Shown here: positions 1 through 47,915 of the stretch, one piece after another
Position numbering within the stretch: the stretch's first letter is position 1
Layout of the letters: each line of letters opens with the position of its first letter
Sequence record: MW286156.1
Origin: Escherichia phage vB_EcoS-BECP10
Reading direction: 5' to 3' (one strand)
DNA: 47,915 nucleotides
Translations under genes and position numbers: made by a program
The notes under the pieces: model-generated
What the model saw: only the letters and a program-made list of their open reading frames with translations
What the model was told of the DNA's origin: nothing
Databases searched by the model: none

Positions 1-99
1 ACGAATAGCACTTTTTGCTAAAGACAAATGGGGATGGCAAGGCTATAGTAAACTCATCAACAACGAGGAGATAGATATGAAGGTAAAAATAACAGCACT
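1..99. repeat. Terminal direct repeat: bases 1-99 are identical to 47817-47915 (window wraps around a circular or terminally redundant genome)
   Basis: Exact match of the first 99 nt to the last 99 nt, read directly from the sequence. Confidence 0.9.
4..76 (+). promoter_or_regulatory. Early promoter module 1: TAGCA-N5-TGCTA element (6-20), -10-like TATAGT, leader CTCATCAACAACGAGGAG
   Basis: AATAGCACTTTTTGCTAAAG followed about 22 nt later by TATAGT and a box-2 variant, then RBS GAGGAG and ATG at 77. Confidence 0.6.
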
Positions 100-271
100 A
101 AGTAAAACGGATGGTTTTGACGATGAAGAATACGAATTCTACGGCCTTGAGCCTGGTGGTGTTTACAATGTAGTGGCTGTATACGAAGAGCTTGAGTCAA
201 TGGTGATAAAGAACAAGCATGATAGAAACGTAATGGTATACAACTTCGAGGTAGAGCGGTATGAAGATTGA
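77..271 (+). CDS. Hypothetical early protein (64 aa)
   Basis: ORF track; strong RBS GAGGAG 7 nt upstream; first gene after module 1. Confidence 0.5.
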   Translation: MKVKITALSKTDGFDDEEYEFYGLEPGGVYNVVAVYEELESMVIKNKHDRNVMVYNFEVERYED

Positions 272-440
272 TAAAGACGATTTGCGCCACGAATGCGCAC
301 TGATTGGACTTAACGAAGTTTACACCAACCTTGTGCTGCGCGGAAAGCTGGACATTGATTTGGCTAAGCAATTCCAGTCAGAAGATGAATTTCTGTGCTG
401 CGATGGACTTGGCTGCGTCGAATGTTTACCATTTATTTGA
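261..440 (+). CDS. Hypothetical small Cys-rich protein (59 aa, CCDGLGCVEC)
   Basis: Hand-translated ORF overlapping stop of previous gene (ATG at 261); below the 60-aa track cutoff. Confidence 0.3.
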   Translation: MKIDKDDLRHECALIGLNEVYTNLVLRGKLDIDLAKQFQSEDEFLCCDGLGCVECLPFI

Positions 441-450
441 GGATTGAGAT

Positions 451-690
451 ATGAAAATTCGCTGCACAAACGTTATTAACAGTACAGACAAAAAGGTTTT
501 GACGCCATTTGTAAAAGGCTCTGTATACGAAGCTGAGCTGCTAATCATTAACTGCAAGACAATCCCGAACGAGTGGGTGATTAATGGCGCCGAGCGACCG
601 CACAAGCACGATTCTGGATGGATTGCTATCGCAGGTTGGAAGGTCGGAATGTTTATCCCTGGTGTCGCAACTTTTGATGAGGTGAGGTAA
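451..690 (+). CDS. Hypothetical early protein (79 aa)
   Basis: ORF track; RBS GAGGATTGAG upstream. Confidence 0.5.
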   Translation: MKIRCTNVINSTDKKVLTPFVKGSVYEAELLIINCKTIPNEWVINGAERPHKHDSGWIAIAGWKVGMFIPGVATFDEVR

Positions 691-843
691 ATGCTTAAAC
701 CATCTGATTTGAACTATTACGATCTAGAAACTATAGCAAAGTACAGCGGTAAGGGTTGGCCTGTTGGTGACTACTTCAAAGAAGATTTGATTGAGAGCTT
801 CAACATCGTCCAGAAGGCAATTGCAAAAGCAGCAAAGAAATAG
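691..843 (+). CDS. Hypothetical small protein (50 aa)
   Basis: Hand-translated; RBS GAGGTGAGG; ATG abuts previous stop; TAG stop lies inside the next IR element. Confidence 0.35.
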   Translation: MLKPSDLNYYDLETIAKYSGKGWPVGDYFKEDLIESFNIVQKAIAKAAKK

Positions 844-917
844 CACGAATTGCTAAAGCCCTTCGTGGCTTTTATTGTATATTCATCTCATCGAAACGAA
901 ACTAAGGAATCACGAAG
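839..917 (+). promoter_or_regulatory. Early promoter module 2: IR 841-855, hairpin AAGCCCTTCGTGGCTT, TGTATATT, CATCGAAACGAAA
   Basis: TAGCACGAATTGCTA, then 22 nt containing a GC hairpin, TATATT, conserved leader, RBS AAGGA. Confidence 0.65.
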
Positions 918-1220
918 ATGATTAACATGAACCTGTTTACAGCCGAAGACCATAACAACATGAATGAATTAGCTAACCTTTTCGAGACTGCTGGCATGGC
1001 AGAGATGTTCATGACTGAAAATGAGTTCAAGGATGGCATTAGCAACGCTATCGAAACAAATTTCGGTGATGCTCGCGTGACTGGTTCAATGTTCGCAAAC
1101 ATCGCTCGTAAATTCTTCCAGACGTACCGCGATTCACGCCACGCAAAGGGCACTTTTGGTGCCGCTAAAAGCGTAGGCGAAACAATCCGCGACTATATCG
1201 AACGTCATAACGCTAACTAA
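918..1220 (+). CDS. Hypothetical early protein (100 aa)
   Basis: ORF track; directly downstream of module 2. Confidence 0.5.
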   Translation: MINMNLFTAEDHNNMNELANLFETAGMAEMFMTENEFKDGISNAIETNFGDARVTGSMFANIARKFFQTYRDSRHAKGTFGAAKSVGETIRDYIERHNAN

Positions 1221-1245
1221 TAACAAACCAAAAAGGAAAATAGTA

Positions 1246-1599
1246 ATGGCTACCACTATCACTAAAAACTGGATCAGCTCAGATAACAATCTGTTTAAAG
1301 CTCGCGTTAAAGATGGTATTGAGCAAATCAAGATTCATGGTAAATGGCAAAATCTCACTGGCCGGGGTCGTTACGTCAAGACCAAGACTTTGCTTTGCAC
1401 TTTCGTGAACCACAAGTCACCACTCAAGAAGAGTTTCAGTAAGGGTAAGCGTTACCAGGTATCAATGACTGCATCACTTGGTCGTAACGCTGGGTATATT
1501 TATGATGAAGACGGCGAGGGCTGGCAGTTGACGCGTGATGAAGAAGTTGGCTTTGATGTGGGTTATGGGATGTATAAGTTTGAGGCGGCTTACAAATGA
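1246..1599 (+). CDS. Early protein, paralog family member 1 (117 aa)
   Basis: ORF track; RBS AAAGGAAAA; about 60 percent identical to 2415..2768 by eye (shared KTKTLLCT, GKRYQ, LGRNAGYIYD, GWQLTRD, GMYKFEA). Confidence 0.6.
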   Translation: MATTITKNWISSDNNLFKARVKDGIEQIKIHGKWQNLTGRGRYVKTKTLLCTFVNHKSPLKKSFSKGKRYQVSMTASLGRNAGYIYDEDGEGWQLTRDEEVGFDVGYGMYKFEAAYK

Positions 1600-1805
1600 T
1601 TGTTTCAGGTTATTCCATCGCTGTTTATTGCGACTGTAAGAAGTGCTCAACTGAGTCAAATTATGATGGTTCTTATTTTATGCCACACTATACGGACGCT
1701 GCGGGCGAGAACTTTTCTGATTGTGCAAGGCAACTTAAAGATGCTGGGTGGGTTTTGCATAAGAAGGATGGAAAATGCTATGCGCCAGGGCACTTAAAAA
1801 AATAG
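1596..1805 (+). CDS. Hypothetical Cys-rich small protein (69 aa)
   Basis: ORF track; ATGA overlap with previous gene; CDCKKC and other Cys residues. Confidence 0.45.
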   Translation: MIVSGYSIAVYCDCKKCSTESNYDGSYFMPHYTDAAGENFSDCARQLKDAGWVLHKKDGKCYAPGHLKK

Positions 1806-1883
1806 CACTTTTTGCTAATGACACTACCCGCTTCGGCGGGTATATTTGTTTCCATCAAGAAGACAAGCACTAAGGTGAACAAA
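1801..1883 (+). promoter_or_regulatory. Early promoter module 3: IR 1803-1817, hairpin CCCGCTTCGGCGGG, TATATT
   Basis: AATAGCACTTTTTGCTAATG, GC hairpin, TATATTTG, RBS TAAGGTG. Confidence 0.55.
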
Positions 1884-2000
1884 ATGAAAAACATCTCTAA
1901 AGCAGTTGATGCGGTAATGGAACAAGTAATTAAGTTTGGTTTCTTTGGCTTCATGGGCGCAATCGCTGTTGTAGTTGGCAAATGTCTGGTTGGTCTTTAA
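1884..2000 (+). CDS. Small hydrophobic protein (38 aa, predicted membrane helix)
   Basis: Internal ATG of track ORF 1812..2000 with RBS; FGFFGFMGAIAVVVG hydrophobic segment. Confidence 0.3.
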   Translation: MKNISKAVDAVMEQVIKFGFFGFMGAIAVVVGKCLVGL

Positions 2001-2080
2001 TGGCACTTTTTGCTAAAGACCTTAACAACAAAAATTGATATATTCTCTTCATCGAAACAAAACAACGAAAGGCAAAGAAA
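1999..2080 (+). promoter_or_regulatory. Early promoter module 4: variant IR TGGCAC-N5-TGCTA (2001-2015), TGATATATT, CTTCATCGAAAC
   Basis: TGGCACTTTTTGCTAAAG then extended -10-like TGATATATT and leader box. Confidence 0.55.
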
Positions 2081-2254
2081 ATGATTATTTTGACTCTGAT
2101 GGTTATCGCAGTATTCTTCCCTACGGTTGCCCTGATGGTTGTTGAAGTGATTGATGCTCGCGACACTAAAAAAACTTACGAAGCAATCAATGCTAACCGC
2201 CGCCCTTCCAAGTTCGAAGGTGCTAAATTCTCTACCAACTACAAGGCTCACTAA
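2081..2254 (+). CDS. Small membrane protein (57 aa)
   Basis: Hand-translated; RBS AAAGGCAAAG; N-terminal hydrophobic helix MIILTLMVIAVFFPTVALMVV. Confidence 0.35.
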   Translation: MIILTLMVIAVFFPTVALMVVEVIDARDTKKTYEAINANRRPSKFEGAKFSTNYKAH

Positions 2255-2418
2255 TGTTTGACAACTTTCATGACGCAATTGAGGAGGCTGCATTCAGGGC
2301 ATCACTTGATCGGAAGATTTACGGTTTAGTTCAGAAGGTTGATAAGATTGTGGTGCGTATCGTGCGCAAATCAGTACCAAACAAATTCATGTGGACAACG
2401 AAGAGATTAACAAAATGA
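2254..2418 (+). CDS. Hypothetical small protein (54 aa)
   Basis: Hand-translated; TAATG overlap upstream and ATGA overlap with next gene. Confidence 0.3.
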   Translation: MFDNFHDAIEEAAFRASLDRKIYGLVQKVDKIVVRIVRKSVPNKFMWTTKRLTK

Positions 2419-2768
2419 CTACTACACTGACTAAAAACTTCATTAGCAACAATAATGTACTCTACAAAGCTCGCGTTAAAGATGGTTTAGAGCAGATCAA
2501 GAAAAATGGAAAATGGATTAACCTTGAAGAGCGCGGCAAATACATTAAGACAAAGACACTACTTTGCACCAAGGTTGACCACAGCAATCCACTTAAGAAA
2601 TCATTCACTGAAGGTAAGCGTTATCAGATATCTATGCACGCTGGATTAGGTCGTAATGCTGGCTATATCTACGACAATGAAGGTGACGGCTGGCAGCTCA
2701 CTCGCGATGATGAAGTTGGCTATGATGTAGGCTTTGGGATGTATAAGTTTGAGGCCCAATACAAATGA
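2415..2768 (+). CDS. Early protein, paralog family member 2 (117 aa)
   Basis: Internal start of track ORF 2391..2768 matching the N-terminus of 1246..1599 (MTTTLTKNF vs MATTITKNW). Confidence 0.6.
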   Translation: MTTTLTKNFISNNNVLYKARVKDGLEQIKKNGKWINLEERGKYIKTKTLLCTKVDHSNPLKKSFTEGKRYQISMHAGLGRNAGYIYDNEGDGWQLTRDDEVGYDVGFGMYKFEAQYK

Positions 2769-2959
2769 ATGAGAATGTAAGAATCTACATAACAAGAGAT
2801 GCGATTTATTGCAAGTCTCTACAGTACGGAACTAAGTACAGATACTGCAAAGATAGAGGCCGCTTCTGTGTTATTGATTACATAAACCTTGATGGATTGC
2901 TTGAAACTTTTCTAGATACATTCCCAAGCGATAAGCTTTGGAACGGAGTTCCTTTTTAG
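2765..2959 (+). CDS. Hypothetical small protein (64 aa)
   Basis: ORF track; ATGA overlap with previous gene. Confidence 0.45.
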   Translation: MNENVRIYITRDAIYCKSLQYGTKYRYCKDRGRFCVIDYINLDGLLETFLDTFPSDKLWNGVPF

Positions 2960-2961
2960 TA

Positions 2962-3037
2962 AATAGCACTAATTGCTAAAGCCCTTCGGGGCTTTTCCTG
3001 TATATTCATCTCATCGAAACGAAATGGAGTTACTAAA
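2962..3037 (+). promoter_or_regulatory. Early promoter module 5: IR 2964-2978, hairpin AAGCCCTTCGGGGCTT, TGTATATT, CATCGAAACGAAA
   Basis: AAATAGCACTAATTGCTAAAG, hairpin, TATATT, conserved leader, RBS GGAG. Confidence 0.65.
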
Positions 3038-3259
3038 ATGATTAACTTTAAAGAAGCAGCAACAGAAATTATGGACTTCGAGCGAGAGCTAATATGGATG
3101 GGACATAATATGACCAATCTGGAAATTGCTAACCAGATTTGGCACTCTAAGATGAATCCACAGGATAGATTAGAAGTTATGAACATAGTGGGCGAAGTGA
3201 AAGGTAGTGCATTAATGAAGCTTCGCGCTTGTCATTCTTACATTGCCAAGCAACTTTAA
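3038..3259 (+). CDS. Hypothetical early protein (73 aa)
   Basis: ORF track; downstream of module 5. Confidence 0.45.
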   Translation: MINFKEAATEIMDFERELIWMGHNMTNLEIANQIWHSKMNPQDRLEVMNIVGEVKGSALMKLRACHSYIAKQL

Positions 3260-3272
3260 GGGGGTAGATAAT

Positions 3273-3464
3273 ATGACGCAGGAGCAGGTTGTACAACTAA
3301 TGGTACGCTATAACCAGATATTAGCATTACTTAAGGCTGAGCGTGTAGACCAATCTGACCGCGATGCTGTAAAGGCGTGCCTATCTGAGACTGTTCAACC
3401 AAAACATAACTATGACTGTTATATTTACTTTTACGGTAGGACAATACCGTTTGATTTGGAATAG
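3273..3464 (+). CDS. Hypothetical early protein (63 aa)
   Basis: Internal ATG of track ORF 3243..3464 preceded by RBS AAGGGGG. Confidence 0.4.
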   Translation: MTQEQVVQLMVRYNQILALLKAERVDQSDRDAVKACLSETVQPKHNYDCYIYFYGRTIPFDLE

Positions 3465-3505
3465 CGTTAGTTTGTATTTTCTTTGATTGATATATCAAAC
3501 TAGCA

Positions 3506-3586
3506 AATAGCACTTTTTGCTAAAACAAAATCGCAAGGATGCGGTATTATCTTTACATCGAAACGAAAAAGCGAAAGGTAAAAAAA
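3506..3586 (+). promoter_or_regulatory. Early promoter module 6: IR 3508-3522, hairpin CGCAAGGATGCG, TATTAT, CATCGAAACGAAA
   Basis: AATAGCACTTTTTGCTAAAAC, hairpin, TATTAT, leader, RBS AAAGG. Confidence 0.65.
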
Positions 3587-3838
3587 ATGAATACTTCAAA
3601 TAAAAACTTTATTACTTCATATAAAAAACTCCTTAAAGAACGCCTTGGTAAAAAAGACTTAGGGCATGACAAAATGGGATTTAAAGAAGGAAATCCTCAT
3701 CATGTTCTCGTGACTGGTTCAATATCCGGATCAACTAGCTACATTTACGACGAACATGGGAACGAGCGGCAGCTATACCTTAATGATGACTCTGGAACCT
3801 GCACCATTTGCGGAACATACGCATGGGAGGTTCAATAA
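3587..3838 (+). CDS. Early protein, divergent paralog family member 3 (83 aa)
   Basis: Internal start of track ORF 3539..3838; shares NKNFI...YIYDE.G motifs with the two 117-aa paralogs. Confidence 0.45.
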   Translation: MNTSNKNFITSYKKLLKERLGKKDLGHDKMGFKEGNPHHVLVTGSISGSTSYIYDEHGNERQLYLNDDSGTCTICGTYAWEVQ

Positions 3839-3844
3839 AAATTT

Positions 3845-3919
3845 AATAGCACAAATTGATAATGAATTATAAGCGGTCGTTGATATAATGGCCGCTCAGA
3901 AACAACACGGAGAGAAGTA
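3845..3919 (+). promoter_or_regulatory. Promoter module 7: degenerate IR TAGCAC-N5-TGATA (3847-3861), hairpin, TGATATAAT
   Basis: AATAGCACAAATTGATAATG, hairpin GCGGTCG..., extended -10-like TGATATAAT, RBS GGAGAG. Confidence 0.5.
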
Positions 3920-5503
3920 ATGTTTGATTTCAACGAAGATAAACTATCTGTCGAGCAGGTAATGTCTGTTGCAGCAGCCGAGAATTTACCACCTCTGCGA
4001 GTAGCAATTAATGCAAATGGCTATCGTCAGAGCGCATCATTCTGGAAAGCTCCTGTCGAGATTGATTCCACTGGAGACAAATATCCAGTCATCTCGCTCG
4101 GCAATGATTGTGATGTCGTTGGTAAGTTATCAAGCAATATCGCACGCTCTGTTCAGTTCCCGGAGTCATCTGCTTATATGCACTTCCTGGGATGTATTTC
4201 AGCCGCAATGCTTGGTCGATTCACAGTTGAGTATCATGGCACTCAGCAGCCTACTGCGCTGTACGTCGTAACCAGTCAGCCACCATCAACTGGTAAATCT
4301 GCTATTAACTCATTGTCAATCGCGCCAATGATTGCAGAAACTGAGCGACTGAATGAATTACGCAAGCGTGACCGTAAGAAGATTATGGCTAAGTTGTCAG
4401 CCCTGGCAAAAGAAATGAAGCAAGAGAAGTCACCATCTGAGATGGCTGGATTATTCGAAGAGAAAGAGGAGTTGGAAGAGAAGTTAGAAAAGCTGTGTGA
4501 CATTGTGTTCCCAGTATCCGACACCACTCCGGAAGGTCTTGCGCGAATTAACAGTCGTCAGGGTAACTTCTCCGTCATCTCGGATGAGGCAACAAGTGTG
4601 AACTCATTACTTGGCATGACATACGGTGATGGCTCGAAGAAAACGAACAGCGAGCTCGTTCTTAAGGCGTGGGATGCTGGTAACGTATCTATAGCGCGTG
4701 CGAATGCAGAGAATAACATGAGTTTTGTTGCCATGGGCTGTATTTCTGTAATTGCGCAGGATGAGACAATAGTTGCGATCATGAATGCCGGTGCTCGTGG
4801 TATTGGTGTCTCAGAACGTTTCTTGCTAGTACGTGAGAAATCACTCCTTGGTGAGCGTGTGTTCGTCGATGATGATGGCGAGTCAACATATGAACCAATT
4901 GACGGATCGTTGAAGGCTGATTACTTCCGTCTTGTTCATGAAATTATGAGTGAGCAAGATGTGAAGTTGACTATTAGTAACTCAGCAATGAAGCACCTTA
5001 ACCGTGCTCGACAGGAAATGGAGCCACACCTTGCAGATGGCGGTAAGTATTCACACACAATGCTGCGCGGCGCGTTAGGTAAAATGGATAAACAGGTAAT
5101 TCGCCTTGCTGCCGTTCTTCACACTATCCGTAACTGGTTTAACCCCAATGGCGGTAGTCCGCAGAAGTCCAGGGAGATTGAACTGGAAACCATGCAAGAG
5201 GCTTTGTTGATGTTTGGAGAACTTAGTAAGACTTACTTATCCTCAGCTAACGCAGCTGGTCATGCTGGCGATAACGCTGAGATGAACAAGTTAATTGATA
5301 TCCTTATCAAGCAAGGCAAGAACAGTAAAGGAGTTGTGGGTTTGCGTTCACTTTATGAAGCTGCGCGTAAGGTTCGACCTTTCGAGTCACAGGCTGGTGT
5401 TATGGCTAAAATTAAAGACCACTTACTCCCGATGCTTGATGATAAAAACTATACCTGCCTGATTGGTGACAAGGTATATATCAATCCACGGCTGCTGGGG
5501 TAA
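3920..5503 (+). CDS. P-loop ATPase of unknown function (527 aa); N- and C-terminal regions paralogous to 46081..46641
   Basis: ORF track; Walker A-like SQPPSTGKS and Walker B-like VISDEAT; N-terminus MFDFNEDKL...NLPPLRVAIN.NGYRQS and C-terminus shared with the 186-aa ORF. Confidence 0.6.
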   Translation: MFDFNEDKLSVEQVMSVAAAENLPPLRVAINANGYRQSASFWKAPVEIDSTGDKYPVISLGNDCDVVGKLSSNIARSVQFPESSAYMHFLGCISAAMLGRFTVEYHGTQQPTALYVVTSQPPSTGKSAINSLSIAPMIAETERLNELRKRDRKKIMAKLSALAKEMKQEKSPSEMAGLFEEKEELEEKLEKLCDIVFPVSDTTPEGLARINSRQGNFSVISDEATSVNSLLGMTYGDGSKKTNSELVLKAWDAGNVSIARANAENNMSFVAMGCISVIAQDETIVAIMNAGARGIGVSERFLLVREKSLLGERVFVDDDGESTYEPIDGSLKADYFRLVHEIMSEQDVKLTISNSAMKHLNRARQEMEPHLADGGKYSHTMLRGALGKMDKQVIRLAAVLHTIRNWFNPNGGSPQKSREIELETMQEALLMFGELSKTYLSSANAAGHAGDNAEMNKLIDILIKQGKNSKGVVGLRSLYEAARKVRPFESQAGVMAKIKDHLLPMLDDKNYTCLIGDKVYINPRLLG

Positions 5504-5507
5504 TTAA

Positions 5508-5843
5508 ATGTTCATCCTTGATGTGTTCAAGTTCTGCGAGAGCTACGAAAAGTTTAACAGGCAGCACCTGGCGGTATTCATTTACCGCCACAAAGAATGT
5601 GAAAGAATGGCTAAGGCAGCTGGAGTTAATGCGCGTTACTTTGCATCATCTGCGTCAAAGGAGTTTCTGGCAAGATGCATGACTGAAGGTTACATCGATG
5701 GAGTTAATGGCAGTTACTGGAGCAAAGGAAGCACGAAGCGACCATTCGGTTTTAGCTTTAGGTGCCTCGGAGGTGAGAGTGATAAGTACACCAATGAGAT
5801 GATGACCATAAAAGAAATGACAGACGACCAACTGTTCGCGTAA
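5508..5843 (+). CDS. Hypothetical protein (111 aa)
   Basis: ORF track; last gene of the plus-strand early arm. Confidence 0.45.
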   Translation: MFILDVFKFCESYEKFNRQHLAVFIYRHKECERMAKAAGVNARYFASSASKEFLARCMTEGYIDGVNGSYWSKGSTKRPFGFSFRCLGGESDKYTNEMMTIKEMTDDQLFA

Positions 5844-5845
5844 AA

Positions 5846-5872
5846 TAAAGGAGCCATTAGGCTCCTTTTTTG
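5846..5872. terminator. Bidirectional intrinsic terminator between convergent early and lysis transcription units
   Basis: Hairpin AAAGGAGCC-ATTA-GGCTCCTTT flanked by A and T runs. Confidence 0.6.
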
Positions 5873-6261
5873 TTTCCTGCGAATCTTAAAGCGAAGTAAG
5901 TTAGCAAACCTGAAACTAATCCAGCCAGAATACCCCAGACTAAAGAGTCAAAGCCAGAATTTTCAGTGCTATGAATTTCAATCTTTTCAGCTGTTATTGT
6001 GTTGGCTGATAGTCCTGTAGCGGCTGTCTTTTTCTGGCTTGATGAATCTACGTCTCTGTTAGTTGAGTTGCGCATGTCGCTTTCTGTTGAGCTAGATTTG
6101 TCTGTTTGATTTGACAATCCAACTCCTGTTTTCTGGTTGGACTCACCAACCTGCGCGGTTGCCTCTACGCCATCCTTTGCTGGTAAGAAATCAGAAATGG
6201 CTGACATAGCAGAGCACCCTGTCAGCAAGATAATTGCCAGAACTACAACTCCGAAACGCAT
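5857..6261 (-). CDS. Unimolecular spanin (outer-membrane lipoprotein with C-terminal TM helix, T1 gp11-like)
   Basis: Lipobox LLTGC after signal peptide; C-terminal hydrophobic helix LVWGILAGLVSGLLTYFAL; position 3' of the endolysin. Confidence 0.65.
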   Translation of the reverse strand: MRFGVVVLAIILLTGCSAMSAISDFLPAKDGVEATAQVGESNQKTGVGLSNQTDKSSSTESDMRNSTNRDVDSSSQKKTAATGLSANTITAEKIEIHSTENSGFDSLVWGILAGLVSGLLTYFALRFAGNKKGA

Positions 6262-6725
6262 AGCTTCACCTCCGCGTCACGTCTATTATCCAAACCCTTA
6301 GATACAACCTTTTTACCATTAATTGTAATCTTGTTAAATAGCCTTAAGGCATTGCAACCGCCATAGATATCTCCGGAATTAATCTTCCTCATTGCCGTTG
6401 ATTTGCGCATCGCATTAGTTCCCACGTTGAATGAGAAACTATACAAGGCAGCCCTGGTGCTAACTGGAACATCAACCTTTAACGCTTTATCAACAGCGGC
6501 ACGATGAATTGACAAGTGCTTCATAAGTAGTGCATCACACTCTCGCTGTGTGTAAACCTTGCCCAGAATAACGTCAGGACCAGTGATTCCTGCGCAAATA
6601 GTCCATACCCCAGCAACATCCTTGTAAGGCTTGTACTCAACGCCTTCATGCTCATTAAGGAACGGAACCGCCAGAGCCATGGCACCAGCCACAGCAGAAC
6701 CAATTACCTTATTTTTAATGCTCAT
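6243..6725 (-). CDS. SAR endolysin (T4-lysozyme-like muramidase with N-terminal signal-anchor-release domain)
   Basis: N-terminal weakly hydrophobic Gly/Ala-rich segment VIGSAVAGAMALAVPFL followed by an E-8aa-D-5aa-T catalytic triad (EHEG...D...T). Confidence 0.75.
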   Translation of the reverse strand: MSIKNKVIGSAVAGAMALAVPFLNEHEGVEYKPYKDVAGVWTICAGITGPDVILGKVYTQRECDALLMKHLSIHRAAVDKALKVDVPVSTRAALYSFSFNVGTNAMRKSTAMRKINSGDIYGGCNALRLFNKITINGKKVVSKGLDNRRDAEVKLCVSEL

Positions 6726-6940
6726 TATTTACTCCTGATTCTTATTGCCTCTCGAATATCCCCATCTTCAAGTGCTTTATGGAGCGCCTTACTGTCACGC
6801 CAGCGCAGCCATGCGCCAAAAATACCAAAGCATACGGCGATAACTAAGCCAATAATGCCGATGATTGTGTTGTCAGATAAACCGCCACCCATAGCTACTC
6901 CGCTACCGGACAAGGCGGCTGCGTCATAGAAATGCTTCAT
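6725..6940 (-). CDS. Holin, probably pinholin class (71 aa, two TM segments)
   Basis: Two hydrophobic segments, charged C-terminus, immediately upstream of the SAR endolysin; RBS AAAGAGG. Confidence 0.6.
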   Translation of the reverse strand: MKHFYDAAALSGSGVAMGGGLSDNTIIGIIGLVIAVCFGIFGAWLRWRDSKALHKALEDGDIREAIRIRSK

Positions 6941-7002
6941 GTTGCGGCCTCTTTAAGTTGATTTGATTAAATAATACCAGATATTAAACTTTGACATAAA
7001 AG

Positions 7003-7030
7003 AAAAAAGGCAGCCATAAAGGCCGCCTGT
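7003..7030 (-). terminator. Intrinsic terminator upstream of the lysis cassette
   Basis: Minus-strand hairpin GGCGGCC-TTTAT-GGCTGCC followed by T-run. Confidence 0.5.
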
Positions 7031-7054
7031 TTGCAAGTTGATGTTTCTTATAAG

Positions 7055-7228
7055 TTAGTCTGCGATAATGAATTCCACCAGTTCTCCATCAATGGGAGCG
7101 AAGATCCAAGTCATGTCATCGCCATAAATCTTATAATTACCATCCCCCTGGTACTCACCACTGTAAGGGTTGTTTACAGTGAAAGGTAGTGATTTTGATT
7201 TGTTGCTAACGCAGAATAATTTAGTCAT
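7055..7228 (-). CDS. Hypothetical small protein (57 aa)
   Basis: Hand-translated ORF with RBS AAGAG; below track cutoff. Confidence 0.3.
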   Translation of the reverse strand: MTKLFCVSNKSKSLPFTVNNPYSGEYQGDGNYKIYGDDMTWIFAPIDGELVEFIIAD

Positions 7229-7240
7229 TTTGATAATCTC

Positions 7241-7429
7241 TTAACGGTTTACGCAAATAAGTGTGTTTACATTAATTGGGAAGCAGTTACCACCAATGGT
7301 CTTAATCATTACGAAAATACAGCCAGGGTAATACTCAAGGCTTGTAGCCTTAACTACCTGCGGTGGGCAGTTTAAGAACAAAACTTCATCACCCACCTTA
7401 ACCATGTCGGCTTTAATTGTTTGAAGCAT
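7241..7429 (-). CDS. Hypothetical protein (62 aa)
   Basis: ORF track; start overlaps the stop of 7429..7614. Confidence 0.4.
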   Translation of the reverse strand: MLQTIKADMVKVGDEVLFLNCPPQVVKATSLEYYPGCIFVMIKTIGGNCFPINVNTLICVNR

Positions 7430-7614
7430 TAGCGCTCTCCAAGTGCATCTAGGATTGCGTAGGCAATTTCACGAGCATTTTTAGCAGTAAGATTGATAGT
7501 GTCAACTTTTACATCTTCTTCGCTAGAGCCGTATGCCTGCGCAATCTTAAAGGTCTTACCAAAACCAACATCTTTAACTTCGATTTGTGCATCTGATTGT
7601 GTGAATTTAGCCAT
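7429..7614 (-). CDS. Hypothetical protein (61 aa)
   Basis: ORF track; first gene downstream of module 9; RBS AGAGGA. Confidence 0.5.
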   Translation of the reverse strand: MAKFTQSDAQIEVKDVGFGKTFKIAQAYGSSEEDVKVDTINLTAKNAREIAYAILDALGER

Positions 7615-7691
7615 CTTTGTATCCTCTCGTTTGTTTAGATGGGGTAACTATACCCCATCTTTTGATTTTCGTTTTAGCAATTCGTGCTATT
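7615..7691 (-). promoter_or_regulatory. Promoter module 9 (minus): IR 7675-7689, hairpin overlapping TATAGT, leader variant CATCTAAACAAACGAGAGG
   Basis: Minus-strand reading AAATAGCACGAATTGCTAAAAC then GGGGTATAGTTACCCC and a box-2 variant. Confidence 0.55.
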
Positions 7692-7953
7692 TAGACTTTA
7701 TTTGACTCCACTATATAGCACTCAAGGACAATCTTTTTATCATCAACATTCATCGTGCTGTGATTAAGCCAATCAACAACCGTTCTTAATTCCACTCATT
7801 CATGGTAAATCTCTTTTCCAAGTTCACAATACTGTTGAGATACCAATGGAGATGAAAGGCTTGCAACTAAAATCATCTCTGTAATCATTTTGATTCCTAT
7901 ATCTGTAGCTGACGCATCTCAAAAGCCTCGAAGGGCTTTAACAAAAAGTGATA

Positions 7954-9087
7954 TTATTTGAACATTTCTGGACGGCAGATAAAGCGACCAACCTCACCAA
8001 ACTCTTTATGATAGATGATTACCGCGGCCTGCCTTTGTGAGCGCCATCCACTATTCGCACTATATGCATCTGGTGAACCAATCTGACCATGAACCTCATC
8101 AATACCAAGATTTGTCTCTGTAATCTTCTGTGAATGCCAGTGGCCTGAGTGGGTGTATACATAATCACTTAAACCAAAGTCACGTCGCCAGTCAGTAGCC
8201 ATAACCGAAAGGCGAGTATCAGCTTTACGCATTTGATGCCCGTGAGTGAAACCAAGCATTGTAGAACCAAACTTAGTTACCATCATTGCCGCGGGACTAA
8301 CATCAATACTAACGCGTGGCTCTTCCTCATAAAATGCAGCAAGCGCAGCCCGCAACCAAACCATACCACTTTCATCATGATTACCAGATATAACTTTAAC
8401 CTCTACGTTTTCATGTTTGCTAAGCATGTTTCGAATTGCGCGGCGAACCGCTCGAATGCAAACATAAACAATCTTGGCGTAGCGACTGTCACTGTCCAGG
8501 ATGTGACCACTGGCTGGAGTTTTGGCTTCCAAAGAATCATAATGAAGCAGATCACCTCCTAGCACTAGTACAGCATTCTTTGAATTTGGAGATTTCTGTA
8601 TGGCGTAGTCAAAATAATCGTTCATTACTTTCTCTGCCGTTGCTGTGTCGTAGTTTTCTCCGCACTCATGCTTGTGGGCCATTGCGCCAATGTGAAGGTC
8701 AAATACTGGATACATAGCTAAAGTATCTTCATCAAAATTCAGACCTTCAGATTTAACTGCTTTTTCTTTTGGTAGCTCGCTAGAGAATGCCTCTCGCGCT
8801 TGATTCATCATCTCCTCAAGCTTCTCTGCATCAATAGAGGACTTAACCCATTGCAACTTCACATTGCCATCATTATCAACAAGGCTAGATACACCTTTAA
8901 CCATGTAGCCCTGAGGAATTAGGTTACTCACATCGCGACCGTGACCATCCCCAGCCTTAGCCAACTTGCTGCGACGCAGCTCTACGTTACGAATATTCAT
9001 ACCGTACTTCTCTGCGATTGCCTTGTTAGTCATACCGTTAGCCAGTTCTTGCTTTAACTCTTCGTTGGTGATTTTAGCTATAGCCAT
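7954..9087 (-). CDS. HTH-containing calcineurin-like metallophosphoesterase (377 aa; possible nuclease or phosphatase)
   Basis: Metallophosphoesterase motifs DLHIG, GGDLLHYD, GNHDE, THGH, HSGHWH; N-terminal HTH-like segment MTNKAIAEKYGMNIRNVELRR. Confidence 0.65.
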   Translation of the reverse strand: MAIAKITNEELKQELANGMTNKAIAEKYGMNIRNVELRRSKLAKAGDGHGRDVSNLIPQGYMVKGVSSLVDNDGNVKLQWVKSSIDAEKLEEMMNQAREAFSSELPKEKAVKSEGLNFDEDTLAMYPVFDLHIGAMAHKHECGENYDTATAEKVMNDYFDYAIQKSPNSKNAVLVLGGDLLHYDSLEAKTPASGHILDSDSRYAKIVYVCIRAVRRAIRNMLSKHENVEVKVISGNHDESGMVWLRAALAAFYEEEPRVSIDVSPAAMMVTKFGSTMLGFTHGHQMRKADTRLSVMATDWRRDFGLSDYVYTHSGHWHSQKITETNLGIDEVHGQIGSPDAYSANSGWRSQRQAAVIIYHKEFGEVGRFICRPEMFK

Positions 9088-9101
9088 TATTTAATTTCCT
9101 G

Positions 9102-9170
9102 TTAGCAGATTATGAAGTACATGATTATAAAGGTTAATGGCATAGCCATCAACGGTAGTAATGTTTTCAT
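9102..9170 (-). CDS. Possible 22-aa hydrophobic leader peptide (MKTLLPLMAMPLTFIIMYFIIC) between module 10 and the phosphoesterase gene
   Basis: Hand-translated; sits exactly between the conserved leader box and the RBS of the 377-aa gene; may be non-coding. Confidence 0.2.
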   Translation of the reverse strand: MKTLLPLMAMPLTFIIMYFIIC

Positions 9171-9243
9171 CTGAATCGTCTCTCGTTTCGATGAACACAC
9201 TATACGCCATCCATGGCGATGTGTTTTAACAAAAAGTGCTATT
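9171..9243 (-). promoter_or_regulatory. Promoter module 10 (minus): IR variant 9227-9241, hairpin CGCCATGGATGGCG, TATAGT, TTCATCGAAACGAGAG
   Basis: Minus-strand AAATAGCACTTTTTGTTAAAAC then hairpin, TATAGT and leader box. Confidence 0.6.
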
Positions 9244-9496
9244 TTACTTCTTTTAGCCAGTAATCAAGAAACTCAGTTTCTAGAGCAGAAATTGCTGGTG
9301 AATACTCACTAGGCATCATCATATTGCAACCTGGCGAATAGTACATCAACTCAGCTTTACCAATCTCAATTTGCACCAGTACATCGAGGTAGTCCGGAGG
9401 AATCCACTCAGAGAAAGGAATCTTCCGATAAGGCTTCTCACCAAAAAACACAACCTGATACTTACTCTCATCAAAATCTAGACCAGGTAAATTCAT
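9239..9496 (-). CDS. Hypothetical protein (85 aa)
   Basis: ORF track; TAG stop lies inside the IR of module 10. Confidence 0.45.
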   Translation of the reverse strand: MNLPGLDFDESKYQVVFFGEKPYRKIPFSEWIPPDYLDVLVQIEIGKAELMYYSPGCNMMMPSEYSPAISALETEFLDYWLKEVK

Positions 9497-9777
9497 TTCT
9501 TCGCACCTTTCTTAAATATCTTCTTACCTTCCTCACGATACATTGCGAGGCTAGGCGTTGCTGTAACTCTTACATACTTGCGTGGCCGCTGGTTCATATA
9601 ACTAAACTTCCCATTGAAAACTACAGATATGTCATCAATATCAAAGTATTTACCTATCATCTTGATGTCATCCTGCAATCCCGCCTCTCCACAATGCGCC
9701 CATACAGCGGCGCGTCCTGTTTCAACTATCATAGGCCGTAAGCCATTTTTAAATATTCTCGAGCGCACATCCAGCAA
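9493..9777 (-). CDS. Hypothetical protein (94 aa); 5' end overlaps a 41-aa ORF in another frame (9729..9854)
   Basis: ORF track; the true start or a frameshift is unresolved. Confidence 0.35.
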   Translation of the reverse strand: MLDVRSRIFKNGLRPMIVETGRAAVWAHCGEAGLQDDIKMIGKYFDIDDISVVFNGKFSYMNQRPRKYVRVTATPSLAMYREEGKKIFKKGAKK

Positions 9778-9854
9778 TATTCAGATCCAGTCTTAACTGC
9801 GTCATTTGCGAAAGACTGCGCAATCTCGAACATCTCTTTGTCTATAATTTTCAT

Positions 9855-9929
9855 CTCTTAACCCTCTCATTTGCTGATGTAATTAATATAATCCATCCTT
9901 GTATTTTAGTTTTAACAAAAAGTGCTATT
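9855..9929 (-). promoter_or_regulatory. Promoter module 11 (minus): IR variant 9913-9927 without a clear leader box
   Basis: Minus-strand AAATAGCACTTTTTGTTAAAAC followed by TATATTAAT; no CATCGAAACGA box. Confidence 0.45.
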
Positions 9930-10129
9930 TACTCATAAACAAGAAAACTTACATGCTTACCTTTCGCATCATTACACCCGTAGTACCCATCAAATTCATT
10001 ATGTAACTTCCATGCAAATCCGTCATCGCTAACTATTTCAACCTGGTCATTAATCGGGTCAAGTTTGAATTCATACTCATTGAGCAGGGTGAATGAGCCG
10101 TTCGTCATTACGCAAGTCGCAGTAATCAT
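9929..10129 (-). CDS. Hypothetical protein (66 aa)
   Basis: Internal Met of track ORF 9929..10147 giving ATGA coupling with the upstream gene. Confidence 0.4.
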   Translation of the reverse strand: MITATCVMTNGSFTLLNEYEFKLDPINDQVEIVSDDGFAWKLHNEFDGYYGCNDAKGKHVSFLVYE

Positions 10130-10344
10130 GAAAAATCCTCCTGGCAATCTTTCTTCATTTCTTCGATATCAGCAATCATTCGGTCGCGCCATGTTTCGAT
10201 ATCAGTGTTCAGATAATCCTCTTCGAAACTATAATCAAGACACCAAGCTAAATCCCAAACATCATTTTTATATCCAGCCTTACTCAACTCCTGCGCCGCC
10301 ATTGCCTGAAAGAGTTCCCATTGCTTATCAAAGGTTAATTTCAT
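10126..10344 (-). CDS. Hypothetical acidic protein (72 aa)
   Basis: ORF track; translationally coupled to upstream gene. Confidence 0.45.
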   Translation of the reverse strand: MKLTFDKQWELFQAMAAQELSKAGYKNDVWDLAWCLDYSFEEDYLNTDIETWRDRMIADIEEMKKDCQEDFS

Positions 10345-10538
10345 TATTCTGACACCTCATCAAATTTTTCGCCGAATGCGTTTTTAACAGTCTCTAAATC
10401 ATCTTTGTATGTTGGGCTAACTTCGAATGAGTAACCGTCTCCATCATCAAGAATATAACCCTCAGGGGTGATTGCTAATTCATATTCATAACCAGTTTTG
10501 CGTGACTTGTACAGCTTTTCAGTGTAGATAGTAGTCAT
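10344..10538 (-). CDS. Hypothetical protein (64 aa)
   Basis: Internal Met of track ORF 10344..10658; first ATG after module 12 with RBS AGAGAGAGA. Confidence 0.5.
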   Translation of the reverse strand: MTTIYTEKLYKSRKTGYEYELAITPEGYILDDGDGYSFEVSPTYKDDLETVKNAFGEKFDEVSE

Positions 10539-10614
10539 TTTGTTTCTCTCTCTTCGTTTCGATGAAGTAACTATATCGCATCCTTGCGAAATCTCTTTAG
10601 CAATTCGTGCTATT
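10539..10614 (-). promoter_or_regulatory. Promoter module 12 (minus): IR 10598-10612, hairpin TCGCAAGGATGCGA, TATAGT, TTCATCGAAACGAAGAG
   Basis: Minus-strand CAAATAGCACGAATTGCTAAAG, 22-nt spacer with hairpin, TATAGT, leader. Confidence 0.65.
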
Positions 10615-10986
10615 TGATAGATAATCTGTAATTGCCAACTTAAACATTTCAAACCCATAACAGATTGCCGCGTAACCTCCTGTTTCTGATACCTTTTCCA
10701 GGAACTCCTTTTGCTCCTTTGAAACCTTGCTATCTGATTTTATTGCTCGCTTAAGCTCTATTGCGGCAAAGCCATTTGGTCCAATCAGTAGAATATCTGA
10801 TACACCCTTAATTACTCCCTCCTGCTTGTCCTTCATTGCTGTGCCGATAGACTTGAGACCTTCATTCTTCACGTGAAAAGCAAATATCTCTGGATGGTTG
10901 TGGCGAACCCAAGCTATTGAATTTATTTGGTGAACAACCTCTTTAGCCTTGTCCGTGCTTGTTTTGTCGTGAAAAACCTTAACCAT
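10597..10986 (-). CDS. VRR-NUC domain nuclease (129 aa)
   Basis: PD-(D/E)XK-type motif DILLIGPNG...AAIELK; sits immediately 3' of the helicase gene. Confidence 0.6.
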   Translation of the reverse strand: MVKVFHDKTSTDKAKEVVHQINSIAWVRHNHPEIFAFHVKNEGLKSIGTAMKDKQEGVIKGVSDILLIGPNGFAAIELKRAIKSDSKVSKEQKEFLEKVSETGGYAAICYGFEMFKLAITDYLSNSTNC

Positions 10987-12929
10987 TAGAACTCCTTATT
11001 AGCAATATTATCGCCACCTTTAGCGGTCTTGCGGTGAGTTACCCTCTTAGGGGCATGGATATACTGCGCATACTCCATAATCTTGCGAGCATTGCGATAT
11101 GCAGCCATATATCGCTTAGCGTTCATGTCGACTACGTGACCTTTAATTCCATTGTTCAACCAGAGCGTTTTACATACTCGATGGTCAGACTCTACAAAGA
11201 AAACCTCATGAGCTTTGAATGTCCCACCCATGCCATCATCAAGGATGTAGTTGTAGATGATTCCTGATTGGTTCTTTGTTAGCCCAACCTTAAAGTCAAC
11301 AACATCAAACCAGTCGTTCTTGCGGTAATGTTTGCCGCTTAAGTTGAGATTTGGATCAAGCAAAGTGCAATCGCAACCCCTACAAATCTTAGCTGCAACG
11401 TCATTCTGAATTCCGCAGCCTTTAACGATAACCTTTCCGGTTCGTGGGTCTTTCTGGTCTTCACATGTGCGACTAACCCAGAAATATTCGCAGCGATTAT
11501 TATTCTCATCAATATGCATGCAACGTCGAGCAAAGAAGCTGTTCTCTGTTCCGCATACTGGACACTGCTTAGTCTCCTTGCCATTACTCTTTCGTAGCTG
11601 ATATTGAGCCTGCTCAAGAATTGGATTGAAGTACAATGATGCCATAGAGTCCATCGTTCCTGCGAAGTCCAGTACCAAATGGTCATTCTTGACCATTCCT
11701 TTATCTTCATGGAGCTTCTTAAGCTTACGCATTCCTCGACCAAGTAGCTGAACCAGGAGTGTAAGGCTACCAATCTTACGCAGAATAACGCTTGTATCCC
11801 ATGTAGGCACATTTACGCCAGTGGTTAGCGCCTGAACCTGAAAGCAATATTTAATCTCCCCGCTAAAGCACTTATCAAGCAACTCCTTGCGCTGCTTCTC
11901 GCCAGTCTTTCCAGTTATAATGCAGAACTTTTCACCTTCAGGAAGGTAACTTGCGGCTTCGTGGCAATGGCGCTCACCTGCGCATGTTACCAGAACTCCA
12001 TTCCTGTTTTTCGCGGCAAGCCATACTTTCTTCATTATCTCCGCTGTCATTGTTCCAGATGCCTGAATCTTTTTATCCATGGCTTCAAGCTGGGCTTTAG
12101 TGTAATCCTGAACACCATCTTCAGATGATGCATCAAACTCTGACAGGTCGTAACCAACGCCATCAGTAGCACCAAAGTTTGTCGGAACCACGGAACCGAA
12201 CTCGACCAGGTAGTTTGTATCGATATTTGTGACCGTCTCACGCCAAAATCCCAACTCCTTTTTGTTTTCAACAACTATTGGCGTAGTTCCACGGAAAGGA
12301 GAACCAGTCAGTCCAAAGATACGGAGATTCTTGCCATACTTAGCACGGCAGCGCTCCATTAAAGTCAGGATGATGACCGTATACTGGCTACGCCCCTTAT
12401 CTGATGCCTGTTGCGCAGTCTCATTGTTATCAATTGCCTCCGCTATGTCCTGGTCATCAATATGGTGACACTCATCAATAGCAACTACCGCAGGACAGAA
12501 ATCGCCAAGTGACTTCTTAAGCCCGCCAACTACTGTGCCCTCAGAGCCAACCACCACAGGGAAATAAGATGATTTTATTCCAAGCCCAGAGCAATAAATG
12601 GAGTTAGGAACCCCGTAATCAGAAATCTCAGAAGCATTCTGGCTAACCAGCTCTGCCTGACGAGCAAGAACAAGCATAGGCAAGCCAAGCTCAGAGCAAC
12701 GCTTAGCAACCATACCAAAAACCAGAGTCTTACCAGCAGAAACTGAAGCCATTGCGATAAATGGATGCTCATAGCGACTAATGCGCTTTGCAATCTCATT
12801 GTACATAACACACTGATAGCTATACGGAACCATACCGTTAGAAGAGGTGAATTTAGTTTGAATCTCTTTAATCTTATCTTCGCCCAATTCTTCAATCTGT
12901 TTTTGTATTGTTTTCAATCGGTTTTCCAT
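10986..12929 (-). CDS. SF2 DEAD/DEAH-box helicase with C-terminal Cys-rich zinc-ribbon region (about 647 aa)
   Basis: Walker A SAGKT, DECHH box, Cys cluster CPVCG...C...C; start placed at internal Met MENRLKT, which is the ATG positioned after a complete IR/-10/leader module. Confidence 0.75.
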   Translation of the reverse strand: MENRLKTIQKQIEELGEDKIKEIQTKFTSSNGMVPYSYQCVMYNEIAKRISRYEHPFIAMASVSAGKTLVFGMVAKRCSELGLPMLVLARQAELVSQNASEISDYGVPNSIYCSGLGIKSSYFPVVVGSEGTVVGGLKKSLGDFCPAVVAIDECHHIDDQDIAEAIDNNETAQQASDKGRSQYTVIILTLMERCRAKYGKNLRIFGLTGSPFRGTTPIVVENKKELGFWRETVTNIDTNYLVEFGSVVPTNFGATDGVGYDLSEFDASSEDGVQDYTKAQLEAMDKKIQASGTMTAEIMKKVWLAAKNRNGVLVTCAGERHCHEAASYLPEGEKFCIITGKTGEKQRKELLDKCFSGEIKYCFQVQALTTGVNVPTWDTSVILRKIGSLTLLVQLLGRGMRKLKKLHEDKGMVKNDHLVLDFAGTMDSMASLYFNPILEQAQYQLRKSNGKETKQCPVCGTENSFFARRCMHIDENNNRCEYFWVSRTCEDQKDPRTGKVIVKGCGIQNDVAAKICRGCDCTLLDPNLNLSGKHYRKNDWFDVVDFKVGLTKNQSGIIYNYILDDGMGGTFKAHEVFFVESDHRVCKTLWLNNGIKGHVVDMNAKRYMAAYRNARKIMEYAQYIHAPKRVTHRKTAKGGDNIANKEF

Positions 12930-13010
12930 AATATCAAATGCCTTTAATGTTCGTTCGATTGACGATATAATAACAGCCATCTAAACCAATGTTTAACAAA
13001 AAGTGCTATT
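12930..13010 (-). promoter_or_regulatory. Promoter module 13 (minus) for the helicase: IR variant 12994-13008, TATTAT, leader CAATCGAACGAAC
   Basis: Minus-strand AATAGCACTTTTTGTTAAAC, about 22 nt, TATTAT, leader, RBS AAAGG; divergent from the 13022 gene. Confidence 0.55.
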
Positions 13011-13021
13011 GAGGTGAGAAA

Positions 13022-13495
13022 ATGGATTCAATTGACAAGCGTACTCTTAATGGTAACAACGGAACAATTCGCACAGAAGACAAGAAGCCGCGTAAGCGTC
13101 CATCAGGTTACTATGTACTAAAGGATGAAGTGAGAGCGGGATTAAGGGCGCGCCTTGAGATTGTATTGGACTTCTACGGCAGCAAGGCCAATCTAGCTAA
13201 GCAGCTAAAGGTTACGCGCCAGGCTGTAGAAGAATGGTGTAAGCGGGGAATGATTTCAGCTCGCGGCGCACAGCTTGCGCATAATCGATATAAGCGAACT
13301 GGAGAGGGGTTCAGGGCTACATTCTGCCGACCTGATTTACAGTTCGACGGTAACGGCAAGCCTCTAACACTGCGATGCAAGAAGCGTCAGATGCTTCGAG
13401 TTGTTACAGAAGCTGAGTTAGCAACCAAGCCGCAGCGTAAATCATGGCGAAAGGTTAAGAAAGAAAGAGAAGAAGCACGAAAAGCTAAAGAGTAA
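13022..13495 (+). CDS. Basic HTH DNA-binding protein (157 aa), candidate transcription regulator
   Basis: HTH-like segment SKANLAKQLKVTRQAVEEWCKRGMIS; Lys/Arg-rich C-terminus; own RBS GAGGTGAG and own terminator. Confidence 0.5.
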   Translation: MDSIDKRTLNGNNGTIRTEDKKPRKRPSGYYVLKDEVRAGLRARLEIVLDFYGSKANLAKQLKVTRQAVEEWCKRGMISARGAQLAHNRYKRTGEGFRATFCRPDLQFDGNGKPLTLRCKKRQMLRVVTEAELATKPQRKSWRKVKKEREEARKAKE

Positions 13496-13502
13496 AAATT
13501 AA

Positions 13503-13532
13503 GGTTGTGCCATAATCGGTACAACCTTTTTA
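13503..13532 (+). terminator. Intrinsic terminator after the HTH gene
   Basis: Hairpin GGTTGTGCC-ATAATC-GGTACAACC followed by TTTTTATT. Confidence 0.6.
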
Positions 13533-13547
13533 TTGGATTAAATAAAA

Positions 13548-14471
13548 ATGAATTACGACAAGAATGAAGTAATACCTAAAATGGCTGGATTGTGGAAATC
13601 ATTTTATGCAAAGGAGCTTGGTTGGAATGATAGACACCTTAGCAAGAAGCACGGGCCGTGCCCTTATTGCTTTGGTACTGACAGATTCAGGTTTACAGAC
13701 GAAATAGGAAGCGAAAAAGGTAATGGGGCCGCAGTTTGCTCTAAGTGCGGCAGTGACTCAGGAATAGGCTGGGTTATGAAATGTTCCGGCCTTAGATTTG
13801 CGGAAGCTATAAATTTACTTGGCGACTGGCTTAATTTGACTCCCGTCGAAATCATAGTGAAGGCAAACAAAGCAGCGAGCCGAGTTCAGAGATATAACTT
13901 TGGCGCTCAGGCATCCATTGAATCAATCGAGAAGGTAATCTCTCGCACCAAGTCTGTAGAAATGACACAGCTTACGAGATTTGAAGCAATTATTACTGAA
14001 CGGGAATACAAAATAGGAATAAAGGGGTCTGGAGAAGAAATTATAGCCGAGCAATGCTTTATGGTTTACGAGGATGGTTTATCAGATGAGCCTTGTAACG
14101 TAAAGTTTATAGATGAAGAGGGTAATGAGTCATATCTCGCAAAAGACTACACTCGCGGCTCGGTTGTTCCGGTAAGTAAATGTAGTGATGGCGCTATCTA
14201 CCTCACTGTTGGCTGGATTAACGCACTACATGTATCGGCATGCACAAAAAGGACAACTTACGACTGCCTAACTCACCACAACTTAGAAATGGTTGCTTAT
14301 GAACTCAGGAATAAAGAGTGCAGGATAGCTTGCTTAGCTGATGAAAAGGAGTCGCTTTATGTTGCTGATGATAGAGGTCTAAAAGTCGTAATACCTAAAG
14401 GTGGCAATTTCAAGATGGGGCTTGAAAGAAGGTTATATAACCCGCAAGATCTGATAGATAAGCATTCATAG
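13548..14471 (+). CDS. DNA primase-like protein with N-terminal primase zinc-ribbon (307 aa)
   Basis: HGPCPYCFGTDRFRF...CSKCGS resembles the primase-helicase zinc-binding motif (CPxCGGxDRFxF). Confidence 0.55.
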   Translation: MNYDKNEVIPKMAGLWKSFYAKELGWNDRHLSKKHGPCPYCFGTDRFRFTDEIGSEKGNGAAVCSKCGSDSGIGWVMKCSGLRFAEAINLLGDWLNLTPVEIIVKANKAASRVQRYNFGAQASIESIEKVISRTKSVEMTQLTRFEAIITEREYKIGIKGSGEEIIAEQCFMVYEDGLSDEPCNVKFIDEEGNESYLAKDYTRGSVVPVSKCSDGAIYLTVGWINALHVSACTKRTTYDCLTHHNLEMVAYELRNKECRIACLADEKESLYVADDRGLKVVIPKGGNFKMGLERRLYNPQDLIDKHS

Positions 14472-14475
14472 CAAT

Positions 14476-14498
14476 CACCCTCTTCGGAGGGTTTTTTA
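14476..14498 (+). terminator. Intrinsic terminator after the primase gene
   Basis: Hairpin CCCTC-TTCG-GAGGG followed by TTTTTTATT. Confidence 0.6.
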
Positions 14499-14549
14499 TT
14501 GTATTTAATCTGATACAATAGGTTTCATCTATCAAATAGGAGAAATAAC

Positions 14550-17267
14550 ATGGCAATTTATGACGCTGGAACTGCATCGCTTGCAGCTGACGGAACTGTA
14601 ACTGGTGTTGGCACCACGTGGAGGCAACCACTAACGCTAATCCGAGTTGGCGCAACAATGATTTTTAACACCACCCCGACAAGCATTGTTACTATCGCTG
14701 AGATTTTAAGCGATACAGAGATTCGTGTATTCAATGATAAAGGTTTTACTGCGCCAGCTGGGACTCAGTACTCAATCCTTGCTCATGACGGAATTACTGT
14801 CCAAGGTCTTGCTCAGGACGTTGCTGAGACACTTCGTTATTATCAGTCCCGTGAAACAGAGGTTGCAGCGGCAGTTGATGCTTTTAATCAATTTGATTCT
14901 GATTCTTTCCAGCAAAGCGTAAATAATGTCAACATGCAATCTCAGCAAGTTGCTGTTGATGCTGCTCAAGTTTCTTCTGACAAAGATCAGGTATCTTCTG
15001 ATAGGCAGTTAGCTGAAAGTAGCGCTAACTCGGCTTCCTCTTCAGCTACAATAGCAAGCTCTGCTGCGGCTTCTGTGTCATCTGCTCTTGTAGTTGATTT
15101 CTCAAATGGTGGAGAAATAAACTCAAGAACTCAGCCTGCAATTTACTTTAATGACAATCATGTTTCGGTTTATTACTGGTCTGGTAGCGTTCCAAAATCC
15201 ATACCACAAAACTCATCACCACAGTCTACAGGTGGTATTGGAGTTGGTTTTTGGATTCAACAGGATTACACAAGAAGGTTTGAATCAGTATCAGCAATGA
15301 CAAACTCTGCCAGAATTTATGACTTAGAGGTTGTCTATTGTGATTCTTACATTGGTGGTCTTGGTTATGGTGGTGGGTTCTTTGTTTGTAAGCCGGAGTC
15401 ATCGTTATCATATGGATTATCTTCAGGATTGGTTTTTGAATCAAGTACCGGTTATTACTGGGAAAGAATCTGTAGCGGGGAGCTGTCGCCTTGCGAACTT
15501 GGAGCTATTAAGTCATCGACATCAGACTCAACGACACAGATACAGCAAATCCTAGACTCTGGGCTGGCATTAAAGCTTGATAGCGACTACATGGCATCAA
15601 ACCTGGTAATGAGAAATAAATCTTGCTCTATAATTGGTTTTGGCAAGCACAAATCAAGAATAACTCAGCTTAGTTCATCAATTGGCTCTTTAATTGAGGT
15701 ATCTGATTCTTGCTCGCTCATTCATATTGAAGGCATTGCTCTTTACGGCACTGGAGCCCAGCAAGACACGGCGTTTACTGATGGTACTGCTGGGATTTAC
15801 ATCCCTACGCCGACTGGGTTATCAACCAATTACCCATTCAACGCTGGTGCTGACCCTAGAAGGGACTTAACGATAAGAAACACTCACATTGCTGGGTTTG
15901 ATGTTTACGGAATTTTCGTTGCTGCTGGTAACTACTCTCCTGTTCTTGATGATGTTCTTATTCAGCACATAAAAAAAGACGGATTGATTAACGAAACAAC
16001 AGACTTCACATGGAATAACATACAGGTAAACACCTGTGGAAGAAATTGTCTAATACTTAGGAATGCCGGAAACTGTAGGATTGTTGGCGGTAAGTTTATT
16101 TGGTCGGGTTGGTCGGCTTATAATGAGCTTGATGATGCTTATGGCATCCTGATTGATAACTGCCAAAACATCACCATGTCAGCTATAGAGGCGCAGGATT
16201 GCGGTGGTGACGGTGTTAGAATTGTAAACTCTAGAAATGTGGTATTTAATGGATTAAATAGTAACAGGAACAGCATAAACTCAAACTACAGAGATTATAA
16301 CGTTTCGTTTTCAAATAGCTCTGTAAGAATCTATGGTTTTGTTGGGCTTAACTATGTATCTAACAATGGCGATGGAAGGCCAACTTCCGCTGGAAACTTC
16401 AGATTCCTTGACTCAAGATCTGATGTTGTGATCGACGGGGTTGTTGAATCTGGTTACTTTGGCCCAAATTTCTCAGGGGACACTAACTATGTTGCTGAGT
16501 ATTCAGGAAACCTGAAGATAAACGGACTGATAGATAAAAGGAAGACAAGAATTAAGCCAGCAAACGACACTTCAGCTTTTGATGGGGTCTCTAATACACC
16601 AGTATTCGCCGCAGCGGCATCATCAGTTGGGCAGCAATATTGGCTAAGGCTTTCACAGGCAAATAAAGATAAGATTATATGCACTGGATTTGACCCGTCA
16701 CTAGGTTTCACCGCTACATGCAATATATCGCCGACCATAACTGTTGCTGAAGACTTTAACCTTATGGCTATAGGGACTGGTTTTGGAGTTAATAGTAATG
16801 CTCTTTACTTGCAGTATAACGTGATGGCATCAGGAGAACACAGTGTCTCATTATTAATATCAGCATCAGGTGAAACAAGAGTTTTATCAGGTGTGTTGCC
16901 AGTCTCATCAAGAATGGTCAACGGTGGTACTTACAATATTGCTCTTGGTTTTGATGTATCTGGTAAGGTTTGGTGGAGCATCTTAAACCTGAATACTGGA
17001 TTTAGAGTTAGAAGGTCATTTGATTCTCAGTATATAGATATTGATGTCAGACCTATACTAACAACAGCTGGTAACTATGTAACCATGTATTCAGGTCAAG
17101 GCGCTGGTGATGTAGCTTGCTCTGGATATGGCTTTGGTGTTTACGTTGGCGGCTATTCAGATGAGTCTGATTATTGCGCTTCAAGATACTATTCGCTTAA
17201 AGGTGGTGTTGATTTGACAAAACAATCAGTATTTTTGAGTTTGAATGGTGATGTAACGTCACAATAA
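14550..17267 (+). CDS. Tail fibre / tailspike-like protein (905 aa)
   Basis: Large Ser/Gly/Asn-rich ORF with tail-fibre-like N-terminus; RBS AGGAGAAATAAC; bounded by terminators. Confidence 0.5.
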   Translation: MAIYDAGTASLAADGTVTGVGTTWRQPLTLIRVGATMIFNTTPTSIVTIAEILSDTEIRVFNDKGFTAPAGTQYSILAHDGITVQGLAQDVAETLRYYQSRETEVAAAVDAFNQFDSDSFQQSVNNVNMQSQQVAVDAAQVSSDKDQVSSDRQLAESSANSASSSATIASSAAASVSSALVVDFSNGGEINSRTQPAIYFNDNHVSVYYWSGSVPKSIPQNSSPQSTGGIGVGFWIQQDYTRRFESVSAMTNSARIYDLEVVYCDSYIGGLGYGGGFFVCKPESSLSYGLSSGLVFESSTGYYWERICSGELSPCELGAIKSSTSDSTTQIQQILDSGLALKLDSDYMASNLVMRNKSCSIIGFGKHKSRITQLSSSIGSLIEVSDSCSLIHIEGIALYGTGAQQDTAFTDGTAGIYIPTPTGLSTNYPFNAGADPRRDLTIRNTHIAGFDVYGIFVAAGNYSPVLDDVLIQHIKKDGLINETTDFTWNNIQVNTCGRNCLILRNAGNCRIVGGKFIWSGWSAYNELDDAYGILIDNCQNITMSAIEAQDCGGDGVRIVNSRNVVFNGLNSNRNSINSNYRDYNVSFSNSSVRIYGFVGLNYVSNNGDGRPTSAGNFRFLDSRSDVVIDGVVESGYFGPNFSGDTNYVAEYSGNLKINGLIDKRKTRIKPANDTSAFDGVSNTPVFAAAASSVGQQYWLRLSQANKDKIICTGFDPSLGFTATCNISPTITVAEDFNLMAIGTGFGVNSNALYLQYNVMASGEHSVSLLISASGETRVLSGVLPVSSRMVNGGTYNIALGFDVSGKVWWSILNLNTGFRVRRSFDSQYIDIDVRPILTTAGNYVTMYSGQGAGDVACSGYGFGVYVGGYSDESDYCASRYYSLKGGVDLTKQSVFLSLNGDVTSQ

Positions 17268-17292
17268 AAAAGCCCCGAAAGGGGCTTTATCT
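17268..17292. terminator. Bidirectional terminator AAAAAGCCCCGAAAGGGGCTT (copy 1)
   Basis: Perfect hairpin AGCCCC-GAAA-GGGGCT flanked by A-run and T-run between convergent genes; identical to the hairpin at 22304-22319. Confidence 0.7.
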
Positions 17293-17298
17293 TTTGCA

Positions 17299-17721
17299 TT
17301 AAAACGGAATATCATCTTCATCACTAAATCGGCTTTGTTGCTGCGGCTGCTGTCTCTGTTGCTGTTGAGCTTGTTGTCGCTGCTGCTGCTGTTCTGATTC
17401 ACCTCCTCGCTGACTAAACATCAATCGAGGATTCTGCAACTCAAGCGTAATATATGTCTTGCCATTATGTTCGCGCTCATTAACCGCTAATGAATCGCCG
17501 CTCACAGAGATAACTTTTCCTTCCTGAAATGCTTCATCATACCAACTAATTTGCGCCTCGCTTGCAAACATCGTAATACGATAGTTGGTGTACTTACGCT
17601 CGCCATCTCTAGTCTTATAAGATTCGCTCATTTCAATAGCGTACATCTTCCAGTTACCTTTAGCATTCTGACCGTCTTTAGTGAAAGGAGCCTTGCGAAT
17701 CTGACCGGTAATTACGTGCAT
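17299..17721 (-). CDS. ssb: Single-stranded DNA-binding protein
   Basis: OB-fold-like N-terminus, Gln-rich linker and acidic C-terminal tail ending DEDDIPF. Confidence 0.85.
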   Translation of the reverse strand: MHVITGQIRKAPFTKDGQNAKGNWKMYAIEMSESYKTRDGERKYTNYRITMFASEAQISWYDEAFQEGKVISVSGDSLAVNEREHNGKTYITLELQNPRLMFSQRGGESEQQQQRQQAQQQQRQQPQQQSRFSDEDDIPF

Positions 17722-17768
17722 ATTATTCTCTCTTCTCGTTTGATTTTGTGGCCGAAGCTCCGTTTAAT

Positions 17769-18419
17769 TTAGAACTGCTCGATTGATTGTGATTCTACAG
17801 CTTCACTCGGTGCATTTGCAACAACTTTAGTCACTTCTTTTGGTTTCGCTGGGTTAAAGCCACTCGCGGAAGCCATCTTAATCTCTGCCTGTTTATCGAT
17901 GATCGCTTTCTCTACAATTCCCCATGTTGCCGCGTCAGCTTGTGATTTGCATGATTTGTATATTTCAATTAGTTCTTCGCGAGTTTCTGCTTTCTCAACT
18001 TCTTTTTTCCAGTCCTTCACGCTCTTAACCGCAAGATTACCGTCATCATCAGCCTGACTAAGACCGAGAGCTGCCGTAATAGCGTAGCGTCGAGCGTACG
18101 TTAATGATGAGCCGGTTCCCTGACAATCATTTTTAGCCAACGGAACGATGGTCAGGAAAGAAACCCATTCAGCAGACTCAGCATGGTAAATCTTAGTCTC
18201 AACCTTAATCTGATTTGCAACTTCTGACTCAAGCATACTCTGGAACATTACCAGACCGCTATCTTCAAGACCCGGTTCTACAGCCGCCAGAACGTCATCA
18301 AGTGTTGCGTATTTGTTCTTGAGGTGTGAGTTCTGCTTTGACTTTTCTGCCTTCGCAAACTTGCTCTTAGCCTCGAATAGAGCCTTTAAAACGTTTGTGT
18401 TTTTATCGCTGGTATTCAT
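17769..18419 (-). CDS. Single-strand annealing recombination protein (Erf-like)
   Basis: Internal Met of track ORF; GSSLTYARRYAITAALGL motif; synteny with SSB and exonuclease. Confidence 0.5.
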   Translation of the reverse strand: MNTSDKNTNVLKALFEAKSKFAKAEKSKQNSHLKNKYATLDDVLAAVEPGLEDSGLVMFQSMLESEVANQIKVETKIYHAESAEWVSFLTIVPLAKNDCQGTGSSLTYARRYAITAALGLSQADDDGNLAVKSVKDWKKEVEKAETREELIEIYKSCKSQADAATWGIVEKAIIDKQAEIKMASASGFNPAKPKEVTKVVANAPSEAVESQSIEQF

Positions 18420-18491
18420 ACTTTTCCTCTCGTTGTCGATGAGGTAACTATACCTCACCGATTTAATGTTGTTTTAGCTATTCGTGCTGTT
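18420..18491 (-). promoter_or_regulatory. Promoter module 14 (minus): IR variant 18475-18489, hairpin over TATAGT, leader CCTCATCGACAACGAGAGG
   Basis: Minus-strand CAGCACGAATAGCTAAAAC then GAGGTATAGTTACCTC and leader box. Confidence 0.55.
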
Positions 18492-19442
18492 TTCGTACTT
18501 TGACATATAGTAAGACGGTACTTGCAACTCCATTGAATCCTCAATCATGTTGTATCCAGGCCATTTGTCATACTTCTTGCATTGCTTGTATGTTGCCAAT
18601 GCCTGCATATACTGGCGGCGGCCTAAAGCAATGTGCGCATCTGATAATGTGTAAAGCATAGGCAGGTATGGCGCCTTTTTCTCCTGAGCTAGCAGTTGTA
18701 CAATAACCTTTCGCTTTTCGTTGAACGCACGAACAAACAGGTCGCGCTGTAAAGCCATTTTAAGCAAGTAGCCATAATTGGCAGCAAGCCTACCAAATCC
18801 TTCAGGTGACGCGTCAGAGGTCGTCTTGTAATCTGTGATATAGACAACATCATCAACCACGTCAACATGGTCCAGCCTGACCTTAACTCCGCACTCATTA
18901 ATATCGCCGAAGATTGATAACTCTCGCTGAGCGGTTTTACTGTTCACTATCGCATTGTATGCAGGAATTCCGCACAGCACCTCTCGCATCGCATGTACTG
19001 TGTCAAAGTCTTTAGCTGATACAATCTCGCGACCGTTCGCTTTAACCTCGCTAGAGCGCTGAATATCCCACCATACGTTAAGTGATTCACCGCTCAGCGA
19101 CAGAATCTCCATTAATTCTGGATAATCCTTACCAGATGTTCCAGCAATACCCATCGACTTCAACCGAGTTGCCAAAGCAGTCTTGCTAGTAATCAGATCC
19201 TCAAACTCTTCTTGCGCTGGCTGGCGATAGTAAGTCGCATCGAATACAGAGTTTTCAAGAATAACCGTGTGGGCTAATGTACCGAACTTTAACGCCTTAT
19301 TGCTATCATCATGCTCTGCAAACTTATAAGCAGCGGGGCAGGTTGAGAAGATGTGAGCCAGACCAGAGCCAGACACATGGTCTGACTCCTTGTGGTAGGC
19401 CTCGTTGGTTAACTCGTCGCTAGTGTAAACCTTGAAGCTCAT
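18474..19442 (-). CDS. PD-(D/E)XK family exonuclease (recombination exonuclease, 322 aa)
   Basis: Motif DHVDVVDDVVYITDYKTT consistent with a D...(D/E)xK nuclease core; adjacent to annealing protein and SSB. Confidence 0.55.
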   Translation of the reverse strand: MSFKVYTSDELTNEAYHKESDHVSGSGLAHIFSTCPAAYKFAEHDDSNKALKFGTLAHTVILENSVFDATYYRQPAQEEFEDLITSKTALATRLKSMGIAGTSGKDYPELMEILSLSGESLNVWWDIQRSSEVKANGREIVSAKDFDTVHAMREVLCGIPAYNAIVNSKTAQRELSIFGDINECGVKVRLDHVDVVDDVVYITDYKTTSDASPEGFGRLAANYGYLLKMALQRDLFVRAFNEKRKVIVQLLAQEKKAPYLPMLYTLSDAHIALGRRQYMQALATYKQCKKYDKWPGYNMIEDSMELQVPSYYMSKYENSTNS

Positions 19443-19445
19443 GAT

Positions 19446-19640
19446 TTATTCCTTCACCTTAATAATCTTCATTACTGAACCAAGCTCCTCATCTGTCACG
19501 TGGGCGTATTCAATAGCTTCCTGCTTTGTCTCAAATCTTGCTGCCTCTGATTTATTGCTTGTGTAACCTGAGCCATCTACACAGTAGTAACATGTACCAA
19601 AAATCGGATTGTTTCGCTCTTGAATAATGAAGTATGCCAT
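19446..19640 (-). CDS. Hypothetical small protein (64 aa)
   Basis: ORF track; RBS GAGAGAGA upstream. Confidence 0.45.
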   Translation of the reverse strand: MAYFIIQERNNPIFGTCYYCVDGSGYTSNKSEAARFETKQEAIEYAHVTDEELGSVMKIIKVKE

Positions 19641-19792
19641 TTTTCTATCTCTCTCTGTTTATGTGGTTTAACTATGCCATCCGTAGCTAAGTTTATCCAA
19701 TTGGTTTTGCCTATTAGTTAACGGTCAACATTTTTATTGACCGTACAGTCAACATTTTTGTTTCCTGTACTGGAAGCGTTTTTGTTTACTGA

Positions 19793-20512
19793 TTACTTTT
19801 TACCAAGCTTAAGCGGTTCGCCTTTATGCACCAGATTGGCAATCAGATCATCTTTAGCCTTTAACTTCTCGCAAGCAACCTCAAGCTGAGCCTGGTACTT
19901 GTAAACCAACTCTTGAGAGTCATGGTAACGATTTGACTCGAATTTAACATCGAAGTATTGCTCATCAAGTTCTGCAGGATTTTCGCACTTATCCATGTTC
20001 TTAAACATGAACTTCTCAATTGCGTAATAGTTATCCTCAGCTCTGTGCTGTGCAGCCTTTGCTGATGCCGCCTCAACTTTGTAAACCTTAACCTCATCAA
20101 GTGAAACCATCTTCTTCATGTGCTCTTTAAGGAGCTTGTTTTCCCGCTCAAGGTGTAGCCAGCGGTCAACAATCTTTGCGGCTACCTTTCTGTTGTAACC
20201 AACCATCAAAATCATGGTTTCACGATATGGCAAGTTGAAGCATGGCTGAGTTTGGCCTCTTGAGTTTTTGTACTCAGATTCAAATGGGTGTTTAATCTGG
20301 CGGTCCACATTTGAGCCGCGAGATTCATTTTGAATTTCACTCCTCAAATTTGAGGAGTGAGATTGGCTAAATCCTGAGCATATCTCATTATCATTCAGCA
20401 TTTCTCTAATATCCCTTACTACGTTATCGTGACGCTTCCCGGTCAATTCAGCAATCTCAAGGCTGCTCATGGTTACGTTTTCATCAATATTAATCAGATT
20501 CATATCTATCAT
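19793..20512 (-). CDS. Rha-family phage regulatory protein (about 240 aa)
   Basis: N-terminal motif TMSSLEIAELTGKRHDNVVRDIREML; start taken at the internal Met (MIDMNLI) with RBS; exact start uncertain. Confidence 0.55.
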   Translation of the reverse strand: MIDMNLINIDENVTMSSLEIAELTGKRHDNVVRDIREMLNDNEICSGFSQSHSSNLRSEIQNESRGSNVDRQIKHPFESEYKNSRGQTQPCFNLPYRETMILMVGYNRKVAAKIVDRWLHLERENKLLKEHMKKMVSLDEVKVYKVEAASAKAAQHRAEDNYYAIEKFMFKNMDKCENPAELDEQYFDVKFESNRYHDSQELVYKYQAQLEVACEKLKAKDDLIANLVHKGEPLKLGKK

Positions 20513-20648
20513 CTCTCGTTTTTGGGGTTGAATTATTTTCACTCCCGTATTTTGTGGTGCATTTTTTTGCATCAAAAGCAGCACCACTGCTGCCGGTGAG
20601 TGCACTATAACCAATCAGGAAGCATCAGTTTTGATTATTCGTGCTATT
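20513..20648 (-). promoter_or_regulatory. Promoter module 15 (minus): half-degenerate IR 20632-20646 upstream of the Rha-like gene
   Basis: Minus-strand AAATAGCACGAATAATCAAAAC; leader box poorly conserved. Confidence 0.4.
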
Positions 20649-20649
20649 T

Positions 20650-21003
20650 GTATATCTGTGTAAAACTCACCTAAATACGGTTCGCTACCTTCTAAACCGC
20701 ACCAGCACTGGCTGTAACTCTTGTAACCAATGTATCCACCACAATTGCACCCTATCTATATCTATATGCATCCCCTCCTTAACAGGAAGTCAAACATAGT
20801 ATTTTAGAAAAACACACCAACATAACCATAGAGAGTAGTTACAATATATACAAACAAATATAGTAATAATAATAATTACTCTAAACCCTTATTATATAAG
20901 GATTCTATAGTGTAACTAATGCGTATCTTCGCGTAAAAAGCGTATACAATTTTCCGCGTATGAGATTGTATACATCGAGTTACATCGGTTACGCGTATAT
21001 CAA
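20650..21003. promoter_or_regulatory. AT-rich ORF-free control region A at the minus/plus divergence point; partly homologous to region B
   Basis: No ORF of 60 aa or more; shares TAATAATAATAAT, TTATATAAGGAT, TAGTGTA, GCGTATA.AATT, ACATCGG, ACGCGTATAT blocks with 47490-47640. Confidence 0.5.
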
Positions 21004-21088
21004 ATAGCACGATTTGCTAAAGACTCCAGCAGAAGCCTTTGCTATAGTTACTCCATCGAAACGAAACATACTTACTAAGGAATACAAA
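21004..21088 (+). promoter_or_regulatory. Promoter module 8: IR 21006-21020, TGCTATAGT, CATCGAAACGAAA
   Basis: AAATAGCACGATTTGCTAAAG, about 23-nt spacer, extended -10-like TGCTATAGT, leader, RBS AAGGA. Confidence 0.65.
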
Positions 21089-21334
21089 ATGACTAACTTC
21101 ATCAAATCAGCAATCATCGCAGCAGCAGTAATCATGACGGTAGGTTGTTCTTCTGGTCCGCGCCCTGACGGATGGTGTGCGACTCAGGCGGGTGATGTTT
21201 GCGTAGCTAAGTGGAAAGGTGGTGTTATTGTTGCAGCTGGAGAGGTTGATATTCGTTATGCTGGCATTGAGTCAAAGGTTGGTGGAGGCTACGGCGGCTC
21301 AGTTGCAGATCACGGCTCAAAGGAGTGGAAATAA
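21089..21334 (+). CDS. Small lipoprotein (81 aa), candidate superinfection-exclusion or receptor-blocking protein (Cor/Llp-like role)
   Basis: Signal peptide with lipobox-like VIMTVGC; small size; first gene of an IR-driven operon with a tail-fibre-like gene. Confidence 0.45.
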
Positions 21335-22296
21335 TGCCTCAAGGTATCTTGATAGATTTGAATGACGGAAGGCCAGCAATGGAAATCACAGCTGGCTTGA
21401 GAGTTCCAGCCGTGACTGGTTCAATAAACACTAGCGGGTTAAGCTCACCAGCATCATCATGGGATTTCGGTCTGACTATGACTCCTGGCTCAACAGCATT
21501 CTGCCTGCCAACTCAGGCTGTTTATGTTGATGCATATGATGTTATACCAGAAGTTTATTACATGAATGGGTTCTCGAAGGTTAATGATGGGGTTGGAAGG
21601 ATTACATTAAGTAACTTTAACGGCGCTAATGGTCGCATATTGCAGTTTGGCGGTCAGTGCTTTGAGATTTTACCAGCATCATCACAATCAAGCCCCGGTG
21701 TCCTTGTTGAGAACTCGACTGACTTTACAGCGATATCAAGCAATTCCAGATTAATGACTGCTGCTTGGGTTGGTGGCATCCAGGTTAATGGATCTGCATC
21801 ATTGCCAGTTGGCGGCATTCCTTTTGGTAAATGGGATAACCCAAACGTATCCCTTGAAAGTGATGGTAGTACGATATGGTGTAGGGATATAACATACAAT
21901 GGGATTGATGATGTTGCTGCAAGTACTTACGTTCAGTTAGTTATTTTCAATAATACACCTCCAGTAGCTGGTCCGGGTTTAACGATATCAAACAGCGCTG
22001 GGCAGATAGTTTTCTCTAGTGTCAGGAGGCCATTTGTTCTAAGTGGATTTATGCAGATTAATAATGGTTACCAGTCGGTGAATGGTGGGTTCTTCCCAAT
22101 ACTTAGATGCGGAGCGACAACTAGAGTCACTGGTGGATATAATAACTTACGATACAAGGGTGTTTGCATGTCTGGAGGTTCAGTTAGAGCCGTCCCAGGC
22201 ACTGTTATAGGTAACTATTCAACTCAAACTGGCGCGCAATTCCCATTTGATACAAACATATCAATGGCACTTCCATTTATTCCCAACTTCTACTAA
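21334..22296 (+). CDS. Putative tail fibre or receptor-binding protein (320 aa)
   Basis: Internal Met of track ORF with RBS AAGGAG; Gly/Ser/Asn/Thr-rich; ends at the shared bidirectional terminator opposite J. Confidence 0.35.
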   Translation: MPQGILIDLNDGRPAMEITAGLRVPAVTGSINTSGLSSPASSWDFGLTMTPGSTAFCLPTQAVYVDAYDVIPEVYYMNGFSKVNDGVGRITLSNFNGANGRILQFGGQCFEILPASSQSSPGVLVENSTDFTAISSNSRLMTAAWVGGIQVNGSASLPVGGIPFGKWDNPNVSLESDGSTIWCRDITYNGIDDVAASTYVQLVIFNNTPPVAGPGLTISNSAGQIVFSSVRRPFVLSGFMQINNGYQSVNGGFFPILRCGATTRVTGGYNNLRYKGVCMSGGSVRAVPGTVIGNYSTQTGAQFPFDTNISMALPFIPNFY

Positions 22297-22298
22297 AA

Positions 22299-22322
22299 GA
22301 AAAAGCCCCGAAAGGGGCTTAA
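22299..22322. terminator. Bidirectional terminator AAAAAGCCCCGAAAGGGGCTT (copy 2)
   Basis: Same perfect hairpin as at 17271-17286, between convergent genes. Confidence 0.7.
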
Positions 22323-22326
22323 TCAT

Positions 22327-25300
22327 TTACCATACTCCAACCACTACCCTACCTCCATTTGGTAAATTAACAGTTATGCCGTTATTGTTTATTACGACAG
22401 TATTGTTGGTTCCGTTAAACGCGAAGTTACCATTGTTAGCGTACAAACTACCGCGAACGGTAGCGTTACTTAACTCAGCAAAACCAGATTTATCAATTGC
22501 CCAACCAGCACTACCAGCAACATAGTTGTTTGATTGAATCCTGTTACCAATCTTCGCGTTAGTAATTGAACCATCCTGAATCACCGCGCTCTGAATGAAC
22601 ACCTGGTTATTCTCCACAACGAAAGGCAGTGACCACTGACCGGATCCAGAACTAATACCGTTGCTGATTGCGAACCTGTTAGCATCAAAAATAAACTGAC
22701 TACGAACATTTCCACCACTACCAGTTAACTCCATGCTCATTCCAGCGCCGTACTCAACTCCATTGTACTTCAGGCCAAGCTTAACGCCGTACTGAACACC
22801 AACCCCTTCAACCGTAGCGTAAGAGTCAAGCTTCTGATTCAAAGCCGCCTCGTTATCACCAAGCCTTGCGCTTAATTGAGTATCAGCTGTAGCCCTGGCT
22901 TCGGTCTCCGTAGCAAGCGCGGTTTCAATTGTCGTAATCTGACCAACAATCTCATCATCAATCTGCGCTTTAAGCTGCGTGAGAGAGTCCACACGGGCCT
23001 GAGTTTCATCAGCAATCAAACTTACAGCCTGACGATATTCAGCCTTCCTTGCGCCATTCTCGCGCTTCATAACGCGAACGTCAGTATCGTTTGCCAGGGC
23101 GTTCTCTATAATTGCCTCAGCCTGATTCTGGATATCCGTGTTTGCATCAATGGCGTTCTGAAGTAGGTACTTGTAACCATCAGAGTTTTCGATATCAACC
23201 TTGATATCACCAATTATTGCACTTACGTCGTCAGATGCCATGCCCCTTACAAAATCAGTCCATGGCGATACGTTACCTATCCTGTCAATAATCCTCGCTC
23301 TGTACCACCTCACGTTACCTGCTGGTAAAGTGGTGTGCCAGTATTCGTACTGAGGATACGGAACCAGTGTAAGCAGCGATGCGCTCTCTGGATTGTATGT
23401 ACCGTCACCATTATCAGGAACCTGCTGAAGCTCAGTGTACGCAGTGTCAGCTGAATCAGTAGGAAAACCCCACTTAACCCTAATCCCGAAAACCTCATCA
23501 TCAGATGCGGTAATTACAGGCAGCGCCGAAGGTTCCCCAATCTTGCCGGTCAGGCTAACTGTCGTTATATCAGACCAGGCAGATACTGATTTCTGGTCAG
23601 TTACGGCACGAACCCTGACGTCGTAGATGCCAGCGTAAATTCCTTCAATATCAACCTCGGTGTTAGCCGTCTCTGGTACGTTAATCCAGTTACCATTGTT
23701 CTTACGCCATTGTACGTTGTATGTTTTCGCATACTGCACCTTGTCGTAACCAATAACCATCGTCTCAACGCTTAAACCCTGAACTACCTTGCTGTAACTA
23801 GTAACGGTGATATTTTCAGGTGGTAAAATCCTGTCAGGGTCAACGATACTTGTTGGCCTGTCGTCAATATTCACACCATAGTCAATCTCGTCATACTTGT
23901 TCGGGTCATACTGCACCGCAGTGATGCTGTACTGGAATGAATCCTCGCCGTCCGTGTTTGCTTTTTGAATTCCTGTCACAACGTATTGCTGCAACGCCAG
24001 ATTCTGCTTGTCGATTGCAAATACCGTATCCGGCTGAGGTGTGAAGCTGAATGCTGTATTCAGTTCAAGCGTCAACTTATCGGCAGATACTGAAGCGATA
24101 GTCCTGTACTCTGGGCTCCCATCTGGCTTGTTGATTAAAATCCTGTCGCCAGGGTCAGCATCAATAGCGAATGGCACGAACACCTGCAAACCTGTAGCTT
24201 CAACAATTCGACCCGAAAGGTTTAATGTGTAGTTGCTTGACCAAGCCTGGTCATTAACGGCAATTACATCACCAATCATCGGAATCATCCCCTCAAGGCC
24301 AGTTGTGAATGTTACCGTTTCACTTCGAAGGTTTGTTTTCAGCAACCAACGACCACGGCGGTTAGCCTCGCTTCGCCTTACGCAGCCAATTGCAGTCAAG
24401 TCTACAGGGTTGTAACCAAATCGGCGTGTTGCTTCTAAGTCGAATACTGGCTCGACGTCCTGCTGGTAGTTGTTCTGCTCGTCATCAAACTGAACGTTGG
24501 CTGTCGTGTAAAGGCTCTTGTCGCTAGAGAATGTCCTGTTAAACAATCCATCAACAACGTTATCATTAGTGAACACATAGCTTGGCTGGCGCGGCCTGTC
24601 TACAACAATCCCGATTTGCTCACCATCATAGAAGGTTAAACCGCGGAAGATAGAACAGATGTCACGAATAAGCTGATACGCTTCCACTTTCTGCTGAATG
24701 ACAACGTTACAAGTATATCGCGGCTCCATTCCACCCTTACCATCAGGAACCATCTGGTCGCAGAATTGCGCTGCTTCATACAGACCCCATTTATCAATCT
24801 CAACACCAAGTTCTCGCTGATCTAAACCGTAACGCTGGCTAACCACCAGGTCATATAAAACCCAGGCCGGGTTGTCAGACCATGCCATTTTAAAGGTTCC
24901 ATTCCATGCTCCGCTATAAGTTCTTGTCTCTGGATTGTAGTTTGTCGGCACACGGATAAGCTTCCACTTTTTCTTAATGGCTATCGTTGGGATGCCATTA
25001 GGGAACAGGTCAGAACTGAACTCCACATAAACAAGTGCCGTAAGAGGGTAGCGGAACTTAGCGTCGATTACTTCCTGATAGGTTGTAATCTGCATTCCGT
25101 TAACTAGAGTGCTACTTGTTGAGTCTGGCGTTAACTTCCTAATACGAACAAGAGCGCTGCTAAACTCGGCTGGTAGGTTAACCCTGATGCTGCGGTCGTA
25201 ACCTGTTGTAGTTTTACCGTTAGCCACGCCTCTGGTATATTCCGTGTACGCTGCGCCATTAACTGATAAATCGATTGCATATTCACATGTTGTTCCATTT

Positions 25301-25752
25301 AAATCTCCATTCTCTTCTTGCTTAACGAGCCGAGGCCAGAACAGTTTAACGCGGATTGCTGATAGCTGACTGTTGTTAACTGCGATGATGTAAGGTGTGT
25401 CGTTGTTAATTTCACGACTAACCTGAATCTCTGATGCCGCGCCATCTAGTCCTGCGATGTAATCTTGGGATTGAGTGCCGGCGCGAAACTCAGCTGTCAC
25501 ACCTTCATAGTTGAATGAGTTATCCTGGTTCTGTACTGGAACGTCAGCAAGGTAAACATCCTTAAGTGAGAAGCTAGAATCAACTTCGCCATCAGCTACA
25601 GCCAGTAGCACCTTAATCTTGTTAAGTGAAATCAGGTTATCTTCTTGCTCTACAGGCGTGTGCGGCTTCTTGCTACCACCCTTGCTTCCATAAATCTTTG
25701 GCAAATCGGCCATATCATATAACCTCGTTGTTTGTTTAACCATTTGTGCCAT
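22327..25752 (-). CDS. Central tail fibre / host specificity protein (lambda J-like, 1141 aa)
   Basis: Size, position after I/K/L/M, and conserved J-family blocks. Confidence 0.8.
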   Translation of the reverse strand: MAQMVKQTTRLYDMADLPKIYGSKGGSKKPHTPVEQEDNLISLNKIKVLLAVADGEVDSSFSLKDVYLADVPVQNQDNSFNYEGVTAEFRAGTQSQDYIAGLDGAASEIQVSREINNDTPYIIAVNNSQLSAIRVKLFWPRLVKQEENGDLNGTTCEYAIDLSVNGAAYTEYTRGVANGKTTTGYDRSIRVNLPAEFSSALVRIRKLTPDSTSSTLVNGMQITTYQEVIDAKFRYPLTALVYVEFSSDLFPNGIPTIAIKKKWKLIRVPTNYNPETRTYSGAWNGTFKMAWSDNPAWVLYDLVVSQRYGLDQRELGVEIDKWGLYEAAQFCDQMVPDGKGGMEPRYTCNVVIQQKVEAYQLIRDICSIFRGLTFYDGEQIGIVVDRPRQPSYVFTNDNVVDGLFNRTFSSDKSLYTTANVQFDDEQNNYQQDVEPVFDLEATRRFGYNPVDLTAIGCVRRSEANRRGRWLLKTNLRSETVTFTTGLEGMIPMIGDVIAVNDQAWSSNYTLNLSGRIVEATGLQVFVPFAIDADPGDRILINKPDGSPEYRTIASVSADKLTLELNTAFSFTPQPDTVFAIDKQNLALQQYVVTGIQKANTDGEDSFQYSITAVQYDPNKYDEIDYGVNIDDRPTSIVDPDRILPPENITVTSYSKVVQGLSVETMVIGYDKVQYAKTYNVQWRKNNGNWINVPETANTEVDIEGIYAGIYDVRVRAVTDQKSVSAWSDITTVSLTGKIGEPSALPVITASDDEVFGIRVKWGFPTDSADTAYTELQQVPDNGDGTYNPESASLLTLVPYPQYEYWHTTLPAGNVRWYRARIIDRIGNVSPWTDFVRGMASDDVSAIIGDIKVDIENSDGYKYLLQNAIDANTDIQNQAEAIIENALANDTDVRVMKRENGARKAEYRQAVSLIADETQARVDSLTQLKAQIDDEIVGQITTIETALATETEARATADTQLSARLGDNEAALNQKLDSYATVEGVGVQYGVKLGLKYNGVEYGAGMSMELTGSGGNVRSQFIFDANRFAISNGISSGSGQWSLPFVVENNQVFIQSAVIQDGSITNAKIGNRIQSNNYVAGSAGWAIDKSGFAELSNATVRGSLYANNGNFAFNGTNNTVVINNNGITVNLPNGGRVVVGVW

Positions 25753-25760
25753 TCTACACT

Positions 25761-25786
25761 AAATAAAAAACCCGCACTAGGCGGGT
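25761..25786 (-). terminator. Intrinsic terminator or attenuator between tail genes I and J
   Basis: Minus-strand hairpin CCCGCC-TAGT-GCGGG followed by TTTTTTATTT. Confidence 0.5.
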
Positions 25787-25793
25787 TGTGATT

Positions 25794-26369
25794 TTAACTA
25801 ATGTCCTCGGAATATGAGCCTGCCGAAAATACAGCTCCACCAACAGTCCTGTAACCATAAGGTAAGCAAACGGGGTTGCCTGCCGCAATTGTATTTACTG
25901 CTGAGCCGAATGCGTATGATGCTCGGTTGCTTGTTTGTGATGCCTGGTCATTCAATCCTGTAGCTTGTGGCGCCAATAACTGAGCCACTCCACCAGCAAG
26001 GAGGCCTACAGCCACTGGCAAAAGAACAGGAAAGAAGTATGATGCCACCAAAAGTACACCTCCAAGGATGGTCTGGAATAAGCCGCCAGATTTTCTACCT
26101 TGCGGGATTGGCATAATCCTAATTTCACGTACAGTCTCAAGGTCATTAATCTTGTGCTCGTTAACATTCTTACCGTCAACGAATACAGCAAACCTTGTGT
26201 TCTGGCCCACATGGCTACGCATGAATTCCTTAAATTCAGGGATGTTTACAGAGAGAGCTCGCATTGCCTCTGGAACTGTCTTAACGCACAGTTTATGTAG
26301 CTTTCCAAACTTCCTGCCTAAGCCTAATCCCAGCTTAACATCAATCACGTTCTGGGTCATAACCAGCAT
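25794..26369 (-). CDS. Tail assembly protein (lambda I-like, 191 aa)
   Basis: Position between K and J; C-terminal hydrophobic Gly-rich segment. Confidence 0.55.
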   Translation of the reverse strand: MLVMTQNVIDVKLGLGLGRKFGKLHKLCVKTVPEAMRALSVNIPEFKEFMRSHVGQNTRFAVFVDGKNVNEHKINDLETVREIRIMPIPQGRKSGGLFQTILGGVLLVASYFFPVLLPVAVGLLAGGVAQLLAPQATGLNDQASQTSNRASYAFGSAVNTIAAGNPVCLPYGYRTVGGAVFSAGSYSEDIS

Positions 26370-27087
26370 CCTCCGGTAAATCTTTATGCCTTACGATTCG
26401 TACAGTCCGCTCACGATAGTAATCGCCGTACAAATCAACCTTACTCATCTTACCATATAAATGGTGTAGGATTTTATTGTCACCAATGTATATGGCGGCG
26501 TGGTTGGTCTTCTCGCTCTGAATCTGCATCATAACCATTGAGCCAATTGGAATATCATTGCTTCTGACTAATTCGAACCCTTCTAACTCCCAATTATCAT
26601 CGTAGATATTGTCAGGGTATTCATTGGTCCACCACTGATAATCTACGCGATAATCGTTAAGCTTAACACCGTGTAGCTTGTGAAATTCCATAACCAAACC
26701 CCAGCAGTCGAAGCTGCCAAGACCCCATGGGCGACCAGCAAGCGGCATCTTTTCTGGCTGAATAATCCGTAAGTCCCCTTCAGGTATAGAAACAATAACA
26801 TAAGGCAGCTCGCACTCATTGCAGCTGCAAATATCAGCTGCGCTTGGCCTAGTAGTAGCGCCATCACCAGTATGTGAATGTACAACATAAACAACGCTTT
26901 CATTGTCCGAAATCTCCATTAATTCCATTGGGTCGAGAATGAATGATTGCTCTGGTGTTTTGGATACGTTGGTAATCCTGTGATACTTCTGCGCCATCCC
27001 CTTCTGAGTTACAACCCCGCAAGATTCTTGCGGGTAAACCTCGTTGGCGTGGCGAAATATTTCGATCTTAACTTTAGGCGTTAACAT
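26341..27087 (-). CDS. Tail tip assembly protein (lambda K-like) with JAB/MPN and NlpC/P60 domains
   Basis: JAMM motif HSHTGDGATTRPSAAD plus downstream Cys/His papain-like region. Confidence 0.8.
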   Translation of the reverse strand: MLTPKVKIEIFRHANEVYPQESCGVVTQKGMAQKYHRITNVSKTPEQSFILDPMELMEISDNESVVYVVHSHTGDGATTRPSAADICSCNECELPYVIVSIPEGDLRIIQPEKMPLAGRPWGLGSFDCWGLVMEFHKLHGVKLNDYRVDYQWWTNEYPDNIYDDNWELEGFELVRSNDIPIGSMVMMQIQSEKTNHAAIYIGDNKILHHLYGKMSKVDLYGDYYRERTVRIVRHKDLPEDAGYDPERD

Positions 27088-27096
27088 TACCTCTCC

Positions 27097-27861
27097 TTAG
27101 TTTTGGTTGGCTTTAGCTTGCAGGCTCGCAGCAGCGCAACCACCAAAGTCTAACTGATTATTTTCTCCGAACCTTAGCTTGCACGCACGAACCGTTCCGG
27201 CACAGAAGTCTTGCGATGGGTCAGTCACAGGCGCGTTGTCCTTATCGAAATATCGAGTACCCATGTAGTTACATCCATTACCTGAGCGGTATTGATTACG
27301 CTGCGCCCAATAGCAAACAGACTGAACAAGTCGCGCTGGAATGTAAATACCATCCATATCCATTGGGCTAGTTAGTTCAAATGAGGCTGTATTGTAATCA
27401 ACCTGCTTAGGTCTCTCGATGAAGTAAACTAGCTTACGGTAATCCCCATCAGCAATGGTGCCATCTTCGTTAATATTCTCTCGAAGAGTAATCCATATAG
27501 TTACTTTCGCTTGAACAAGGCCATTATAAGTACGGATAAGCGCAGATATATTCTGGTCTACGTTTGACACAACCAGCGTAACCTTGTTTGCCTTCCCGTC
27601 CGAAGTCATGTTAATACCCTGAATCCCGAAAGGCCTTGCGCCGTACTCTTCGCCACGGAAAGTAATTGTCTTTGCTGGTAGGGGCTGGCCAGTTGATTGC
27701 GCCATCATAATTTCTTCAGGTGTGTAGCTGATGTTCTCCCCATGGAAGCGATAAACTGGTGCGCCAAACTTTCCTCCGTCAACTTCAATAAGCGTAACAA
27801 CCTCACCAGGGAACAAGCTTTGTAATTGATTCTCAAACCTAGTGCTTAATGGCGTAGCCAT
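27097..27861 (-). CDS. Minor tail protein (lambda L-like)
   Basis: C-terminal Cys cluster (CYWA...GCNY...C...C) typical of L-like proteins; synteny. Confidence 0.7.
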   Translation of the reverse strand: MATPLSTRFENQLQSLFPGEVVTLIEVDGGKFGAPVYRFHGENISYTPEEIMMAQSTGQPLPAKTITFRGEEYGARPFGIQGINMTSDGKANKVTLVVSNVDQNISALIRTYNGLVQAKVTIWITLRENINEDGTIADGDYRKLVYFIERPKQVDYNTASFELTSPMDMDGIYIPARLVQSVCYWAQRNQYRSGNGCNYMGTRYFDKDNAPVTDPSQDFCAGTVRACKLRFGENNQLDFGGCAAASLQAKANQN

Positions 27862-27871
27862 AATGTTTCTC

Positions 27872-27897
27872 CAATAAAAAAGACCCCTTAGGGTCTT
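27872..27897 (-). terminator. Intrinsic terminator closing the moron cassette
   Basis: Minus-strand hairpin AAGACCC-TAAG-GGGTCTT followed by TTTTTTATT. Confidence 0.6.
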
Positions 27898-28120
27898 AGT
27901 TTACTTTAATGAATGTCACCAATCCACCACTAAAAGATTTACAGCAGAAAGTCAAAGGAGCAACTCCAACCTCGCTTAACTCATAGGAAAAACCTTCATC
28001 AGAAAGTTCATAATAACCATAATCATCATTGAAGTATGCCACATAAGTTTTACCAACATTTAAATCATAGACACCAACTTCAGCATTTGTGCAAAGCAAA
28101 TTAATTTTCATATCAATCAC
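27896..28120 (-). CDS. Moron-encoded hypothetical protein (74 aa) inserted between tail genes M and L
   Basis: ORF track; own IR promoter module upstream and own terminator downstream; RBS AAGAGGTG. Confidence 0.5.
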   Translation of the reverse strand: MIDMKINLLCTNAEVGVYDLNVGKTYVAYFNDDYGYYELSDEGFSYELSEVGVAPLTFCCKSFSGGLVTFIKVN

Positions 28121-28184
28121 CTCTTTTTTAAGTTTTTTAATTGTAAACCTTCCTTGGTATTTCTGTTTAGCAATTAGTGCTATT
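28121..28184 (-). promoter_or_regulatory. Promoter module 16 (minus) inside the tail operon: IR 28168-28182
   Basis: Minus-strand AAATAGCACTAATTGCTAAAC; no CATCGAAACGA leader. Confidence 0.5.
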
Positions 28185-28534
28185 TACTGCATAGATGTGA
28201 AAACCTCAGTAAATTGCATTGATACGGTCTGAACTTCCTTGGTATTTGGCGTGACGCTAATGCTATCTTGAGCTACAACAAACAGCTTAAGCTCACCCTG
28301 CGGAGTTGTCCATGCGAAAGGTGTAATGATGTGCGCGAAGCAGAATTCAAGAACATCTCTCCAGTCATTGTTGGTGTATGTCATGTTGTACGTTCGCTTG
28401 TTGGCCCTGTATCCTCCAGTACCTCTTTGCTCGTAGCCATTACCAAAGCTGACAACCCTAACGTTATTCGCGTTAGTAAAGTTTGCTGATCCACCTTGAA
28501 TTTGGGTACACCATGTAAAAGTATCTAATGCCAT
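28184..28534 (-). CDS. Minor tail protein (lambda M-like, 116 aa)
   Basis: Size and position between tape measure and L. Confidence 0.55.
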   Translation of the reverse strand: MALDTFTWCTQIQGGSANFTNANNVRVVSFGNGYEQRGTGGYRANKRTYNMTYTNNDWRDVLEFCFAHIITPFAWTTPQGELKLFVVAQDSISVTPNTKEVQTVSMQFTEVFTSMQ

Positions 28535-28565
28535 TTAAAATCCTTAGGGGCCGAAGCCCCATTTA

Positions 28566-31500
28566 TTAACTATAACCTCGCAAGAACTGGTAAGCCGTTC
28601 CGCCCTGCTGGAAGGACTGAGTAATCTCTTCCGCGATGATAACCCTGATACCAGATTCTAACTGTTTAGCGTCATTACCGCCACCACCGCCAAGACCTGT
28701 CTGAACGGTAACATTCACTCCACCAACATTAACGTTACTTCCACCAACAAGCCCGCCAGTCGCATAGCCAGGACCAGCACCAACCACTCCACCATTTGCG
28801 TATCCGCGCATTAACTTATAAAGGTTATCAACGCCAATCCTTGAGGTTGCCTCCTTCGTAAAGACGAATTCACCTTTATGCACCGTGCCAGCTGGCTCGT
28901 ACTTACCACCGTTTCCAGTATAACCGCCAGAAGCGAAACCAAATGCGCTACCAATAGAGCCAATTGCACCACCACTACCGCCAAAACTGGAGATGGTTGA
29001 TTCAATCGCCTTAATTAAAAGTAGCTGCGTTGCAATGCGTGCAATCTGCTTCAGAATCGATGCGGTAAACTCACGGAAGCTAGCTTCTCCAGTAGTTACC
29101 AGGTTTGTTATCTGGTCAGTCAATCCGTTAAAGGCACTCATGGCTAGCTCGGAACCAATCTGATTAAAGTTTGCCAATTCATCAGCCGTCTCAGCAAACG
29201 CAGATTTAACGCCAGCCAGCCAGTTACCACGTAATGCATCTTCCTGATTGTAGAAATTCTGACGAGCCTGAAGTAAAGCCTGGAAGTCAGTGTCATCTAC
29301 GGAGCCACCTTTAGAAATTTGCTGGGCTTCTAGCGCCGCCAACTCACGCCGCCTTTCCGCTTCGCGCTGAGATAATCCTGCTCCAACACTAATTGATGCC
29401 GCTTCAGCGTTAATCTGCCGAGTCTTCTTGATGTTGTCATCAAGAAGTTTATTGGCCCTTTCTTGCAGCACAATCTGGTCGCCAATCTCAGCCTTCTCGC
29501 GAGCAAGTCCTAAGATTTTATCCTGCTGCAACAGTAATGATCGCTGTTGCTTTGTAATGATTCCGTCTGCAAGCCTTTCATTAAGGATTGCAAACTTAGC
29601 TTCCTCCGCAAAAAGCTGCTTGCGTTCGTTACTGATAACATCACTAATCTGGCGGTGCTCCTGAAGAACCTTAAGCTGAGCCTGCAAAGCTAGAACGCCA
29701 GACTCATAACTTATAGTCAAATCCCTCTCTTCTTTTGCTCCAGATTTTGTCTTTTTACTTCTCTCCTCAATTGCTTTAATCTCATCGGCCAAAGCCTTTC
29801 TTCTTGATTCTGAATCTCTATCAGAAGTTCCAGTTTGACTTTCTGAACCCTCTCCAACACTCAAGTAACCAGTCTCGCCCTTGCGAACCCTTGCATCCCT
29901 ATCAGCGATAGATTTAGCTAGCCTTATGTTTTCCTTTTCTATTGCGTCATTATCCTTCCTTAGTTGTTCGGCTATTCCATTACCAACGCCAGATGCTCCT
30001 GGTATCTTTTGTAAAGCCTCTATCCCGCGTATTACGAAATCATTTATTAGCTTGTCGCCAGTGCCAATTATCAGTCTTATTTGCTCAATAGTCGCAGCTA
30101 TAACGTCAGTAAATAGGTTTAGAGCTCCTATAGTCCTGTCACCTATAGCATCCCATGTGTCTGAAACGAACTTACGGAAATCGCCCCAAGCCAATTCAAG
30201 AGGTGTAAGCGAGCCTTCAATCTGCTTTGTAACTGACTCATTTCTAGCTGCAAATATTTCTAAAGCTGCTGTTACTGCTGCTGTTTGCCCTTCCGTTTCT
30301 TTTAGGTTGTTAACTAGGGTCAGCTGCCCTTCGCTAAGAAAGTTAAATTGCTTATCTAACTCTATCAGCCCCTTAACTGGATCTTTTGCTATCTTATCAA
30401 AGTCAGATATTATTGATTCCGCAGACCTTGAACTAACAGCTGAAAGGTTAGCAACAGACTTAGCTATTAAGTTAATCTGACTAACAGTAAGCCTTCCGTT
30501 TGATACTAGCGACTGGTAAATGTCACCAATAGAACCTTTTGTTGCCCTTGATGTTTCATTTAGCTGATCAGCGTAATCCTTGATAGCGGCAACTGATAAA
30601 GTCGACGACCTTCCAGTTTCAATTATTGCGTTATTAAGTTGCCTAACCTCAATAAATGAGTCGTAAGCGGCTTTACCAAGAACAGCTAATGAAGCAACTA
30701 TCGCGCCACCAAATATAGTTGCAGCACGACCAAACCTTAAGATAGCATCATTACCAAGAGTCCTAACATCAGCAAATGAACTTCTCAGCTCGCCTATTGA
30801 TGATACATAATCTATAACTGCACCTTGCGCAGCTGATAATGTATTTGAAAATCCACCAAATGAATCTGTAATCTGCGGTATTTGCTGGGTAAGCACCATA
30901 AATAAAGGCATACCGTTAGCAATCGAGCTAGTGATATCATTGATCTGTACAGGAAGGAACCTTAAGGCCTGATTGTACTGACCTGCCGATATCCCAGCCG
31001 CCTGAAACGCCCTACTTTGATTGGCTATAGCGTTAGTATTGTTACTTGATGCCTGTGTTATTCTATCTATTATTGGTGCTGCCTGATCGCTAACTCCAAG
31101 CTGTGCCGCCCTTAACTTTAAGAACTCATCCCTACTTAATGTCGCTGCATCAGCCTGTGCTTGAAGCGACCTAATAAATGATTGTGCTTGCCTCTCAGCG
31201 GACTCTTTATTTTTTGCAGCTTCTATAGCCGCCCTACCCTCCTCAGTTAATGCTGACCTAGACCTTATTAACCTATTTGTTTGCGTTTCTAATGCTTCAC
31301 CAAGCCTGTAAAACTCAGCCTCTGGAACAACCCCTGCGGAGAAGGCTCTATCAAGAGAACTTGCTGCATCTTGAAGTTTTCGCAATTTCGAAGCTGTTGG
31401 ATCAATTGCCGACTGAAGCGACTGAAAAGCACTTCTCTGCTCAGAAAGATACCTTGCAGTGTCGCGAGCCTGATTCTTCGCAACCAGCTCAGCATTAACG

Positions 31501-31646
31501 AACTCGCTAACTCCAGCTGCCGCCTGTTCATTGGCACGTTTAAATTCTTGCAGGGACTTTGTGCCCTGGTCAACCTGGCGAACGTCAACGCCAAGTGTGA
31601 TACCTGCAAATTCTGCCATGTAACCTCCATAAAAAAACCTCCACAA
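28566..31646 (-). CDS. Tail tape measure protein (1026 aa)
   Basis: Long Ala/Gln/Leu-rich, helix-prone ORF with Gly-rich C-terminal region; downstream of G/GT chaperones. Confidence 0.8.
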   Translation of the reverse strand: MWRFFYGGYMAEFAGITLGVDVRQVDQGTKSLQEFKRANEQAAAGVSEFVNAELVAKNQARDTARYLSEQRSAFQSLQSAIDPTASKLRKLQDAASSLDRAFSAGVVPEAEFYRLGEALETQTNRLIRSRSALTEEGRAAIEAAKNKESAERQAQSFIRSLQAQADAATLSRDEFLKLRAAQLGVSDQAAPIIDRITQASSNNTNAIANQSRAFQAAGISAGQYNQALRFLPVQINDITSSIANGMPLFMVLTQQIPQITDSFGGFSNTLSAAQGAVIDYVSSIGELRSSFADVRTLGNDAILRFGRAATIFGGAIVASLAVLGKAAYDSFIEVRQLNNAIIETGRSSTLSVAAIKDYADQLNETSRATKGSIGDIYQSLVSNGRLTVSQINLIAKSVANLSAVSSRSAESIISDFDKIAKDPVKGLIELDKQFNFLSEGQLTLVNNLKETEGQTAAVTAALEIFAARNESVTKQIEGSLTPLELAWGDFRKFVSDTWDAIGDRTIGALNLFTDVIAATIEQIRLIIGTGDKLINDFVIRGIEALQKIPGASGVGNGIAEQLRKDNDAIEKENIRLAKSIADRDARVRKGETGYLSVGEGSESQTGTSDRDSESRRKALADEIKAIEERSKKTKSGAKEERDLTISYESGVLALQAQLKVLQEHRQISDVISNERKQLFAEEAKFAILNERLADGIITKQQRSLLLQQDKILGLAREKAEIGDQIVLQERANKLLDDNIKKTRQINAEAASISVGAGLSQREAERRRELAALEAQQISKGGSVDDTDFQALLQARQNFYNQEDALRGNWLAGVKSAFAETADELANFNQIGSELAMSAFNGLTDQITNLVTTGEASFREFTASILKQIARIATQLLLIKAIESTISSFGGSGGAIGSIGSAFGFASGGYTGNGGKYEPAGTVHKGEFVFTKEATSRIGVDNLYKLMRGYANGGVVGAGPGYATGGLVGGSNVNVGGVNVTVQTGLGGGGGNDAKQLESGIRVIIAEEITQSFQQGGTAYQFLRGYS

Positions 31647-31653
31647 AGGGAGG

Positions 31654-31973
31654 TTATTTTTGCCTTACTTGCATCATCTCAAGTGCTTTGCACTCTAGTA
31701 TTCGCAAGTCATTTAAAGTCATCTCTTTGTCCTTGACATTATACACATCAAAGAGGAAAGGGAGTACTGAATAATCCATTCCGGTAGCGCCGTTCATACC
31801 TACACGCCATTGAGTTGAGGTCGCCTGATAAATAGTCCATGCCAGCATCATGTCATCATCGAAGTGTAACTCCTCTGGATCCTCATCTTCGTAATCGGAA
31901 CGCCGCATTCCAATAGCTTCAAGTTCGGAGTCCGTTGGCTCTCTTTGGTATTGTAGGTATACAGCGCGCTTTA
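31654..31973 (-). CDS. Tail assembly chaperone T-domain, probably expressed as a G-T fusion by -1 frameshift
   Basis: The T frame stays open upstream of its first Met into the 3' end of the G gene in the -1 frame; possible slip site at CGC-AAA-G just before the G stop. Confidence 0.45.
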
Positions 31974-32285
31974 GACCTTTGCGCGCTGGCCAGCCAGAGC
32001 TTGCATGTAAGCATTAGTCAGTGCCAGAACGGATGAGGGGAACAGAGATACCAGCTCTTCGATGTTCTCGTCGTTAAATTCTTCTTCAAGGTTCCAGCCG
32101 CTGCAAATCTCTTTAACAAAGTCAAAATCCTTAAGGCCTTCGGTCTGGAATACTTCCTGAATCTCCTTAGCCTTACGGTGCTTGGCATTGAAGATAACCT
32201 CAGCTTCCTCGCCGTTGATCATCTGGAACTTAACCGGAAGCTTGAAATCAGGGAGCGCGCCTAATTTTAATTTGAATTTCGCCAT
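31971..32285 (-). CDS. Tail assembly chaperone (lambda G-like, 104 aa)
   Basis: Position between major tail protein and tape measure; acidic. Confidence 0.55.
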   Translation of the reverse strand: MAKFKLKLGALPDFKLPVKFQMINGEEAEVIFNAKHRKAKEIQEVFQTEGLKDFDFVKEICSGWNLEEEFNDENIEELVSLFPSSVLALTNAYMQALAGQRAKV

Positions 32286-32329
32286 TTAAATAATCCTCTC
32301 ATGTTTGTTTGAGTTGAAATTATAACATA

Positions 32330-32352
32330 AAAAAAGCCCCTGTGAAGGGGCC
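32330..32352 (-). terminator. Intrinsic terminator or attenuator after the major tail protein gene
   Basis: Minus-strand hairpin GGCCCC-TTCACA-GGGGCT followed by TTTTTTT. Confidence 0.55.
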
Positions 32353-32358
32353 TGATTG

Positions 32359-33009
32359 TTATGCAGCCAGGAAGCTATAGCGTCCACGCACCGTAATTGC
32401 TACGGATACAGTTTCGATCTCGTTAACGGAAACGTTTGGAGTTTCGTTAAACGCGATAGTGCCAGTCCAAAGTCGAACTTCGCCAGCTTTAGGAACGTAT
32501 GCACGAATCGCAATCAGCGCTCCAGACTCGTCGTAGTTACGGAGTACCGGGTAGATCGGGTTGGTGAACTCGTGAGCAAACGTATAGGTCGTGTTTACCG
32601 CTGACTTATATGTTGGAATCTGCTGCTCACGGTCATCAGCCAGGCACTGATAAGTAACGAACTGCTGCTCTCCGCCATCAGTTGAAACGTCTTGAACACA
32701 AGGCATTTCATACCAGGTAAGAACCTTGTAGATCGATGCCGTTCCGCCAGCTGGGAACTGAAGCGGGTCAGTAGTGTCAATGCCTTCAACGGTAATTGTT
32801 GTAGCCGTTGATGTAACTACTCGCAACTGTTTCTCTGAAAGTTTAGACCATGAAGATGACTCAACAACAATGAAGTCACCAGCTGCGAAAGTTGAAGCGT
32901 CATCTACCGTCATAACTGGCTGAGCTGCGTTAGTGATAGCCGTTACGGCTACCGATTCAGATTTAGAGCCTTGCAAAAAAATTTGTGTGCCATTGCTGAG
33001 ATGGGCCAT
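32359..33009 (-). CDS. Major tail protein (216 aa)
   Basis: Position upstream of G/GT; followed by terminator; Thr/Val-rich. Confidence 0.55.
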   Translation of the reverse strand: MAHLSNGTQIFLQGSKSESVAVTAITNAAQPVMTVDDASTFAAGDFIVVESSSWSKLSEKQLRVVTSTATTITVEGIDTTDPLQFPAGGTASIYKVLTWYEMPCVQDVSTDGGEQQFVTYQCLADDREQQIPTYKSAVNTTYTFAHEFTNPIYPVLRNYDESGALIAIRAYVPKAGEVRLWTGTIAFNETPNVSVNEIETVSVAITVRGRYSFLAA

Positions 33010-33023
33010 GTAAATCTCCTTAA

Positions 33024-33422
33024 TTAATCCATACGTACGTAGAATCGGACAGGAATGAACCAGCCGGATTGCGATTTCACTGGAGGAAATACGGATCCGC
33101 CTTCATAAATGTATCCGCTGTCAAGCATTGTACCATCGGCGAAAGCTTCTGACAATCGCCCAGCCAATTGGCGAGGTCTATCAGTCCCCTCACCTGGTGA
33201 AAAGAATATAGAGACCTGAACCATGCCTACGTAATACCTGCATGTTCGCTGCAATCCCCATGTCACACTATCAACCTCCGTGTAATCAAACTTCAACCAT
33301 AAACTTCCGTTTTTGGGTGGGGTGAATCCGCAGTTCTCATAAGCCACTGGAACTCCGCCGGCAATATCAACTGCCGCATCGCTAACCAGCTTTCTTGCTG
33401 AAACCATCATTTCATAGTGCAT
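33024..33422 (-). CDS. Putative tail terminator (U-like)
   Basis: Synteny immediately upstream of the major tail protein. Confidence 0.35.
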   Translation of the reverse strand: MHYEMMVSARKLVSDAAVDIAGGVPVAYENCGFTPPKNGSLWLKFDYTEVDSVTWGLQRTCRYYVGMVQVSIFFSPGEGTDRPRQLAGRLSEAFADGTMLDSGYIYEGGSVFPPVKSQSGWFIPVRFYVRMD

Positions 33423-33840
33423 TGGACTTTTTCCTTATAGCGTCATTAAAGTAAAAACCAAGCCTCTTAGTGACGATACCAAGTACCCCGTTTGGTGCCT
33501 GACCAGAATAACCGAACTCCAATGGTAACGCATACGTTAGCGCATTGGTGATATAGATTGTATGCGTAGCCTTATCTCTAGCTAGAGCGTGGATTTGCCT
33601 TCTTAGTGACTTAATTGTATCAGCCCCATCCTTGTCATAGTTGTTCAAACCAATCAGTGATGGCCTGTTTCCTGTAGCTTGCCAGTTACCTCTAAACCTT
33701 CCAGTATCAACAGGAGACAACTTAACGATATCCCTAGCTGCGTTATCAAGGGCATCATCAATAATCTCAGGAATCGCCTCCATTACTGAATCGGCCCAAT
33801 CATTAATCTTTAGCTTAAATAGCAGGTTATCATTAGCCAT
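33412..33840 (-). CDS. Putative tail completion / neck protein
   Basis: Synteny. Confidence 0.35.
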   Translation of the reverse strand: MANDNLLFKLKINDWADSVMEAIPEIIDDALDNAARDIVKLSPVDTGRFRGNWQATGNRPSLIGLNNYDKDGADTIKSLRRQIHALARDKATHTIYITNALTYALPLEFGYSGQAPNGVLGIVTKRLGFYFNDAIRKKSNAL

Positions 33841-34210
33841 AAGTTGCAGCCCTCCGTAGCACTGGCCTGTAGGCGATTACCGTACCGGTTGGCTTCACTG
33901 GTCGCGGGTCTATTACTGTGTATGCTTCCTGGTCAATGTAAATGCGGTCACCTTCCGATACAACTGAATCAGTAGTAAAAATTCCGCGACGGTCACCGAA
34001 TTTGATGATGTCACCGTCAATGTCTCGCGCCTTGAATTCACGTATAACACCTCGCACTGTATATGAAGTGCCAGGCGTGCGCACTTCGTAGCCATTCACG
34101 ATAGAGATGGTTGGCTGTGTCGTGGCTTCGAAAACGCCATCACCATCTGACAGGAGATTAATACCAGCCTTAATTTGCTGCTGCAAAAATGCATGATTCA
34201 TCGGCAGCAC
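33833..34210 (-). CDS. Putative head closure / head-tail joining protein
   Basis: Synteny. Confidence 0.35.
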   Translation of the reverse strand: MLPMNHAFLQQQIKAGINLLSDGDGVFEATTQPTISIVNGYEVRTPGTSYTVRGVIREFKARDIDGDIIKFGDRRGIFTTDSVVSEGDRIYIDQEAYTVIDPRPVKPTGTVIAYRPVLRRAATYG

Positions 34211-34599
34211 CTCGACCCACCAGAAGTAATCAAACCCCAGCGGCCAACCTTGCGACGCATCAAATCAATGTAAAGCTTACCCCATGAGGATGCTTCAAGG
34301 TTAGATGAGCTCGCGGCAGCAGTGCTGGTATCATAGCTAATCGTGTACTCTCCTGAAAGTGAGTAGGACTTAACCCGGTCAGAGGATGTCTGGCTTGAAT
34401 CATTCTCAGTCTTAAGCGCAATATCCTGACTAAGCAAGTGAAGAGTGTAGAAAGCTAATGCCTGAACCTGCTTGTCACCAAACTTATCCAGGCAGATAAA
34501 CAGCTTAGCTACCTCAATCCATGCATTAAGAACATCATCAGGCTGATTGTTAAGTGGGGGGTACAGCTGCCTTATATATGCGATTACTTCTTCATTCAT
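34198..34599 (-). CDS. Putative head-tail adaptor protein
   Basis: Synteny; RBS GGAGATA. Confidence 0.35.
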   Translation of the reverse strand: MNEEVIAYIRQLYPPLNNQPDDVLNAWIEVAKLFICLDKFGDKQVQALAFYTLHLLSQDIALKTENDSSQTSSDRVKSYSLSGEYTISYDTSTAAASSSNLEASSWGKLYIDLMRRKVGRWGLITSGGSRCCR

Positions 34600-34611
34600 T
34601 TTATATCTCCA

Positions 34612-34640
34612 TACAAAAAAGGACGCTCTAAAGCGTCCGT
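34612..34640 (-). terminator. Intrinsic terminator
   Basis: Minus-strand hairpin GGACGC-TTTAGA-GCGTCC followed by TTTTTTTG. Confidence 0.6.
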
Positions 34641-34645
34641 GTTGG

Positions 34646-34894
34646 TTACTTGTACTCGCCGCCGTTTTCAGCTTCGTCTACAGTCTTTGGTTCTTTCTTT
34701 TTAACCTTCTTGCTTTCAATTTCTTCAATTACTTTCTTGGTTGCCTTGCGGTCTTCCATTACCTCAAGTCGACCCTCAGCAATCAATCGCTTAAAACCGT
34801 CATTCAACTCTTCTACTTCAATGATTTGTCCTGGCAGGTAATCATTTCCAGCAAATCGAATAAGGCAAGCACCAACGTGTTCTAACTTAATCAT
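34646..34894 (-). CDS. Hypothetical charged protein (82 aa)
   Basis: ORF track; RBS AGGAGGAAAG. Confidence 0.45.
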   Translation of the reverse strand: MIKLEHVGACLIRFAGNDYLPGQIIEVEELNDGFKRLIAEGRLEVMEDRKATKKVIEEIESKKVKKKEPKTVDEAENGGEYK

Positions 34895-34954
34895 TCTTTC
34901 CTCCTGTTTATTCTATAAATGAATTATATACTTTATGATTCATTTAGTACAGAC

Positions 34955-34979
34955 GTAAAAAAGCCCTCCGAAGAGGGCT
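34955..34979 (-). terminator. Intrinsic terminator after the putative major capsid gene
   Basis: Minus-strand hairpin AGCCCTC-TTCG-GAGGGCT followed by TTTTTTACG. Confidence 0.65.
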
Positions 34980-34984
34980 ATTTA

Positions 34985-35929
34985 TTAGAAGGTGATACCT
35001 TTCATTACTGCAACGGTCAGAGGTCGGTAGATAACCAGGCCAGTAGACTTGGAGGTCACAGGAAACTTGAAGTGCAAATCCTTCGGTTGAGCTGGAAGGA
35101 CGTGAGTAGCTTCTGGAATCTCAATGCTCATGTTCAATGGGTCGTACTCATAAGCAATTGCAGCCTTGCCGTTTGCGCCATCGTAGTTGTCAAGGAGTTG
35201 CAGGAACTCCACCTGTACGCCATTGTTGTTACGGGCAAAGAACTCAAAGTAGCTAATACCAGTATTCGGGACCAGAGTTTGCATTACTCGACGAGCGGAT
35301 GCCGGAAGAAGCAGCCTGTTAGCTCGATGGATGCCTTGGGTTGCTGTTTCGATAATATCCAGCAGGCTATTAACGTCAGCGTAAGCAGTCTGTGCTGTAG
35401 TCCATGCGCCGCTTGGAACTACCTGGTTTACGTTGTCGTAATCGAATACAGACTTAATGCCGTGAGGTGCGGAGCCTTTCCAAACTAGCTTATCAAGCAG
35501 GTTGTCATGAGCTTCGAATGCAAGAGCCTGTTTGCGAGAAGATAGTGATTGACCAGTAGCCGCGCCAGCCGCAATCTCATCGATGGAAACCAGGAATGCA
35601 TTACCAAAACGGAACACCTTACCTTGCTTCTCTTGCATCAGTGCATCAACCGTCGGCAAATCATCTGAATAATCAGCTACAATCTGAGCTAAGCCAACAC
35701 CATCCATTTCGCCGTATTCGAAGTATTTAGCGTAAGCGCCAATTTCGTTAGTGACCGGGAACAGGTTAACTACAGACGTTTCAGCATATTCGCGATCGTA
35801 GTTACGGTTAAGCGTCTGAGTCAGCTGTTTGATGGTCCAAATGCCAGCTGCATCAGCTTTTTCAACACCCATGTTACGCAGGTGTTCGGTGATTTTGTTC
35901 TGCTCGAAAGCATCTAGCTTAATAGTCAT
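34985..35929 (-). CDS. Putative major capsid protein (314 aa)
   Basis: Size, position in head module, strong terminator immediately downstream. Confidence 0.5.
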   Translation of the reverse strand: MTIKLDAFEQNKITEHLRNMGVEKADAAGIWTIKQLTQTLNRNYDREYAETSVVNLFPVTNEIGAYAKYFEYGEMDGVGLAQIVADYSDDLPTVDALMQEKQGKVFRFGNAFLVSIDEIAAGAATGQSLSSRKQALAFEAHDNLLDKLVWKGSAPHGIKSVFDYDNVNQVVPSGAWTTAQTAYADVNSLLDIIETATQGIHRANRLLLPASARRVMQTLVPNTGISYFEFFARNNNGVQVEFLQLLDNYDGANGKAAIAYEYDPLNMSIEIPEATHVLPAQPKDLHFKFPVTSKSTGLVIYRPLTVAVMKGITF

Positions 35930-36009
35930 TCCTATTTATCCTTTTGGTTAACTGTGTACGTTGACATTATACACGAGTTTTAAGACCGCGCAATGGCGGG
36001 TGATAAAGT

Positions 36010-36858
36010 TTAGGCATCAAGTCTTGTTATTCTAACGGTGAAGTCTGGTTGTGTAATTGTGGTAAATGCAGGCCTGCCAGCAATGAAAACCTCAACCCTG
36101 TAAAAATAACCACTAGAGCCATCATTTAGATAGGTGTAAAACTCTACACATCTAGCTGAGGTCACGCCGAATCCTGTGTTAATAAATGTGTAGTTCGATG
36201 CCGATGTGAACACTCCAGAATACTTAACCCTGCGATAAGTATCATCCTCATCGTTGTACTTAACGTCGCCATCAATGTTTGTTGTTCCAGATCCTTCCTT
36301 TAGAGCAAAGAATGTAAATCTTGATGATGATGTTACTTGCACCCTAAACCAAGTGTTAGCTATACCAGGGAATTGAGTGTCCACCCCTGAACCAACTGTG
36401 TTAACTAGGTTAAATTTTTTCCATGTTACGAGCGCTCCTGGATCACCCTTATCACCTTTATCACCTTTTAGTCCCTGAGGTCCAGTATCTCCTTTTTCAC
36501 CCTGCGGACCTTGTGGGCCAGCCATGCCATCCCTACCAGTAGTTCCCTTAAAGCCTTTTGATAATGAAACTATGTAATCGTCAGCGCCAAATATTTGAGG
36601 GTGACCGAAAACCTCCCACTCAGGGTCATCAGCAATTAATTTGTTAGCCTTGCTTATTAATTTAACTCTAGTGCTATCACCGAGAATCCTAAAGTCGGTA
36701 AGCTGCGCATCACTACCCTTAACCATAACAATTGCGATAGTAAATCTATTGTTAATTAAGCTATCAAATGGCATCCATCCTTCCAGCATTTTTGCCTTTA
36801 CTAACCTCTCCAGGTCGCCGTAAGTCTTAGCTACAACTTCCATAAACTCTAAAGCCAT
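36010..36858 (-). CDS. Collagen-repeat protein (282 aa) in the head module, possible head fibre or decoration
   Basis: Uninterrupted Gly-X-Y repeats GFKGTTGRDGMAGPQGPQGEKGDTGPQGLKGDKGDKGDPG (about 36436-36555) followed by a globular C-terminal domain. Confidence 0.55.
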   Translation of the reverse strand: MALEFMEVVAKTYGDLERLVKAKMLEGWMPFDSLINNRFTIAIVMVKGSDAQLTDFRILGDSTRVKLISKANKLIADDPEWEVFGHPQIFGADDYIVSLSKGFKGTTGRDGMAGPQGPQGEKGDTGPQGLKGDKGDKGDPGALVTWKKFNLVNTVGSGVDTQFPGIANTWFRVQVTSSSRFTFFALKEGSGTTNIDGDVKYNDEDDTYRRVKYSGVFTSASNYTFINTGFGVTSARCVEFYTYLNDGSSGYFYRVEVFIAGRPAFTTITQPDFTVRITRLDA

Positions 36859-36912
36859 TTCATTTACTCCATATCGGTTAATAGTCTTAATGATTGTAAC
36901 AGAATTTTGGCA

Positions 36913-36936
36913 ATAAAAAACCCGCCGAAGCGGGTT
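36913..36936 (-). terminator. Intrinsic terminator
   Basis: Minus-strand hairpin CCCGC-TTCG-GCGGG followed by TTTTTTATTG. Confidence 0.65.
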
Positions 36937-36952
36937 ATATTTACACGGTTAA

Positions 36953-37447
36953 TTATTTCTGCTTAACCTGAACTTCAATCAGTGCGCCATCATAAGGTTC
37001 TGGCTGACCCTGCACCGCAGTGCCAGCAATGAAGCCACCTGCGAAAGTCCAACCAGCTGGCTCAACAGCGCCGCTAGAAACAACAATTCCAGTCGCATCA
37101 AGAGTGATTGCAGTTCCGAATGCAGGTGCTGCTGACAGTGTGGTTTTCATCCAGATTCTACCAGCCGTCATTACGTTAATTGCCTCTTGCGGTCGATAGA
37201 AGCCATCAACAGCTTCATAATGCGAGCGAACAGCAACACCATAAACGTTAGCGGTCGTAATGCCAGAACCAACTACAGTTTTATGACCTGCACCAGATGA
37301 GCTAGTTCCAGTAACTTCAACTTCGCTAACACCAACTGCCTGACCAACCTGCACCTGAGCGGTGCCACCTAGAACGCACGCGCCATCGATATTGTAAAGA
37401 GAGGTATCAGATACCATACCCGCTAATGCTGCTTGACGAAATGCCAT
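36953..37447 (-). CDS. Putative head decoration / capsid-associated protein (164 aa)
   Basis: Gly/Ala/Val/Thr-rich; followed by strong terminator, suggesting high expression. Confidence 0.35.
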   Translation of the reverse strand: MAFRQAALAGMVSDTSLYNIDGACVLGGTAQVQVGQAVGVSEVEVTGTSSSGAGHKTVVGSGITTANVYGVAVRSHYEAVDGFYRPQEAINVMTAGRIWMKTTLSAAPAFGTAITLDATGIVVSSGAVEPAGWTFAGGFIAGTAVQGQPEPYDGALIEVQVKQK

Positions 37448-37449
37448 TA

Positions 37450-38571
37450 TTATTTCTCCTTATTGGATTTAGCTTTAGCAATTCGAGCGCGCGGATCAAT
37501 AAGCGTCAACTCTTCTTTGCTGTCAGATTTATCAGAGGCTATGGTAGCCTTACGAACTTCAGCCATTTTATCAGATTCTTTGGCAATGTCGAACGCTGCG
37601 TCAATATACGCGTCAGATTTCTCAGAAACATCCAGGCCAGAGACTTCTTTAACGTAAGCAACTTTGATTGCTTTAGCATCCAGGCCGTCACATTTAACGC
37701 CAGCTTCTGCGGCAACTGCAACCAGAGTTGCCAGCTCATCAGCGTCAGCTTTAGCTTTGGCTACGGCAGCTTCGATTTCGGCAGGAATGCCATCAACTTT
37801 AGCTTTCAGTGCATCGCGCTCAGCTTCCAGAGTGTCAGCTTTGGCTTTAGCCTGCTCCGCATCTGCCTTAACAGCTTCGATGTGGTTAGCAACTTCCGGG
37901 GCGATTTCGAACTCCTGTTCGCCATCGAGTTTAATCTTAATCATCAATTTATCCTCTTTATTTGATTGAACGGTATCAGTATACGGGTTTTCCTGTTCCG
38001 CGTCCAGATTGAGTTTAGCAATACCTGCGCGACCTTTATATACGAGTGCGATATGATTAACAACGATATTCGTCTGTAGCGCATCAAAGCGTACCCAATC
38101 AGCAGGAATCTCATCCTGGCTTGCGTACTCTCCATCAAGCTTGTACTCACCCGTTTCATTACTACCCCAGCCAGGAGACTCAATGTCAACAGTGTTGTAG
38201 CCAACAGAGAGCTCACCAGCAACGCCAGACTTGGCCTTCTCAATTGCTTCCTTGTCGTAAACGGTAAGAGGAACAATCACTGCCGAGTCCTGACGCATTG
38301 CTGACCCAGATACAGAACCAACAACCAACTCTTTAGCATTTTCAGAGTTTACAACCACGTGACCAAGAGTAAGCGGCTTACCCTGGTAACTTTGCAGCGA
38401 ATCGGCTTTAAAAACCTCTGAAGCCGGACGGAACTCTCGGCGCTCTGAACCATCTGGCATATAGTAGGTTTGTACACCTACGCGAGCAACCACTGGTGTG
38501 TCCACGAGAAAACCGTTCTCATCGAAACGGGCTTTTACCTTGGCGCTATCATAACGCATTTTACTCTTCAT
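37450..38571 (-). CDS. Putative scaffolding protein, possibly fused to a prohead protease (373 aa)
   Basis: Ala/Lys/Glu-rich coiled-coil-like C-terminal half; position between head morphogenesis and capsid genes. Confidence 0.4.
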   Translation of the reverse strand: MKSKMRYDSAKVKARFDENGFLVDTPVVARVGVQTYYMPDGSERREFRPASEVFKADSLQSYQGKPLTLGHVVVNSENAKELVVGSVSGSAMRQDSAVIVPLTVYDKEAIEKAKSGVAGELSVGYNTVDIESPGWGSNETGEYKLDGEYASQDEIPADWVRFDALQTNIVVNHIALVYKGRAGIAKLNLDAEQENPYTDTVQSNKEDKLMIKIKLDGEQEFEIAPEVANHIEAVKADAEQAKAKADTLEAERDALKAKVDGIPAEIEAAVAKAKADADELATLVAVAAEAGVKCDGLDAKAIKVAYVKEVSGLDVSEKSDAYIDAAFDIAKESDKMAEVRKATIASDKSDSKEELTLIDPRARIAKAKSNKEK

Positions 38572-39325
38572 TAATTAAATTCTCCCATTTAGGAACAGCC
38601 CAGCAACGACACCCGTATTGCTGACCGGGGAATATCGCAAGGCTGTCAAGTTTTCCAGCGTCCGAACCATCTGATTTAAAGCTAACCCCCTCACGCAGAA
38701 CGTGAGATGGTCGCTCTTTGTCGTCAAGTCTACCACGCCAAACATACTGAGATACACTGGCATCTTCAAGCCTTCTCCGCATAAGGTTTGAGTTTAGAGA
38801 CCCTGTAATTCCAGCAGCGATATTTGCTGTTCTCTTTCTGTAGATTCGGTATCTATCATCAAGGTCAACAGTGTTACCAGCCTGCGCAGTAATGGCGTTG
38901 TTTATGAAATCATCCTTGATGTTGTTTAGCAGCTTTGATGCACTTAACTGCGTGCCAACAATCCAGGAGTTCCTGGTGTCGAGCCACCATGGTTCATCCG
39001 CGTTAATACCATACAATCCTAGCGCAAGAACTACAGGATTATTCTTACCTCCGGAGTTGTTGGCCACCTTAAGGAATTGCGCCGAGTTATAACGATATAT
39101 TGCTAGTGCCAGCGCAGGCAGAGTGGAAACAAAACCAGATAGCAGCGCTGAGATTACATCTGAAAGGTCTGAATCTTCCTCTTCAATCTCCTGCGCTGTG
39201 TCAATTTTTAGCCTCTTTGCAGATAACTTCATTTGCTCAATAAGTTCAGATACCGCAACCAAAAGGCTGCGGTTAATCTGGCTCTCAATTATTTGCGGAT
39301 ACATCCAGCGGGTCTTCTGATTCAT
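38561..39325 (-). CDS. Head morphogenesis / minor head protein (254 aa)
   Basis: Position directly after portal; C-terminal CRCW motif. Confidence 0.45.
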   Translation of the reverse strand: MNQKTRWMYPQIIESQINRSLLVAVSELIEQMKLSAKRLKIDTAQEIEEEDSDLSDVISALLSGFVSTLPALALAIYRYNSAQFLKVANNSGGKNNPVVLALGLYGINADEPWWLDTRNSWIVGTQLSASKLLNNIKDDFINNAITAQAGNTVDLDDRYRIYRKRTANIAAGITGSLNSNLMRRRLEDASVSQYVWRGRLDDKERPSHVLREGVSFKSDGSDAGKLDSLAIFPGQQYGCRCWAVPKWENLINEE

Positions 39326-40559
39326 TAATTACAACCTCCGTTTGAATTGAGCCTTCGCCAATCTTAACCTCAGTTGAAATTGCGCGCAACGTATCTCTTG
39401 CTTCGTCTGCGTCAATGATTCCAGCTGCAATCAATGCGGCAACTGAATTGACGTTCTTCTCAAGAATCTCAGATTTATCCTTGTCACTAACCTGCGATAG
39501 AGGGTTAAATTCTACTGACCACTCTTGCTCGGTTACGATGAACGGCAGCAGGAACTCAAGCAGAGGCAATAATTCAGCCTTGCGCTTACGGTCAACATAA
39601 CCGTAGAAAGTCTCTAGAGCAGTGTTCTGGCTTGCTGACACACCACCAACATTCTTACCCTTAAGGATAATCTCATGAATACCGCTCAGAGCAACGATTC
39701 GATCGAACTTCTGACTCAGAAATGTATCAATACCGCCAATATCTGAGTTGAGAACGTTGTACTCTTCACTATCCGCGTCAATCCCGATAGCCTGACCAAC
39801 GCCACTGTTATTATCCACCTGAGCCAGACGTAAACGAGCCGCTCCAAATCCATCTGAATCATCACATAAGTCAGCAAGGCCTTTTGCTTTCCACACCGCC
39901 TGCTGTTTACGACGAAGTAACTGAGTAGCCAGTCGCTCACAGTTCTGATAGTCGTCAATCGCGTCAATTAAGTCACCAGTTAGTACGCTTGCGCCCCAGC
40001 CATCGTTATTACGACGTAGGTTGTTAGGTACTCGCTCGCCATCAATGATGTGACAGCGTGTATAGTGCACATCGTAGAACGTTGCCGACCCGTTTGGCGT
40101 GATGCGGTAAGTTAATGGCTTACCAAAACGCGCGTTACGTGGATTCTCCTCGCGAGTCTGGACCTTAATTTGCTGACGGTCGTATACGCGAACTGTTTCA
40201 AGTTCCGCACCTTCACGAACCGGGCTGGTTAGCGCCCTTCCATCCTTCACAATTGCCACTACAGCAGCGCCACCGTATAGTCTCGCCCAGGCTAGTGCGT
40301 CGATTACGTTATCTGAAAGGCCTAAATCATCCCATCGCGACCAGAAAGCACCTTCGTCGTCGATACCTTCAATACTAAAGCCTGCGCCAAGTGCGACCTC
40401 TGGAACGATATCAATAATTCGACGAACCAGAGCGCTGCTGACATAAAGTTGCTCAAGCTGCGCTGGCGCTGTTAGGCCAAGACTGCCAAACTTTCCGTAA
40501 ACCTCACTACCATCACTCCCGCTAAGAAAGATGTTTGCGTAGCTGTCTGCTTTTACCAT
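39285..40559 (-). CDS. Portal protein (424 aa)
   Basis: Size and position directly after large terminase; RBS GGAGAAATTAC. Confidence 0.6.
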   Translation of the reverse strand: MVKADSYANIFLSGSDGSEVYGKFGSLGLTAPAQLEQLYVSSALVRRIIDIVPEVALGAGFSIEGIDDEGAFWSRWDDLGLSDNVIDALAWARLYGGAAVVAIVKDGRALTSPVREGAELETVRVYDRQQIKVQTREENPRNARFGKPLTYRITPNGSATFYDVHYTRCHIIDGERVPNNLRRNNDGWGASVLTGDLIDAIDDYQNCERLATQLLRRKQQAVWKAKGLADLCDDSDGFGAARLRLAQVDNNSGVGQAIGIDADSEEYNVLNSDIGGIDTFLSQKFDRIVALSGIHEIILKGKNVGGVSASQNTALETFYGYVDRKRKAELLPLLEFLLPFIVTEQEWSVEFNPLSQVSDKDKSEILEKNVNSVAALIAAGIIDADEARDTLRAISTEVKIGEGSIQTEVVINESEDPLDVSANN

Positions 40560-40572
40560 GTAATTTCTCCAA

Positions 40573-40597
40573 TAAAAAAGCCCCTGAGTAAGGGGCA
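40573..40597 (-). terminator. Intrinsic terminator or attenuator between large terminase and portal
   Basis: Minus-strand hairpin GCCCCT-TACTC-AGGGGC followed by TTTTTTATTGGAGAAA. Confidence 0.55.
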
Positions 40598-40608
40598 GTT
40601 TATCATGA

Positions 40609-42180
40609 TTACTTAACGCCAGCTAGCCTCATTAAGCGGGCTCTCGGATCGTCACTCAAGTTCAATTCACAGTTGATGGCCATTGTTGTCGTATCCACAA
40701 TGTCATCATGGGGATGAGAATCGTCAGCAGTGAACGCCGAGAACTCGGTTAATAGCGAGGTAAGCCATGGCGCAGAGTCAGGCAGAACTACGTTACCAGC
40801 TTTAATCTGTGGCAGTGCGCTCATCACCCTGGTTAACTTATCTGTATCTGGAACGAAAGGCTCGATAGGAGTTCGCATTACCCGACCCGCCGACTGGATA
40901 AGTCCTATTCCAGACGCTTTCTTCTCGATAATAACCTTGCGCAATATACCATCTGTCTTACTAGCTGCTCTATGCTTACTCTCAAAGTCCAGAAGAGTTT
41001 GCTCAAGTTCAGGTGCTTCCCATTTACCCCTTACCATATCCAGAAGATAAAGCCTGTTATCTTTGCGCCCCCATAGCTGGAATACTGAGTAGTCGCTATA
41101 ACTCTTAGTAGTCATGGCAGTATCAGCCGTAATGAAACGGTAGTCATACTTGACTGGCGGCCTGTTATTCTCATCGAGGCGAGCAAACCAATCTACGTTG
41201 ATCAGGTTTCCACCCAGAGCTACTGGAGATTGTTGGTACTGGCTTAGGAATGTGTACGGATCTGAGTCCCACATTGCCATCAAGTCATGCACAGATTCCT
41301 TCTGCGGGAAGTAGCTGTAATACTTAACACCATCTCGCTCGACGTACTCGGATGAAAGCACGTCCTTCTCGAACTGCTCACGAATCCAGTCAGGGAGTTC
41401 ATTCACATATTCTTCAGTGACCAGCGCCGGTATCTTCACTACATCAAAGTCGATACCCATACCACCAGAAGTCATGAACCACGTTGAATCCTGAGTATGA
41501 AGCCTTTGCTGAATTGACAGAATTGGCGTAGCTTTACCTTTAACGCTACTCGCCCTACGTGAGCGAATGGTGTTTTTGAGAAGAGTGTGCACGGCCTCTC
41601 GCCTGACTTTGCTGAACATATCATCCGCTTTGTCTACATCATCAAGCATCAAACAGCCGCTATAGTTATCTGTAATATATCCACCGCGAGCGCCTGTAAT
41701 CTGACCGCCAATTGCTTTTGATATTGATTCAAACTTAACCTTACCAGAATCATCAAGAACCTGAATCTCATCATCCTTACATGTGCCAAACTTGCAGGGC
41801 CACAACTCCTGGAATTCTGTCGATTTGATAAGGTCACGAACCCGTTTAGAGTTACGCTTCACGAGGCTATCTGAGAATGACAGGCTAAGATTGCGAACCT
41901 TCTTTAGTTTAAGCATTGAGTATACTGGGAAGTGAATGGATGTAATCTCGGTTTTTCCGGCCCCGGGAGCTACGTTAATGATTGTATCTCTGCGTTGACC
42001 GCTAATAACCTCATCGATGATTCTACAGAGGTACTTATGGTGCCAGTTAGGAATATAACGCTCAGATTGACTTATTTGAAACCACACCCTTAAGAAACCC
42101 TCGAAGCTATGAGTTGATAGTGCCTTTATAGCTAGCTTTTCTGGGTATGTTAAGTCTTCCCATACAATTATTTCACTCAT
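40609..42180 (-). CDS. Terminase large subunit
   Basis: Walker A-like INVAPGAGKTE, ATPase and nuclease-like regions; start taken at MSEIIVWE. Confidence 0.8.
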   Translation of the reverse strand: MSEIIVWEDLTYPEKLAIKALSTHSFEGFLRVWFQISQSERYIPNWHHKYLCRIIDEVISGQRRDTIINVAPGAGKTEITSIHFPVYSMLKLKKVRNLSLSFSDSLVKRNSKRVRDLIKSTEFQELWPCKFGTCKDDEIQVLDDSGKVKFESISKAIGGQITGARGGYITDNYSGCLMLDDVDKADDMFSKVRREAVHTLLKNTIRSRRASSVKGKATPILSIQQRLHTQDSTWFMTSGGMGIDFDVVKIPALVTEEYVNELPDWIREQFEKDVLSSEYVERDGVKYYSYFPQKESVHDLMAMWDSDPYTFLSQYQQSPVALGGNLINVDWFARLDENNRPPVKYDYRFITADTAMTTKSYSDYSVFQLWGRKDNRLYLLDMVRGKWEAPELEQTLLDFESKHRAASKTDGILRKVIIEKKASGIGLIQSAGRVMRTPIEPFVPDTDKLTRVMSALPQIKAGNVVLPDSAPWLTSLLTEFSAFTADDSHPHDDIVDTTTMAINCELNLSDDPRARLMRLAGVK

Positions 42181-42688
42181 GATTGCAGAACTCCCCATGT
42201 ATACTCTCCCTCATTGATGCCGCCACCTTTGCTGCTTCTTCTTTTTTCTTAAACCAACCTCCAAACATCATTTTTCCATTTATTTTCACATATGCAATAT
42301 ACTCATTCCTTCTCTTTGAGTAGCTAACACCTTTGTAGCCAGATTTATTATTGCTCATCATAGACTTATTCATTCCGTTTTGGCTAAGCGATGCATCCCT
42401 AAGATTAGAAATCCTATCGTCTGATGGGTCACGATTTATGTGGTCAACCGCGCCAACTGGCTCAAAGCCATAATACAAATAAAATGCAATCCTTGAGCTC
42501 TTGTATATCTTCCCTTGTATCTGTACTTGATATCGACCGCTAGCTTTGTGCAAAGTCCCAGCCTCGGATCCGATTATGGTTTTGCTACTTACTTTTGATG
42601 TCCACGTTAGCTTTCCCGTTTCAGGATTGTAACTCAGAATTCCTCTAAGAAAATCCAGAGGCGGCATAGGCTTCGCTCTATCTAACAT
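42173..42688 (-). CDS. HNH endonuclease with AP2 DNA-binding domain (homing-endonuclease-like)
   Basis: HNH motif VDHINRDPSDDRISNLR and AP2-like GYKGVSYSKRRNEYIAYVKINGK; between the terminase subunit genes. Confidence 0.7.
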   Translation of the reverse strand: MLDRAKPMPPLDFLRGILSYNPETGKLTWTSKVSSKTIIGSEAGTLHKASGRYQVQIQGKIYKSSRIAFYLYYGFEPVGAVDHINRDPSDDRISNLRDASLSQNGMNKSMMSNNKSGYKGVSYSKRRNEYIAYVKINGKMMFGGWFKKKEEAAKVAASMRESIHGEFCNHE

Positions 42689-42733
42689 AAAAAACCCCAC
42701 TCGTTTATTGAATGGGGTAATTATATCAACATA

Positions 42734-43249
42734 TCAAAGTTTATCAACTATTGATTCAAGCGCAGCCTTCATAGCTTCCTCATCGTTCACTACTGCATTG
42801 GAAGCATTGTTGATGTTAACCTCTTGCGGCTTATCGATGCCTAAGTCCTTGCCAATCAGTCCAGGGTTGACGATGTTGTTAACGCCAAGCTGATACTTCT
42901 GCTCAAAGATTACCGAATCCACAAACTCCATCACCTCATCAAATCCAGGCGAAGAGCGCCATTTACTGATGGCATTATGACCAACGCCGCAGAAAAGTTG
43001 GAATCCAGTTATCGTAAATATTCGTGGCTTATGAACAAGGTTTTCCGTTACAACACCCTGAAAGCTCGCCGTTTCAATGGCCTTAATCGCTTGCTCTTCA
43101 GCCCAGCTGAAATACCTTACAGCCATGTCGAATACCTGCTCGGGAGTGTATCTGTGGTTAATCTTAAGATTGGCAATGTCGCCATACTTCTTATTGTAAA
43201 GCTCCTTGAAGTTACCAATCTTCTGGTGAATTTTTTTCTCTTCTGACAT
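42734..43249 (-). CDS. Putative terminase small subunit (171 aa)
   Basis: Position immediately upstream of HNH and large terminase; RBS AGGAGGAATATC. Confidence 0.45.
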   Translation of the reverse strand: MSEEKKIHQKIGNFKELYNKKYGDIANLKINHRYTPEQVFDMAVRYFSWAEEQAIKAIETASFQGVVTENLVHKPRIFTITGFQLFCGVGHNAISKWRSSPGFDEVMEFVDSVIFEQKYQLGVNNIVNPGLIGKDLGIDKPQEVNINNASNAVVNDEEAMKAALESIVDKL

Positions 43250-43294
43250 TTGATATTCCTCCTGTTTTAAAAGTCATTGTACCATGACTATGGA

Positions 43295-43321
43295 CGAAAA
43301 AAAGCCCTCACAAGGAGGGCA
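43295..43321 (-). terminator. Intrinsic terminator
   Basis: Minus-strand hairpin GCCCTCC-TTGT-GAGGGC followed by TTTTTTTCG. Confidence 0.6.
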
Positions 43322-43348
43322 AAGTACTGCATTGCGAGATGACCAATC

Positions 43349-43534
43349 TCAAACGAGGGATACTTTATCAACGCTGACTTTGTGGACTGTCAGGTCAATC
43401 TTAAATGCTGCCTTTGCGGCTGCAACTGCTTCTTCAGGGCTTTTAGCAATGAACCTACCTTCGTAGGATTGCTGGCAAGATTTGCATTGCCGACCCATTA
43501 GGCGGGAAGTTAAACGGACTTCGTAGTTATTCAC
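43349..43534 (-). CDS. Hypothetical small protein (61 aa, GTG start)
   Basis: ORF track; GGAG 9 nt upstream of GTG; CKSC Cys pair; lies between the tRNA and a terminator. Confidence 0.3.
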   Translation of the reverse strand: MNNYEVRLTSRLMGRQCKSCQQSYEGRFIAKSPEEAVAAAKAAFKIDLTVHKVSVDKVSLV

Positions 43535-43550
43535 TAGGATGCTCCATGTT

Positions 43551-43626
43551 TGGTGTTCCGCACTGGACTCGAACCAGTAACTGAGACTTAGGAGGTCTCT
43601 GCGTTATCCTGTTACGCCAGCAGAAC
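43551..43626 (-). tRNA. tRNA-Arg (anticodon CCU, reads AGG), 76 nt with encoded CCA
   Basis: Manual cloverleaf: acceptor GTTCTGC/GCGGAAC, D-stem GCGT/ACGC with GG in loop, anticodon stem GAGAC/GTCTC with loop CTCCTAA, T-arm ACTGG-TTCGAGT-CCAGT, discriminator A, CCA. Confidence 0.8.
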
Positions 43627-43912
43627 TAGAATGAGTCCCGCTTACCGAATGCGGGGAGGTTTCACAATCCTCGGAATGTCAAGCCCGACTTACTGCATTG
43701 ATTGGTTCGCTTCGCGAAGTTCTCAATGTCTAACTGCGGTTTTATTTGCCTCGTATCTTTATCCAGCCCGGCTATCGGCTTGCATCTCCGCGATGCTCGT
43801 TACGGTCATTGCCGTCTACGTGGTTAATACTAACTACTTTTAACATTTTCATCAAGCCATGACGACGAAATAAATCCACGTCAACATGCCAGCCAGGAAC
43901 CAGATTGATAGC

Positions 43913-44107
43913 TCAGTCATAAAATACCTCAAAGTAACCAAACTCAATGTCAATGCCATCTTTAACCATCTCTATACACCCATCTTCTGACTCACATTTA
44001 ACCCAACCATATGCGGGTGATGACAAAATGCTGTAAGATTTACCAGTTTTGAACTTCTTATCATTGTAAGACACAATACATCTGACTTTCCCTAGTGATT
44101 TAGTCAT
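43913..44107 (-). CDS. Hypothetical early protein (64 aa)
   Basis: Internal Met of track ORF giving ATGA coupling with 44100..44339. Confidence 0.4.
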   Translation of the reverse strand: MTKSLGKVRCIVSYNDKKFKTGKSYSILSSPAYGWVKCESEDGCIEMVKDGIDIEFGYFEVFYD

Positions 44108-44339
44108 AAATCTGCTCCCCATCTTCACGCTTACCTACGCGACCAGCAAGATAGCCTGCAACCCAAACAAACTTCATCTTCTCGATGATTGTACTGACTG
44201 GGCTATGAAACTCACAGATAATCGCCTTCATGATGTCATTATCCTGCTTCTGCTTGCTTGTCAGCTTATCCACCGCCTCGTTAAGTTTCTTAGCTTGGGC
44301 GCGAACTGCATTAAATTGTGGTTGAGTAAGTCCGAACAT
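44100..44339 (-). CDS. Hypothetical early protein (79 aa)
   Basis: ORF track; RBS AAGAAGG. Confidence 0.5.
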   Translation of the reverse strand: MFGLTQPQFNAVRAQAKKLNEAVDKLTSKQKQDNDIMKAIICEFHSPVSTIIEKMKFVWVAGYLAGRVGKREDGEQIYD

Positions 44340-44341
44340 GA

Positions 44342-44476
44342 TTAAGCCTTCTTGTAAGATTGAATATCGCCACCTAGGACTGCCTGCTGTGACTTTGCCG
44401 CTTCATAGCTGTCATACATTCGTTTGTGCATTACGATATTGAACTTGCCAGTGTAGTACGTGTGAATCCATATCAT
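44342..44476 (-). CDS. Hypothetical small protein (44 aa)
   Basis: Hand-translated; fills the gap between flanking genes. Confidence 0.25.
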   Translation of the reverse strand: MIWIHTYYTGKFNIVMHKRMYDSYEAAKSQQAVLGGDIQSYKKA

Positions 44477-44479
44477 GGG

Positions 44480-44773
44480 TTATTCTCCAGCGATGTAAAA
44501 TTCAGCGTCGAGATAAAATGCAGGCTGAAACAATTCTCTCTCATCGTCATATTCATCATATCCAGTATATACGTAACCATTCCTAACCTGTTCCGCTTGA
44601 AGCTCACCATCACATACCCACAAGCAAACGAAGCTACCAATTTTAATTGCTTCATCAATAGATATGCGCCTCATTGTTTGTTTCTTACTCCCCATGTGAA
44701 TTGCTCGCTTGCCGTCACCACCTTCAGAATCGTTGGCTGCCAATAAGTTGCCAGTGAATACGTTAATCTTCAT
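44480..44773 (-). CDS. Hypothetical early protein (97 aa)
   Basis: ORF track. Confidence 0.5.
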   Translation of the reverse strand: MKINVFTGNLLAANDSEGGDGKRAIHMGSKKQTMRRISIDEAIKIGSFVCLWVCDGELQAEQVRNGYVYTGYDEYDDERELFQPAFYLDAEFYIAGE

Positions 44774-44775
44774 TT

Positions 44776-44898
44776 CTTCTCCTCGCGCTCATGCCACATG
44801 TTCATCAACTCAAAGTACGCCATTACTTCATCCCCATCTTTAGCCTCATCCATCATCTTTTTACACCATTCACTTGGCAACTCATCATATCCACACAT
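44776..44898 (-). CDS. Hypothetical small acidic protein (about 40 aa)
   Basis: Hand-translated; first ATG after module 17 with RBS GAGGAAAG. Confidence 0.3.
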
Positions 44899-44975
44899 TT
44901 AATCTTTCCTCGTCTCATTTCGATAAAGTAATGGTAACGCATCCTTGCGATGGATGTTTAGCAATTTGTGCTATT
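44899..44975 (-). promoter_or_regulatory. Promoter module 17 (minus): IR 44959-44973, hairpin CGCAAGGATGCG, leader variant TTTATCGAAATGAGACGAGG
   Basis: Minus-strand CAAATAGCACAAATTGCTAAAC then hairpin and box-2 variant. Confidence 0.6.
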
Positions 44976-45270
44976 TGTTGCTCCAGCTATCAAGATAATG
45001 TTTAGGTCCGTTGCGATACTTGTCTATAAGTTCCTGGACATGTGCACCCCTTTGATCATGGAATTCTATGGCCTTCTGAAGCGATACAATGGCCTCATTG
45101 ATGTCGGTAGGGTAATCCTTATGTCGTGTTCGAATGCCGCTGCACAGTACCTTTTTGATGGCATGCTGTAGTGCCGGGTCCGTTACGCCAAATGCTGCGA
45201 TGACGCGATATACATCAACCGTAGTCTTGGTGCCGTCCAGGCCAATAATCTCTTTTTCGTACTTACTCAT
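44971..45270 (-). CDS. Hypothetical early protein (99 aa)
   Basis: ORF track; RBS GAGGATTGAGAT. Confidence 0.5.
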   Translation of the reverse strand: MSKYEKEIIGLDGTKTTVDVYRVIAAFGVTDPALQHAIKKVLCSGIRTRHKDYPTDINEAIVSLQKAIEFHDQRGAHVQELIDKYRNGPKHYLDSWSNK

Positions 45271-45285
45271 ATCTCAATCCTCAAA

Positions 45286-45402
45286 ATCAAAGTCAACATA
45301 TGCAGTCATTGTATCAGCGTCGCATACAGCAATGTATCCGTGACTGTAATCACGAATCAAATCTTCAACAGGAATCATATAGTAGTACATATCTCAACCC
45401 TC
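45286..45402 (-). CDS. Hypothetical small protein (about 38 aa)
   Basis: Hand-translated; RBS GAGGG. Confidence 0.25.
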
Positions 45403-45508
45403 GTTATAGTGCCGCCATGCGTCTTCTGCATTAACATGGCGTATCTCTCGTCTACGTAATGCAGGAGCATATCGATACCCCTGCTGCTGAATGTGTGTTC
45501 GTAGATTG

Positions 45509-45742
45509 TCACTTGTATTGGCTATCCAGTTGGCAGCCTGATAGTGCCGTGCAAATCTGCTCGTACTCAAGCCAGGCCAAGTCCTCTTCCCACGGCAGTA
45601 TATCTTCAAACTCCTGATTTCGAATCTGATTTACAACCTCTGTAAGCGATTCTGACGCGCTAAACATCTTGCGGCTAAGGCAATGCATTAGTATAGCCCT
45701 AATCTCGGCAGCATGCTCTTCTGACAGGTTAATGGTAATCAT
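45509..45742 (-). CDS. Hypothetical acidic early protein (77 aa)
   Basis: ORF track. Confidence 0.45.
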   Translation of the reverse strand: MITINLSEEHAAEIRAILMHCLSRKMFSASESLTEVVNQIRNQEFEDILPWEEDLAWLEYEQICTALSGCQLDSQYK

Positions 45743-45792
45743 GTTAGCTTCCTATCGTTTAGTTGTCATTTGCTTAAATTATGATACTGAAT

Positions 45793-46023
45793 TTACTCGC
45801 TTCTACGCCGACCAGTGTAACCCTTGCCATTCTCAATCCCCTCAGCCGCCTGAATAAGCGCCGCCGCCAGTTTGCGCGCTTGGTAGGCAGTATAGTGAGC
45901 GAGCGCACATCCGTCGCCATGGTTAGCGAAGTTGATATCAATACTCACAATGCCTTCGTAATGTGCTGAGGTTGACACCTCTGTGCGAGCGCCTGCGAAA
46001 TCTTCAATAATTACAGCTTTCAT
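45793..46023 (-). CDS. Hypothetical early protein (76 aa)
   Basis: ORF track; first gene after module 18; RBS AAGAGGAAAT. Confidence 0.5.
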   Translation of the reverse strand: MKAVIIEDFAGARTEVSTSAHYEGIVSIDINFANHGDGCALAHYTAYQARKLAAALIQAAEGIENGKGYTGRRRSE

Positions 46024-46098
46024 GGTTATTTCCTCTTTGTTGTTGATAGGGTAATCATAGCTGACTACCCAATTTATTGTTTAGCAATTTGTGCTATA
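46024..46098 (-). promoter_or_regulatory. Promoter module 18 (minus): IR 46082-46096, hairpin over TATGAT, leader CCCTATCAACAACAAAGAGG
   Basis: Minus-strand AATATAGCACAAATTGCTAAAC then GGGTA...TACCC hairpin and box-2 variant. Confidence 0.6.
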
Positions 46099-46641
46099 TT
46101 CACCATTCAGGAGAGCTTTCGCTTTCCGGTAGAACTGTATGGCCTTCTCCACCTCATCGGCATCATAGCCATGGATTGTTGTTTGCGGTGGCACGTAGTT
46201 TGAGCGTGGCGCGTCGGATCGGCACTGACTGCACCAGTTTTGCACGTCGTCCTTATCCATCTCAACCAGGGCCGGATGAACATAAATCTTATCGCCAATG
46301 AGGCAAACAATTCCCGCCTCCTGTAGTTCTGGGATGATGTTATTTGTCAGGTCATGCATAATCCCTTCGCGCCCGACGAATGGCTGGACCTTTCGGATTG
46401 CCTCGTATAGAGATCGAATGCCAACCACTCCATTCCAGCCCTGGCGTCTAATCCTGCTCACTACGACGCCGTATTTGTAGCTCAACTTGACGCACAGCAT
46501 CTCTTCGGCGCTGGGCCAGAAATTGAATGATTGGCGGTATCCATTAGTATTGATTGCCACACGAAGTGGCGGCAGGTTATCTTGCCTGGCGACTTCCATC
46601 ACCTGGTCATCAGTTAACTTATCTTCGTCGAAATCAAACAT
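46081..46641 (-). CDS. Short paralog (186 aa) of the N- and C-terminal regions of the 527-aa ATPase, lacking the ATPase core
   Basis: MFDFDEDKLTDDQVMEVARQDNLPPLRVAINTNGYRQS and GVVGIRSLYEAIRKVQPF...CLIGDKIYVHPAL align with both ends of 3920..5503. Confidence 0.55.
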   Translation of the reverse strand: MFDFDEDKLTDDQVMEVARQDNLPPLRVAINTNGYRQSFNFWPSAEEMLCVKLSYKYGVVVSRIRRQGWNGVVGIRSLYEAIRKVQPFVGREGIMHDLTNNIIPELQEAGIVCLIGDKIYVHPALVEMDKDDVQNWCSQCRSDAPRSNYVPPQTTIHGYDADEVEKAIQFYRKAKALLNGEYSTNC

Positions 46642-47183
46642 TAGTTAAACTCCTTGATCATCTCTTGATACATGCGGATAGCCTTAACTGCGCCAGTCAG
46701 CTCATCACCTTCAAAATCCAGTACGTTAGGTGATAACTTAAGCAAGCGAGATTTGAACTTCTCAATAACAGCCCGCTCCTTTTCTTCTTTCTCTCTTTGT
46801 TTTGCTTTTGGCTCCTTAACCCCCTCGGTGAGATGGATTAGCAGGTATTTATCAGCACCATCGCCATCATACTGGCGGGGCGTGGTATCTTCACCATCCG
46901 CATCAATCCAGATGAATTGATAACGGGCGATATACTTAGCCTCACGCAACTCTCTCATTCGTGACAATGTATTATGAATGTATGAGTTCTTTAACTCACT
47001 CAACTTCCGCTCTCCAAGGTTGATAATATCCCCGGTTTTATCATCAGTCTCCATTTCCGGGTAATCATGACCTCTAATTTGTCGGTAAATATCTCGAACT
47101 GGAACCTTGAACTCCTTATCTTCTGACTGGAGTGCCTTTTTAGCCATGAATCGAATTACTTCACCTAAGGTCGTTTTGCTCAT
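46641..47183 (-). CDS. Hypothetical early protein (180 aa)
   Basis: ORF track; RBS GAGAGGAA; first gene of the minus-strand early arm. Confidence 0.5.
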   Translation of the reverse strand: MSKTTLGEVIRFMAKKALQSEDKEFKVPVRDIYRQIRGHDYPEMETDDKTGDIINLGERKLSELKNSYIHNTLSRMRELREAKYIARYQFIWIDADGEDTTPRQYDGDGADKYLLIHLTEGVKEPKAKQREKEEKERAVIEKFKSRLLKLSPNVLDFEGDELTGAVKAIRMYQEMIKEFN

Positions 47184-47250
47184 GATGATTCCTCTCGTTG
47201 ATTGTTGTTTGTTGCCTCGTTTCGATGAAATGACTATAGCAAAGATTTAC
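47184..47250 (-). promoter_or_regulatory. Promoter module 19 (minus): TGCTATAGT plus leader TTTCATCGAAACGAGG but no upstream IR
   Basis: Extended -10-like TGCTATAGT and conserved leader; the AATAGCAC...GCTAAAG element is absent. Confidence 0.5.
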
Positions 47251-47816
47251 GTGTCTATAAATGTATTTTTTTGTTTATTTTAAAATTGATACGCTTTTTT
47301 CCCTGCATGCCGCATCGTTGCTGGGTGTGTACAGGCGTCTACGTGCGTCTACATATAGATGAGGGGGTTCTGGCTATATCCCCTTATATTTTCCTACAAG
47401 GTAGTACAATTCCTACAGTGTAGGAATAAAAATAGAAATTTAAGCAAACCAACCTATATAGTAGCGTACAGATGATACGCTATATATACATAATACTATA
47501 TATAATAATAATAATAGTCTAAGTACTTTATATATAAGGATATTTTAGTGTATATGGATTGTATCAAGGCGTATAAATTGTAAATGTGGATACGGTCGAC
47601 AATCGGTAGACATCGGACTACGCGTATATAAAAGAAGTCTCTCCGCGAGCGATAAAACCAACCAACTATTTGATCCAAACCTCCTTTCATTCAATCCATC
47701 CATCCATCATTGCCAAACTGGCAACAATCAATAAACCTGTTGCACTCGATGAAATATTGCTTTATGTGTAATAGTCATGCTAATCATCGCAATGCCTGCA
47801 ACAATCCATAAATCTG
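47251..47816. promoter_or_regulatory. ORF-free control region B between the two divergent early arms; palindromes, short tandem repeats, candidate origin or pac region
   Basis: Palindrome TTCCTACAGTGTAGGAA, direct GTCTAC repeats, (CCAT)4, DnaA-box-like TGTGGATAC, AT-rich block homologous to region A. Confidence 0.45.
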
Positions 47817-47915
47817 ACGAATAGCACTTTTTGCTAAAGACAAATGGGGATGGCAAGGCTATAGTAAACTCATCAACAACGAGGAGATAGATATGAAGGT
47901 AAAAATAACAGCACT
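47817..47915. repeat. Second copy of the terminal direct repeat (duplicates IR module 1 and the first codons of the 77..271 gene)
   Basis: Identical to 1-99. Confidence 0.9.

What the first reader, a model, noticed from the sequence alone, without database searches (positions are those of the whole stretch)
9493..9854. Two overlapping minus-strand ORFs in different frames downstream of IR module 11
A 41-codon ORF starting at about 9854 (first ATG after module 11) overlaps by about 48 nt the 5' part of the 94-aa track ORF 9493-9777 in another frame. This could reflect a frameshift mutation or sequencing error splitting one gene, a programmed frameshift, or simply an incorrect start call.
Basis: seen in the sequence. 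Interest (0 to 1): 0.2.

Follow-up and report, generated by a model that had tools for sequence, protein, structure and literature searches.

The report
Two coupled phage genes, miscalled start
The apparent 49-base overlap comes from starting the downstream ORF at the farthest possible TTG; these are two separate, conserved small genes of a T1-like coliphage whose stop and start codons share the four bases ATGA, which is ordinary.

Summary
The window is a Rogunavirus (T1-like, Drexlerviridae) genome, 99.7-99.8% identical to phage Rogue1 across this region. Both ORFs exist as described. The 94-aa ORF (9493-9777) is only the mechanical longest ORF, counted from TTG 9777. The real gene starts at ATG 9732 (79 aa). 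That ATG overlaps the TGA stop of the 41-aa gene (9729-9854) as ATGA. The same ATGA junction links the 79-aa gene to the next one (9239-9496).

Evidence:
- All 18 distinct orthologous haplotypes keep the 41-codon gene and a 4-nt NTGA junction.
- 9 of 18 carry a stop inside the 15-codon TTG extension.
- Substitutions in the overlap are mostly synonymous in the 41-aa frame (pN/pS 0.28) and look unconstrained in the extension frame (1.01).
- Database homologues are 41 aa, or 74-98 aa (25 of 27 are 79-82 aa), and none is fused.
- Family profiles begin at Met-9732.
- Rogue1, AHS24, RTP, Sd1 and others annotate exactly these boundaries. Only the old JK06 record uses the long call.

A split gene or sequencing error is refuted. 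A formal -1 slippery heptamer (T_TTA_AAA, 9747-9753) is not conserved and has no stimulator. The 79-aa gene has no Shine-Dalgarno, so it is probably translated by termination-reinitiation coupling. This is already known and of low interest.

The parts
9876..9933 (-). It is one copy of a ~60-nt intergenic module (AAATAGCAC-N5-TTGyTAAA ... TATAtT ... CATC) repeated at least 14 times in the genome. It is probably the promoter region for the cassette.
   Evidence: Repeat families D3/D4/D10 and inverted pair I4. The homologous stretch in phage SU57 is annotated as a BPROM sigma-70 promoter. Promoter function was not tested here.
9862..9866 (-). Shine-Dalgarno GAGGG of the 41-aa gene, 7 nt upstream of ATG 9854.
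   Evidence: Sequence. Duplex with the 16S 3' end is -6.3 kcal/mol, equal to the median of annotated Rogue1 starts (-6.4).
9729..9854 (-). The 41-aa gene, homologue of Rogue1 gp54 / RTP rtp58, family phrog_2180. It is predicted to fold as a two-helix hairpin.
   Evidence: ORF. 100% identical to the Rogue1, AHS24 and JK06 proteins. All 22 database clusters are exactly 41 aa. pN/pS is 0.34. phrog_2180 E = 1.5e-21. AlphaFold2 pLDDT 97, helices at 6-22 and 25-38.
9775..9777 (-). TTG that opens the mechanical 94-aa ORF. It is not the real start.
   Evidence: No SD (-3.1 kcal/mol, the same as the random median of -3.0). The codon at -45 is not TTG in 6 of 18 orthologous haplotypes, and in-frame stops downstream of it in 9 of 18 leave it usable in only 7. 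The extension frame has pN/pS 1.01.
9747..9753 (-). T_TTA_AAA in the 41-aa gene's frame (Leu35-Lys36). It is formally a -1 slippery heptamer leading into the 79-aa gene's frame. I judge it incidental.
   Evidence: Present only in the close Rogunavirus clade, plus T_TTA_AAG in Sf12. The other 13 of 18 haplotypes have CCTGAAA, CCTAAAA, TCTAAAA, CTTAAAA, TATAAAA, CATAAAA or CCTGAGA. There is no structure within 27 nt downstream, and the fold z-score is 0.07.
9729..9732 (-). ATGA junction. ATG (9732-9730) starts the 79-aa gene and TGA (9731-9729) stops the 41-aa gene.
   Evidence: Sequence. ATGA is kept in 17 of 18 haplotypes and is GTGA in the other. Hafnia phage Pocis76 also has it.
9493..9732 (-). 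The 79-aa gene, homologue of Rogue1 gp55 / RTP rtp59, family phrog_2817. It is conserved across Drexlerviridae. Its function is unknown.
   Evidence: tblastn finds homologues in 849 phage records, and almost all listed alignments start at query residue 1. phrog_2817 profile position 1 aligns to residue 1. Database homologues are 74-98 aa and share the N-terminus MI(V/L)xTGR. In 19 of 31 representatives from the exhaustive search, profile position 1 aligns to protein residue 1.
9493..9496 (-). Second ATGA junction, between the 79-aa gene and the next gene.
   Evidence: Sequence. Rogue1 annotates gp55 and gp56 with the same 4-nt overlap.
9239..9496 (-). The 85-aa gene, homologue of Rogue1 gp56 / RTP rtp60, family phrog_4596. 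It is the last gene of the three-gene cassette.
   Evidence: ORF. phrog_4596 E = 1.9e-43. Moderate SD AAAGGTG at -4.7 kcal/mol.
9183..9245 (-). The next copy of the intergenic module. It closes the cassette and precedes the exonuclease gene (7954-9087).
   Evidence: Repeat families D2/D3/D4. A terminator-like hairpin lies at 9153-9133.

Best explanation
These are two independent small genes of a T1-like phage (genus Rogunavirus), arranged as a translationally coupled pair.

The 41-aa gene (9854..9729) has its own ribosome-binding site. The downstream gene really starts at ATG 9732 (79 aa), not at TTG 9777. Its ATG and the upstream TGA share the four bases ATGA. The 79-aa gene has no Shine-Dalgarno sequence, so it is most likely translated by ribosomes that terminate on the 41-aa gene and re-initiate on the spot. 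That would tie its output to translation of the upstream gene. A second ATGA passes ribosomes on to the 85-aa gene. The three genes form one cassette between two copies of the genome's repeated intergenic module.

The 49-nt overlap comes from calling the ORF from the farthest upstream TTG.

Shown here: the gene boundaries, their conservation, and the lack of coding constraint in the extension. Inferred: the re-initiation mechanism and the shared transcript. The biochemical functions of the two proteins remain unknown. The 41-aa product is a confidently predicted helical hairpin.
For: - Identity: the region is 99.7-99.8% identical to Rogue1.
- Annotation: ten independently annotated relatives place a 126-nt gene and a 240-249-nt gene with a 4-nt overlap at the homologous coordinates.
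- Junction: of 18 distinct haplotypes, 17 have ATGA and 1 has GTGA.
- Extension: 9 of 18 have a stop inside the 15-codon extension. Whether that stop is present depends on a synonymous GCT/GCA change in the 41-aa frame.
- Selection: across the 15 overlapping codons, pN/pS is 0.28 in the 41-aa frame and 1.01 in the extension frame. The 79-aa gene proper has 0.16.
- Lengths: homologues of the 41-aa protein are all 41 aa. Homologues of the 79-aa protein are 74-98 aa with a conserved N-terminus at Met-9732.
- Families: each protein matches its own PHROG family end to end, phrog_2180 and phrog_2817.
- Independence: the 79-aa family also occurs behind an unrelated upstream gene (phrog_9631) in Klebsiella Webervirus.
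- Ribosome binding: SD duplex energies are -6.3 for the 41-aa gene, -1.7 for ATG 9732 and -3.1 for TTG 9777, against a random median of -3.0 and an annotated-start median of -6.4 kcal/mol.
- Genome style: 4-nt and 1-nt overlaps are routine in this genome, 12 of 72 adjacent pairs.
Against: - There is no direct expression data. The start of the 79-aa protein and its dependence on upstream translation are inferred from sequence only.
- In the Rogunavirus clade itself, the extension is open and TTG/GTG codons are present. A minor longer isoform cannot be excluded from sequence.
- The JK06 record annotates a 93-aa version and omits the 41-aa gene.
- A formal slippery heptamer lies in the overlap. 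About 1 in 464 codon positions carries such a heptamer in Rogue1.
Confidence: 0.93

Rival explanations
1. The downstream gene really initiates at TTG 9777 (or GTG 9768) and makes a 94-aa (or 91-aa) protein, so it genuinely overlaps the 41-aa gene by 49 nt.
For: The frame is open from 9777 in the window and its closest relatives. The JK06 record annotates a 93-aa JK_65 covering this extension. SU57 even has an in-frame ATG at -48, giving a 98-aa ORF.
Against: - The extension is cut by a stop in 9 of 18 haplotypes, and the codon at -45 is not TTG in 6 of 18.
- Its pN/pS is 1.01.
- There is no SD (-3.1 kcal/mol, the random level).
- phrog_2817 and the database homologues start at Met-9732.
Confidence: 0.03
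2. Programmed -1 ribosomal frameshifting at T_TTA_AAA (9753..9747) fuses the first 36 residues of the 41-aa protein to the whole 79-aa protein, giving a third product.
For: - The heptamer is in the correct frame and the -1 frame is open through to ATG 9732.
- Sf12, whose 41-aa protein is only 39% identical, has T_TTA_AAG at the same codons. PMC4066793 lists that motif among the efficient ones in E. coli.
- Such in-frame heptamers are fairly rare, 30 in 13,914 codon positions.
Against: - 13 of 18 haplotypes have no slippery heptamer, although Leu/Ile-Lys is conserved. Codon choice drifts freely among TTA, CTG, CTA and ATA.
- No hairpin or pseudoknot lies within 27 nt downstream, and the fold z-score is 0.07.
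- No SD-like stimulator sits at the right distance upstream.
- U_UUA_AAA is not among the efficient E. coli motifs, and motifs without stimulators are only 2-10 times a ~0.05% background (PMC4066793).
- No fused homologue of this type was found.
Confidence: 0.03
3. One ancestral gene was split by a frameshift mutation or a sequencing or assembly error in this genome.
For: Two ORFs sit in different frames on one strand. A real example of such damage lies next door in another record: JK06 has a 1-nt insertion that breaks the 85-aa gene. A T1-like 132-aa fusion (P0158) can be explained by loss of one A from an A6 run in T1's 23-nt overlap.
Against: - The window has no indel relative to Rogue1 or JK06 between 9400 and 9900, apart from JK06's own insertion elsewhere.
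- All 24 related loci share the same frame structure without gaps.
- The two proteins belong to different PHROG families, each matched end to end.
- The 79-aa family occurs with a different upstream partner in Webervirus.
- There is no homopolymer at the junction.
Confidence: 0.01

Closest known systems
Rogue1 gp54/gp55/gp56 (NC_019718: 37505-37630, 37627-37866, 37863-38120) and RTP rtp58/rtp59/rtp60
   Same: The DNA is 99.8% identical to Rogue1. The gene lengths (41, 79 and 85 aa) and the two 4-nt overlaps are the same. The 41-aa protein is 100% identical.
   Different: The 79-aa protein has one private substitution: Thr57 (ACA, first base at 9564) where Rogue1, JK06 and the database homologues have Pro. 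RTP-type relatives carry a different C-terminal third of the protein, 80-82 aa in total.
Translationally coupled overlapping genes with an ATGA stop/start (for example E. coli trpB-trpA, and many phage operons; from general knowledge)
   Same: The start codon of the downstream gene overlaps the stop codon of the upstream gene by 4 nt. The downstream gene has no Shine-Dalgarno. The junction is conserved.
   Different: Coupling was not tested experimentally here. The genes are very small (41 and 79 codons) and their function is unknown.
Programmed -1 frameshift sites of the X_XXY_YYZ type (dnaX, IS3/IS911, phage tail-chaperone G/GT)
   Same: An in-frame T_TTA_AAA heptamer lies in a region where the -1 frame is open into the next gene.
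   Different: The heptamer is not conserved, no downstream or upstream stimulator is present, the motif is a weak one for E. coli, and no fusion homologue was found.
Lambda Kil (PF06301; 47-aa FtsZ-directed division inhibitor)
   Same: It is a similarly tiny, helical, early-region phage peptide. There is a weak hmmscan match to phrog_2055, which is annotated as Kil (E = 8.6e-5). Lambda Kil itself also matches that family only weakly (E = 2e-6).
   Different: There is no Pfam PF06301 match at E <= 1. Profile-profile probability is 0.6%. The structural match to the Serratia phage Eta 'Kil protein' is non-significant (E = 3.9). No functional data exist.

Membership tests
Translationally coupled overlapping gene pair (ATGA type) | The stop codon of the upstream gene overlaps the start codon of the downstream gene on the same strand. 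| tested here: met
   ATGA at 9732..9729, and again at 9496..9493.
Translationally coupled overlapping gene pair (ATGA type) | The junction is conserved in orthologs. | tested here: met
   17 of 18 haplotypes have ATGA and 1 has GTGA. Pocis76 has ATGA.
Translationally coupled overlapping gene pair (ATGA type) | The downstream gene has a weak or absent ribosome-binding site of its own. | tested here: met
   The anti-SD duplex is -1.7 kcal/mol, against -6.4 for the median annotated start and -3.0 for random positions.
Translationally coupled overlapping gene pair (ATGA type) | Downstream expression depends on upstream translation. | not testable with these tools
   This needs reporter fusions with the upstream start or stop mutated.
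Programmed -1 ribosomal frameshift site | An X_XXY_YYZ slippery heptamer in the zero frame within the overlap. | tested here: met
   T_TTA_AAA at 9753..9747 in the 41-aa gene's frame.
Programmed -1 ribosomal frameshift site | The slippery site is conserved across orthologs, with suppressed synonymous change. | tested here: not met
   13 of 18 haplotypes have no slippery heptamer. Synonymous change in the overlap is as high as elsewhere (pS 0.51).
Programmed -1 ribosomal frameshift site | A stimulatory element: a hairpin or pseudoknot 5-9 nt downstream, or an SD-like sequence ~10 nt upstream. | tested here: not met
   The only hairpin starts 27 nt downstream. MFE is -21.3 against a shuffle mean of -21.5, z = 0.07.
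Split gene / pseudogene caused by an indel | Orthologs carry one continuous ORF, or an indel is visible in alignment. | tested here: not met
   The alignment with Rogue1 and JK06 is gap-free here. There are no fused homologues. All loci are collinear.
phrog_2180 (41-aa protein) and phrog_2817 (79-aa protein) | A significant end-to-end match to the family HMM. | tested here: met
   E = 1.5e-21 over residues 1-41, and E = 6.3e-35 over residues 1-75 aligned to profile positions 1-83 of 84.
Lambda Kil (Pfam PF06301) | A match to the family HMM or profile. | tested here: not met
   No Pfam hit at E <= 1. hhalign probability is 0.6%. The only signal is a weak phrog_2055 hit.
HEPN / NFACT-R_1 / DUF771 (names used in the UDF157lw record) | A match to the corresponding Pfam models. 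| tested here: not met
   None of the three proteins has a Pfam-A hit at E <= 1, and there is no meaningful NCBIfam hit.

The most novel reading that the evidence does not exclude
In the Rogunavirus clade (T_TTA_AAA) and in Sf12 (T_TTA_AAG), a low level of -1 frameshifting at Leu35-Lys36 of the 41-aa gene could produce a third product of about 120 aa, fusing the helical hairpin to the 79-aa protein. That would be a lineage-specific recoding event in a tiny early-gene cassette.
Probability: 0.03. Interest if true: 0.4.

Novelty: already known. Interest (0 to 1): 0.05.

Why it matters
This matters only for annotation. The 94-aa ORF call, and the similar 93-aa JK_65 in the 2005 JK06 record, should be replaced by a 41-aa gene plus a 79-aa gene joined by ATGA, as in Rogue1 and RTP. 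It shows how a longest-ORF track creates false overlaps at coupled gene junctions. It also shows how a synonymous wobble change in one frame (GCT/GCA) can switch a stop on or off in the other. No new biology follows. Both proteins still have no known function, even though the 79-aa family is present in at least 849 Drexlerviridae records.

Tried and rejected
- **Kil lead.** The 41-aa protein weakly hits phrog_2055, annotated as Kil. I followed it with Pfam (no PF06301 hit), a lambda Kil family alignment compared by hhalign (probability 0.6%) and Foldseek against BFVD (Serratia phage Eta Kil at E = 3.9). It is not supported.\n- **Structure of the 79-aa protein.** AlphaFold2 with 28 sequences gave pLDDT 51.5. 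That is too poor for a fold search, so none was run.\n- **Solved structures.** A PDB sequence-profile search for the 79-aa family gave nothing meaningful; the best hit had E = 0.25.\n- **Family libraries.** Pfam and NCBIfam found nothing for any of the three proteins. The HEPN, NFACT-R_1 and DUF771 names in the UDF157lw record could not be reproduced.\n- **Rfam.** A scan of the whole window found only a tRNA at 43554-43626.\n- **Literature.** A search for rtp58/59/60 and the PHROG ids found only an annotation table.\n- **Exhaustive profile search with the 79-aa family.** It found 31 representatives. Most were 42-89 aa, the shortest apparently fragments. A few longer proteins were chimeras or repeat-protein noise (P0151, P0169, P0178).\n- **Promoter and terminator scan.** It found no canonical sigma-70 promoter in 9855-9928.

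Full report
**What is in the sequence.** On the minus strand, the ORF listing gives a 41-aa ATG ORF at 9729..9854 and a 94-aa TTG ORF at 9493..9777 in another frame. They share 49 nt, so the literal observation holds. The read-out shows an in-frame ATG at 9732 inside the 94-aa ORF. The TGA stop of the 41-aa ORF (9731..9729) lies inside the tetranucleotide ATGA (9732..9729). The same arrangement recurs at 9496..9493, between this gene and the next (85 aa, 9239..9496). One detail of the finding is wrong. The first ATG after the repeat module is at 9870, which opens a 22-aa out-of-frame ORF with no SD and is not conserved in SU57.

**Where the window comes from.** The region is 99.7-99.8% identical to Enterobacteria phage vB_EcoS_Rogue1 (Drexlerviridae, Rogunavirus), and 97-99.5% identical to AHS24, AHP24, AKS96, UDF157lw, C119, phiKP26, e4/1c and JK06. 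Rogue1 annotates gp54 (126 nt), gp55 (240 nt) and gp56 (258 nt) with two 4-nt overlaps. These map exactly to 9854..9729, 9732..9493 and 9496..9239. AHS24, UDF157lw, RTP (rtp58/59/60), Sd1, RobRod40, phiA2-1, TR2, ACG-M12 and 12210I use the same boundaries. Only the 2005 JK06 record calls a 93-aa JK_65 and omits the 41-aa gene. SU57 omits the downstream gene altogether, although its ORF is intact.

**Ortholog test of the boundaries.** I collected 24 loci that carry a 41-aa homologue, giving 18 distinct haplotypes whose 41-aa proteins are 39-100% identical to the window's.
- All keep a 41-codon gene.
- 17 have ATGA at the junction and one has GTGA.
- Nine of 18 have a stop codon inside the 15-codon TTG extension. 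In six the codon at -45 is not TTG, and counting the stops, the TTG remains usable in only seven.
- The stop is switched on or off by a change that is synonymous in the 41-aa frame (Ala GCT versus GCA).
- Over the 15 overlapping codons, pN/pS is 0.28 in the 41-aa frame and 1.01 in the extension frame. The whole 41-aa gene gives 0.34, and the first 56 codons of the 79-aa gene give 0.16.

The overlap region therefore codes only for the C-terminus of the 41-aa protein.

**Protein-level evidence.**
- The 41-aa protein matches phrog_2180 over residues 1-41. The 79-aa protein matches phrog_2817, with profile position 1 aligned to Met-9732.
- In the 5.8-billion-protein collection, all 22 clusters related to the 41-aa protein are exactly 41 aa.
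- The 27 clusters related to the 79-aa protein are 74-98 aa, and 25 of them are 79-82 aa. They share the N-terminus M-I-(V/L)-x-T-G-R.
- In the exhaustive profile search, 19 of 31 representatives align profile position 1 to their residue 1.
- tblastn finds the 79-aa family in 849 phage records across Drexlerviridae and the 41-aa protein in 114.
- T1 and Hafnia phage Pocis76 carry longer phrog_2180 members upstream (69 and 59 aa). Klebsiella Webervirus has an unrelated 78-aa gene (phrog_9631) in that slot. In every case the upstream gene still abuts or overlaps the start of the conserved downstream gene.

No fused homologue of the Rogunavirus type exists. The one 132-aa fusion found (P0158, T1-like) is explained by loss of one A from the A6 run in T1's 23-nt overlap. 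It is probably an assembly error or a mutant.

**How it most likely works.** The 41-aa gene has a normal SD (GAGGG, 7-nt spacing, -6.3 kcal/mol). ATG 9732 has essentially none (-1.7 kcal/mol). That is weaker than the median of random positions (-3.0), and fewer than 10% of annotated Rogue1 starts are weaker than -3.9. TTG 9777 and GTG 9768 are at the random level, -3.1. From established knowledge of ATGA junctions, the best-supported mechanism is termination-reinitiation coupling: ribosomes finishing the 41-aa gene restart on the overlapping ATG. The third gene has a moderate SD (-4.7) as well as its ATGA. The three genes lie exactly between two copies of the genome's repeated ~60-nt intergenic module (9933..9876 and 9245..9183). 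The homologous module is annotated as a promoter in SU57. A single transcript for the cassette is therefore plausible, but I infer it rather than show it. Overlaps of 4 nt and 1 nt are routine in this genome, 12 of 72 adjacent pairs in Rogue1.

**Rivals.**
- *Real TTG start.* Contradicted by the stops, the unconstrained substitution pattern, the missing SD and the family N-termini listed above.
- *Programmed -1 frameshift.* The sequence does contain T_TTA_AAA (9753..9747) in the 41-aa frame, and the -1 frame is open into the 79-aa gene. Such in-frame heptamers are fairly rare, 30 per 13,914 codon positions, and Sf12 has T_TTA_AAG at the same codons. However, 13 of 18 haplotypes have non-slippery synonymous or Ile variants. 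No structure follows within 27 nt, and the fold z-score is 0.07. In E. coli, heptamers without stimulators give only 2-10 times a ~0.05% background, and U_UUA_AAA is not among the efficient motifs (PMC4066793). I put this at about 3%.
- *Split gene or sequencing error.* Refuted by the gap-free alignment with Rogue1 and JK06 and by the ortholog structure. For contrast, JK06 shows what a real 1-nt error looks like, in the neighbouring 85-aa gene.

**What the proteins are.** AlphaFold2 predicts the 41-aa protein as a two-helix hairpin with very high confidence (pLDDT 97; helices at 6-22 and 25-38). The 79-aa protein could not be modelled (pLDDT 51.5). Pfam, NCBIfam and PDB sequence searches find nothing, so the HEPN, NFACT-R_1 and DUF771 labels in UDF157lw are unsupported. 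A weak hit of the 41-aa protein to a Kil-annotated PHROG (E = 8.6e-5) did not survive three further tests: Pfam PF06301, hhalign against the lambda Kil family (probability 0.6%) and a structure search. Function remains unknown. The genes sit in the replication/recombination region, between the helicase and VRR-NUC genes and the SbcD-like exonuclease.

**Is it more than chance?** No. In the Rogue1 annotation, 27% of genes have a mechanical ORF longer than the annotated gene, and 9.5% exceed it by 15 codons or more.

**Verdict.** This is an ordinary, already-annotated pair of translationally coupled small phage genes. The 49-nt overlap results from the longest-ORF start call. Interest is low.

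Noticed in passing
window 1-99 and 47817-47915: The two ends of the window are 100% identical over 99 nt. The window is therefore a complete genome of about 47.8 kb, with either an assembly overlap or terminal redundancy (family D7).
   Followed up: no
window 7631-7693, 9183-9245, 9876-9933, 10554-10616, 18431-18493, 28124-28186, 44915-44977 (minus sense); 4-26, 839-901, 1801-1823, 1999-2064, 2962-3024, 3506-3568, 21003-21068 (plus sense): A ~60-nt intergenic module is repeated at least 14 times. It reads AAATAGCAC-N5-TTGCTAAAG, then a variable GC-rich hairpin with compensatory changes (for example GCCCTTCGGGGC or CGCAAGGATGCG), then TATAGT/TATATT, then CATCGAAACGAAA. The gap from TTGCTA to the TATA box is about 22 nt, not the canonical 17. 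A BPROM promoter is annotated over the SU57 homologue.
   Followed up: partly
L046 (JK06 NC_007291) locus 401-902, aligned to window 9400-9900: JK06 has a 1-nt insertion (TTTAC-T-CTGG) just after the start of the 85-aa gene. The insertion breaks that gene, so the record has no CDS there. JK06 also annotates a 93-aa JK_65 starting at a CTG codon and omits the 41-aa gene. These are probably sequence and annotation errors in the 2005 record.
   Followed up: yes
L005 (phage T1 MN153797) 511-720 and 698-970; protein P0158: In T1 the phrog_2180 gene is 69 aa and overlaps the conserved downstream gene by 23 nt, across an A6 run (GATAAAAAAG). A 132-aa database protein (P0158) is exactly the fusion expected if one A is lost from that run. 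It could be a homopolymer error, a mutant, or slippage.
   Followed up: partly
window 9564 (codon 57 of the 79-aa gene): The window has ACA (Thr) where Rogue1, JK06 and the database homologues of this C-terminal type have CCA (Pro), giving RVTATPS instead of RVPATPS. It is the only difference from Rogue1 across 9400-9900.
   Followed up: no
alignment A1 (79-aa family), residues ~57-79: The 79-aa family has two unrelated C-terminal thirds joined to the same conserved N-terminal 56 residues. The Rogunavirus type is PATPSLAMYREEGKKIFKKGAKK and the RTP/Braunvirinae type is KPGVTINTNEFLKEQGFKFKITKG. This suggests a mosaic recombination point inside the gene.
   Followed up: no
L002 (UDF157lw OQ243221) locus 1797-2412: The public product names 'HEPN domain-containing', 'NFACT-R_1 domain-containing' and 'DUF771 domain-containing' for the three small proteins could not be reproduced with Pfam-A at E <= 1.
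   Followed up: yes
window 9854-9729; model m6be4021260b1: The 41-aa protein is predicted as a very confident alpha-helical hairpin (pLDDT 97), with an invariant Trp28 and a near-invariant Cys27/Cys30 pair. It weakly matches the Kil-annotated phrog_2055. The stricter tests for a relationship to Kil failed.
   Followed up: yes

Follow-up and report, generated by a model that had tools for sequence, protein, structure and literature searches.

A probable moron-like cassette at the M-L tail-gene junction of Escherichia phage vB_EcoS-BECP10, with a Gp54-like fold predicted for its 71-aa product

The morons of lambdoid phages, associated with the HK97 and HK022 comparisons of Hendrix and colleagues, are reportedly extra genes that sit between late genes and bring along a promoter-like element of their own. 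In phage TLS, a 21-nt direct repeat (aaATAGCACnnnTTGnTAAAA) occurs ~76 nt before start codons and has been noted in T1, Rtp and Rogue1 as well, and the TLS authors remained undecided among a promoter enhancer, a stoperator and an UP-like element (PMC11447400). A small gene product of another T1-like phage, Gp54 of Bas11 (66 aa, of unknown function and non-essential in the laboratory), binds to CapRel SJ46, a toxin-antitoxin sensor, and activates it, and, as its authors suggest, it may normally inhibit another defence system (PMC11578894).

The locus considered here belongs to BECP10 (MW286156.1), a Rogunavirus of the Drexlerviridae; the window analyzed is the whole stretch of 47,915 nucleotides. 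Over the locus, BECP10 is 99.4% identical to Rogue1, also a Rogunavirus. A preliminary description of this DNA had placed a self-contained moron between tail genes M and L, with an inverted-repeat promoter, a 74-aa gene and a terminator of its own. The ORF is flanked by lambda-like tape measure, M, L, K and I genes, with Pfam matches for M and L. The analysis favors, as the probable explanation, a moron-like cassette consisting of one Drexlerviridae repeat/promoter module and a 71-aa gene (ORF71), situated after the M stop and upstream of a pre-existing M|L terminator, with a soluble product of predicted Gp54 fold. Taken on its own, the cassette architecture is very likely. The features of the locus are as follows.

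28566-31646, minus strand: tape measure gene, in lambda-like tail order
28184-28534, minus strand: minor tail protein M gene (Pfam PF05939, E 2.4e-18; from the ORF list)
28164-28185, minus strand: copy of the T1-family 21-nt repeat (AAATAGCACTAATTGCTAAACA), matching the published TLS consensus
27900-28182, minus strand: insert of 283 bp not present in relatives with an empty site (aligned to JK06 and AHP42; M-to-L gap about 39-40 nt in empty sites)
28140-28145, minus strand: -10-like hexamer TACAAT, 38 nt past the A of ATAGCAC
28118-28123, minus strand: Shine-Dalgarno GAGGTG, 6 nt before the ATG, read from the sequence
27896-28111, minus strand: ORF71, accessory gene of 71 aa, stop included
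27872-27897, minus strand: intrinsic terminator of the M|L junction (stem-loop 27880-27897, T-run 27872-27879)
27097-27861, minus strand: minor tail protein L gene (Pfam PF05100, E 1e-45), the first gene past the terminator
26341-27087, minus strand: gene K (JAB plus NlpC/P60)
25794-26369, minus strand: gene I
22327-25752, minus strand: gene J

The insert is polymorphic among relatives. It is carried by BECP10, Rogue1, UDF157lw, C119, phiKP26 and two metagenome contigs, while JK06, AHP42, AKS96, phiEB49, e4/1c, Opt-719 and Sd1 have an insert-free M-L junction. The M-to-L gap spans 322 nt in BECP10; in the seven genomes sampled without the insert (JK06, e4/1c, Sd1, phiEB49 and two viral contigs, with AHP42 and AKS96 similar), it spans 30-46 nt. 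This comparison upholds the accessory insert proposed in the preliminary description, which had named conservation as an integral tail gene in all relatives, with late-only expression, as the finding that would count against it; ORF71 is absent from JK06, AHP42, AKS96 and others. The base composition of the insert is foreign, with a GC content of 31.8% compared to 43.7% for the genome (bottom 0.4% among 283-nt windows). The repeat element shares its two leading A's with the TAA stop of M (28184-28186), and a 6-bp direct repeat, AGTAAA, occurs at both edges of the insert, on the left as the end of gene M (28183-28188) and on the right within the last codons of ORF71 (27900-27905), such that the junctions are ambiguous by 6 bp.

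The same position has been occupied more than once. AHS24, AHP24 and Sf12, the latter from a different genus, have an unrelated 64-aa ORF at exactly this point, preceded by the same repeat module with ATAGCAC immediately 3' of the M stop, which identifies the M|L junction as a reused slot. The L-K junction is a second variable slot: AHP42 has an HNH endonuclease there (locus 434-922), and Sf12 an HNH endonuclease together with a putative transcription factor (locus 2585-3062). Separately, the M|L terminator is a mosaic breakpoint between BECP10 and UDF157lw (27097-28534), with synonymous divergence of 0.028 in M, 0.023 in ORF71 and 0.43 in L.

The terminator consists of a 7-bp stem and a 4-nt loop followed by six T residues (AAGACCC-TAAG-GGGTCTT plus T6; dG -10.6 kcal/mol), and 2 nt of the stem are shared with the stop codon of ORF71. 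Its position had been given correctly before, but its assignment to the cassette does not hold, as the same hairpin directly follows the M stop in the insert-free JK06 and AHP42. The hairpin is annotated as a terminator in the AHP42, AKS96 and AHS24 records, and a terminator also occurs at M|L in sampled Drexlerviridae with an M protein only 42–46% identical. Across these junctions, the stems differ in sequence yet retain self-complementarity (AAGACCC, GGGCCC, AAGCCCC, AAGCGCCC, AAGCCGCC, AGCCCGCC). Because the hairpin is found directly 3' of M in insert-free relatives, the terminator is part of the backbone rather than the cassette's own. Judged from the sequence, the cassette is a putative promoter plus a gene dropped upstream of a resident terminator; the moron-like designation is retained for its insert polymorphism, repeat copy and foreign GC content, but not for an imported terminator. 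A resident M|L terminator fits the literature, in which the T1 late region is described as a set of terminator-bounded modules (PMC11447400). In more distant Drexlerviridae (L019-L033), a TATAAT-like promoter is present between the M terminator and L, which suggests that L-K-I-J may form a separate transcription unit in those phages. In the Rogunaviruses, there is no room for such a promoter between the M terminator and L.

It should be noted that the coordinates first given for the ORF (27896-28120) are accurate as a reading frame, but the 74-aa length is not retained. This reading begins at a GTG inside the Shine-Dalgarno GAGGTG, and that start was rejected in favor of the ATG at 28111, which lies 6 nt past this good Shine-Dalgarno and is used by GenBank and all homologues; an ORF of 71 aa is the more likely. 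As previously described, the protein is acidic (pI 4.2) and rich in Tyr and Phe (12 of 71 residues), and no Pfam match was obtained at E <= 0.1. The Cys-Cys pair, to which attention had also been drawn, is Tyr-Cys in the orthologues and is not conserved. Searches of PADLOC, PDB sequences and Rfam returned nothing for ORF71 or the region, the best PDB match being no better than E 0.2 and to an unrelated protein, and the match to PHROG 29402 is to a group of unknown function. The published BECP10 and UDF157lw papers do not discuss ORF71. In GenBank, the gene is labeled ‘tailspike sialidase’ in C119, phiKP26, UDF157lw and BECP10. The label was rejected for a protein of 71 aa that has no Pfam, PDB-sequence or fold support for it, and no sialidase was returned by the fold searches; it appears to be a propagated annotation error.

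The ORF71 family is small, with four proteins among 5.8 billion clusters and two further 71-aa homologues (44–50% identity) recovered by an HMM search of 1.8 billion representatives. The same search returned three giant repeat proteins (tandem Hcp, Listeria-Bacteroides repeats and SprB repeats), which were discarded as summed chance matches of beta-strands. The remote homologues P0005 and P0006 have a weak, sub-threshold match to DUF7244. P0005, 50% identical to ORF71, is encoded ahead of the small terminase gene on an Rtp/SU57-like contig, in the order terminator, repeat module with TATAAT, ORF, terminator, small terminase gene. That the module again precedes the gene where it occurs elsewhere in a genome indicates that gene and module travel together.

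The size of the family would also be expected of selfish or decaying cargo, a promoter-gene unit acquired by illegitimate recombination at the repeat and the terminator that provides no current benefit to the phage. The AGTAAA microhomology at both junctions fits such an origin. Additionally, a T-run in the Rogue1 copy is longer by one T, which shifts the frame and leaves 43 aa (locus ~1882–2013), and the closest pair, BECP10 and UDF157lw, differ by six non-synonymous changes to one synonymous, a ratio that fits relaxed or diversifying selection in a comparison with too few changes to interpret. Conversely, the Rogue1 frameshift may be either an error of sequencing through a homopolymer or the mark of a genuine pseudogene, the length of 71-72 aa is retained down to 44–50% identity and the fold is predicted confidently. 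In deeper comparisons with L006 and L007, dN/dS is 0.2-0.3 and ORF71 is under purifying selection. Cargo of no use to the phage is improbable in light of these observations.

The repeat module provides the candidate promoter of the moron-like cassette. The M-L copy (AAATAGCACTAATTGCTAAAC) has a single mismatch to the TLS consensus, at the last position, lies 72 nt ahead of the ATG and contains the inverted repeat TAGCA-CTAAT-TGCTA, which is exact at 28168-28182 as reported in the preliminary description. Inverted-repeat 15-mers with three or fewer mismatches number 26 in the window versus 2.2 expected, a count reached by none of 100 shuffles. About 19 good copies of ATAGCAC-N4-TGCTAAA occur in the window, all co-directional with the following gene. 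Of 19 copies, 18 have their best -10-like hexamer at +37 to +39, counted from the A of ATAGCAC (position 0), and 13, the M-L copy among them, have it at +38; the next start codon is located at +66 to +85 in the other copies and at +72 in the M-L copy. The genes behind the other good copies, identified by mapping onto the Rogue1 annotation, are two helicases, Erf, an anti-repressor-like gene, a Cor-like lipoprotein (PF24052) and small early genes. All are non-structural, in keeping with the early-type element originally claimed, and no other good module copy was found within the terminase-to-J block of the window.

In several respects the M-L copy is atypical. It does not have the CATCGAAACGA box that comes after the -10 in most copies, the -10 hexamer is TACAAT and not TATAGT and there is no good -35, as the distance between TTGCTA and the -10, 22 nt, is too great for that role. 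A consensus promoter scan also marks TAAACA-N18-TACAAT at this copy. A generic sigma-70 scan detected 14 promoter-like sites versus 13 expected, which is not above chance, and the promoter argument is one of repeat-family geometry, not of the generic scan. Transcription would start near 28132-28134, and if the start is ~7 nt after the -10, the center of the palindrome would fall near -42, a placement that resembles the geometry of class II activators.

An experimental counterpart to this arrangement is available from Bas11. There, genes 55 and 54 are separated by 75 nt composed entirely of the module, with the repeat beginning on the gene 55 stop and TATCAT at +38. A pBR322 construct with the native promoter gave expression of Gp54-FLAG in uninfected E. 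coli (Zhang et al., Nature 2024, PMC11578894), which indicates that host RNA polymerase suffices for the gene 54 module, and Bas11 escape mutations just upstream of the Gp54-encoding sequence reduce the level of Gp54 (PMC11578894). By extension from sequence and position, early promoter activity of the M-L copy is favored with moderate confidence.

Several observations on the repeat family fall outside the M|L junction. In many copies, a hairpin is located between the repeat and the -10, or across the -10 (840-900, 2963-3024, 10554-10616, 7631-7693 and 18431-18493), and the copy at 2963 has a full-terminator-like hairpin (GCCCTTCGGGGCTTTT) within the promoter spacer. A partial repeat match with two mismatches (ACAGCACAGACTGCTTA) is present in the structural block at 35382-35398 on the minus strand, followed by TATTAT and CGAAAC, and with its spacing off (+41) it is probably a chance match. 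On the plus strand at 21004-21334, the gene for the 81-aa Cor-like lipoprotein (PF24052, E 8e-38) follows a repeat module; this gene (~21089) is likely a superinfection-exclusion gene using the same expression unit.

The missing -35, together with the several roles considered for the repeat in the literature (PMC11447400), leaves a place for an explanation in which ORF71 is an optional gene of the tail operon, such as an assembly helper or a minor virion protein, expressed only late, by read-through from M, and the repeat is a stoperator, enhancer or UP-like site. ORF71 is on the strand of the tail operon, the interval between M and ORF71 is without a terminator and the close orthologues are all found in this one slot. 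The remote homologue P0005, however, adjoins the small terminase gene and not tail genes, and the absence of ORF71 from sibling phages shows that it is not required to build a tail. The fixed +38 spacing between repeat and hexamer is difficult to reconcile with a pure binding site, and the upstream region of Bas11 gene 54 drives expression without the phage (PMC11578894). Further, the seven structural proteins identified in virions of AHP24, AHS24, AHP42 and AKS96 do not include a small protein of the M-L slot, in a sample that has no ORF71 carrier. A tail-operon gene is an unlikely explanation overall, and by its distribution ORF71 is considered dispensable for virion assembly.

Under the favored moron-like cassette, host RNA polymerase would initiate ~7 nt past TACAAT, near 28133, and produce an mRNA of ~260 nt with a 5' UTR of ~22 nt that would end at the resident terminator. 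ORF71 would be made early in this way, independent of the tail operon. As there is no terminator between M and ORF71, M transcripts would read in unhindered and ORF71 would also be made late. The product would most likely bind a protein of the host or of a defence system, and an immune system could in turn sense it, as happens with Gp54.

The structural predictions provide the lead as to what such a product may be. Structure prediction, one of the checks proposed in the preliminary description, returned a six-stranded beta-barrel with a Gp54-like fold. In models built from alignments of only 3-4 sequences, AlphaFold2 reached a best pLDDT of 93 for ORF71 (three-sequence alignment; five models ranging from 93 to 34) and a pLDDT of 91–93 in all five models of P0005 (four-sequence alignment), the latter with six strands and a long beta1-beta2 loop. 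ORF71 is predicted to be a soluble, cytoplasmic, acidic six-stranded beta-barrel, and the predicted fold matches that of Bas11 Gp54 (PDB 9AXB), a small barrel of six beta-strands in which the beta1-beta2 loop stands out. At the sequence level, BLASTP of ORF71 against Gp54 returned nothing, hhalign of the two family alignments gave a probability of 0.1% and ORF71 did not match Pfam PF25180 (‘Phage antiviral trigger protein Gp54’), nor did tblastn find a Gp54 homologue elsewhere in the window or an ORF71 homologue in Bas11. By sequence, ORF71 is not a member of PF25180, and as modeled it would have only the fold in common with Gp54. Gp54 homologues three residues apart fail to trigger CapRel (PMC11578894), and the Gp54 residues W43 and W53 contact CapRel while ORF71 has no tryptophan at all. 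With near-identical homologues inactive and the Trp contacts missing, no specific CapRel prediction can be made for ORF71.

By analogy to Gp54, a defence- or host-interaction role for ORF71 is a plausible but tentative assignment, and binding to a host or defence protein is the most likely means by which it would act. Morons in the late regions of siphophages often encode exclusion functions, and the N-terminus of ORF71, MKINLLC, is superficially lipobox-like, such that a superinfection-exclusion or receptor-blocking protein akin to Cor or Llp of T1- and T5-like phages may be considered. The functions named in the preliminary description for such cassettes (superinfection exclusion, anti-defence and host modification) are all speculative for ORF71. 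It lacks a signal peptide, lipobox or membrane helix, and exclusion is consequently the least likely of the proposed roles. Cys7 is preceded by only six residues with no hydrophobic h-region, a membrane helix is not expected at a maximum Kyte-Doolittle 19-residue mean of 1.39 and the phage already has the Cor-like lipoprotein (PF24052) elsewhere, also behind a module. An exclusion protein is, on these grounds, very improbable.

A broader proposal would unite ORF71 and Gp54 in one fast-evolving superfamily of small beta-barrels of T1-like phages, diverged past recognition in sequence through an arms race with immune sensors, in which the barrel proteins would inhibit immune sensors, trigger them or both. 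The ATAGCAC repeat would then serve as both promoter and recombination joint, carrying promoter-gene units from one genome site to another, and the conserved M|L terminator as a docking slot for at least two unrelated cassettes. The proposal is speculative and, as a whole, doubtful.

The ORF71 cassette is genuine, though rather ordinary as moron-like genes go, and the predicted fold adds a new and useful lead on structure. Its description corrects the misannotation propagated as ‘tailspike sialidase’, points to the T1-like M|L terminator as a reusable slot for accessory cassettes and links an orphan 71-aa protein, by predicted fold, to the sole characterized non-capsid trigger of CapRel. ORF71 and other proteins with the Gp54 fold become candidates as triggers or inhibitors of defence systems, and the ATAGCAC module becomes a tractable candidate for what drives early genes in the T1-like phages, where promoters are poorly defined. 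BECP10-type phages are in development as biocontrol agents against O157:H7, and knowledge of their accessory genes is of some practical use. Elsewhere in the window, the first 99 nt (1-99) recur exactly as a direct repeat at the other end (47817-47915). This repeat includes a module copy and the first part of a 64-aa gene, and most likely arose as an overlap when a permuted genome was assembled as a circle. The early region contains a diverged 300-nt duplication (1245-1544 versus 2414-2713; 69% identity), and positions 2095-3918 have no counterpart in Rogue1.

Compared with known systems, ORF71 is set apart from the Cor/Llp-type exclusion lipoproteins, which have a signal peptide with a lipobox or a membrane anchor where ORF71 has neither. 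The likeness to the lambdoid morons is extensive, comprising an extra gene between late genes that are adjacent in relatives, a promoter-like element, a downstream terminator and an atypical base composition. However, BECP10 is virulent and would have no expression from a prophage, the promoter candidate is a phage-family repeat and not a generic sigma-70 promoter and the terminator originates from the backbone, not the insert. Within the 21-nt repeat family of TLS, T1, Rtp and Rogue1, the M-L copy conforms in its consensus, intergenic position, co-direction and distance to the start codon, and differs as the sole copy of the window inside the structural block and in its missing CATCGAAACGA box. 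Gp54 of Bas11 and ORF71 are both small (66 versus 71 aa), non-essential or accessory and encoded by Drexlerviridae phages straight behind the same ATAGCAC...TAAA module with its -10 at +38, though gene 54 is part of the early region and ORF71 is inside the tail operon. The AHS24 gp21/AHP24/Sf12 gp45 cassette (PHROG 24631) has kept the canonical TATTAT and CATCGA box in its module, unlike the M-L copy of BECP10, and encodes a 64-aa protein unrelated in sequence to ORF71 but of similar size, and it shares with the ORF71 cassette the insertion point at the end of the M stop, the repeat module and the resident terminator.

Follow-up and report, generated by a model that had tools for sequence, protein, structure and literature searches.

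The window analysed here, a stretch of 47,915 bp of DNA from phage vB_EcoS-BECP10, contains on its minus strand an open reading frame (ORF) at 36010..36858 (ATG start, stop codon included), which encodes a protein of 282 aa and 31.0 kDa. In GenBank, the "collagen-like protein" of vB_EcoS-BECP10 matches the product at 100% identity, and this name is its sole annotation there. BECP10 is a T1-like, O157-specific phage belonging to Drexlerviridae, Rogunavirus (PMC8402813). A ribosome-binding site, GGAG (36867..36870, minus strand), can be read from the sequence 8 nt upstream of the ATG.

The ORF is embedded in the head gene module. Its upstream neighbour is a capsid cement gene of the E217 gp24/Pam3 gp6 type (36953..37447, minus strand; PF22758), which is itself preceded by a protease/scaffold gene (37450-38571, minus strand). 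The downstream neighbour is the major capsid gene (34985..35929, minus strand; PF09950), whose product is the proposed docking partner of the collagen-like protein. This arrangement is in line with the original prediction, which had placed a 282-aa ORF at 36010-36858 between the scaffold/decoration genes and the major capsid gene and was silent on the strand.

An intrinsic terminator (36909..36936, minus strand), composed of the stem AACCCGC-TTCG-GCGGGTT (36936-36919) and a following T-run, ends the protease-cement transcript just upstream of the collagen ORF, as had been predicted, and the same terminator is annotated in the records of AHP24, AHS24, and AKS96. Between the ORF and the capsid gene, a TATAAT hexamer (35966..35971, minus strand) lies 37 nt before the capsid ATG and carries a promoter-like annotation in AHS24 and AKS96. 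The downstream TATAAT region noted previously is present as this hexamer, but the promoter scan called no full sigma-70 promoter at 35971-35966. The scan likewise detected no promoter before the collagen ORF. A strong terminator directly upstream and no detected promoter would suit a decaying remnant, which in BECP10 and its closest relatives would be poorly expressed and have no role in the particle, only long-stalk versions such as Rogue1 gp21 being functional. We regard such decay as very improbable. Terminator read-through is a common means of setting a low expression ratio, which weakens the argument from the terminator, and the collagen ORF is probably expressed via read-through of this preceding terminator.

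Architecture of the collagen-like protein

The protein is composed of an N-terminal foot, a collagen stalk, and a C-terminal knob. The foot contains two DUF1737-like units, unit 1 (36709..36858, minus strand; aa 1-50), which is the proposed capsid-binding module, and unit 2 (36556..36708, minus strand; aa 51-101), which is an internal duplicate of unit 1. The motif EGWMPFD in unit 1 matches, by eye, EGWQPYG in gp84 of phage phi24B. When the profile of the family N-terminus is aligned by hhalign with the N-terminus of phi24B gp84 (residues 2-57), the match has 96.8% probability (E 2.9e-10, 48 columns). The profiles of the first and second half of the N-terminus align with each other at 96.5% probability (E 1e-9, 47 columns), and half 2 aligns with gp84 at 80% probability (E 1.3e-5). 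Given the homology between the two halves and the alignment of half 2 to gp84, the foot is, as judged from these profiles, a tandem duplication of a DUF1737-like unit. Pfam DUF1737 (PF08410) is matched by seven of the nine aligned family N-termini with a best E of 1.6e-9, and the bit scores of P0006, P0007, and Bas01_0010 reach 29.6, 27.6, and 26.7 against a cut-off of 24. The N-terminus of BECP10 itself has no match to Pfam DUF1737 even at E <= 10, and none to phi24B gp84 in BLASTP; the link between BECP10 and DUF1737 is transitive, via family profiles only. The tandem DUF1737-like nature of the N-terminal 100 aa is described here for the first time.

The AF2 model, a monomer built from ten family sequences with a mean pLDDT of 74.8, shows the order β-α-β-β twice, at residues 4-47 and 55-101 (pLDDT 70-90; 80-90 for unit 1). 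In phi24B, a cryo-EM and proteomics preprint of 2026 identifies DUF1737 as the part of the NanS-p esterase gp84 that binds the capsid; the domain forms a hexamer in the pore of the central capsid hexons and folds into one helix and three antiparallel strands (bioRxiv 10.64898/2026.04.10.717836). The set of elements in both BECP10 units agrees with this published fold, the two being compared by description alone, and a search of the PDB copy found no DUF1737 structure. The capsid-binding role of DUF1737 comes from this single preprint, which concerns a T=9 podophage.

The collagen stalk (36436..36555, minus strand; aa 102-141, GFKGTTGRDGMAGPQGPQGEKGDTGPQGLKGDKGDKGDPG) contains 13 uninterrupted Gly-X-Y triplets and a closing Gly, and KGD/KGE charge pairs are abundant in it; looser counting, with GAL admitted, raises the number of triplets to 14. 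In all six frames of the window it is the sole run of at least five Gly-X-Y triplets. Among 20,000 composition-preserving shuffles of the protein, the longest run never exceeded six triplets. The Pfam Collagen family (PF01391) is matched with 29.8 bits, above its gathering threshold of 27.2, and the about 13 uninterrupted triplets predicted from the sequence are thereby borne out. In the monomer AF2 model the segment is disordered, which is expected because the model represents a single collagen chain. If triple-helical, the stalk would be ~11 nm long.

Stalk length varies widely among the relatives, with values of 0, 10, 13, 17, 29, and 60-76 triplets (roughly 0-65 nm). The long-stalk relatives carry a CBM5/12-like insert between two collagen blocks, as in Rogue1 gp21, which has 62 triplets in two blocks around this insert. 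Compared with AHP24, AHS24, and AKS96, BECP10 has an in-frame deletion of 36 nt, precisely the distance from one 12-nt direct repeat, TGGCCCACAAGG, to the next; the remaining copy (36509..36520, minus strand) marks the gap. The alignment indicates that the four triplets (17 to 13) were lost in BECP10 via classic slippage between these repeats. Such shrinkage could be regarded as a sign of the decay considered above, but JK_26 of JK06 has a still shorter stalk of 10 triplets and retains both end domains.

The C-terminal knob (36013..36435, minus strand; aa 142-282) is a predicted all-β domain of the β-sandwich type, ending in ...RLDA. In the AF2 model, aa 143-279 are all-β with pLDDT of about 80-90, in agreement with the globular, β-rich C-terminal domain of ~140 aa proposed previously. 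This β-sandwich is truly rare, with just three representatives among 1.84 billion proteins in an exhaustive HMMER search. Queries with the isolated N- and C-terminal domains against an index of 5.8 billion proteins gave almost no matches, a result that reflects the limitation of the word index. The knob matches phrog_31616, labelled in PHROG as function unknown. It is conserved in independent metagenomic relatives at 81% and 38% identity, which also argues against a decaying gene.

A C1q-like arrangement had been suggested for the protein. The order of parts, first a collagen stalk and then a globular C-terminal domain that could nucleate trimerisation, is indeed common to BECP10 and the C1q/BclA-type proteins, whereas the knob fold has no C1q/TNF likeness. 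For aa 142-282, Pfam returned nothing at E <= 10, the C1q (PF00386)/TNF signature included, and a PDB fold search with the knob gave no significant match; on these two grounds a C1q/TNF-like globular head was rejected. Nor was a ten-strand jelly-roll superposable on C1q/TNF structures recognised in the knob.

Two homologs of the knob, P0005 and P0022, occur in PhiTE-like myophage contigs, where they have a different, short N-terminus and their genes are located directly upstream of the head-tail adaptor gene, outside the tail-tip region. Collagen-like neck fibres exist in lactococcal phages. Together, these observations raise the question of a neck or collar whisker, which would sit at the portal/connector like T4 fibritin or the lactococcal neck-passage-structure proteins and perhaps act as an environmental sensor or assembly aid. 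We consider a whisker improbable. DUF1737 has been seen on hexon centres and not on the neck, and the Drexlerviridae gene is flanked by the cement and capsid genes, away from the connector genes.

Distribution and annotation of the gene family

The gene context was surveyed in GenBank phages. The combination of foot, collagen segment, and homologous knob is found in the slot that separates the cement gene from the capsid gene in AHP24, AHS24, AHP42, AKS96, UDF157lw, JK06, e4/1c, and MM01, and the same architecture occupies the same slot in AN_ECEAS (Braunvirinae), AugustePiccard/Bas01, Rogue1, and a 47-kb metagenomic contig. In Rogunavirinae, Braunvirinae, and the metagenomic contig the position of the gene is always this cement-to-capsid slot, which is thus occupied in two Drexlerviridae subfamilies; in Rtp and ACG-M12 the slot is empty. 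In a collection of 50,697 phage records, the foot is present in ~42 records, compared with 846 that have a homologous capsid protein, and the gene is a minority accessory of Escherichia- and Shigella-infecting members. A single-sequence query of IMG/VR found no related loci.

Among these relatives, JK_26 of JK06 is collinear with the BECP10 protein (29% identity over 230 aa, E 2e-19). The N- and C-terminal domains of Rogue1 gp21 align with those of BECP10, and both end domains are common to JK_26. By sequence, Rogue1 gp21 is a JK_26 protein with an expanded stalk, and by sequence and position it is the ortholog of the BECP10 protein. A Foldseek search with the predicted structure likewise has JK06, Rogue1, and phiJLA23 as its best non-self matches. 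BECP10 represents a short-stalk member of this Rogue1 gp21/JK_26 family, with the same slot and end domains; it differs from Rogue1 gp21 in having 13 triplets and no insert, against 62 triplets and the CBM5/12-like insert, and the identity of the end domains is about 27-32%. In phiEB49 gp53, the same foot (97.1%) is joined to a non-collagen, fibre-like region. The slot of AugustePiccard additionally holds an esterase annotated as head outer capsid protein (Bas01_0009). The DUF1737-like anchor is absent from this esterase and from another slot gene, MM01_18.

The database names of the family point elsewhere. Most of the ~40 Drexlerviridae records bear the label 'tail fiber protein', 'DNA polymerase' or 'hypothetical'; the full-length relatives belong to phrog_5073 ('tail fiber protein'), and the family also includes phrog_22681 ('DNA polymerase'). 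These names raise the possibility of a tail or side-tail fibre, or of a receptor-binding accessory that is merely encoded in the head module, with its N-terminus on the tail tube, neck or baseplate and its knob aiding host recognition. Collagen repeats are typical of phage tail fibres, the PHROG families matched through the collagen segment are mostly tail families, and RefSeq labels several of the phrog_5073 relatives as tail fibres too. In BFVD, some structural neighbours of the predicted model, from Aeromonas phage 65.2 and phage JS10, bear the name tail fiber or tail fiber-like. In addition, the region after the foot of phiEB49 gp53 looks tail-fibre-like, with a GKPSTF motif and a coiled-coil end, and star-like distal fibres occur on UDF157lw particles.

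A tail location is nevertheless unlikely. The 'tail fiber' labels are automatic and can be traced to the collagen motif: the PHROG tail matches of the BECP10 protein fall either on the collagen segment or on phrog_5073, which is the gene's own family. The original prediction had named a known tail-fibre gene in close relatives as evidence against a head protein, and the label found there is only this automatic one. In the literature on the family, we found no experiment placing it on the tail. Moreover, the N-terminus is homologous to a hexon-bound domain and matched no tail-attachment family in Pfam, and the whole tail module lies between the gene and the tail-tip genes, which are 10-20 kb away. 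The window also encodes recognised receptor-binding proteins, namely a J-like fibre (22327-25752) and a lateral fibre or tailspike (14550-17267). The authors of the BECP10 study ascribe O-antigen recognition to the tailspike (PMC8402813). We conclude that the database names of the Rogue1 gp21/JK_26 family are misleading.

Presence of an ortholog in virions and loss of the distal domain

Absence from purified virions was the other finding that the original prediction named as counting against a head protein. In Rogue1, CsCl-purified particles gave about six bands in SDS-PAGE, of which three were analysed; they corresponded to gp21, with an MS coverage of 59.5%, and to the major proteins of the capsid and the tail (PMC3496638). 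The ortholog of the BECP10 protein is hence a component found in purified virions. That gp21 is among the few visible bands is atypical of a low-copy fibre; a visible gp21 band fits roughly 180 copies better than the handful expected of a tail fibre, and such a strong band likewise argues for more copies than a neck whisker would have. No head fibres are noted in negative-stain EM of Rogue1.

For the AHP24 group, seven virion bands were cut, and the collagen protein is not listed among them; identical band patterns are reported for the four phages, with intact and disrupted alleles alike (PMC4070988). Missing from the identified bands of this group, the protein could be seen as the product of a decayed gene, and a low copy number of the kind expected for a neck whisker would fit its absence as well. 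The protein of the AHP24 lineage may be scarce, or its band may coincide with that of another protein. With no more than seven bands cut, the proteomics of this group neither confirms nor excludes its presence.

The alleles of this group provide evidence on the role of the distal domain. In AHP42, a stop codon (W158*) comes immediately behind the collagen segment, and the AHS24 sequence shows a +1 G frameshift within the final triplets. Both are plaque-forming isolates that lyse O157 (PMC4070988). Since AHP42 and AHS24 are viable, the distal domain is dispensable for plaque growth. In phage DTL, the homolog of phiEB49 gp53 is listed as two ORFs. The knob, at least, is thus dispensable and has been lost repeatedly. 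That its truncation leaves plaque formation on O157 further argues against a tail fibre that aids host recognition. Among the four phages of Niu et al., AHS24 and AHP42 have disrupted alleles, which could be taken as support for decay, but the alleles of BECP10, AHP24, and AKS96 are intact over 282-294 codons and have a good ribosome-binding site, and the changes in BECP10 are all in-frame. No complete deletion of the gene was observed within the BECP10/AHP24 lineage.

A candidate head fibre and its relation to known capsid decorations

The gene was already annotated and its collagen motif already known; what is new is the functional assignment. We propose that the product of the ORF is probably a head fibre, a non-essential, fibrous decoration protein of the capsid. 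A head fibre is preferred over a tail fibre because of four independent lines of evidence, namely the DUF1737-like anchor, the ortholog in virions, the cement-capsid slot, and the viable knob knock-outs. The same four lines in part support the original prediction of a head fibre or trimeric decoration protein. Each of the alternatives discussed above, on the tail, at the neck or as a decaying gene, fits fewer observations than the head fibre.

We infer a trimer that attaches to the capsid at hexon centres in a 3 × 2 = 6 geometry and has an adhesive role. Three chains would associate via the 13-triplet collagen segment into the ~11 nm stalk, and the two tandem DUF1737-like units of each chain would dock the trimer on the outer face of the mature capsid, the likeliest site being the pore at the centre of the major-capsid-protein hexamers. 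Three chains with two units each would give six units, matching the six-fold ring of DUF1737 on phi24B hexons. This trimer of tandem units is an extrapolation, as DUF1737 of phi24B forms hexamers of single units. The knob would face outward and probably adhere weakly, to carbohydrate or to surface material such as the host envelope, mucus or biofilm, instead of acting in the specific recognition of a receptor by which infection is triggered. In the literature on capsid cryo-EM of Drexlerviridae or on collagen head fibres, we found nothing specific to such a protein. The combination of tandem anchor and trimer offers a concrete structural hypothesis for how three-fold fibres are mounted on six-fold capsomers.

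More tentatively, the family may constitute a modular head-fibre system of Escherichia and Shigella Drexlerviridae, in which the duplicated foot resolves the 3:6 mismatch, slippage adjusts the stalk (0 to about 76 triplets), and the knob is an adhesin repeatedly lost in laboratory propagation. The system combines known elements, a DUF1737-type anchor that is tandem-duplicated and bears a collagen fibre of variable length. If the modular system exists, several dozen entries named 'tail fiber protein' or 'DNA polymerase' would be capsid decorations, and DUF1737 would be a portable anchor for capsid display across unrelated HK97-fold capsids. Host-range prediction and engineering of O157 biocontrol phages could be misled by counting the gene as a receptor-binding protein. 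In addition, a capsid protein of small size that is dispensable, faces outward, and has a defined foot would be a natural display scaffold, and the loss in propagated stocks (AHS24, AHP42, DTL) bears on the quality control of phage products.

Among known capsid decorations, SPP1 gp12 is the closest functional analogue of the proposed fibre. It is a non-essential, collagen-like trimer present in 180 copies at the hexon centres outside mature capsids, and is reported to bind via its own termini to a Glu197 ring of the capsid A-loops (PMC6813328). Like the BECP10 protein, it has a Gly-X-Y segment and is encoded immediately upstream of the major capsid gene; the SPP1 gene order 11-12-13 was confirmed, gp12 following the scaffold gene. 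Unlike the BECP10 protein, it has 64 aa and 8 triplets, and lacks both a DUF1737-like foot and a β-sandwich knob. In BLASTP, the two proteins align in the Gly-X-Y region only, and the similarity is therefore an analogy and not homology. If our assignment is correct, SPP1 gp12 would be joined by the BECP10 protein as a second capsid decoration of the collagen type.

By profile comparison, the anchor has its closest homologue in phi24B gp84, whose N-terminal anchor shares the motif EGW-P-[YF]-[GD] with BECP10. It is likewise the product of an accessory gene and displays a functional passenger outward from the capsid, as proposed for BECP10. The two differ in that a single DUF1737 unit is present in gp84, which binds as a hexamer, whereas the BECP10 protein combines two units in tandem with a collagen stalk and an unrelated knob. 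The passenger of gp84 is a SASA esterase with a lectin-like domain, which is proposed to be cleaved off (bioRxiv 10.64898/2026.04.10.717836). Moreover, the gp84 gene is located beside the stx/lysis region, and the BECP10 gene in the head module. Under the head-fibre assignment, the BECP10 protein would provide the first DUF1737 capsid anchor that bears a fibre instead of an enzyme, and this anchor, seen in a T=9 podophage, would then extend to T1-like siphophages.

T4 Hoc, T5 pb10, and phi29 gp8.5 are non-essential decorations or head fibres, for which weak adhesion to carbohydrates or surfaces has been proposed (PMC7602432; PMC5292684). They resemble the proposed BECP10 fibre as dispensable outward decorations, with binding at hexon centres in Hoc and pb10 and a trimeric fibre in gp8.5. 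In contrast to BECP10, they have Ig-like or helical coiled-coil folds, with no relationship to it in sequence or fold, and Hoc and pb10 bind as monomers.

Mosaicism and insertions in the head module

The head module is a hotspot for both mobile insertions and decoration genes. In some relatives of BECP10, HNH endonuclease genes adjoin the major capsid gene and the terminase (L010:10518-11003 and L010:2548-3006; Rogue1_0023, L017:5037-5291), and BECP10 carries no such insertions at these positions. The BECP10 capsid gene (window 34985-35929) was compared with those of Rogue1, JK06, and ACG-M12. Within the BECP10/AHP24 group, the capsid and cement genes are ~75% identical at the nucleotide level to those of ACG-M12 and Rtp-type phages, and the flanking protease and head-morphogenesis genes are ~92% identical to those of Rogue1 and JK06. 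The comparison indicates a mosaic junction close to the fibre slot. A discordant capsid phylogeny was likewise remarked by Niu et al. (PMC4070988).

Directly downstream of the capsid gene, an 82-aa DUF7444 ORF (window 34646-34894, minus strand) is flanked on both sides by strong bidirectional hairpin terminators (window 34962-34979 and 34621-34638). The DUF7444 ORF is a small transcription unit of its own (window 34621-34979).

In AugustePiccard, the cement-to-capsid slot additionally contains bas01_0009 (L014:1620-2909), an esterase of the GDSL type (429 aa; PF13472, E 4e-13) that adjoins the collagen protein and carries the annotation 'putative head outer capsid protein'. This arrangement is reminiscent of phi24B, in which an esterase decorates the capsid. 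The N-terminus of bas01_0009 showed no similarity to DUF1737, and therefore a different anchor would be needed.

Variation and naming of the candidate fibre gene

The fibre gene in the head slot is disrupted independently in propagated isolates. AHP42 (L018:201-1085) carries the nonsense codon W158*, AHS24 (L002:2611-3496) has a frameshift caused by an additional G (+1), and for phage DTL two ORFs, 32 and 33, are listed as matching phiEB49 gp53 (PMC5816109). These independent disruptions suggest that the distal domain of the fibre protein is repeatedly lost during laboratory or enrichment growth, with the reservation that the +1 G of AHS24 could instead be a homopolymer sequencing error.

The long-stalk family members possess a small CBM5/12-like (chitin-binding-type) module separating two collagen blocks, at residues 206-254 of Rogue1 gp21 (gene L017:2489-3934), 214-235 of Bas01_0010, and 205-242 and 227-247 of the family proteins P0009 and P0007. 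The corresponding Pfam matches are sub-threshold (E 2e-4 to 0.04). The module is absent from the fibre proteins of BECP10, AHP24, and JK06.

RefSeq and PHROGs name the N-terminal fragment of the family 'DNA polymerase' (phrog_22681), a label tied to AHS24 gp08 (L002:3044-3496), AHP42 gp08 (L018:201-674), and JK06 JK_26 (L005:3489-4325). The name appears to originate from the 'hypothetical DNA polymerase I' of JK06, which the Rogue1 authors judged incorrect (PMC3496638). The fibre-family sequence provides no support for a polymerase.

Collagen gene clusters in PhiTE-like myophages

Two PhiTE-like myophage contigs contain two or three collagen-repeat genes in series, directly upstream of the head-tail adaptor gene, encoding proteins of 1093, 107, and 424 aa (L009:778-6395) and of 537 and 287 aa (L011:760-3275). 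In both contigs, the final collagen gene combines the rare BECP10-type C-terminal knob with a different, short N-terminus. Such a series of genes may be a parallel cluster of head or neck fibres within an unrelated phage group.

Follow-up and report, generated by a model that had tools for sequence, protein, structure and literature searches.

A probable HNH-AP2 homing endonuclease gene at the terminase junction of a T1-like coliphage

Between the small and large terminase genes of Escherichia phage vB_EcoS-BECP10 (MW286156.1; the whole stretch of 47,915 nucleotides analysed here is referred to as the window) lies an open reading frame that we read, with a probability of roughly 85%, as a free-standing homing endonuclease gene (HEG) of the HNH-AP2 type, its HNH domain I-HmuI-like, that has inserted itself where terS meets terL in a T1-like (Rogunavirus) phage. 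The gene itself would be an ordinary selfish element, and GenBank records at 99% identity already label it 'HNH endonuclease'; comparison with its relatives reveals flanks copied along with it, a probable target site and what is likely to be a switch for its expression. There is a clean natural pair – near-isogenic empty (JK06, Rogue1) and filled (this phage, AHP24) sites in culturable coliphages – together with a sharp co-conversion tract, a candidate target of 19-24 bp common to Klebsiella phages and a putative promoter-in-hairpin switch, and target recognition and homing by an HNH-AP2 enzyme thereby become directly testable in T1-like phages. The element would also account for the mosaicism seen around the terminase genes in therapeutic phages of Rogunavirus and Webervirus, which bears on terL-based phylogeny and taxonomy.

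The gene, its protein and its neighbours

The coding features of the junction are as follows.
42734..43249, minus strand: small terminase gene terS, P22 gp3-type (PF16677 GP3_package, PHROG 606), upstream of the HNH gene
42173..42688, minus strand: presumed HNH-AP2 homing endonuclease ORF, 171 aa (ORF listing; Pfam HNH_3 and AP2; PHROG 99)
42374..42496, minus strand: HNH_3 catalytic core, residues 65-105 (D82, H83, N95, N104, N107)
42194..42343, minus strand: AP2-type DNA-binding domain, residues 116-165, C-terminal
42173..42180, minus strand: overlap of terL start and HNH stop, 8 nt, ATGAGTGA, read from the sequence; predicted translational coupling
40609..42180, minus strand: large terminase gene terL (Terminase_6C, PHROG 38), probable start 42180, downstream of the HNH gene

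The HNH frame runs from an ATG at 42688 to a TGA at 42175..42173, and a GTG at 42700 offers an alternative start that would add four codons. It is an ORF of its own in the interval from the terS stop to the terL start, outside any intron or intein, and no paralog of it turned up when the window was searched. In structure its product has two domains, and no Pfam family other than HNH_3 and AP2, the classical HNH PF01844 included, matched at E<=0.1. The beta-beta-alpha-metal core is present with its conserved D-H, N and N residues, and D82, H83, N95, N104 and N107 of the I-HmuI-like domain are invariant in the alignment. An earlier note on this DNA, made from the sequence alone, had proposed an HNH motif joined to an AP2 domain, and the Pfam matches and intact catalytic residues bear it out; loss of those residues on alignment, which it had named as evidence against itself, was not what we found. 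The proteins annotated as 'HNH endonuclease' in AHP24, AHS24 and AHP42 are 99.4% identical to the 171-aa protein. Codon comparison of the orthologs, with dN/dS of 0.05-0.12, points to a protein that is evolving under purifying selection, and dS between Webervirus orthologs is ~1.

The position of the terL start determines how closely the two genes are joined. The longest terL ORF begins at the ATG at 42198, which gives a 26-nt overlap with the HNH 3' end. The real start is probably the ATG at 42180, with an overlap of 8 nt, because the N-termini of relatives share M-x-x-[IL]-[IV]-W-E-[ED] (the N-terminal homology is seen with Rogue1, C119, Sf12 and NJR15); terL of AKS96 is annotated at the equivalent start. 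The overlap described in the earlier note stands with either start, and the 8-nt geometry is identical in NJS1 (ATGGATAA) and ETEP102 (ATGGCTAA). Beside terL, and also downstream of the HNH gene, lies the portal gene. As assembled, the window is circular with an overlap of 99 nt, and PMC4070988 gives the genomes of the closest relatives as circularly permuted, which implies headful and not cos packaging.

I-HmuI is encoded within an intron and binds DNA through a helical C-terminal module instead of an AP2 domain. Unlike it, the HNH gene described here is free-standing and its product carries AP2; a phmmer comparison with I-HmuI (PDB 1U3E; HNH nicking endonuclease of Bacillus phage SPO1) gave no similarity at E<=1. 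The HNH-AP2 type is an established family among HEGs, which cluster at terminase genes and recombination boundaries (PMC10448857); HNH-AP2 HEGs of phages, cyanobacteria and ciliates go back to Magnani et al. 2004, as cited in PMC10448857. With these, and with the 'IPA-HNH' proteins of ICP1-like phages (PMC10448857), the present protein shares an N-terminal HNH nuclease and a C-terminal AP2 domain, and its gene is likewise free-standing, sporadic and situated at a boundary of genetic exchange, as such genes often are beside terminase or other essential genes. Unlike the ICP1 IPA-HNH proteins, which give no canonical HNH_3 profile match, it does match HNH_3. In the literature searched we found no characterised HNH-AP2 member at a Drexlerviridae terS/terL junction and no study of this junction, and the HNH gene goes unmentioned in the paper on AHP24, AHS24, AHP42 and AKS96.

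Distribution and copied flanks

The window belongs to Rogunavirus (T1-like coliphages), with AHP24, AHS24 and AHP42 nearest. The HNH ORF is carried by AHP24, AHP42, AHS24 and AKS96, and is missing in most close relatives – Rogue1, JK06, C119, phiKP26, phiJLA23, Sf12, Phagiculus and others – although the carrying and the empty sets each represent few independent lineages and are non-independent samples. In genomes without the HEG the junction is uninterrupted, with terS ending and terL beginning in a shared ATGA. The comparison of the terS-terL junction across related phages that the earlier note had suggested thus reveals a sporadic ORF and ATGA at the empty sites; universal presence at this position, which would have counted against that note, is not seen. 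The junction has other occupants too: Sd1, Opt-719 and e4/1c have unrelated ORFs there that are small and hydrophobic, and in phiEB49 and UDF157lw it is filled by a second HNH lineage.

The same junction is occupied in a second genus. About 6% of Klebsiella Webervirus-type records (23 of 362, with the HEG covered in one piece) have a 56%-identical homolog there. Between Rogunavirus and Webervirus the HNH protein is 56% and TerL 53% identical in amino acids, a similarity in divergence that would also fit ancient presence followed by many losses. A scan of IMG/VR with the single protein recovered AHS24 itself only; a scan with the alignment recovered 80 loci, among which the group at ~55% identity comprises two (L010 and L011). 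None of the IMG/VR relatives at 30-43% identity adjoins a T1-type terminase, and these are therefore uninformative about the terS/terL junction.

Evidence that the element has travelled came from the sequences on either side of it.
42737..43091, minus strand: putative left co-conversion tract, the 3' 355 nt of terS, ~15% divergent from JK06/Rogue1 (sliding identity, mismatch lists)
41572..42154, minus strand: putative right co-conversion tract, the 5' ~600 nt of terL, 69-91% identity to JK06

Outside 41572..43091 the window and HEG-less JK06 have 0 mismatches; inside it the flanks (~940 nt) diverge by 15-30% and have ~190, mainly at third codon positions. Upstream of 43091 terS is 100% identical to that of JK06 and Rogue1, and past 41571 terL is 100% identical to that of JK06. 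The HEG lies at the centre of the divergent tract, and identity is lowest beside it. Comparison with Rogue1, which elsewhere is ~96% identical to the window, gives the same pattern, and it is found independently in another genus when NJS1 is set against HEG-less NJR15. Among 50,697 phage records the terL allele of the right tract is matched at 100% by the AH phages that carry the HEG, four in number, and by no others; the best match after these is 80%. Divergence of this kind is as expected for co-conversion, of which it would be the footprint, not an observed event. AKS96 has 41564..42778 in common with the window, with 3 mismatches, whereas the 3' third of its terL is ~30% divergent and its left tract boundary is different. 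Since a near-identical cassette thus sits in a different terL background, the comparison indicates that the cassette has moved laterally, in recent time, between distinct backbones.

Conserved signals at the junction

One question is the target of the presumed enzyme. In HEG-less genomes of both genera, terL codons 9-16 contain an inverted repeat, GCCAGCCGAnAAGCTGGCA, whose conservation is unusual. In eight HEG-less phages with terL 75-98% identical, variation affects 76% of third codon positions; the sole 8-codon stretch with at least seven invariant third positions, and the sole 24-nt window with at most one variable column, is codons 9-16. The core motif reappears in HEG-less Webervirus, and the 37 Drexlerviridae loci in IMG/VR that have it are, without exception, free of HNH in the 900 nt upstream. 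Every HEG-carrying allele examined lacks it, and a search across the whole window at up to 3 mismatches found no copy. At its place stands an altered sequence.
42130..42153, minus strand: altered candidate homing site TTAACATACCCAGAAAAGCTAGCT; HEG-less phages have ATGACGCCAGCCGAAAAGCTGGCA, with differences at 10 of the 24 positions

Because HEG-less alleles keep the motif and HEG-carrying alleles are without it, the GCCAGCCGAnAAGCTGGCA inverted repeat is the most likely candidate for the homing site, and the variant in the window is putatively resistant to cleavage. At ~27-50 bp from the insertion point, however, the motif is so near that its absence from HEG-carrying alleles could reflect linkage, not resistance: it could have been lost simply as part of the same recombination tract. 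Its arms are invariant, so that covariation cannot tell a role in RNA from one in DNA, and the motif might be a pac site or a translational hairpin.

The second set of signals lies between terS and the HNH start.
42720..42747, minus strand: predicted sigma-70-type promoter TTGATA-16-TATAAT with extended -10 TG, 11 of 12 consensus matches
42689..42718, minus strand: hairpin followed by six T, stem 42718..42694 with 9 pairs (terminator scan)

The -35 hexamer falls within the final codons of terS. A promoter is annotated at this site in AHP24 and AKS96, and NJS1, ETEP102 and Roth08 have promoter-like sites in the equivalent relative position. The hairpin with its T-run, also seen in the earlier note, is confirmed: the run (42694..42689), whose first T doubles as the final base of the stem, abuts the HNH ATG. 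A 3.3-kb scan gave five terminator-like sites, this hairpin included, against 2.8 expected by chance; a simple scan of ETEP102 and Roth08 called no terminator, and the U-run is broken in L010 and L011. The 3' arm of the hairpin, GAGUGGGG, contains the sole Shine-Dalgarno-like sequence for the HNH ATG. Read-through RNA of the window folds at -23.5 kcal/mol (z=-5.4), and RNA from the predicted transcription start (~42713, placed solely by the usual spacing downstream of the -10 hexamer) at -1 kcal/mol. Folding in silico thus predicts a hairpin that sequesters the Shine-Dalgarno sequence in read-through transcripts, while transcripts from the element's own promoter should begin inside the stem.

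Equivalent hairpins with other stem sequences occur in four further lineages (NJS1; ETEP102/p111; K53PH164C2; Roth08/P11/FairDinkum), and the geometry of promoter and hairpin is kept. From the end of the -10 hexamer to the stem there are 2 nt in the window and 0-2 nt or an overlap in the homologs, the transcription start being a prediction throughout. Across lineages the long RNAs fold at -15 to -23.5 kcal/mol and the promoter-initiated RNAs at -1 to -4.3; covariation in the hairpin, taken over eight sequences, amounts to three compensated pairs.

Rival readings and a proposed mechanism

HK97 gp74-type HNH proteins are conserved in cos packaging modules, have no separate DNA-binding domain and are encoded upstream of terS, beside cos. 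The gene described here resembles theirs in adjoining the terminase genes, and the earlier note had left the choice between a selfish element and a genuine packaging cofactor which, like HK97 gp74, would work with terminase and aid DNA cutting during packaging. This was the right pair of alternatives. Position within the packaging module, translational coupling to terL and purifying selection are what a cofactor might display, and terminase-adjacent HNH proteins can be cofactors, as the HK97 case discussed in PMC10448857 demonstrates. But the gene is sporadic, absent from most Rogunavirinae and most Webervirus records, and most close relatives package their DNA without it, terS and terL being directly coupled. 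The protein, moreover, is not a short HNH-only protein: it has two domains, HNH_3 and AP2, and no classical HNH PF01844. The P22-gp3-type TerS, Terminase_6C and circular assembly, along with the permuted genomes given in PMC4070988, are those of a headful-packaging and not a cos phage. On the grounds of distribution, domain type and packaging mode we reject the cofactor, to which we allow almost no probability. The comparative evidence decides for the selfish element, because the ORF is absent from most relatives and a minority in Webervirus, the divergent tract is sharply bounded and the catalytic residues are intact.

Phage genomes are generally mosaic and, given the small hydrophobic ORFs and second HNH lineage housed at the same junction, the site could be a general hotspot for insertion or homologous recombination, the ORF a passive passenger and the tracts unrelated to nuclease activity. 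We think this very improbable: the tract has the HEG at its centre and is most divergent next to it, the pattern is repeated in another genus, the nuclease is intact and under purifying selection, and the conserved motif is missing from every HEG-carrying allele examined. Somewhat less improbable, though still unlikely, is a former homing endonuclease retained mainly through phage dependence on the cassette's promoter and coupling for terL; such an enzyme might also serve solely as a weapon against co-infecting relatives and not propagate itself efficiently. The hairpin/terminator would split transcription of terS from that of terL, leaving the cassette promoter as the only strong one for terL; the 8-nt stop/start overlap is kept across lineages; dS of ~1 among Webervirus orthologs suggests long residence; and in T4 there is precedent for HEG-tied promoters favouring retention of the HEG (PMC2988022). 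Against this stand the recent movement of the cassette between distinct backbones with differing tract ends, the invariance of the catalytic residues and the fact that the element is still a minority allele, whereas fixation by dependence predicts otherwise.

Returning to the homing endonuclease, a mechanism can be outlined; that the HNH-AP2 enzyme cleaves, at which target, by nick or double-strand cut, and where transcription starts are points that we infer. During co-infection with an element-free relative the enzyme would use its AP2 domain and a beta-sheet region at its N-terminus for binding, and would nick or cut the rival genome close to the 5' end of terL, the likeliest site being GCCAGCCGAnAAGCTGGCA at codons 9-16. 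Recombination would then repair the break from the HEG-carrying genome (the annotation of Rogue1, ~96% identical to the window, includes a RecE-like exonuclease and an Erf/Red-beta-type annealing protein), importing the endonuclease gene and several hundred bp of terS/terL flanks, the resistant target variant included. The element brings with it a module for its expression, in which the -10 of a near-consensus sigma-70 promoter ends 2 nt before the hairpin: read-through transcripts from terS would fold the hairpin, with termination and/or burial of the Shine-Dalgarno sequence and AUG, and own-promoter transcripts, starting in the 5' arm, would leave the ribosome site open. The 8-nt stop/start overlap would restore the translational coupling of terL that the insertion broke. 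More tentatively – and we are doubtful of it – one HNH-AP2 family may have tracked the palindrome GCCAGCCGAnAAGCTGGCA across Drexlerviridae genera whose terminases are ~53% identical. The palindrome would be a cis-signal of HEG-less phages, in RNA or DNA, for terL expression or packaging, and its replacement by the cassette's promoter, hairpin switch and coupling would make terL dependent on a selfish element.

There are parallels with free-standing HEGs of the T4 family. Control by a promoter inside a hairpin is described for T4 I-TevI, I-TevII, I-TevIII and segB and for Aeh1 mobE (PMC2988022). Like MobE, SegB and SegG, the present element is intergenic between conserved genes with its candidate target in a neighbouring conserved gene, its flanks appear co-converted with markers excluded, and its promoter is so placed that, by prediction, only transcripts from it escape the hairpin that sequesters the ribosome-binding site. 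Unlike theirs, its promoter is of the host sigma-70 type and not a T4 middle or late promoter, its hairpin also resembles an intrinsic terminator, and its stop overlaps the start of the downstream essential gene by 8 nt; the candidate target, too, lies ~27-50 bp from the insertion point, as against hundreds of bp in the T4 family.

The gene between terS and terL

The window holds the complete genome of a T1-like Rogunavirus (Drexlerviridae), assembled as a circle whose ends overlap exactly over 99 nt. Positions 1-99 recur, in direct orientation, at 47817-47915; the assembly therefore closes into a circle of 47,816 bp, and the repeat stems from assembler overlap rather than from a physical terminal repeat. 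The terS-terL region is 99.6-99.7% identical to that of AHP24, AHP42 and AHS24, and the remainder of the genome shows ~96% identity to Rogue1, UDF157lw and AHP24. From terS to the portal gene every gene lies on the minus strand; the features of the region are:

43551-43626, minus strand, tRNA-Arg (anticodon CCT), single, upstream of terS
42734-43249, minus strand, terS, 171 aa (PF16677 GP3_package; PHROG 606)
42173-42688, minus strand, HNH-AP2 ORF, 171 aa
40609-42198, minus strand, terL as longest ORF (Terminase_6C; PHROG 38)
39285-40559, minus strand, portal gene

Rogue1 and the AH phages (AHP24, AHS24, AHP42, AKS96) likewise have the single tRNA-Arg upstream of terS.

The HNH and AP2 domains ascribed to the ORF in the earlier note are borne out by Pfam matches to HNH_3 (residues 65-105, E=7.8e-10) and AP2 (residues 116-165, E=9.6e-4, below the gathering score); at E<=0.1 Pfam gave these two families alone. 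The protein falls in PHROG 99, 'HNH endonuclease' (2.7e-63), and its orthologs evolve under purifying selection (dN/dS 0.05-0.12). Within the ORF AHP24 differs only at 42345, where residue 115, in the HNH/AP2 linker, is Lys in the window and Thr in AHP24 (NNKSGY versus NNTSGY); most homologs carry T or K.

The overlap of the 3′ end of the ORF with terL, also claimed earlier, stands. By homology terL starts at ATG 42180 (M-S-E-I-I-V-W-E-D), as annotated in AKS96, and the overlap is therefore 8 nt (ATGAGTGA) rather than 26 nt; it is kept in three lineages. Relatives lacking the gene have an ATGA overlap of the terS stop with the terL start, and their TerL has M-K-T-L-V-W-E-E as its N-terminus.

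Homing endonuclease or packaging cofactor

A central issue is whether the gene serves packaging. The comparison of junctions with and without the insert that the earlier note proposed covered 36 phage records matching the terS-terL region (RefSeq copies counted). Universal presence, which would have counted against a homing element, was not found: the ORF occurs in 7 of the 36 (four phages and their RefSeq copies), a different 162-aa HNH-AP2 ORF (32% aa identity) holds the same junction in three (phiEB49, UDF157lw), and the remaining records have no HNH gene there. The homologs next in similarity (54-57% aa identity) occupy the terS/terL junction too, without exception, in other Drexlerviridae, mainly Klebsiella Webervirus; the terS-HNH-terL stretch of one such phage, NJS1, is spanned in one piece by 23 of 362 matching records, most lacking ~554 bp. 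A protein essential for packaging would not be absent from most close relatives, and this distribution thus argues against a packaging need. A cofactor of the HK97 gp74 type is rejected on this ground and because the protein is of HNH_3 plus AP2 type only, the terminase belongs to the P22-gp3/headful class, and the genomes of the nearest relatives are circularly permuted (PMC4070988). On the comparative evidence we take the ORF to be selfish, a homing endonuclease gene of the free-standing HNH-AP2 kind, and no packaging factor.

The 162-aa ORF (phiEB49 gp59, L004 3062-3550; UDF157lw, L005 3063-3551) comes with a strong Shine-Dalgarno sequence of its own, and its stop overlaps the terL start as TAATG. 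UDF157lw also carries the window's terS 3′ allele (42800-43099, 100% identical), which points to the exchange of one endonuclease gene for another inside flanks that stayed the same. Three further relatives have unrelated ORFs, 25-37 codons long, at exactly this junction: Sd1 (gp52, L090 1865-1978), Opt-719 (L092 1861-1965) and e4/1c (L093, about 1845-1938). Their products are hydrophobic, membrane-like peptides, and in two of the three phages the ORF forms an ATGA overlap with each neighbour. The site is a hotspot for insertions in general.

Sporadic, mobile HNH genes in Drexlerviridae are already recognised (PMC13164509), and the gene is an uncharacterised representative of an established homing endonuclease type. 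The paper describing the AH phages, the closest relatives, makes no mention of this gene, and a literature search found no study of the terS/terL HNH junction. What is added here – near-isogenic empty and filled sites, a defined co-conversion tract, a cross-genus candidate target and a predicted promoter-in-hairpin switch – is all directly testable.

A probable expression module

The hairpin and T-run that the earlier note placed ahead of the ORF are present, directly preceded by a promoter-like site whose -35 hexamer comprises the last terS codons:

42747-42720, minus strand, promoter-like site TTGATA-16 nt-TATAAT with extended -10 TG, 11/12 matches
42718-42694, minus strand, hairpin of nine pairs, starting two bases after the promoter-like site
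42694-42689, minus strand, run of six T, the first also the last stem base, abutting the HNH ATG

The 3′ arm of the hairpin is formed by GAGUGGGG, the sole Shine-Dalgarno-like sequence for the gene. In terS read-through RNA the predicted fold (-23.5 kcal/mol, z=-5.4) buries both this sequence and the AUG. From the usual spacing, transcription from the promoter would start at ~42713, inside the 5′ arm, and RNA from there folds at -1 kcal/mol. Promoter and hairpin are each annotated separately in AHP24, AKS96 and ETEP102. The same geometry (-10 hexamer 0-2 nt from, or overlapping, the stem; Shine-Dalgarno sequence in the 3′ arm) recurs in NJS1, ETEP102/p111, K53PH164C2 and Roth08/P11/FairDinkum, with stems that differ in sequence between lineages (3/7 pairs compensated). 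This would be the promoter-in-hairpin logic described for T4 I-TevI, I-TevII, I-TevIII and segB and Aeh1 mobE (PMC2988022), here with a host-type promoter whose start is a prediction. The hairpin has, in addition, the look of an intrinsic terminator; should it act as one, terL transcription would depend on the cassette promoter, and terL translation on the 8-nt stop/start overlap.

Co-conversion tract and candidate homing site

Compared with JK06, which lacks the gene, the window shows zero mismatches over 43092 to 43399 and 41246 to 41571, whereas the insert flanks within 41572-43091 hold ~190 differing positions. Their spacing is mostly by threes, the mark of synonymous changes separating diverged alleles. 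Identity drops to its minimum of 69-75% over the 200 nt of terL adjoining the insert and climbs again farther away. The adjoining 601-nt terL allele is 100% identical only in the four AH phages, which carry the gene; the best match among all other phage records is 80%. In Webervirus, NJS1 (with the gene) and NJR15 (without it) independently show a like footprint: 96-100% identity, broken only over the final ~130 nt of terS and the initial ~600 nt of terL. AKS96, a different species, has 41564-42778 in common with the window (3 mismatches); the 3′ third of its terL is ~30% divergent, and the left boundary of the common stretch lies elsewhere. The cassette (ORF with its promoter and hairpin) has therefore been exchanged on two or more occasions, and the tract ends differ between them.

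Such tracts result from break repair templated by a genome carrying the endonuclease gene (PMC2988022), and nuclease genes at boundaries of exchange are a general finding in phages (PMC10448857). The most likely lesion would be a site-specific nick, turned into a break during replication. For Rogue1 (~96% identity to the window) the annotation lists a RecE-like exonuclease VIII together with a recombination protein of Erf/Red-beta type, and proteins of these types would process and repair such a break.

Where the nick might fall is suggested by terL codons 9-16, which in eight Rogunavirinae lacking the gene (terL 75-98% identical, 76% of third codon positions variable) read ATG ACG CCA GC[C/T] GAA AAG CTG GCA. 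Among these phages the block is the sole 8-codon stretch of terL with at least seven invariant third positions and the sole 24-nt window with at most one variable column, and it holds the inverted repeat GCCAGC-N6-GCTGGC. At these codons NJR15, with a TerL of only ~53% identity, reads CGCCAGCCGATAAGCTGGCA. In IMG/VR, GCCAGCCGANAAGCTGGCA occurs at 41 loci, 37 of them Drexlerviridae terL starts, all free of HNH genes in the 900 nt upstream. The block is altered, each time differently, in every gene-carrying allele examined (window type, phiEB49 type, NJS1, K53PH164C2, Roth08, FairDinkum, P11, ETEP102, p111); the window (42130-42153) differs at 10 of 24 positions, and its whole genome has no copy of the motif at up to three mismatches. 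This is the pattern expected of a recognition site and its resistant variants, and we regard the block as a candidate homing site; its GC-richness agrees with the GC preference reported for AP2 domains (PMC10448857). Linkage alone could also produce the exclusion, which comes from few independent lineages, because the candidate site lies only ~27-50 bp from the insertion point. In phages lacking the gene the repeat may serve translation, bind a protein or act as a signal for packaging. It is conserved at synonymous sites across genera (e.g. Rogue1, L002; NJR15, L096 658-690), and in Rogue1 RNA it forms a 6-bp hairpin inside a -17.9 kcal/mol structure.

The capsid region appears as a second mosaic boundary tied to a homing endonuclease, with polarity reversed. 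When 34905-35929 of the window (minus strand) is set against 11047-12615 of Rogue1 (L006), a 'putative HNH endonuclease' is seen directly behind the major capsid gene of Rogue1, whereas the window lacks it and has only an intergenic stretch of ~83 nt. Identity of the adjacent capsid genes is just ~69%, against ~96% elsewhere in the genomes.

Follow-up and report, generated by a model that had tools for sequence, protein, structure and literature searches.

What occupies the stretch upstream of the tRNA gene of Escherichia phage vB_EcoS-BECP10, in which an otherwise tightly packed genome appears to encode nothing? The window, i.e. the whole sequence of 47,915 nucleotides that was analysed (MW286156.1), belongs to a Rogunavirus (T1-like, Drexlerviridae) with 99.6% identity to phage C119. 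T1-like phages are a classical, very common family and are widely isolated for therapeutic use against E. coli, Klebsiella and Shigella. The region upstream of the tRNA on the minus strand is unannotated in the records of close relatives too, and a first-pass annotation had described it as structured and devoid of a convincing ORF. The supposedly ORF-free stretch consists of three parts, all on the minus strand as are the other features described here: a 22-codon gene (43920..43852), a promoter (43855..43827) and a leader of about 195 nt that extends to the tRNA. Behind a real 22-codon gene, it is probably where a small, self-contained transcription unit has its control region and its 5' leader, and a cis-acting function of the leader is favoured. 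This reading builds on the anatomy of the unit, its family-wide conservation and the covariation of its stems, which the comparison of relatives established.

The tRNA is real and ordinary, and it is annotated in relatives. ARAGORN called the proposed tRNA-Arg(CCU) at 43551..43626 (minus strand), with an encoded CCA end and the anticodon cct at position 35, and the Rfam family RF00005 matched it over its full length (1-71) with 57.6 bits (E=3e-11; gathering score 29). The suggested decoding of AGG was likewise supported: in a crude ORF set (ORFs of at least 100 aa) AGG occurs about 12 times per 1000 codons, and it accounts for 31 of 63 arginine codons in a 1026-aa ORF and for 22 of 55 in a 1141-aa ORF. 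The tRNA fits this heavy AGG use of the late genes. For a host origin of the block or of the tRNA, a blastn search against 5,426 E. coli genomes gave no match.

The first part of the stretch is the unannotated 22-codon gene MTELSIWFLAGMLTWIYFVVMA (43852..43920, minus strand), which has its own Shine-Dalgarno sequence and would encode a hydrophobic peptide with a single predicted helix. Its ATG overlaps the 3' end of the 71-aa ORF ATGACTGA upstream, and its TGA stop falls within the -35 hexamer of the promoter. The gene is kept in all 13 Rogunavirinae copies and in the metagenome contig L017. Among the 13 genomes, 11 codons vary, eight of them purely synonymously and three conservatively, and a GAGG or GGAG Shine-Dalgarno sequence precedes every version by 6-9 nt although the upstream genes differ. 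Judged by this pattern, the gene evolves as a coding sequence, and the denial of any convincing ORF in 43627-43912 does not hold. The first-pass annotation missed this gene as well as the tie of the leader to a downstream 61-aa gene rather than to the tRNA. Other ORFs of the gap, including an annotated 40-aa ORF of Rogue1 and a plus-strand CDS of Opt-79, were rejected, being not conserved across the types of a replaceable cassette described below.

The second part is a predicted sigma-70-type promoter at 43827..43855 (minus strand), composed of the -35 hexamer TTGATG (43855..43850), a 17-nt spacer and the -10 hexamer TAGTAT (43832..43827); its activity is suggested by conservation. Relatives have TTGACG where the window has the weakened TTGATG, and a simple promoter scan did not list the site at 43855..43827. 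Among relatives the spacer varies in sequence and is constant in length, and family-wide TAnnnT is retained in the -10 and TTGAC or TTGCA in the -35, the two being 17-18 nt apart. Four nucleotides after the -10 lies the motif CACGTAGAC (43814..43822, minus strand), where the transcript probably begins, with +1 at about 43821. Rogunavirinae, T1-like phages, Braunvirinae, Webervirus and others share a motif C(A/C)CGTA(G/A)AC that is equally far from the -10 (50/80 loci within one mismatch). The -35, the 17-nt spacing, the TAnnnT -10 and the CNCGTAGAC motif keep fixed offsets in at least five lineages; the arrangement TAGTAT-TAAC-CACGTAGAC of the window (43832..43814) matches the layout of T1, Braunvirinae, Webervirus and the L050, L078 and L092 types, and the T1 counterpart of the start motif is CCCGTAGAC. 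Other copies of ACGTAGAC in the window (four on the minus strand, none on the plus strand) were discarded as start sites, two being intragenic without promoter context and one intergenic with a different spacing. A literature search on the start motif or on transcription start sites of Drexlerviridae returned nothing relevant. The proposal that the gap holds the tRNA promoter was thus right in that a promoter conserved across subfamilies exists (TTGATG-17-TAGTAT), but not for the TTGACA to which it pointed: this hexamer is present on the minus strand (43683..43678), yet relatives have TTGACC or CGGACC in its place and it has no -10 partner. Firing of the promoter, the position of +1 and the RNA processing considered below are predictions from the sequence.

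The third part, the leader, would span about 195 nt (43821..43627) and end at the tRNA. Near its 5' end are two hairpins backed by covariation. HpA (ACGG-CAATGA-CCGT; 43802..43815, minus strand) is represented across lineages by six different Watson-Crick stems and one G.U variant; all four pairs are changed on both sides, and 97.5% of the cells pair. HpB (GCATC-GCGGA-GATGC; 43782..43796, minus strand) follows after the linker AACGA (43801..43797) and likewise occurs with six different stems, 4/5 pairs being changed on both sides and 100% of the cells pairing. Its loop GCGGA is common to L078-type phages, whose stem differs.

Further evidence for these hairpins comes from a covariance model, R1, built from the leaders of T1-like and L078-type phages only and hence containing no Rogunavirinae sequence. 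In the 47.9-kb window, R1 found a single match at 43822..43780 (22.1 bits, E=1.1e-5; runner-up E=0.23), a copy missed under default filters. Both helices were aligned, HpB as the model predicted, and a 9-nt spacer was deleted. R1 matched 48/70 family sources, while 22/70 had no match at E<=0.01. Registers were offset in a MAFFT alignment of all lineages; therefore, the pairs were counted with the model seeded on two lineages. On the R1 alignment, whose fitting to the model structure inflates pairing, 98.7% of the cells were paired and eight of nine pairs had changes on both sides. Cells with changes on both sides numbered 103, compared with 30.5 +/- 5.6 in shuffles (0/500 reached 103), and covariation was 0.64 versus 0.03-0.06 for slid partners. 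Both HpA and HpB were reproduced by shuffles in just 0.1-1.6% of the trials per lineage. The description of the region as structured is therefore valid for specific hairpins backed by covariation, but not for its overall folding, with z-scores of -0.2 to -1.7 against shuffles that are not significant.

HpB is followed by the segment AAGCCGATAGCCGGGCTGGATAAAGATACGAGGCAAATA (43743..43781, minus strand), which is specific to Rogunavirinae, nearly invariant and contains a candidate hairpin AGCC-GATAGCCG-GGCT (43780..43765). It is part of a 90-nt core with 10 variable sites among 13 genomes. The core diverges by 3.0%, compared with 9.1% at adjacent third-codon positions (Fisher p ~3e-6, approximate, as the test treats related sequences as independent). 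A coding function of the core was rejected. From one cassette type to the next, the antisense ORFs do not agree in start or length, neither strand has a coding signature, and in the sole persistently open frame 9/10 substitutions are non-synonymous, with no Pfam match. The frame SINHVDGNDRN, considered as a relic of an HNH endonuclease, had no Pfam match at E<=10, and the motif is broken by e4/1c (DGND to DVNY) and Sf12 (D to G).

The middle of the leader is a replaceable cassette (43673..43742, minus strand), for which three unrelated versions were found among relatives. Version A, present in the window, comprises the hairpin CATTGA...TCAATG (43728..43696), the palindrome CTTCGCGAAG and the TTGACA mentioned above; its outer stem is kept via G.U intermediates in AHP42 and L017. 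The palindrome was found at 43710-43719 as proposed, but within this cassette it is altered or absent in most relatives. Two abutting hairpins complete the leader. The first, hp1 (GAGG-ATTGTGAAA-CCTC; 43656..43672, minus strand), has a compensated form GAGC...GCTC in phiEB49, Sf12, Opt79 and Sd1, and at its position ACG-M12 has GTCG-TAACAGG-CGAC. The second, hp2 (CCCGC-ATTCGGTAA-GCGGG; minus-strand reading), is the hairpin noticed in the first pass, except that it spans 43637..43655 and does not extend to 43657. It is a family-wide stem-loop with a 5-bp stem and a loop ending in C(C/G)GUAA, present as six Watson-Crick stems and two G.U variants in 37/81 loci, and is all that blastn aligns here between Pantoea phage AAS23 and Rogunavirinae (45 bp, 93-95% identity). 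In AAS23-type phages the versions of hp1 and hp2 combine independently. A 7-codon mini-ORF across both hairpins (GTG AAA CCT CCC CGC ATT CGG TAA) was rejected: its peptide varies (KPPRIR, KARRIP, KPRRIP), neither ACG-M12 nor T1 has it, and its Shine-Dalgarno spacing is too short.

The pair could also be the remains of a decayed second tRNA, with hp1 as anticodon arm (loop UU-GUG-AA) and hp2 as T arm. The region is a hotspot of tRNA insertion (Sd1, phiEB49), for hp1 a 7-nt loop including U33-like and GUG positions can be drawn, and the flanks AATG(C)AGT...ACTCATT could pair. However, relatives do not share the presumed acceptor and D arms, and hp2 also occurs in phages without any tRNA. With thresholds relaxed to 80% (-ps80), ARAGORN detected nothing but tRNA-Arg across 14 sequences, and the Rfam tRNA model had no match at E<=10 in the 229 nt of 43622-43850. 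This origin is largely refuted.

Sequence conservation among relatives, which the first-pass annotation had named besides a transcript as a check on the stretch upstream of the tRNA, is evident: the first 40 nt of the leader (CACGTAGAC, HpA, HpB) and its last hairpin recur across Drexlerviridae 5' of the same gene, phrog_2919. The element is absent from Rfam and from the searchable literature. Searches with Rfam 15 (4227 models, E<=10) over 42500-45000 and 43622-43850 of the window returned the tRNA and chance-level matches only, and those over seven loci (T1, Braunvirinae, Webervirus, L078-type, TLS, ACG-M12 and AAS23) returned tRNAs only, with weak matches on terminators. Of the exact-pattern scans, that of IMG/VR with the core retrieved only known phages, a single metagenome scan retrieved one contig, and the genome scan two chance 21-mers in unrelated MAGs. 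Another unexplained conserved non-coding element of Drexlerviridae that is oriented with transcription and located upstream of genes is the 21-nt intergenic repeat aaATAGCACnnnTTGnTAAAA, present in 18-21 copies per genome in TLS and T1-like phages (PMC11447400). In contrast to these multi-copy repeats, the leader differs in sequence, is structured and, according to R1, is single-copy in the window.

Could the block be conserved as DNA instead, serving packaging (pac), replication (origin or priming signal) or recombination, in the last case as a linker that frequent exchange between co-infecting phages keeps identical? It lies near terS, where many headful phages have pac, and a 650-bp module (43920-43266) is conserved above its flanks and mosaic inside. 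The pac of T1-type phages, however, is reported about 3 kb away, in the left-end untranslated region 5' of a cluster of small ORFs (PMC7718038, PMC11447400). There is no change of GC skew, no iterons were found, and the block is not repeated elsewhere. The core evolves more slowly, by about 3-fold relative to neighbouring third-codon positions, than the synonymous sites of its own module. Moreover, G.U intermediates occur in HpA (Sf12-type), in hp2 (L054, L057) and in the cassette stem; they point to pairing of RNA rather than DNA and, together with the compensatory changes, to selection on the pairing of one strand. The packaging or replication site envisaged in the first pass thus finds no support, and a DNA-level function is very improbable.

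Between leader and phrog_2919 gene lies a slot of variable content. It is empty in AAS23 and Webervirus, contains a 53-aa ORF in T1 and an extra ORF in AHP42, and holds tRNA-Arg(UCU) in Braunvirinae and RTP, tRNA-Trp plus Arg in Sd1, and Arg plus Val in phiEB49. With nothing, a small ORF or one or more tRNAs in this position, the tRNA of the window is a passenger, and the leader predates it, being present also in relatives with no tRNA or with an ORF in the slot. Mixed tRNA-mRNA units have precedents in E. coli (the thrU-tyrU-glyT-thrT-tufB operon) and in phage T4, whose tRNA cluster includes the stable RNAs C and D. As in these, the tRNA is located within a longer transcript with a non-tRNA RNA and a protein gene, RNase P and 3' trimming would set it free, and a phage tRNA supplements the decoding of a rare codon. 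Unlike in these, the non-tRNA RNA is located upstream of the tRNA and not within a cluster, and there is no sequence or structural homology.

Cleavage by RNase P at the 5' end of the tRNA could set the leader free, so that a small RNA, one of the contents suggested for the gap in the first pass, is possible. The fragment of about 195 nt would then persist as a stable RNA and act in trans, for example by pairing with host or phage mRNAs or by sequestering a protein, as a stand-alone product comparable to RNAs C and D, which derive from the T4 tRNA cluster. Conservation of the leader persists in lineages with a tRNA between it and the gene (Rogunavirinae, Braunvirinae, RTP), its 5' end, linker and loops are conserved in sequence besides structure, and Rogunavirinae gained a nearly invariant 40-nt segment without counterpart elsewhere. 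Nevertheless, most members of the family (T1, Webervirus, AAS23, TLS) have the element simply as an mRNA 5' UTR without a processing site, and the leader has neither an E. coli homologue nor a terminator of its own, nor was a target or partner identified. We regard a stand-alone RNA as rather unlikely.

The constant partner of the leader is the phrog_2919 gene (43349..43534, minus strand; 61 aa; PHROGs E=8e-29), which starts with GTG behind a GGAG Shine-Dalgarno sequence, 121 nt from hp2 in the window. It is a core gene of the family that precedes terS and is present in 802 phage records. Its product aligns without gaps across genera at 33-41% identity with conserved MG, CxxC, Q and H residues, and an AF2 model (pLDDT 70) predicts a beta-beta-alpha-beta arrangement. 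The model had no significant match in the PDB (best E ~0.1), and hence an assignment of function from the fold was dropped. A phage protein might use the hairpins as its operator, the simplest candidate being the phrog_2919 product, which would bind the loops GCGGA and C(C/G)GUAA and thereby regulate its own unit. Known translational operators of this kind are the leaders of T4 regA and gene 32, bound by RegA and gp32, and the coat-protein hairpin of MS2. They resemble the leader as small hairpins in which the loop sequence is conserved and the stem varies, located in the 5' UTR of a phage gene that is itself small and conserved, whereas the binding protein of the leader is hypothetical. Leader and phrog_2919 gene co-occur across the family, hp2 is positioned 8 nt before the Shine-Dalgarno sequence in AAS23, and the protein has a CxxC...H pattern, its weak top fold matches being small ribosomal RNA-binding proteins. 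Those matches are the non-significant ones of a model with pLDDT 70, however, Pfam and PHROGs assign no nucleic-acid-binding domain, and in tRNA-bearing phages processing would part the hairpins from the mRNA. Autoregulation through an operator is unlikely.

The unit would end at an intrinsic terminator (43297..43320, minus strand), GCCCTCCTTGTGAGGGC followed by seven T (hairpin 43320..43304). In 53/75 family loci, a terminator-like hairpin comes after the phrog_2919 gene or after one more ORF. Just beyond, outside the unit, is the predicted extended -10 promoter TGGTACAAT for terS (43276..43284, minus strand); TGnTAnnnT is found within about 20 nt 3' of the terminator in 37/53 loci. The late control region of lambda, PR'-qut-6S RNA-tR', has a comparable order, in that a promoter whose initially transcribed nucleotides are conserved is followed by about 190 nt of untranslated RNA and by a terminator, just ahead of the packaging and late genes. 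In the phage studied here, though, the terminator follows a tRNA and a protein gene and not the short RNA directly, no Q-like gene was identified, and there is no homology.

A conserved terminator between the unit and terS raises the possibility of antitermination. The put RNA of HK022 is a cis-acting, factor-independent antiterminator with long bulged helices. By analogy, the hairpin pair of the leader might bind the transcribing host polymerase and let it read past the terminator at 43320..43304 and later ones into the terminase and late genes. Both systems have two adjacent structure-conserved stem-loops (here HpA and HpB) immediately 3' of a host-polymerase promoter in phages that make no polymerase, a likeness that is one of resemblance only, and a co-transcriptional role would tolerate later removal of the leader by RNase P. 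In contrast to put, the leader stems are only 4-6 bp long, there is no sequence similarity, and the next operon has a promoter of its own, so that read-through into terS is not needed. No Rfam family matches the leader, and in direct reading (43821..43627) it has no boxA-like GCTCTT, as would be part of a lambda-type nut site, in which a boxA (GCTCTT(T)A) precedes a boxB hairpin. Drexlerviridae are without their own polymerase, sigma factor or known antiterminator (PMC11447400, PMC7718038), a point in favour of such a mechanism; still, antitermination by the leader is improbable. A boxA-like TGCTCATTAA was seen only in the leaders of Braunvirinae.

The favoured cis-acting reading can be outlined as follows. 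Host RNA polymerase would start at the promoter 43855..43827, at about 43821, and transcribe the leader of about 195 nt, the tRNA-Arg(CCU) and the phrog_2919 gene before stopping at the terminator 43320..43304, terS then being served by its own extended -10 promoter. The leader would be the Rogunavirus version of a Drexlerviridae RNA element with the layout of a 5' motif (C)ACGUAGAC, HpA-AACG-HpB, a middle part that differs by lineage, and at the end a hairpin whose loop closes with C(C/G)GUAA. RNase P cleavage at the 5' end of the tRNA and 3' trimming would release the tRNA for the AGG codons of the late genes, and the leader would be freed too. Such a removal from the mRNA would make a purely cis role on phrog_2919 translation hard to sustain in tRNA-bearing phages and would favour a co-transcriptional or trans role. 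Our best guess from the sequence is that the leader acts in cis and may set the level or timing of expression of the unit during or just after transcription, by affecting pausing or by stabilizing or protecting a long untranslated RNA. How T1-like phages time their gene expression with the host polymerase alone is listed as an open question (PMC11447400).

For the annotation of these phages, two corrections follow: the 22-codon gene of the predicted membrane peptide, which every record lacks, and GTG as the start codon of phrog_2919. The tRNA-Arg appears as cargo put into an older leader at a recurrent insertion slot, which explains that the tRNAs of Drexlerviridae, where present, are always found at this spot. 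Leader and promoter together are a concrete, mutable, single-copy element directly upstream of the packaging genes, with compensatory conservation from T1 to Webervirus. Were the leader a mere ordinary 5' UTR, the gain would be a modest one in annotation only. More tentatively, HpA, HpB, hp2 and the conserved 5' end may constitute an undescribed RNA class of Drexlerviridae that acts itself instead of being a passive 5' UTR, by reprogramming the host polymerase during its own synthesis or as a processed trans small RNA, and that also serves as a docking site for swapped tRNAs and small genes. If so, T1-like phages would have their first known regulatory RNA.

By sequence comparison, the region 5' of the tRNA holds two elements: a micro-gene that annotation has missed and, in its Rogunavirus form, a promoter-leader RNA found in the Drexlerviridae. 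Megablast of 43200-44400 matched 34 GenBank phage records, all T1-like siphoviruses of the Rogunavirinae (Drexlerviridae), with Escherichia phage C119 as the closest (99.6%). Transcription here follows the minus strand, on which a run of small early ORFs precedes a 71-aa ORF (44128..43913), the pre-tRNA region, tRNA-Arg, a 61-aa ORF (43534..43349), terS (43249..42734), an HNH endonuclease ORF and terL. The 71-aa ORF affiliates with phrog_10885 (E=2e-47). Its apparent counterpart in T1 (L046, 291-494) has a similar end (FEIND vs FEVFYD before the stop), and synteny therefore extends to both leader flanks. The 175-aa HNH/AP2-type ORF between terS and terL (42173-42747, minus) has a near-consensus promoter of its own (TTGATA-16-TATAAT with TG, 42747..42720) and, just upstream, a hairpin with a T-run (42718..42694). 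terS leads directly to terL in C119, Rogue1 and Sf12, an ORF lies between them in UDF157lw and phiEB49, and the insertion looks like a mobile homing endonuclease.

The first-pass annotation had described the gap before the tRNA as ORF-free. The same 286 bp are indeed left blank in the records of close relatives, but a 22-codon ORF encoding the peptide MTELSIWFLAGMLTWIYFVVMA is present at 43920..43852 (minus). In an alignment of 13 Rogunavirinae and one metagenome contig, the start codon of this micro-gene overlaps the end of the upstream gene (ATGA), and all versions are preceded by a Shine-Dalgarno sequence. Its substitution signature is that of a translated gene, because the 11 variable codons show either synonymous changes only (eight) or conservative replacements (three; F/L, G/A and M/I). 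The product is probably a single-helix membrane peptide; annotation of the micro-gene is absent from every record.

Downstream of the micro-gene, the Rogunavirinae share TTGA(C/T)G, a spacer fixed at 17 nt and variable in sequence, TAGTAT and a core of ~90 nt. This core has 10 variable sites across 13 genomes, and its divergence from the window is 3.0% vs 9.1% at third positions of codons in the two genes that flank it (Fisher p about 3e-6, an approximate value as the sequences are related). No coding behaviour was found in any frame on either strand. Antisense ORFs over the core differ between versions in where they start and how long they are; in the single persistently open frame, 9 of the 10 substitutions are non-synonymous. 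Pfam returned nothing for the core peptides, including an HNH-like candidate that was rejected. The pattern is that of a non-coding sequence under selection.

The hairpin, palindrome and TTGACA named in the first-pass annotation all occur in the window; the last two lie inside a middle cassette 3' of the core, which exists in three unrelated versions among relatives, and are unconserved. Version B of the cassette (Rogue1, e4/1c and JK06; L001, L014 and L015) carries a tandem duplication, CCGGACCTT(T)CCGAGGATTG, that copies the 5' half of hp1. The tRNA-side hairpins hp1 (43656..43672) and hp2 (43637..43655) abut and come in two versions among the Rogunavirinae, differing solely by mutually compensating G-to-C swaps. 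Fold energies were unremarkable (z = -0.2 to -1.7), so the description of the region as structured holds through comparison, which supports the hairpins, and not through stability. The gap matched no Rfam family, ARAGORN with relaxed thresholds found no tRNA-like element in it, and no homologue of the block was found in E. coli genomes. A mini-ORF of 7 codons (43641-43664, minus; GTG AAA CCT CCC CGC ATT CGG TAA) begins in the hp1 loop and ends at the conserved UAA in the loop of hp2; its peptide is unconserved. The hp1 segment GAGGATTG matches the true ribosome-binding site GAGGATTGCATAATG of a 53-aa ORF in T1, and hp1 may be a fossil ribosome-binding site.

A search of IMG/VR with the hp1+hp2 pattern recovered four further, more distant contigs, one of them Pantoea phage AAS23 (Sauletekiovirus), in which the hairpins are present and the core, micro-gene and tRNA are all missing. 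There the hairpins stand 8 nt 5' of a ribosome-binding site; the 61-aa gene that it serves gives a gapless alignment with the 61-aa ORF of the window (33-36% identity). Between AAS23 and the Rogunavirinae, blastn detects no nucleotide similarity over 800 bp other than the hairpin module of 45 bp. As hp1 and hp2 of different types are combined in the AAS23-type contigs, the two stems changed independently. These comparisons place the leader element with the downstream 61-aa gene rather than with the tRNA. The 61-aa protein is phrog_2919, a PHROGs entry without assigned function, which tblastn located in 802 phage records, essentially all Drexlerviridae and always directly 5' of terS. Its gene starts in the window at GTG 43534, 7 nt downstream of a GGAG (61 aa, 43349-43534, minus); the records of C119, AHP42, Sd1, Sf12 and phiEB49 use an internal ATG as its start (49 aa), and that of UDF157lw omits it. 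The fold model (pLDDT 70, beta-beta-alpha-beta) had no significant solved relative, and the structure thus gives no functional lead. Upstream of phrog_2919, ACG-M12 (Braunvirinae) has a 274-bp gap and then tRNA-Arg(UCU), PhiKpNIH-2 (Webervirus) a gap of 131 bp without a tRNA, and in Stevie (Tlsvirus) ORFs are tightly packed up to the gene.

The sequence 5' of phrog_2919 or its passengers was compared in 80 loci retrieved with a protein profile. A recurrent order emerged: -35 (TTGAC/TTGCA), 17-18 nt, -10 TAnnnT, 4 nt, C(A/C)CGTA(G/A)AC, ANAMGAG (missing in Rogunavirinae leaders), hairpin HpA, AACG(N) and hairpin HpB. HpA (4-5 bp; 43802..43815 in the window) occurs as six distinct Watson-Crick stems and, in Sf12, as a G.U form, and HpB (4-6 bp; 43782..43796) as six distinct stems, on which the identical loops GCGGA and GCGATA reappear. 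With the same anchored hairpin finder, both hairpins arose in just 0.1-1.6% of dinucleotide shuffles per lineage. A covariance model, R1, trained on T1-like and L078-type leaders and on none from Rogunavirinae, was run unfiltered on the full window and gave one significant match, at 43822..43780 (minus; 22.1 bits, E=1.1e-5; runner-up E=0.23), aligning HpA and HpB as predicted. Of 70 family sources, 48 gave a match to R1, among them T1, TLS, RTP, Stevie, Webervirus and Braunvirinae. In the R1 alignment 98.7% of cells form pairs vs 63% in shuffles, eight of nine pairs have changed on both sides, and double-sided-change cells number 103 vs 30.5 +/- 5.6 (0 of 500 shuffles reach 103); this alignment was fitted to R1 and so favours pairing, and the margin over shuffles is still large. 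The covariation score is 0.64 vs 0.03-0.06 with partners slid 1-3 columns. Family-wide, hp2 recurs in 37 of 81 loci as a 5-bp stem with a loop ending in C(C/G)GUAA, with six stem sequences and two variants that contain G.U pairs. At the level of sequence, these changes demonstrate selection on one-strand pairing, and the G.U intermediates fit RNA. Rfam holds no family for any lineage's version, and we found no literature on the motif or on Drexlerviridae transcription start sites. The 21-nt repeats described for TLS (PMC11447400) are multi-copy and distinct from the leader element.

Braunvirinae leaders contain TTGCTCATTAAG inside a long third hairpin (ACG-M12, L038, about 450-470). It resembles the boxA antitermination consensus, TGCTCTTTAA, and is missing from the window leader. 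ACGTAGAC has four minus-strand copies in the whole window (47344, 45457, 43821, 27563) and no plus-strand copy, against an expectation of ~0.7 for each strand; two of the four lie within genes, without promoter context. A second exact CACGTAGAC (47337-47352, minus) sits inside a tandem GTAGACGC-ACGTAGACGC in the intergenic region 47184-47495, a long untranslated region that heads the small-ORF cluster and also holds AAACGAGGCAAC, similar to the ANACGAGGC spacer of other leaders. R1 does not score on this copy (E=7.7). By likeness to T1 and SU57, the region may be the site of an early promoter or pac.

The place between leader and phrog_2919 carries variable passengers: nothing in AAS23 and Webervirus, tRNA-Arg(UCU) in Braunvirinae and RTP, tRNA-Arg(CCU) in Rogunavirinae, tRNA-Trp and tRNA-Arg in Sd1, tRNA-Arg and tRNA-Val in phiEB49, and an extra ORF in AHP42. 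T1 shares the full design of promoter, leader, a small ORF (53 aa) in the window's tRNA slot and phrog_2919; the TGA of its upstream gene, the apparent counterpart of the 71-aa ORF, falls within the -35, as does the TGA of the micro-gene in the window. The tRNA-Arg(CCT) at 43551-43626 (minus), the sole window tRNA by ARAGORN (57.6 bits with the Rfam tRNA model), is real and ordinary, and several relatives already have it annotated. AGG reaches ~12 per 1000 codons in a crude set of window ORFs of at least 100 aa, and supplies 31 of 63 Arg codons in a 1026-aa ORF, 22 of 55 in a 1141-aa ORF and 9 of 32 in terL; the earlier rationale that the tRNA serves AGG decoding therefore stands. Since the CCU tRNA is 75-78% identical to the UCU tRNAs of RTP/Braunvirinae in the same slot (L038, L053, L081; ACG-M12 63%), a single ancestral insertion with a later anticodon switch is suggested. 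In Opt-79 (L008, 1060-1152), ARAGORN reports a 93-nt 'tRNA-???' with a 2-base anticodon just 3' of tRNA-Arg, possibly a damaged tRNA within the slot.

In 53 of 75 loci, phrog_2919 is succeeded by a terminator, either directly or after one further ORF, and 37 of these 53 have an extended -10 promoter (TGnTAnnnT) no more than ~20 nt past it. In the window the terminator lies at 43320..43297 (minus; GCCCTCCTTGTGAGGGC-T7) and the predicted extended -10 at 43284..43276 (minus; TGGTACAAT), between terminator and terS ribosome-binding site. Given this conserved arrangement, the unit is predicted to be self-contained, with no need of read-through for terS.

The unit's anatomy and its conservation are established by observation. 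Host polymerase would initiate at about 43821 and produce one transcript of leader, tRNA and phrog_2919 that stops at the terminator, from which RNase P and 3' trimming would free the tRNA to serve AGG-rich late genes. We favour a cis role for the leader in setting the unit's expression, because the element is present in a single copy, opens the transcript and invariably precedes one and the same gene. It is kept even where the tRNA would sever it from the mRNA, which points to a leader that acts while transcription is under way or once it has been freed as an RNA. The second possibility would agree with a trans-acting small RNA, which we nevertheless hold to be unlikely; an operator for a protein is less likely still, and put-like antitermination, which co-transcriptional action would suit, is improbable. 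The packaging or replication site proposed in the first-pass annotation is unlikely too, since T1-type pac is reported ~3 kb away in the left-end UTR (PMC7718038, PMC11447400), GC-skew does not change at the block and the block is unrepeated.

The interest of the pre-tRNA region thus exceeds, and on different grounds, that of the features first pointed out, the tRNA itself being already known in relatives. It lies in the micro-gene and in a leader of the kind of structured 5' leaders and non-coding RNAs, uncatalogued in Rfam and, by its covariation, conserved across the Drexlerviridae.
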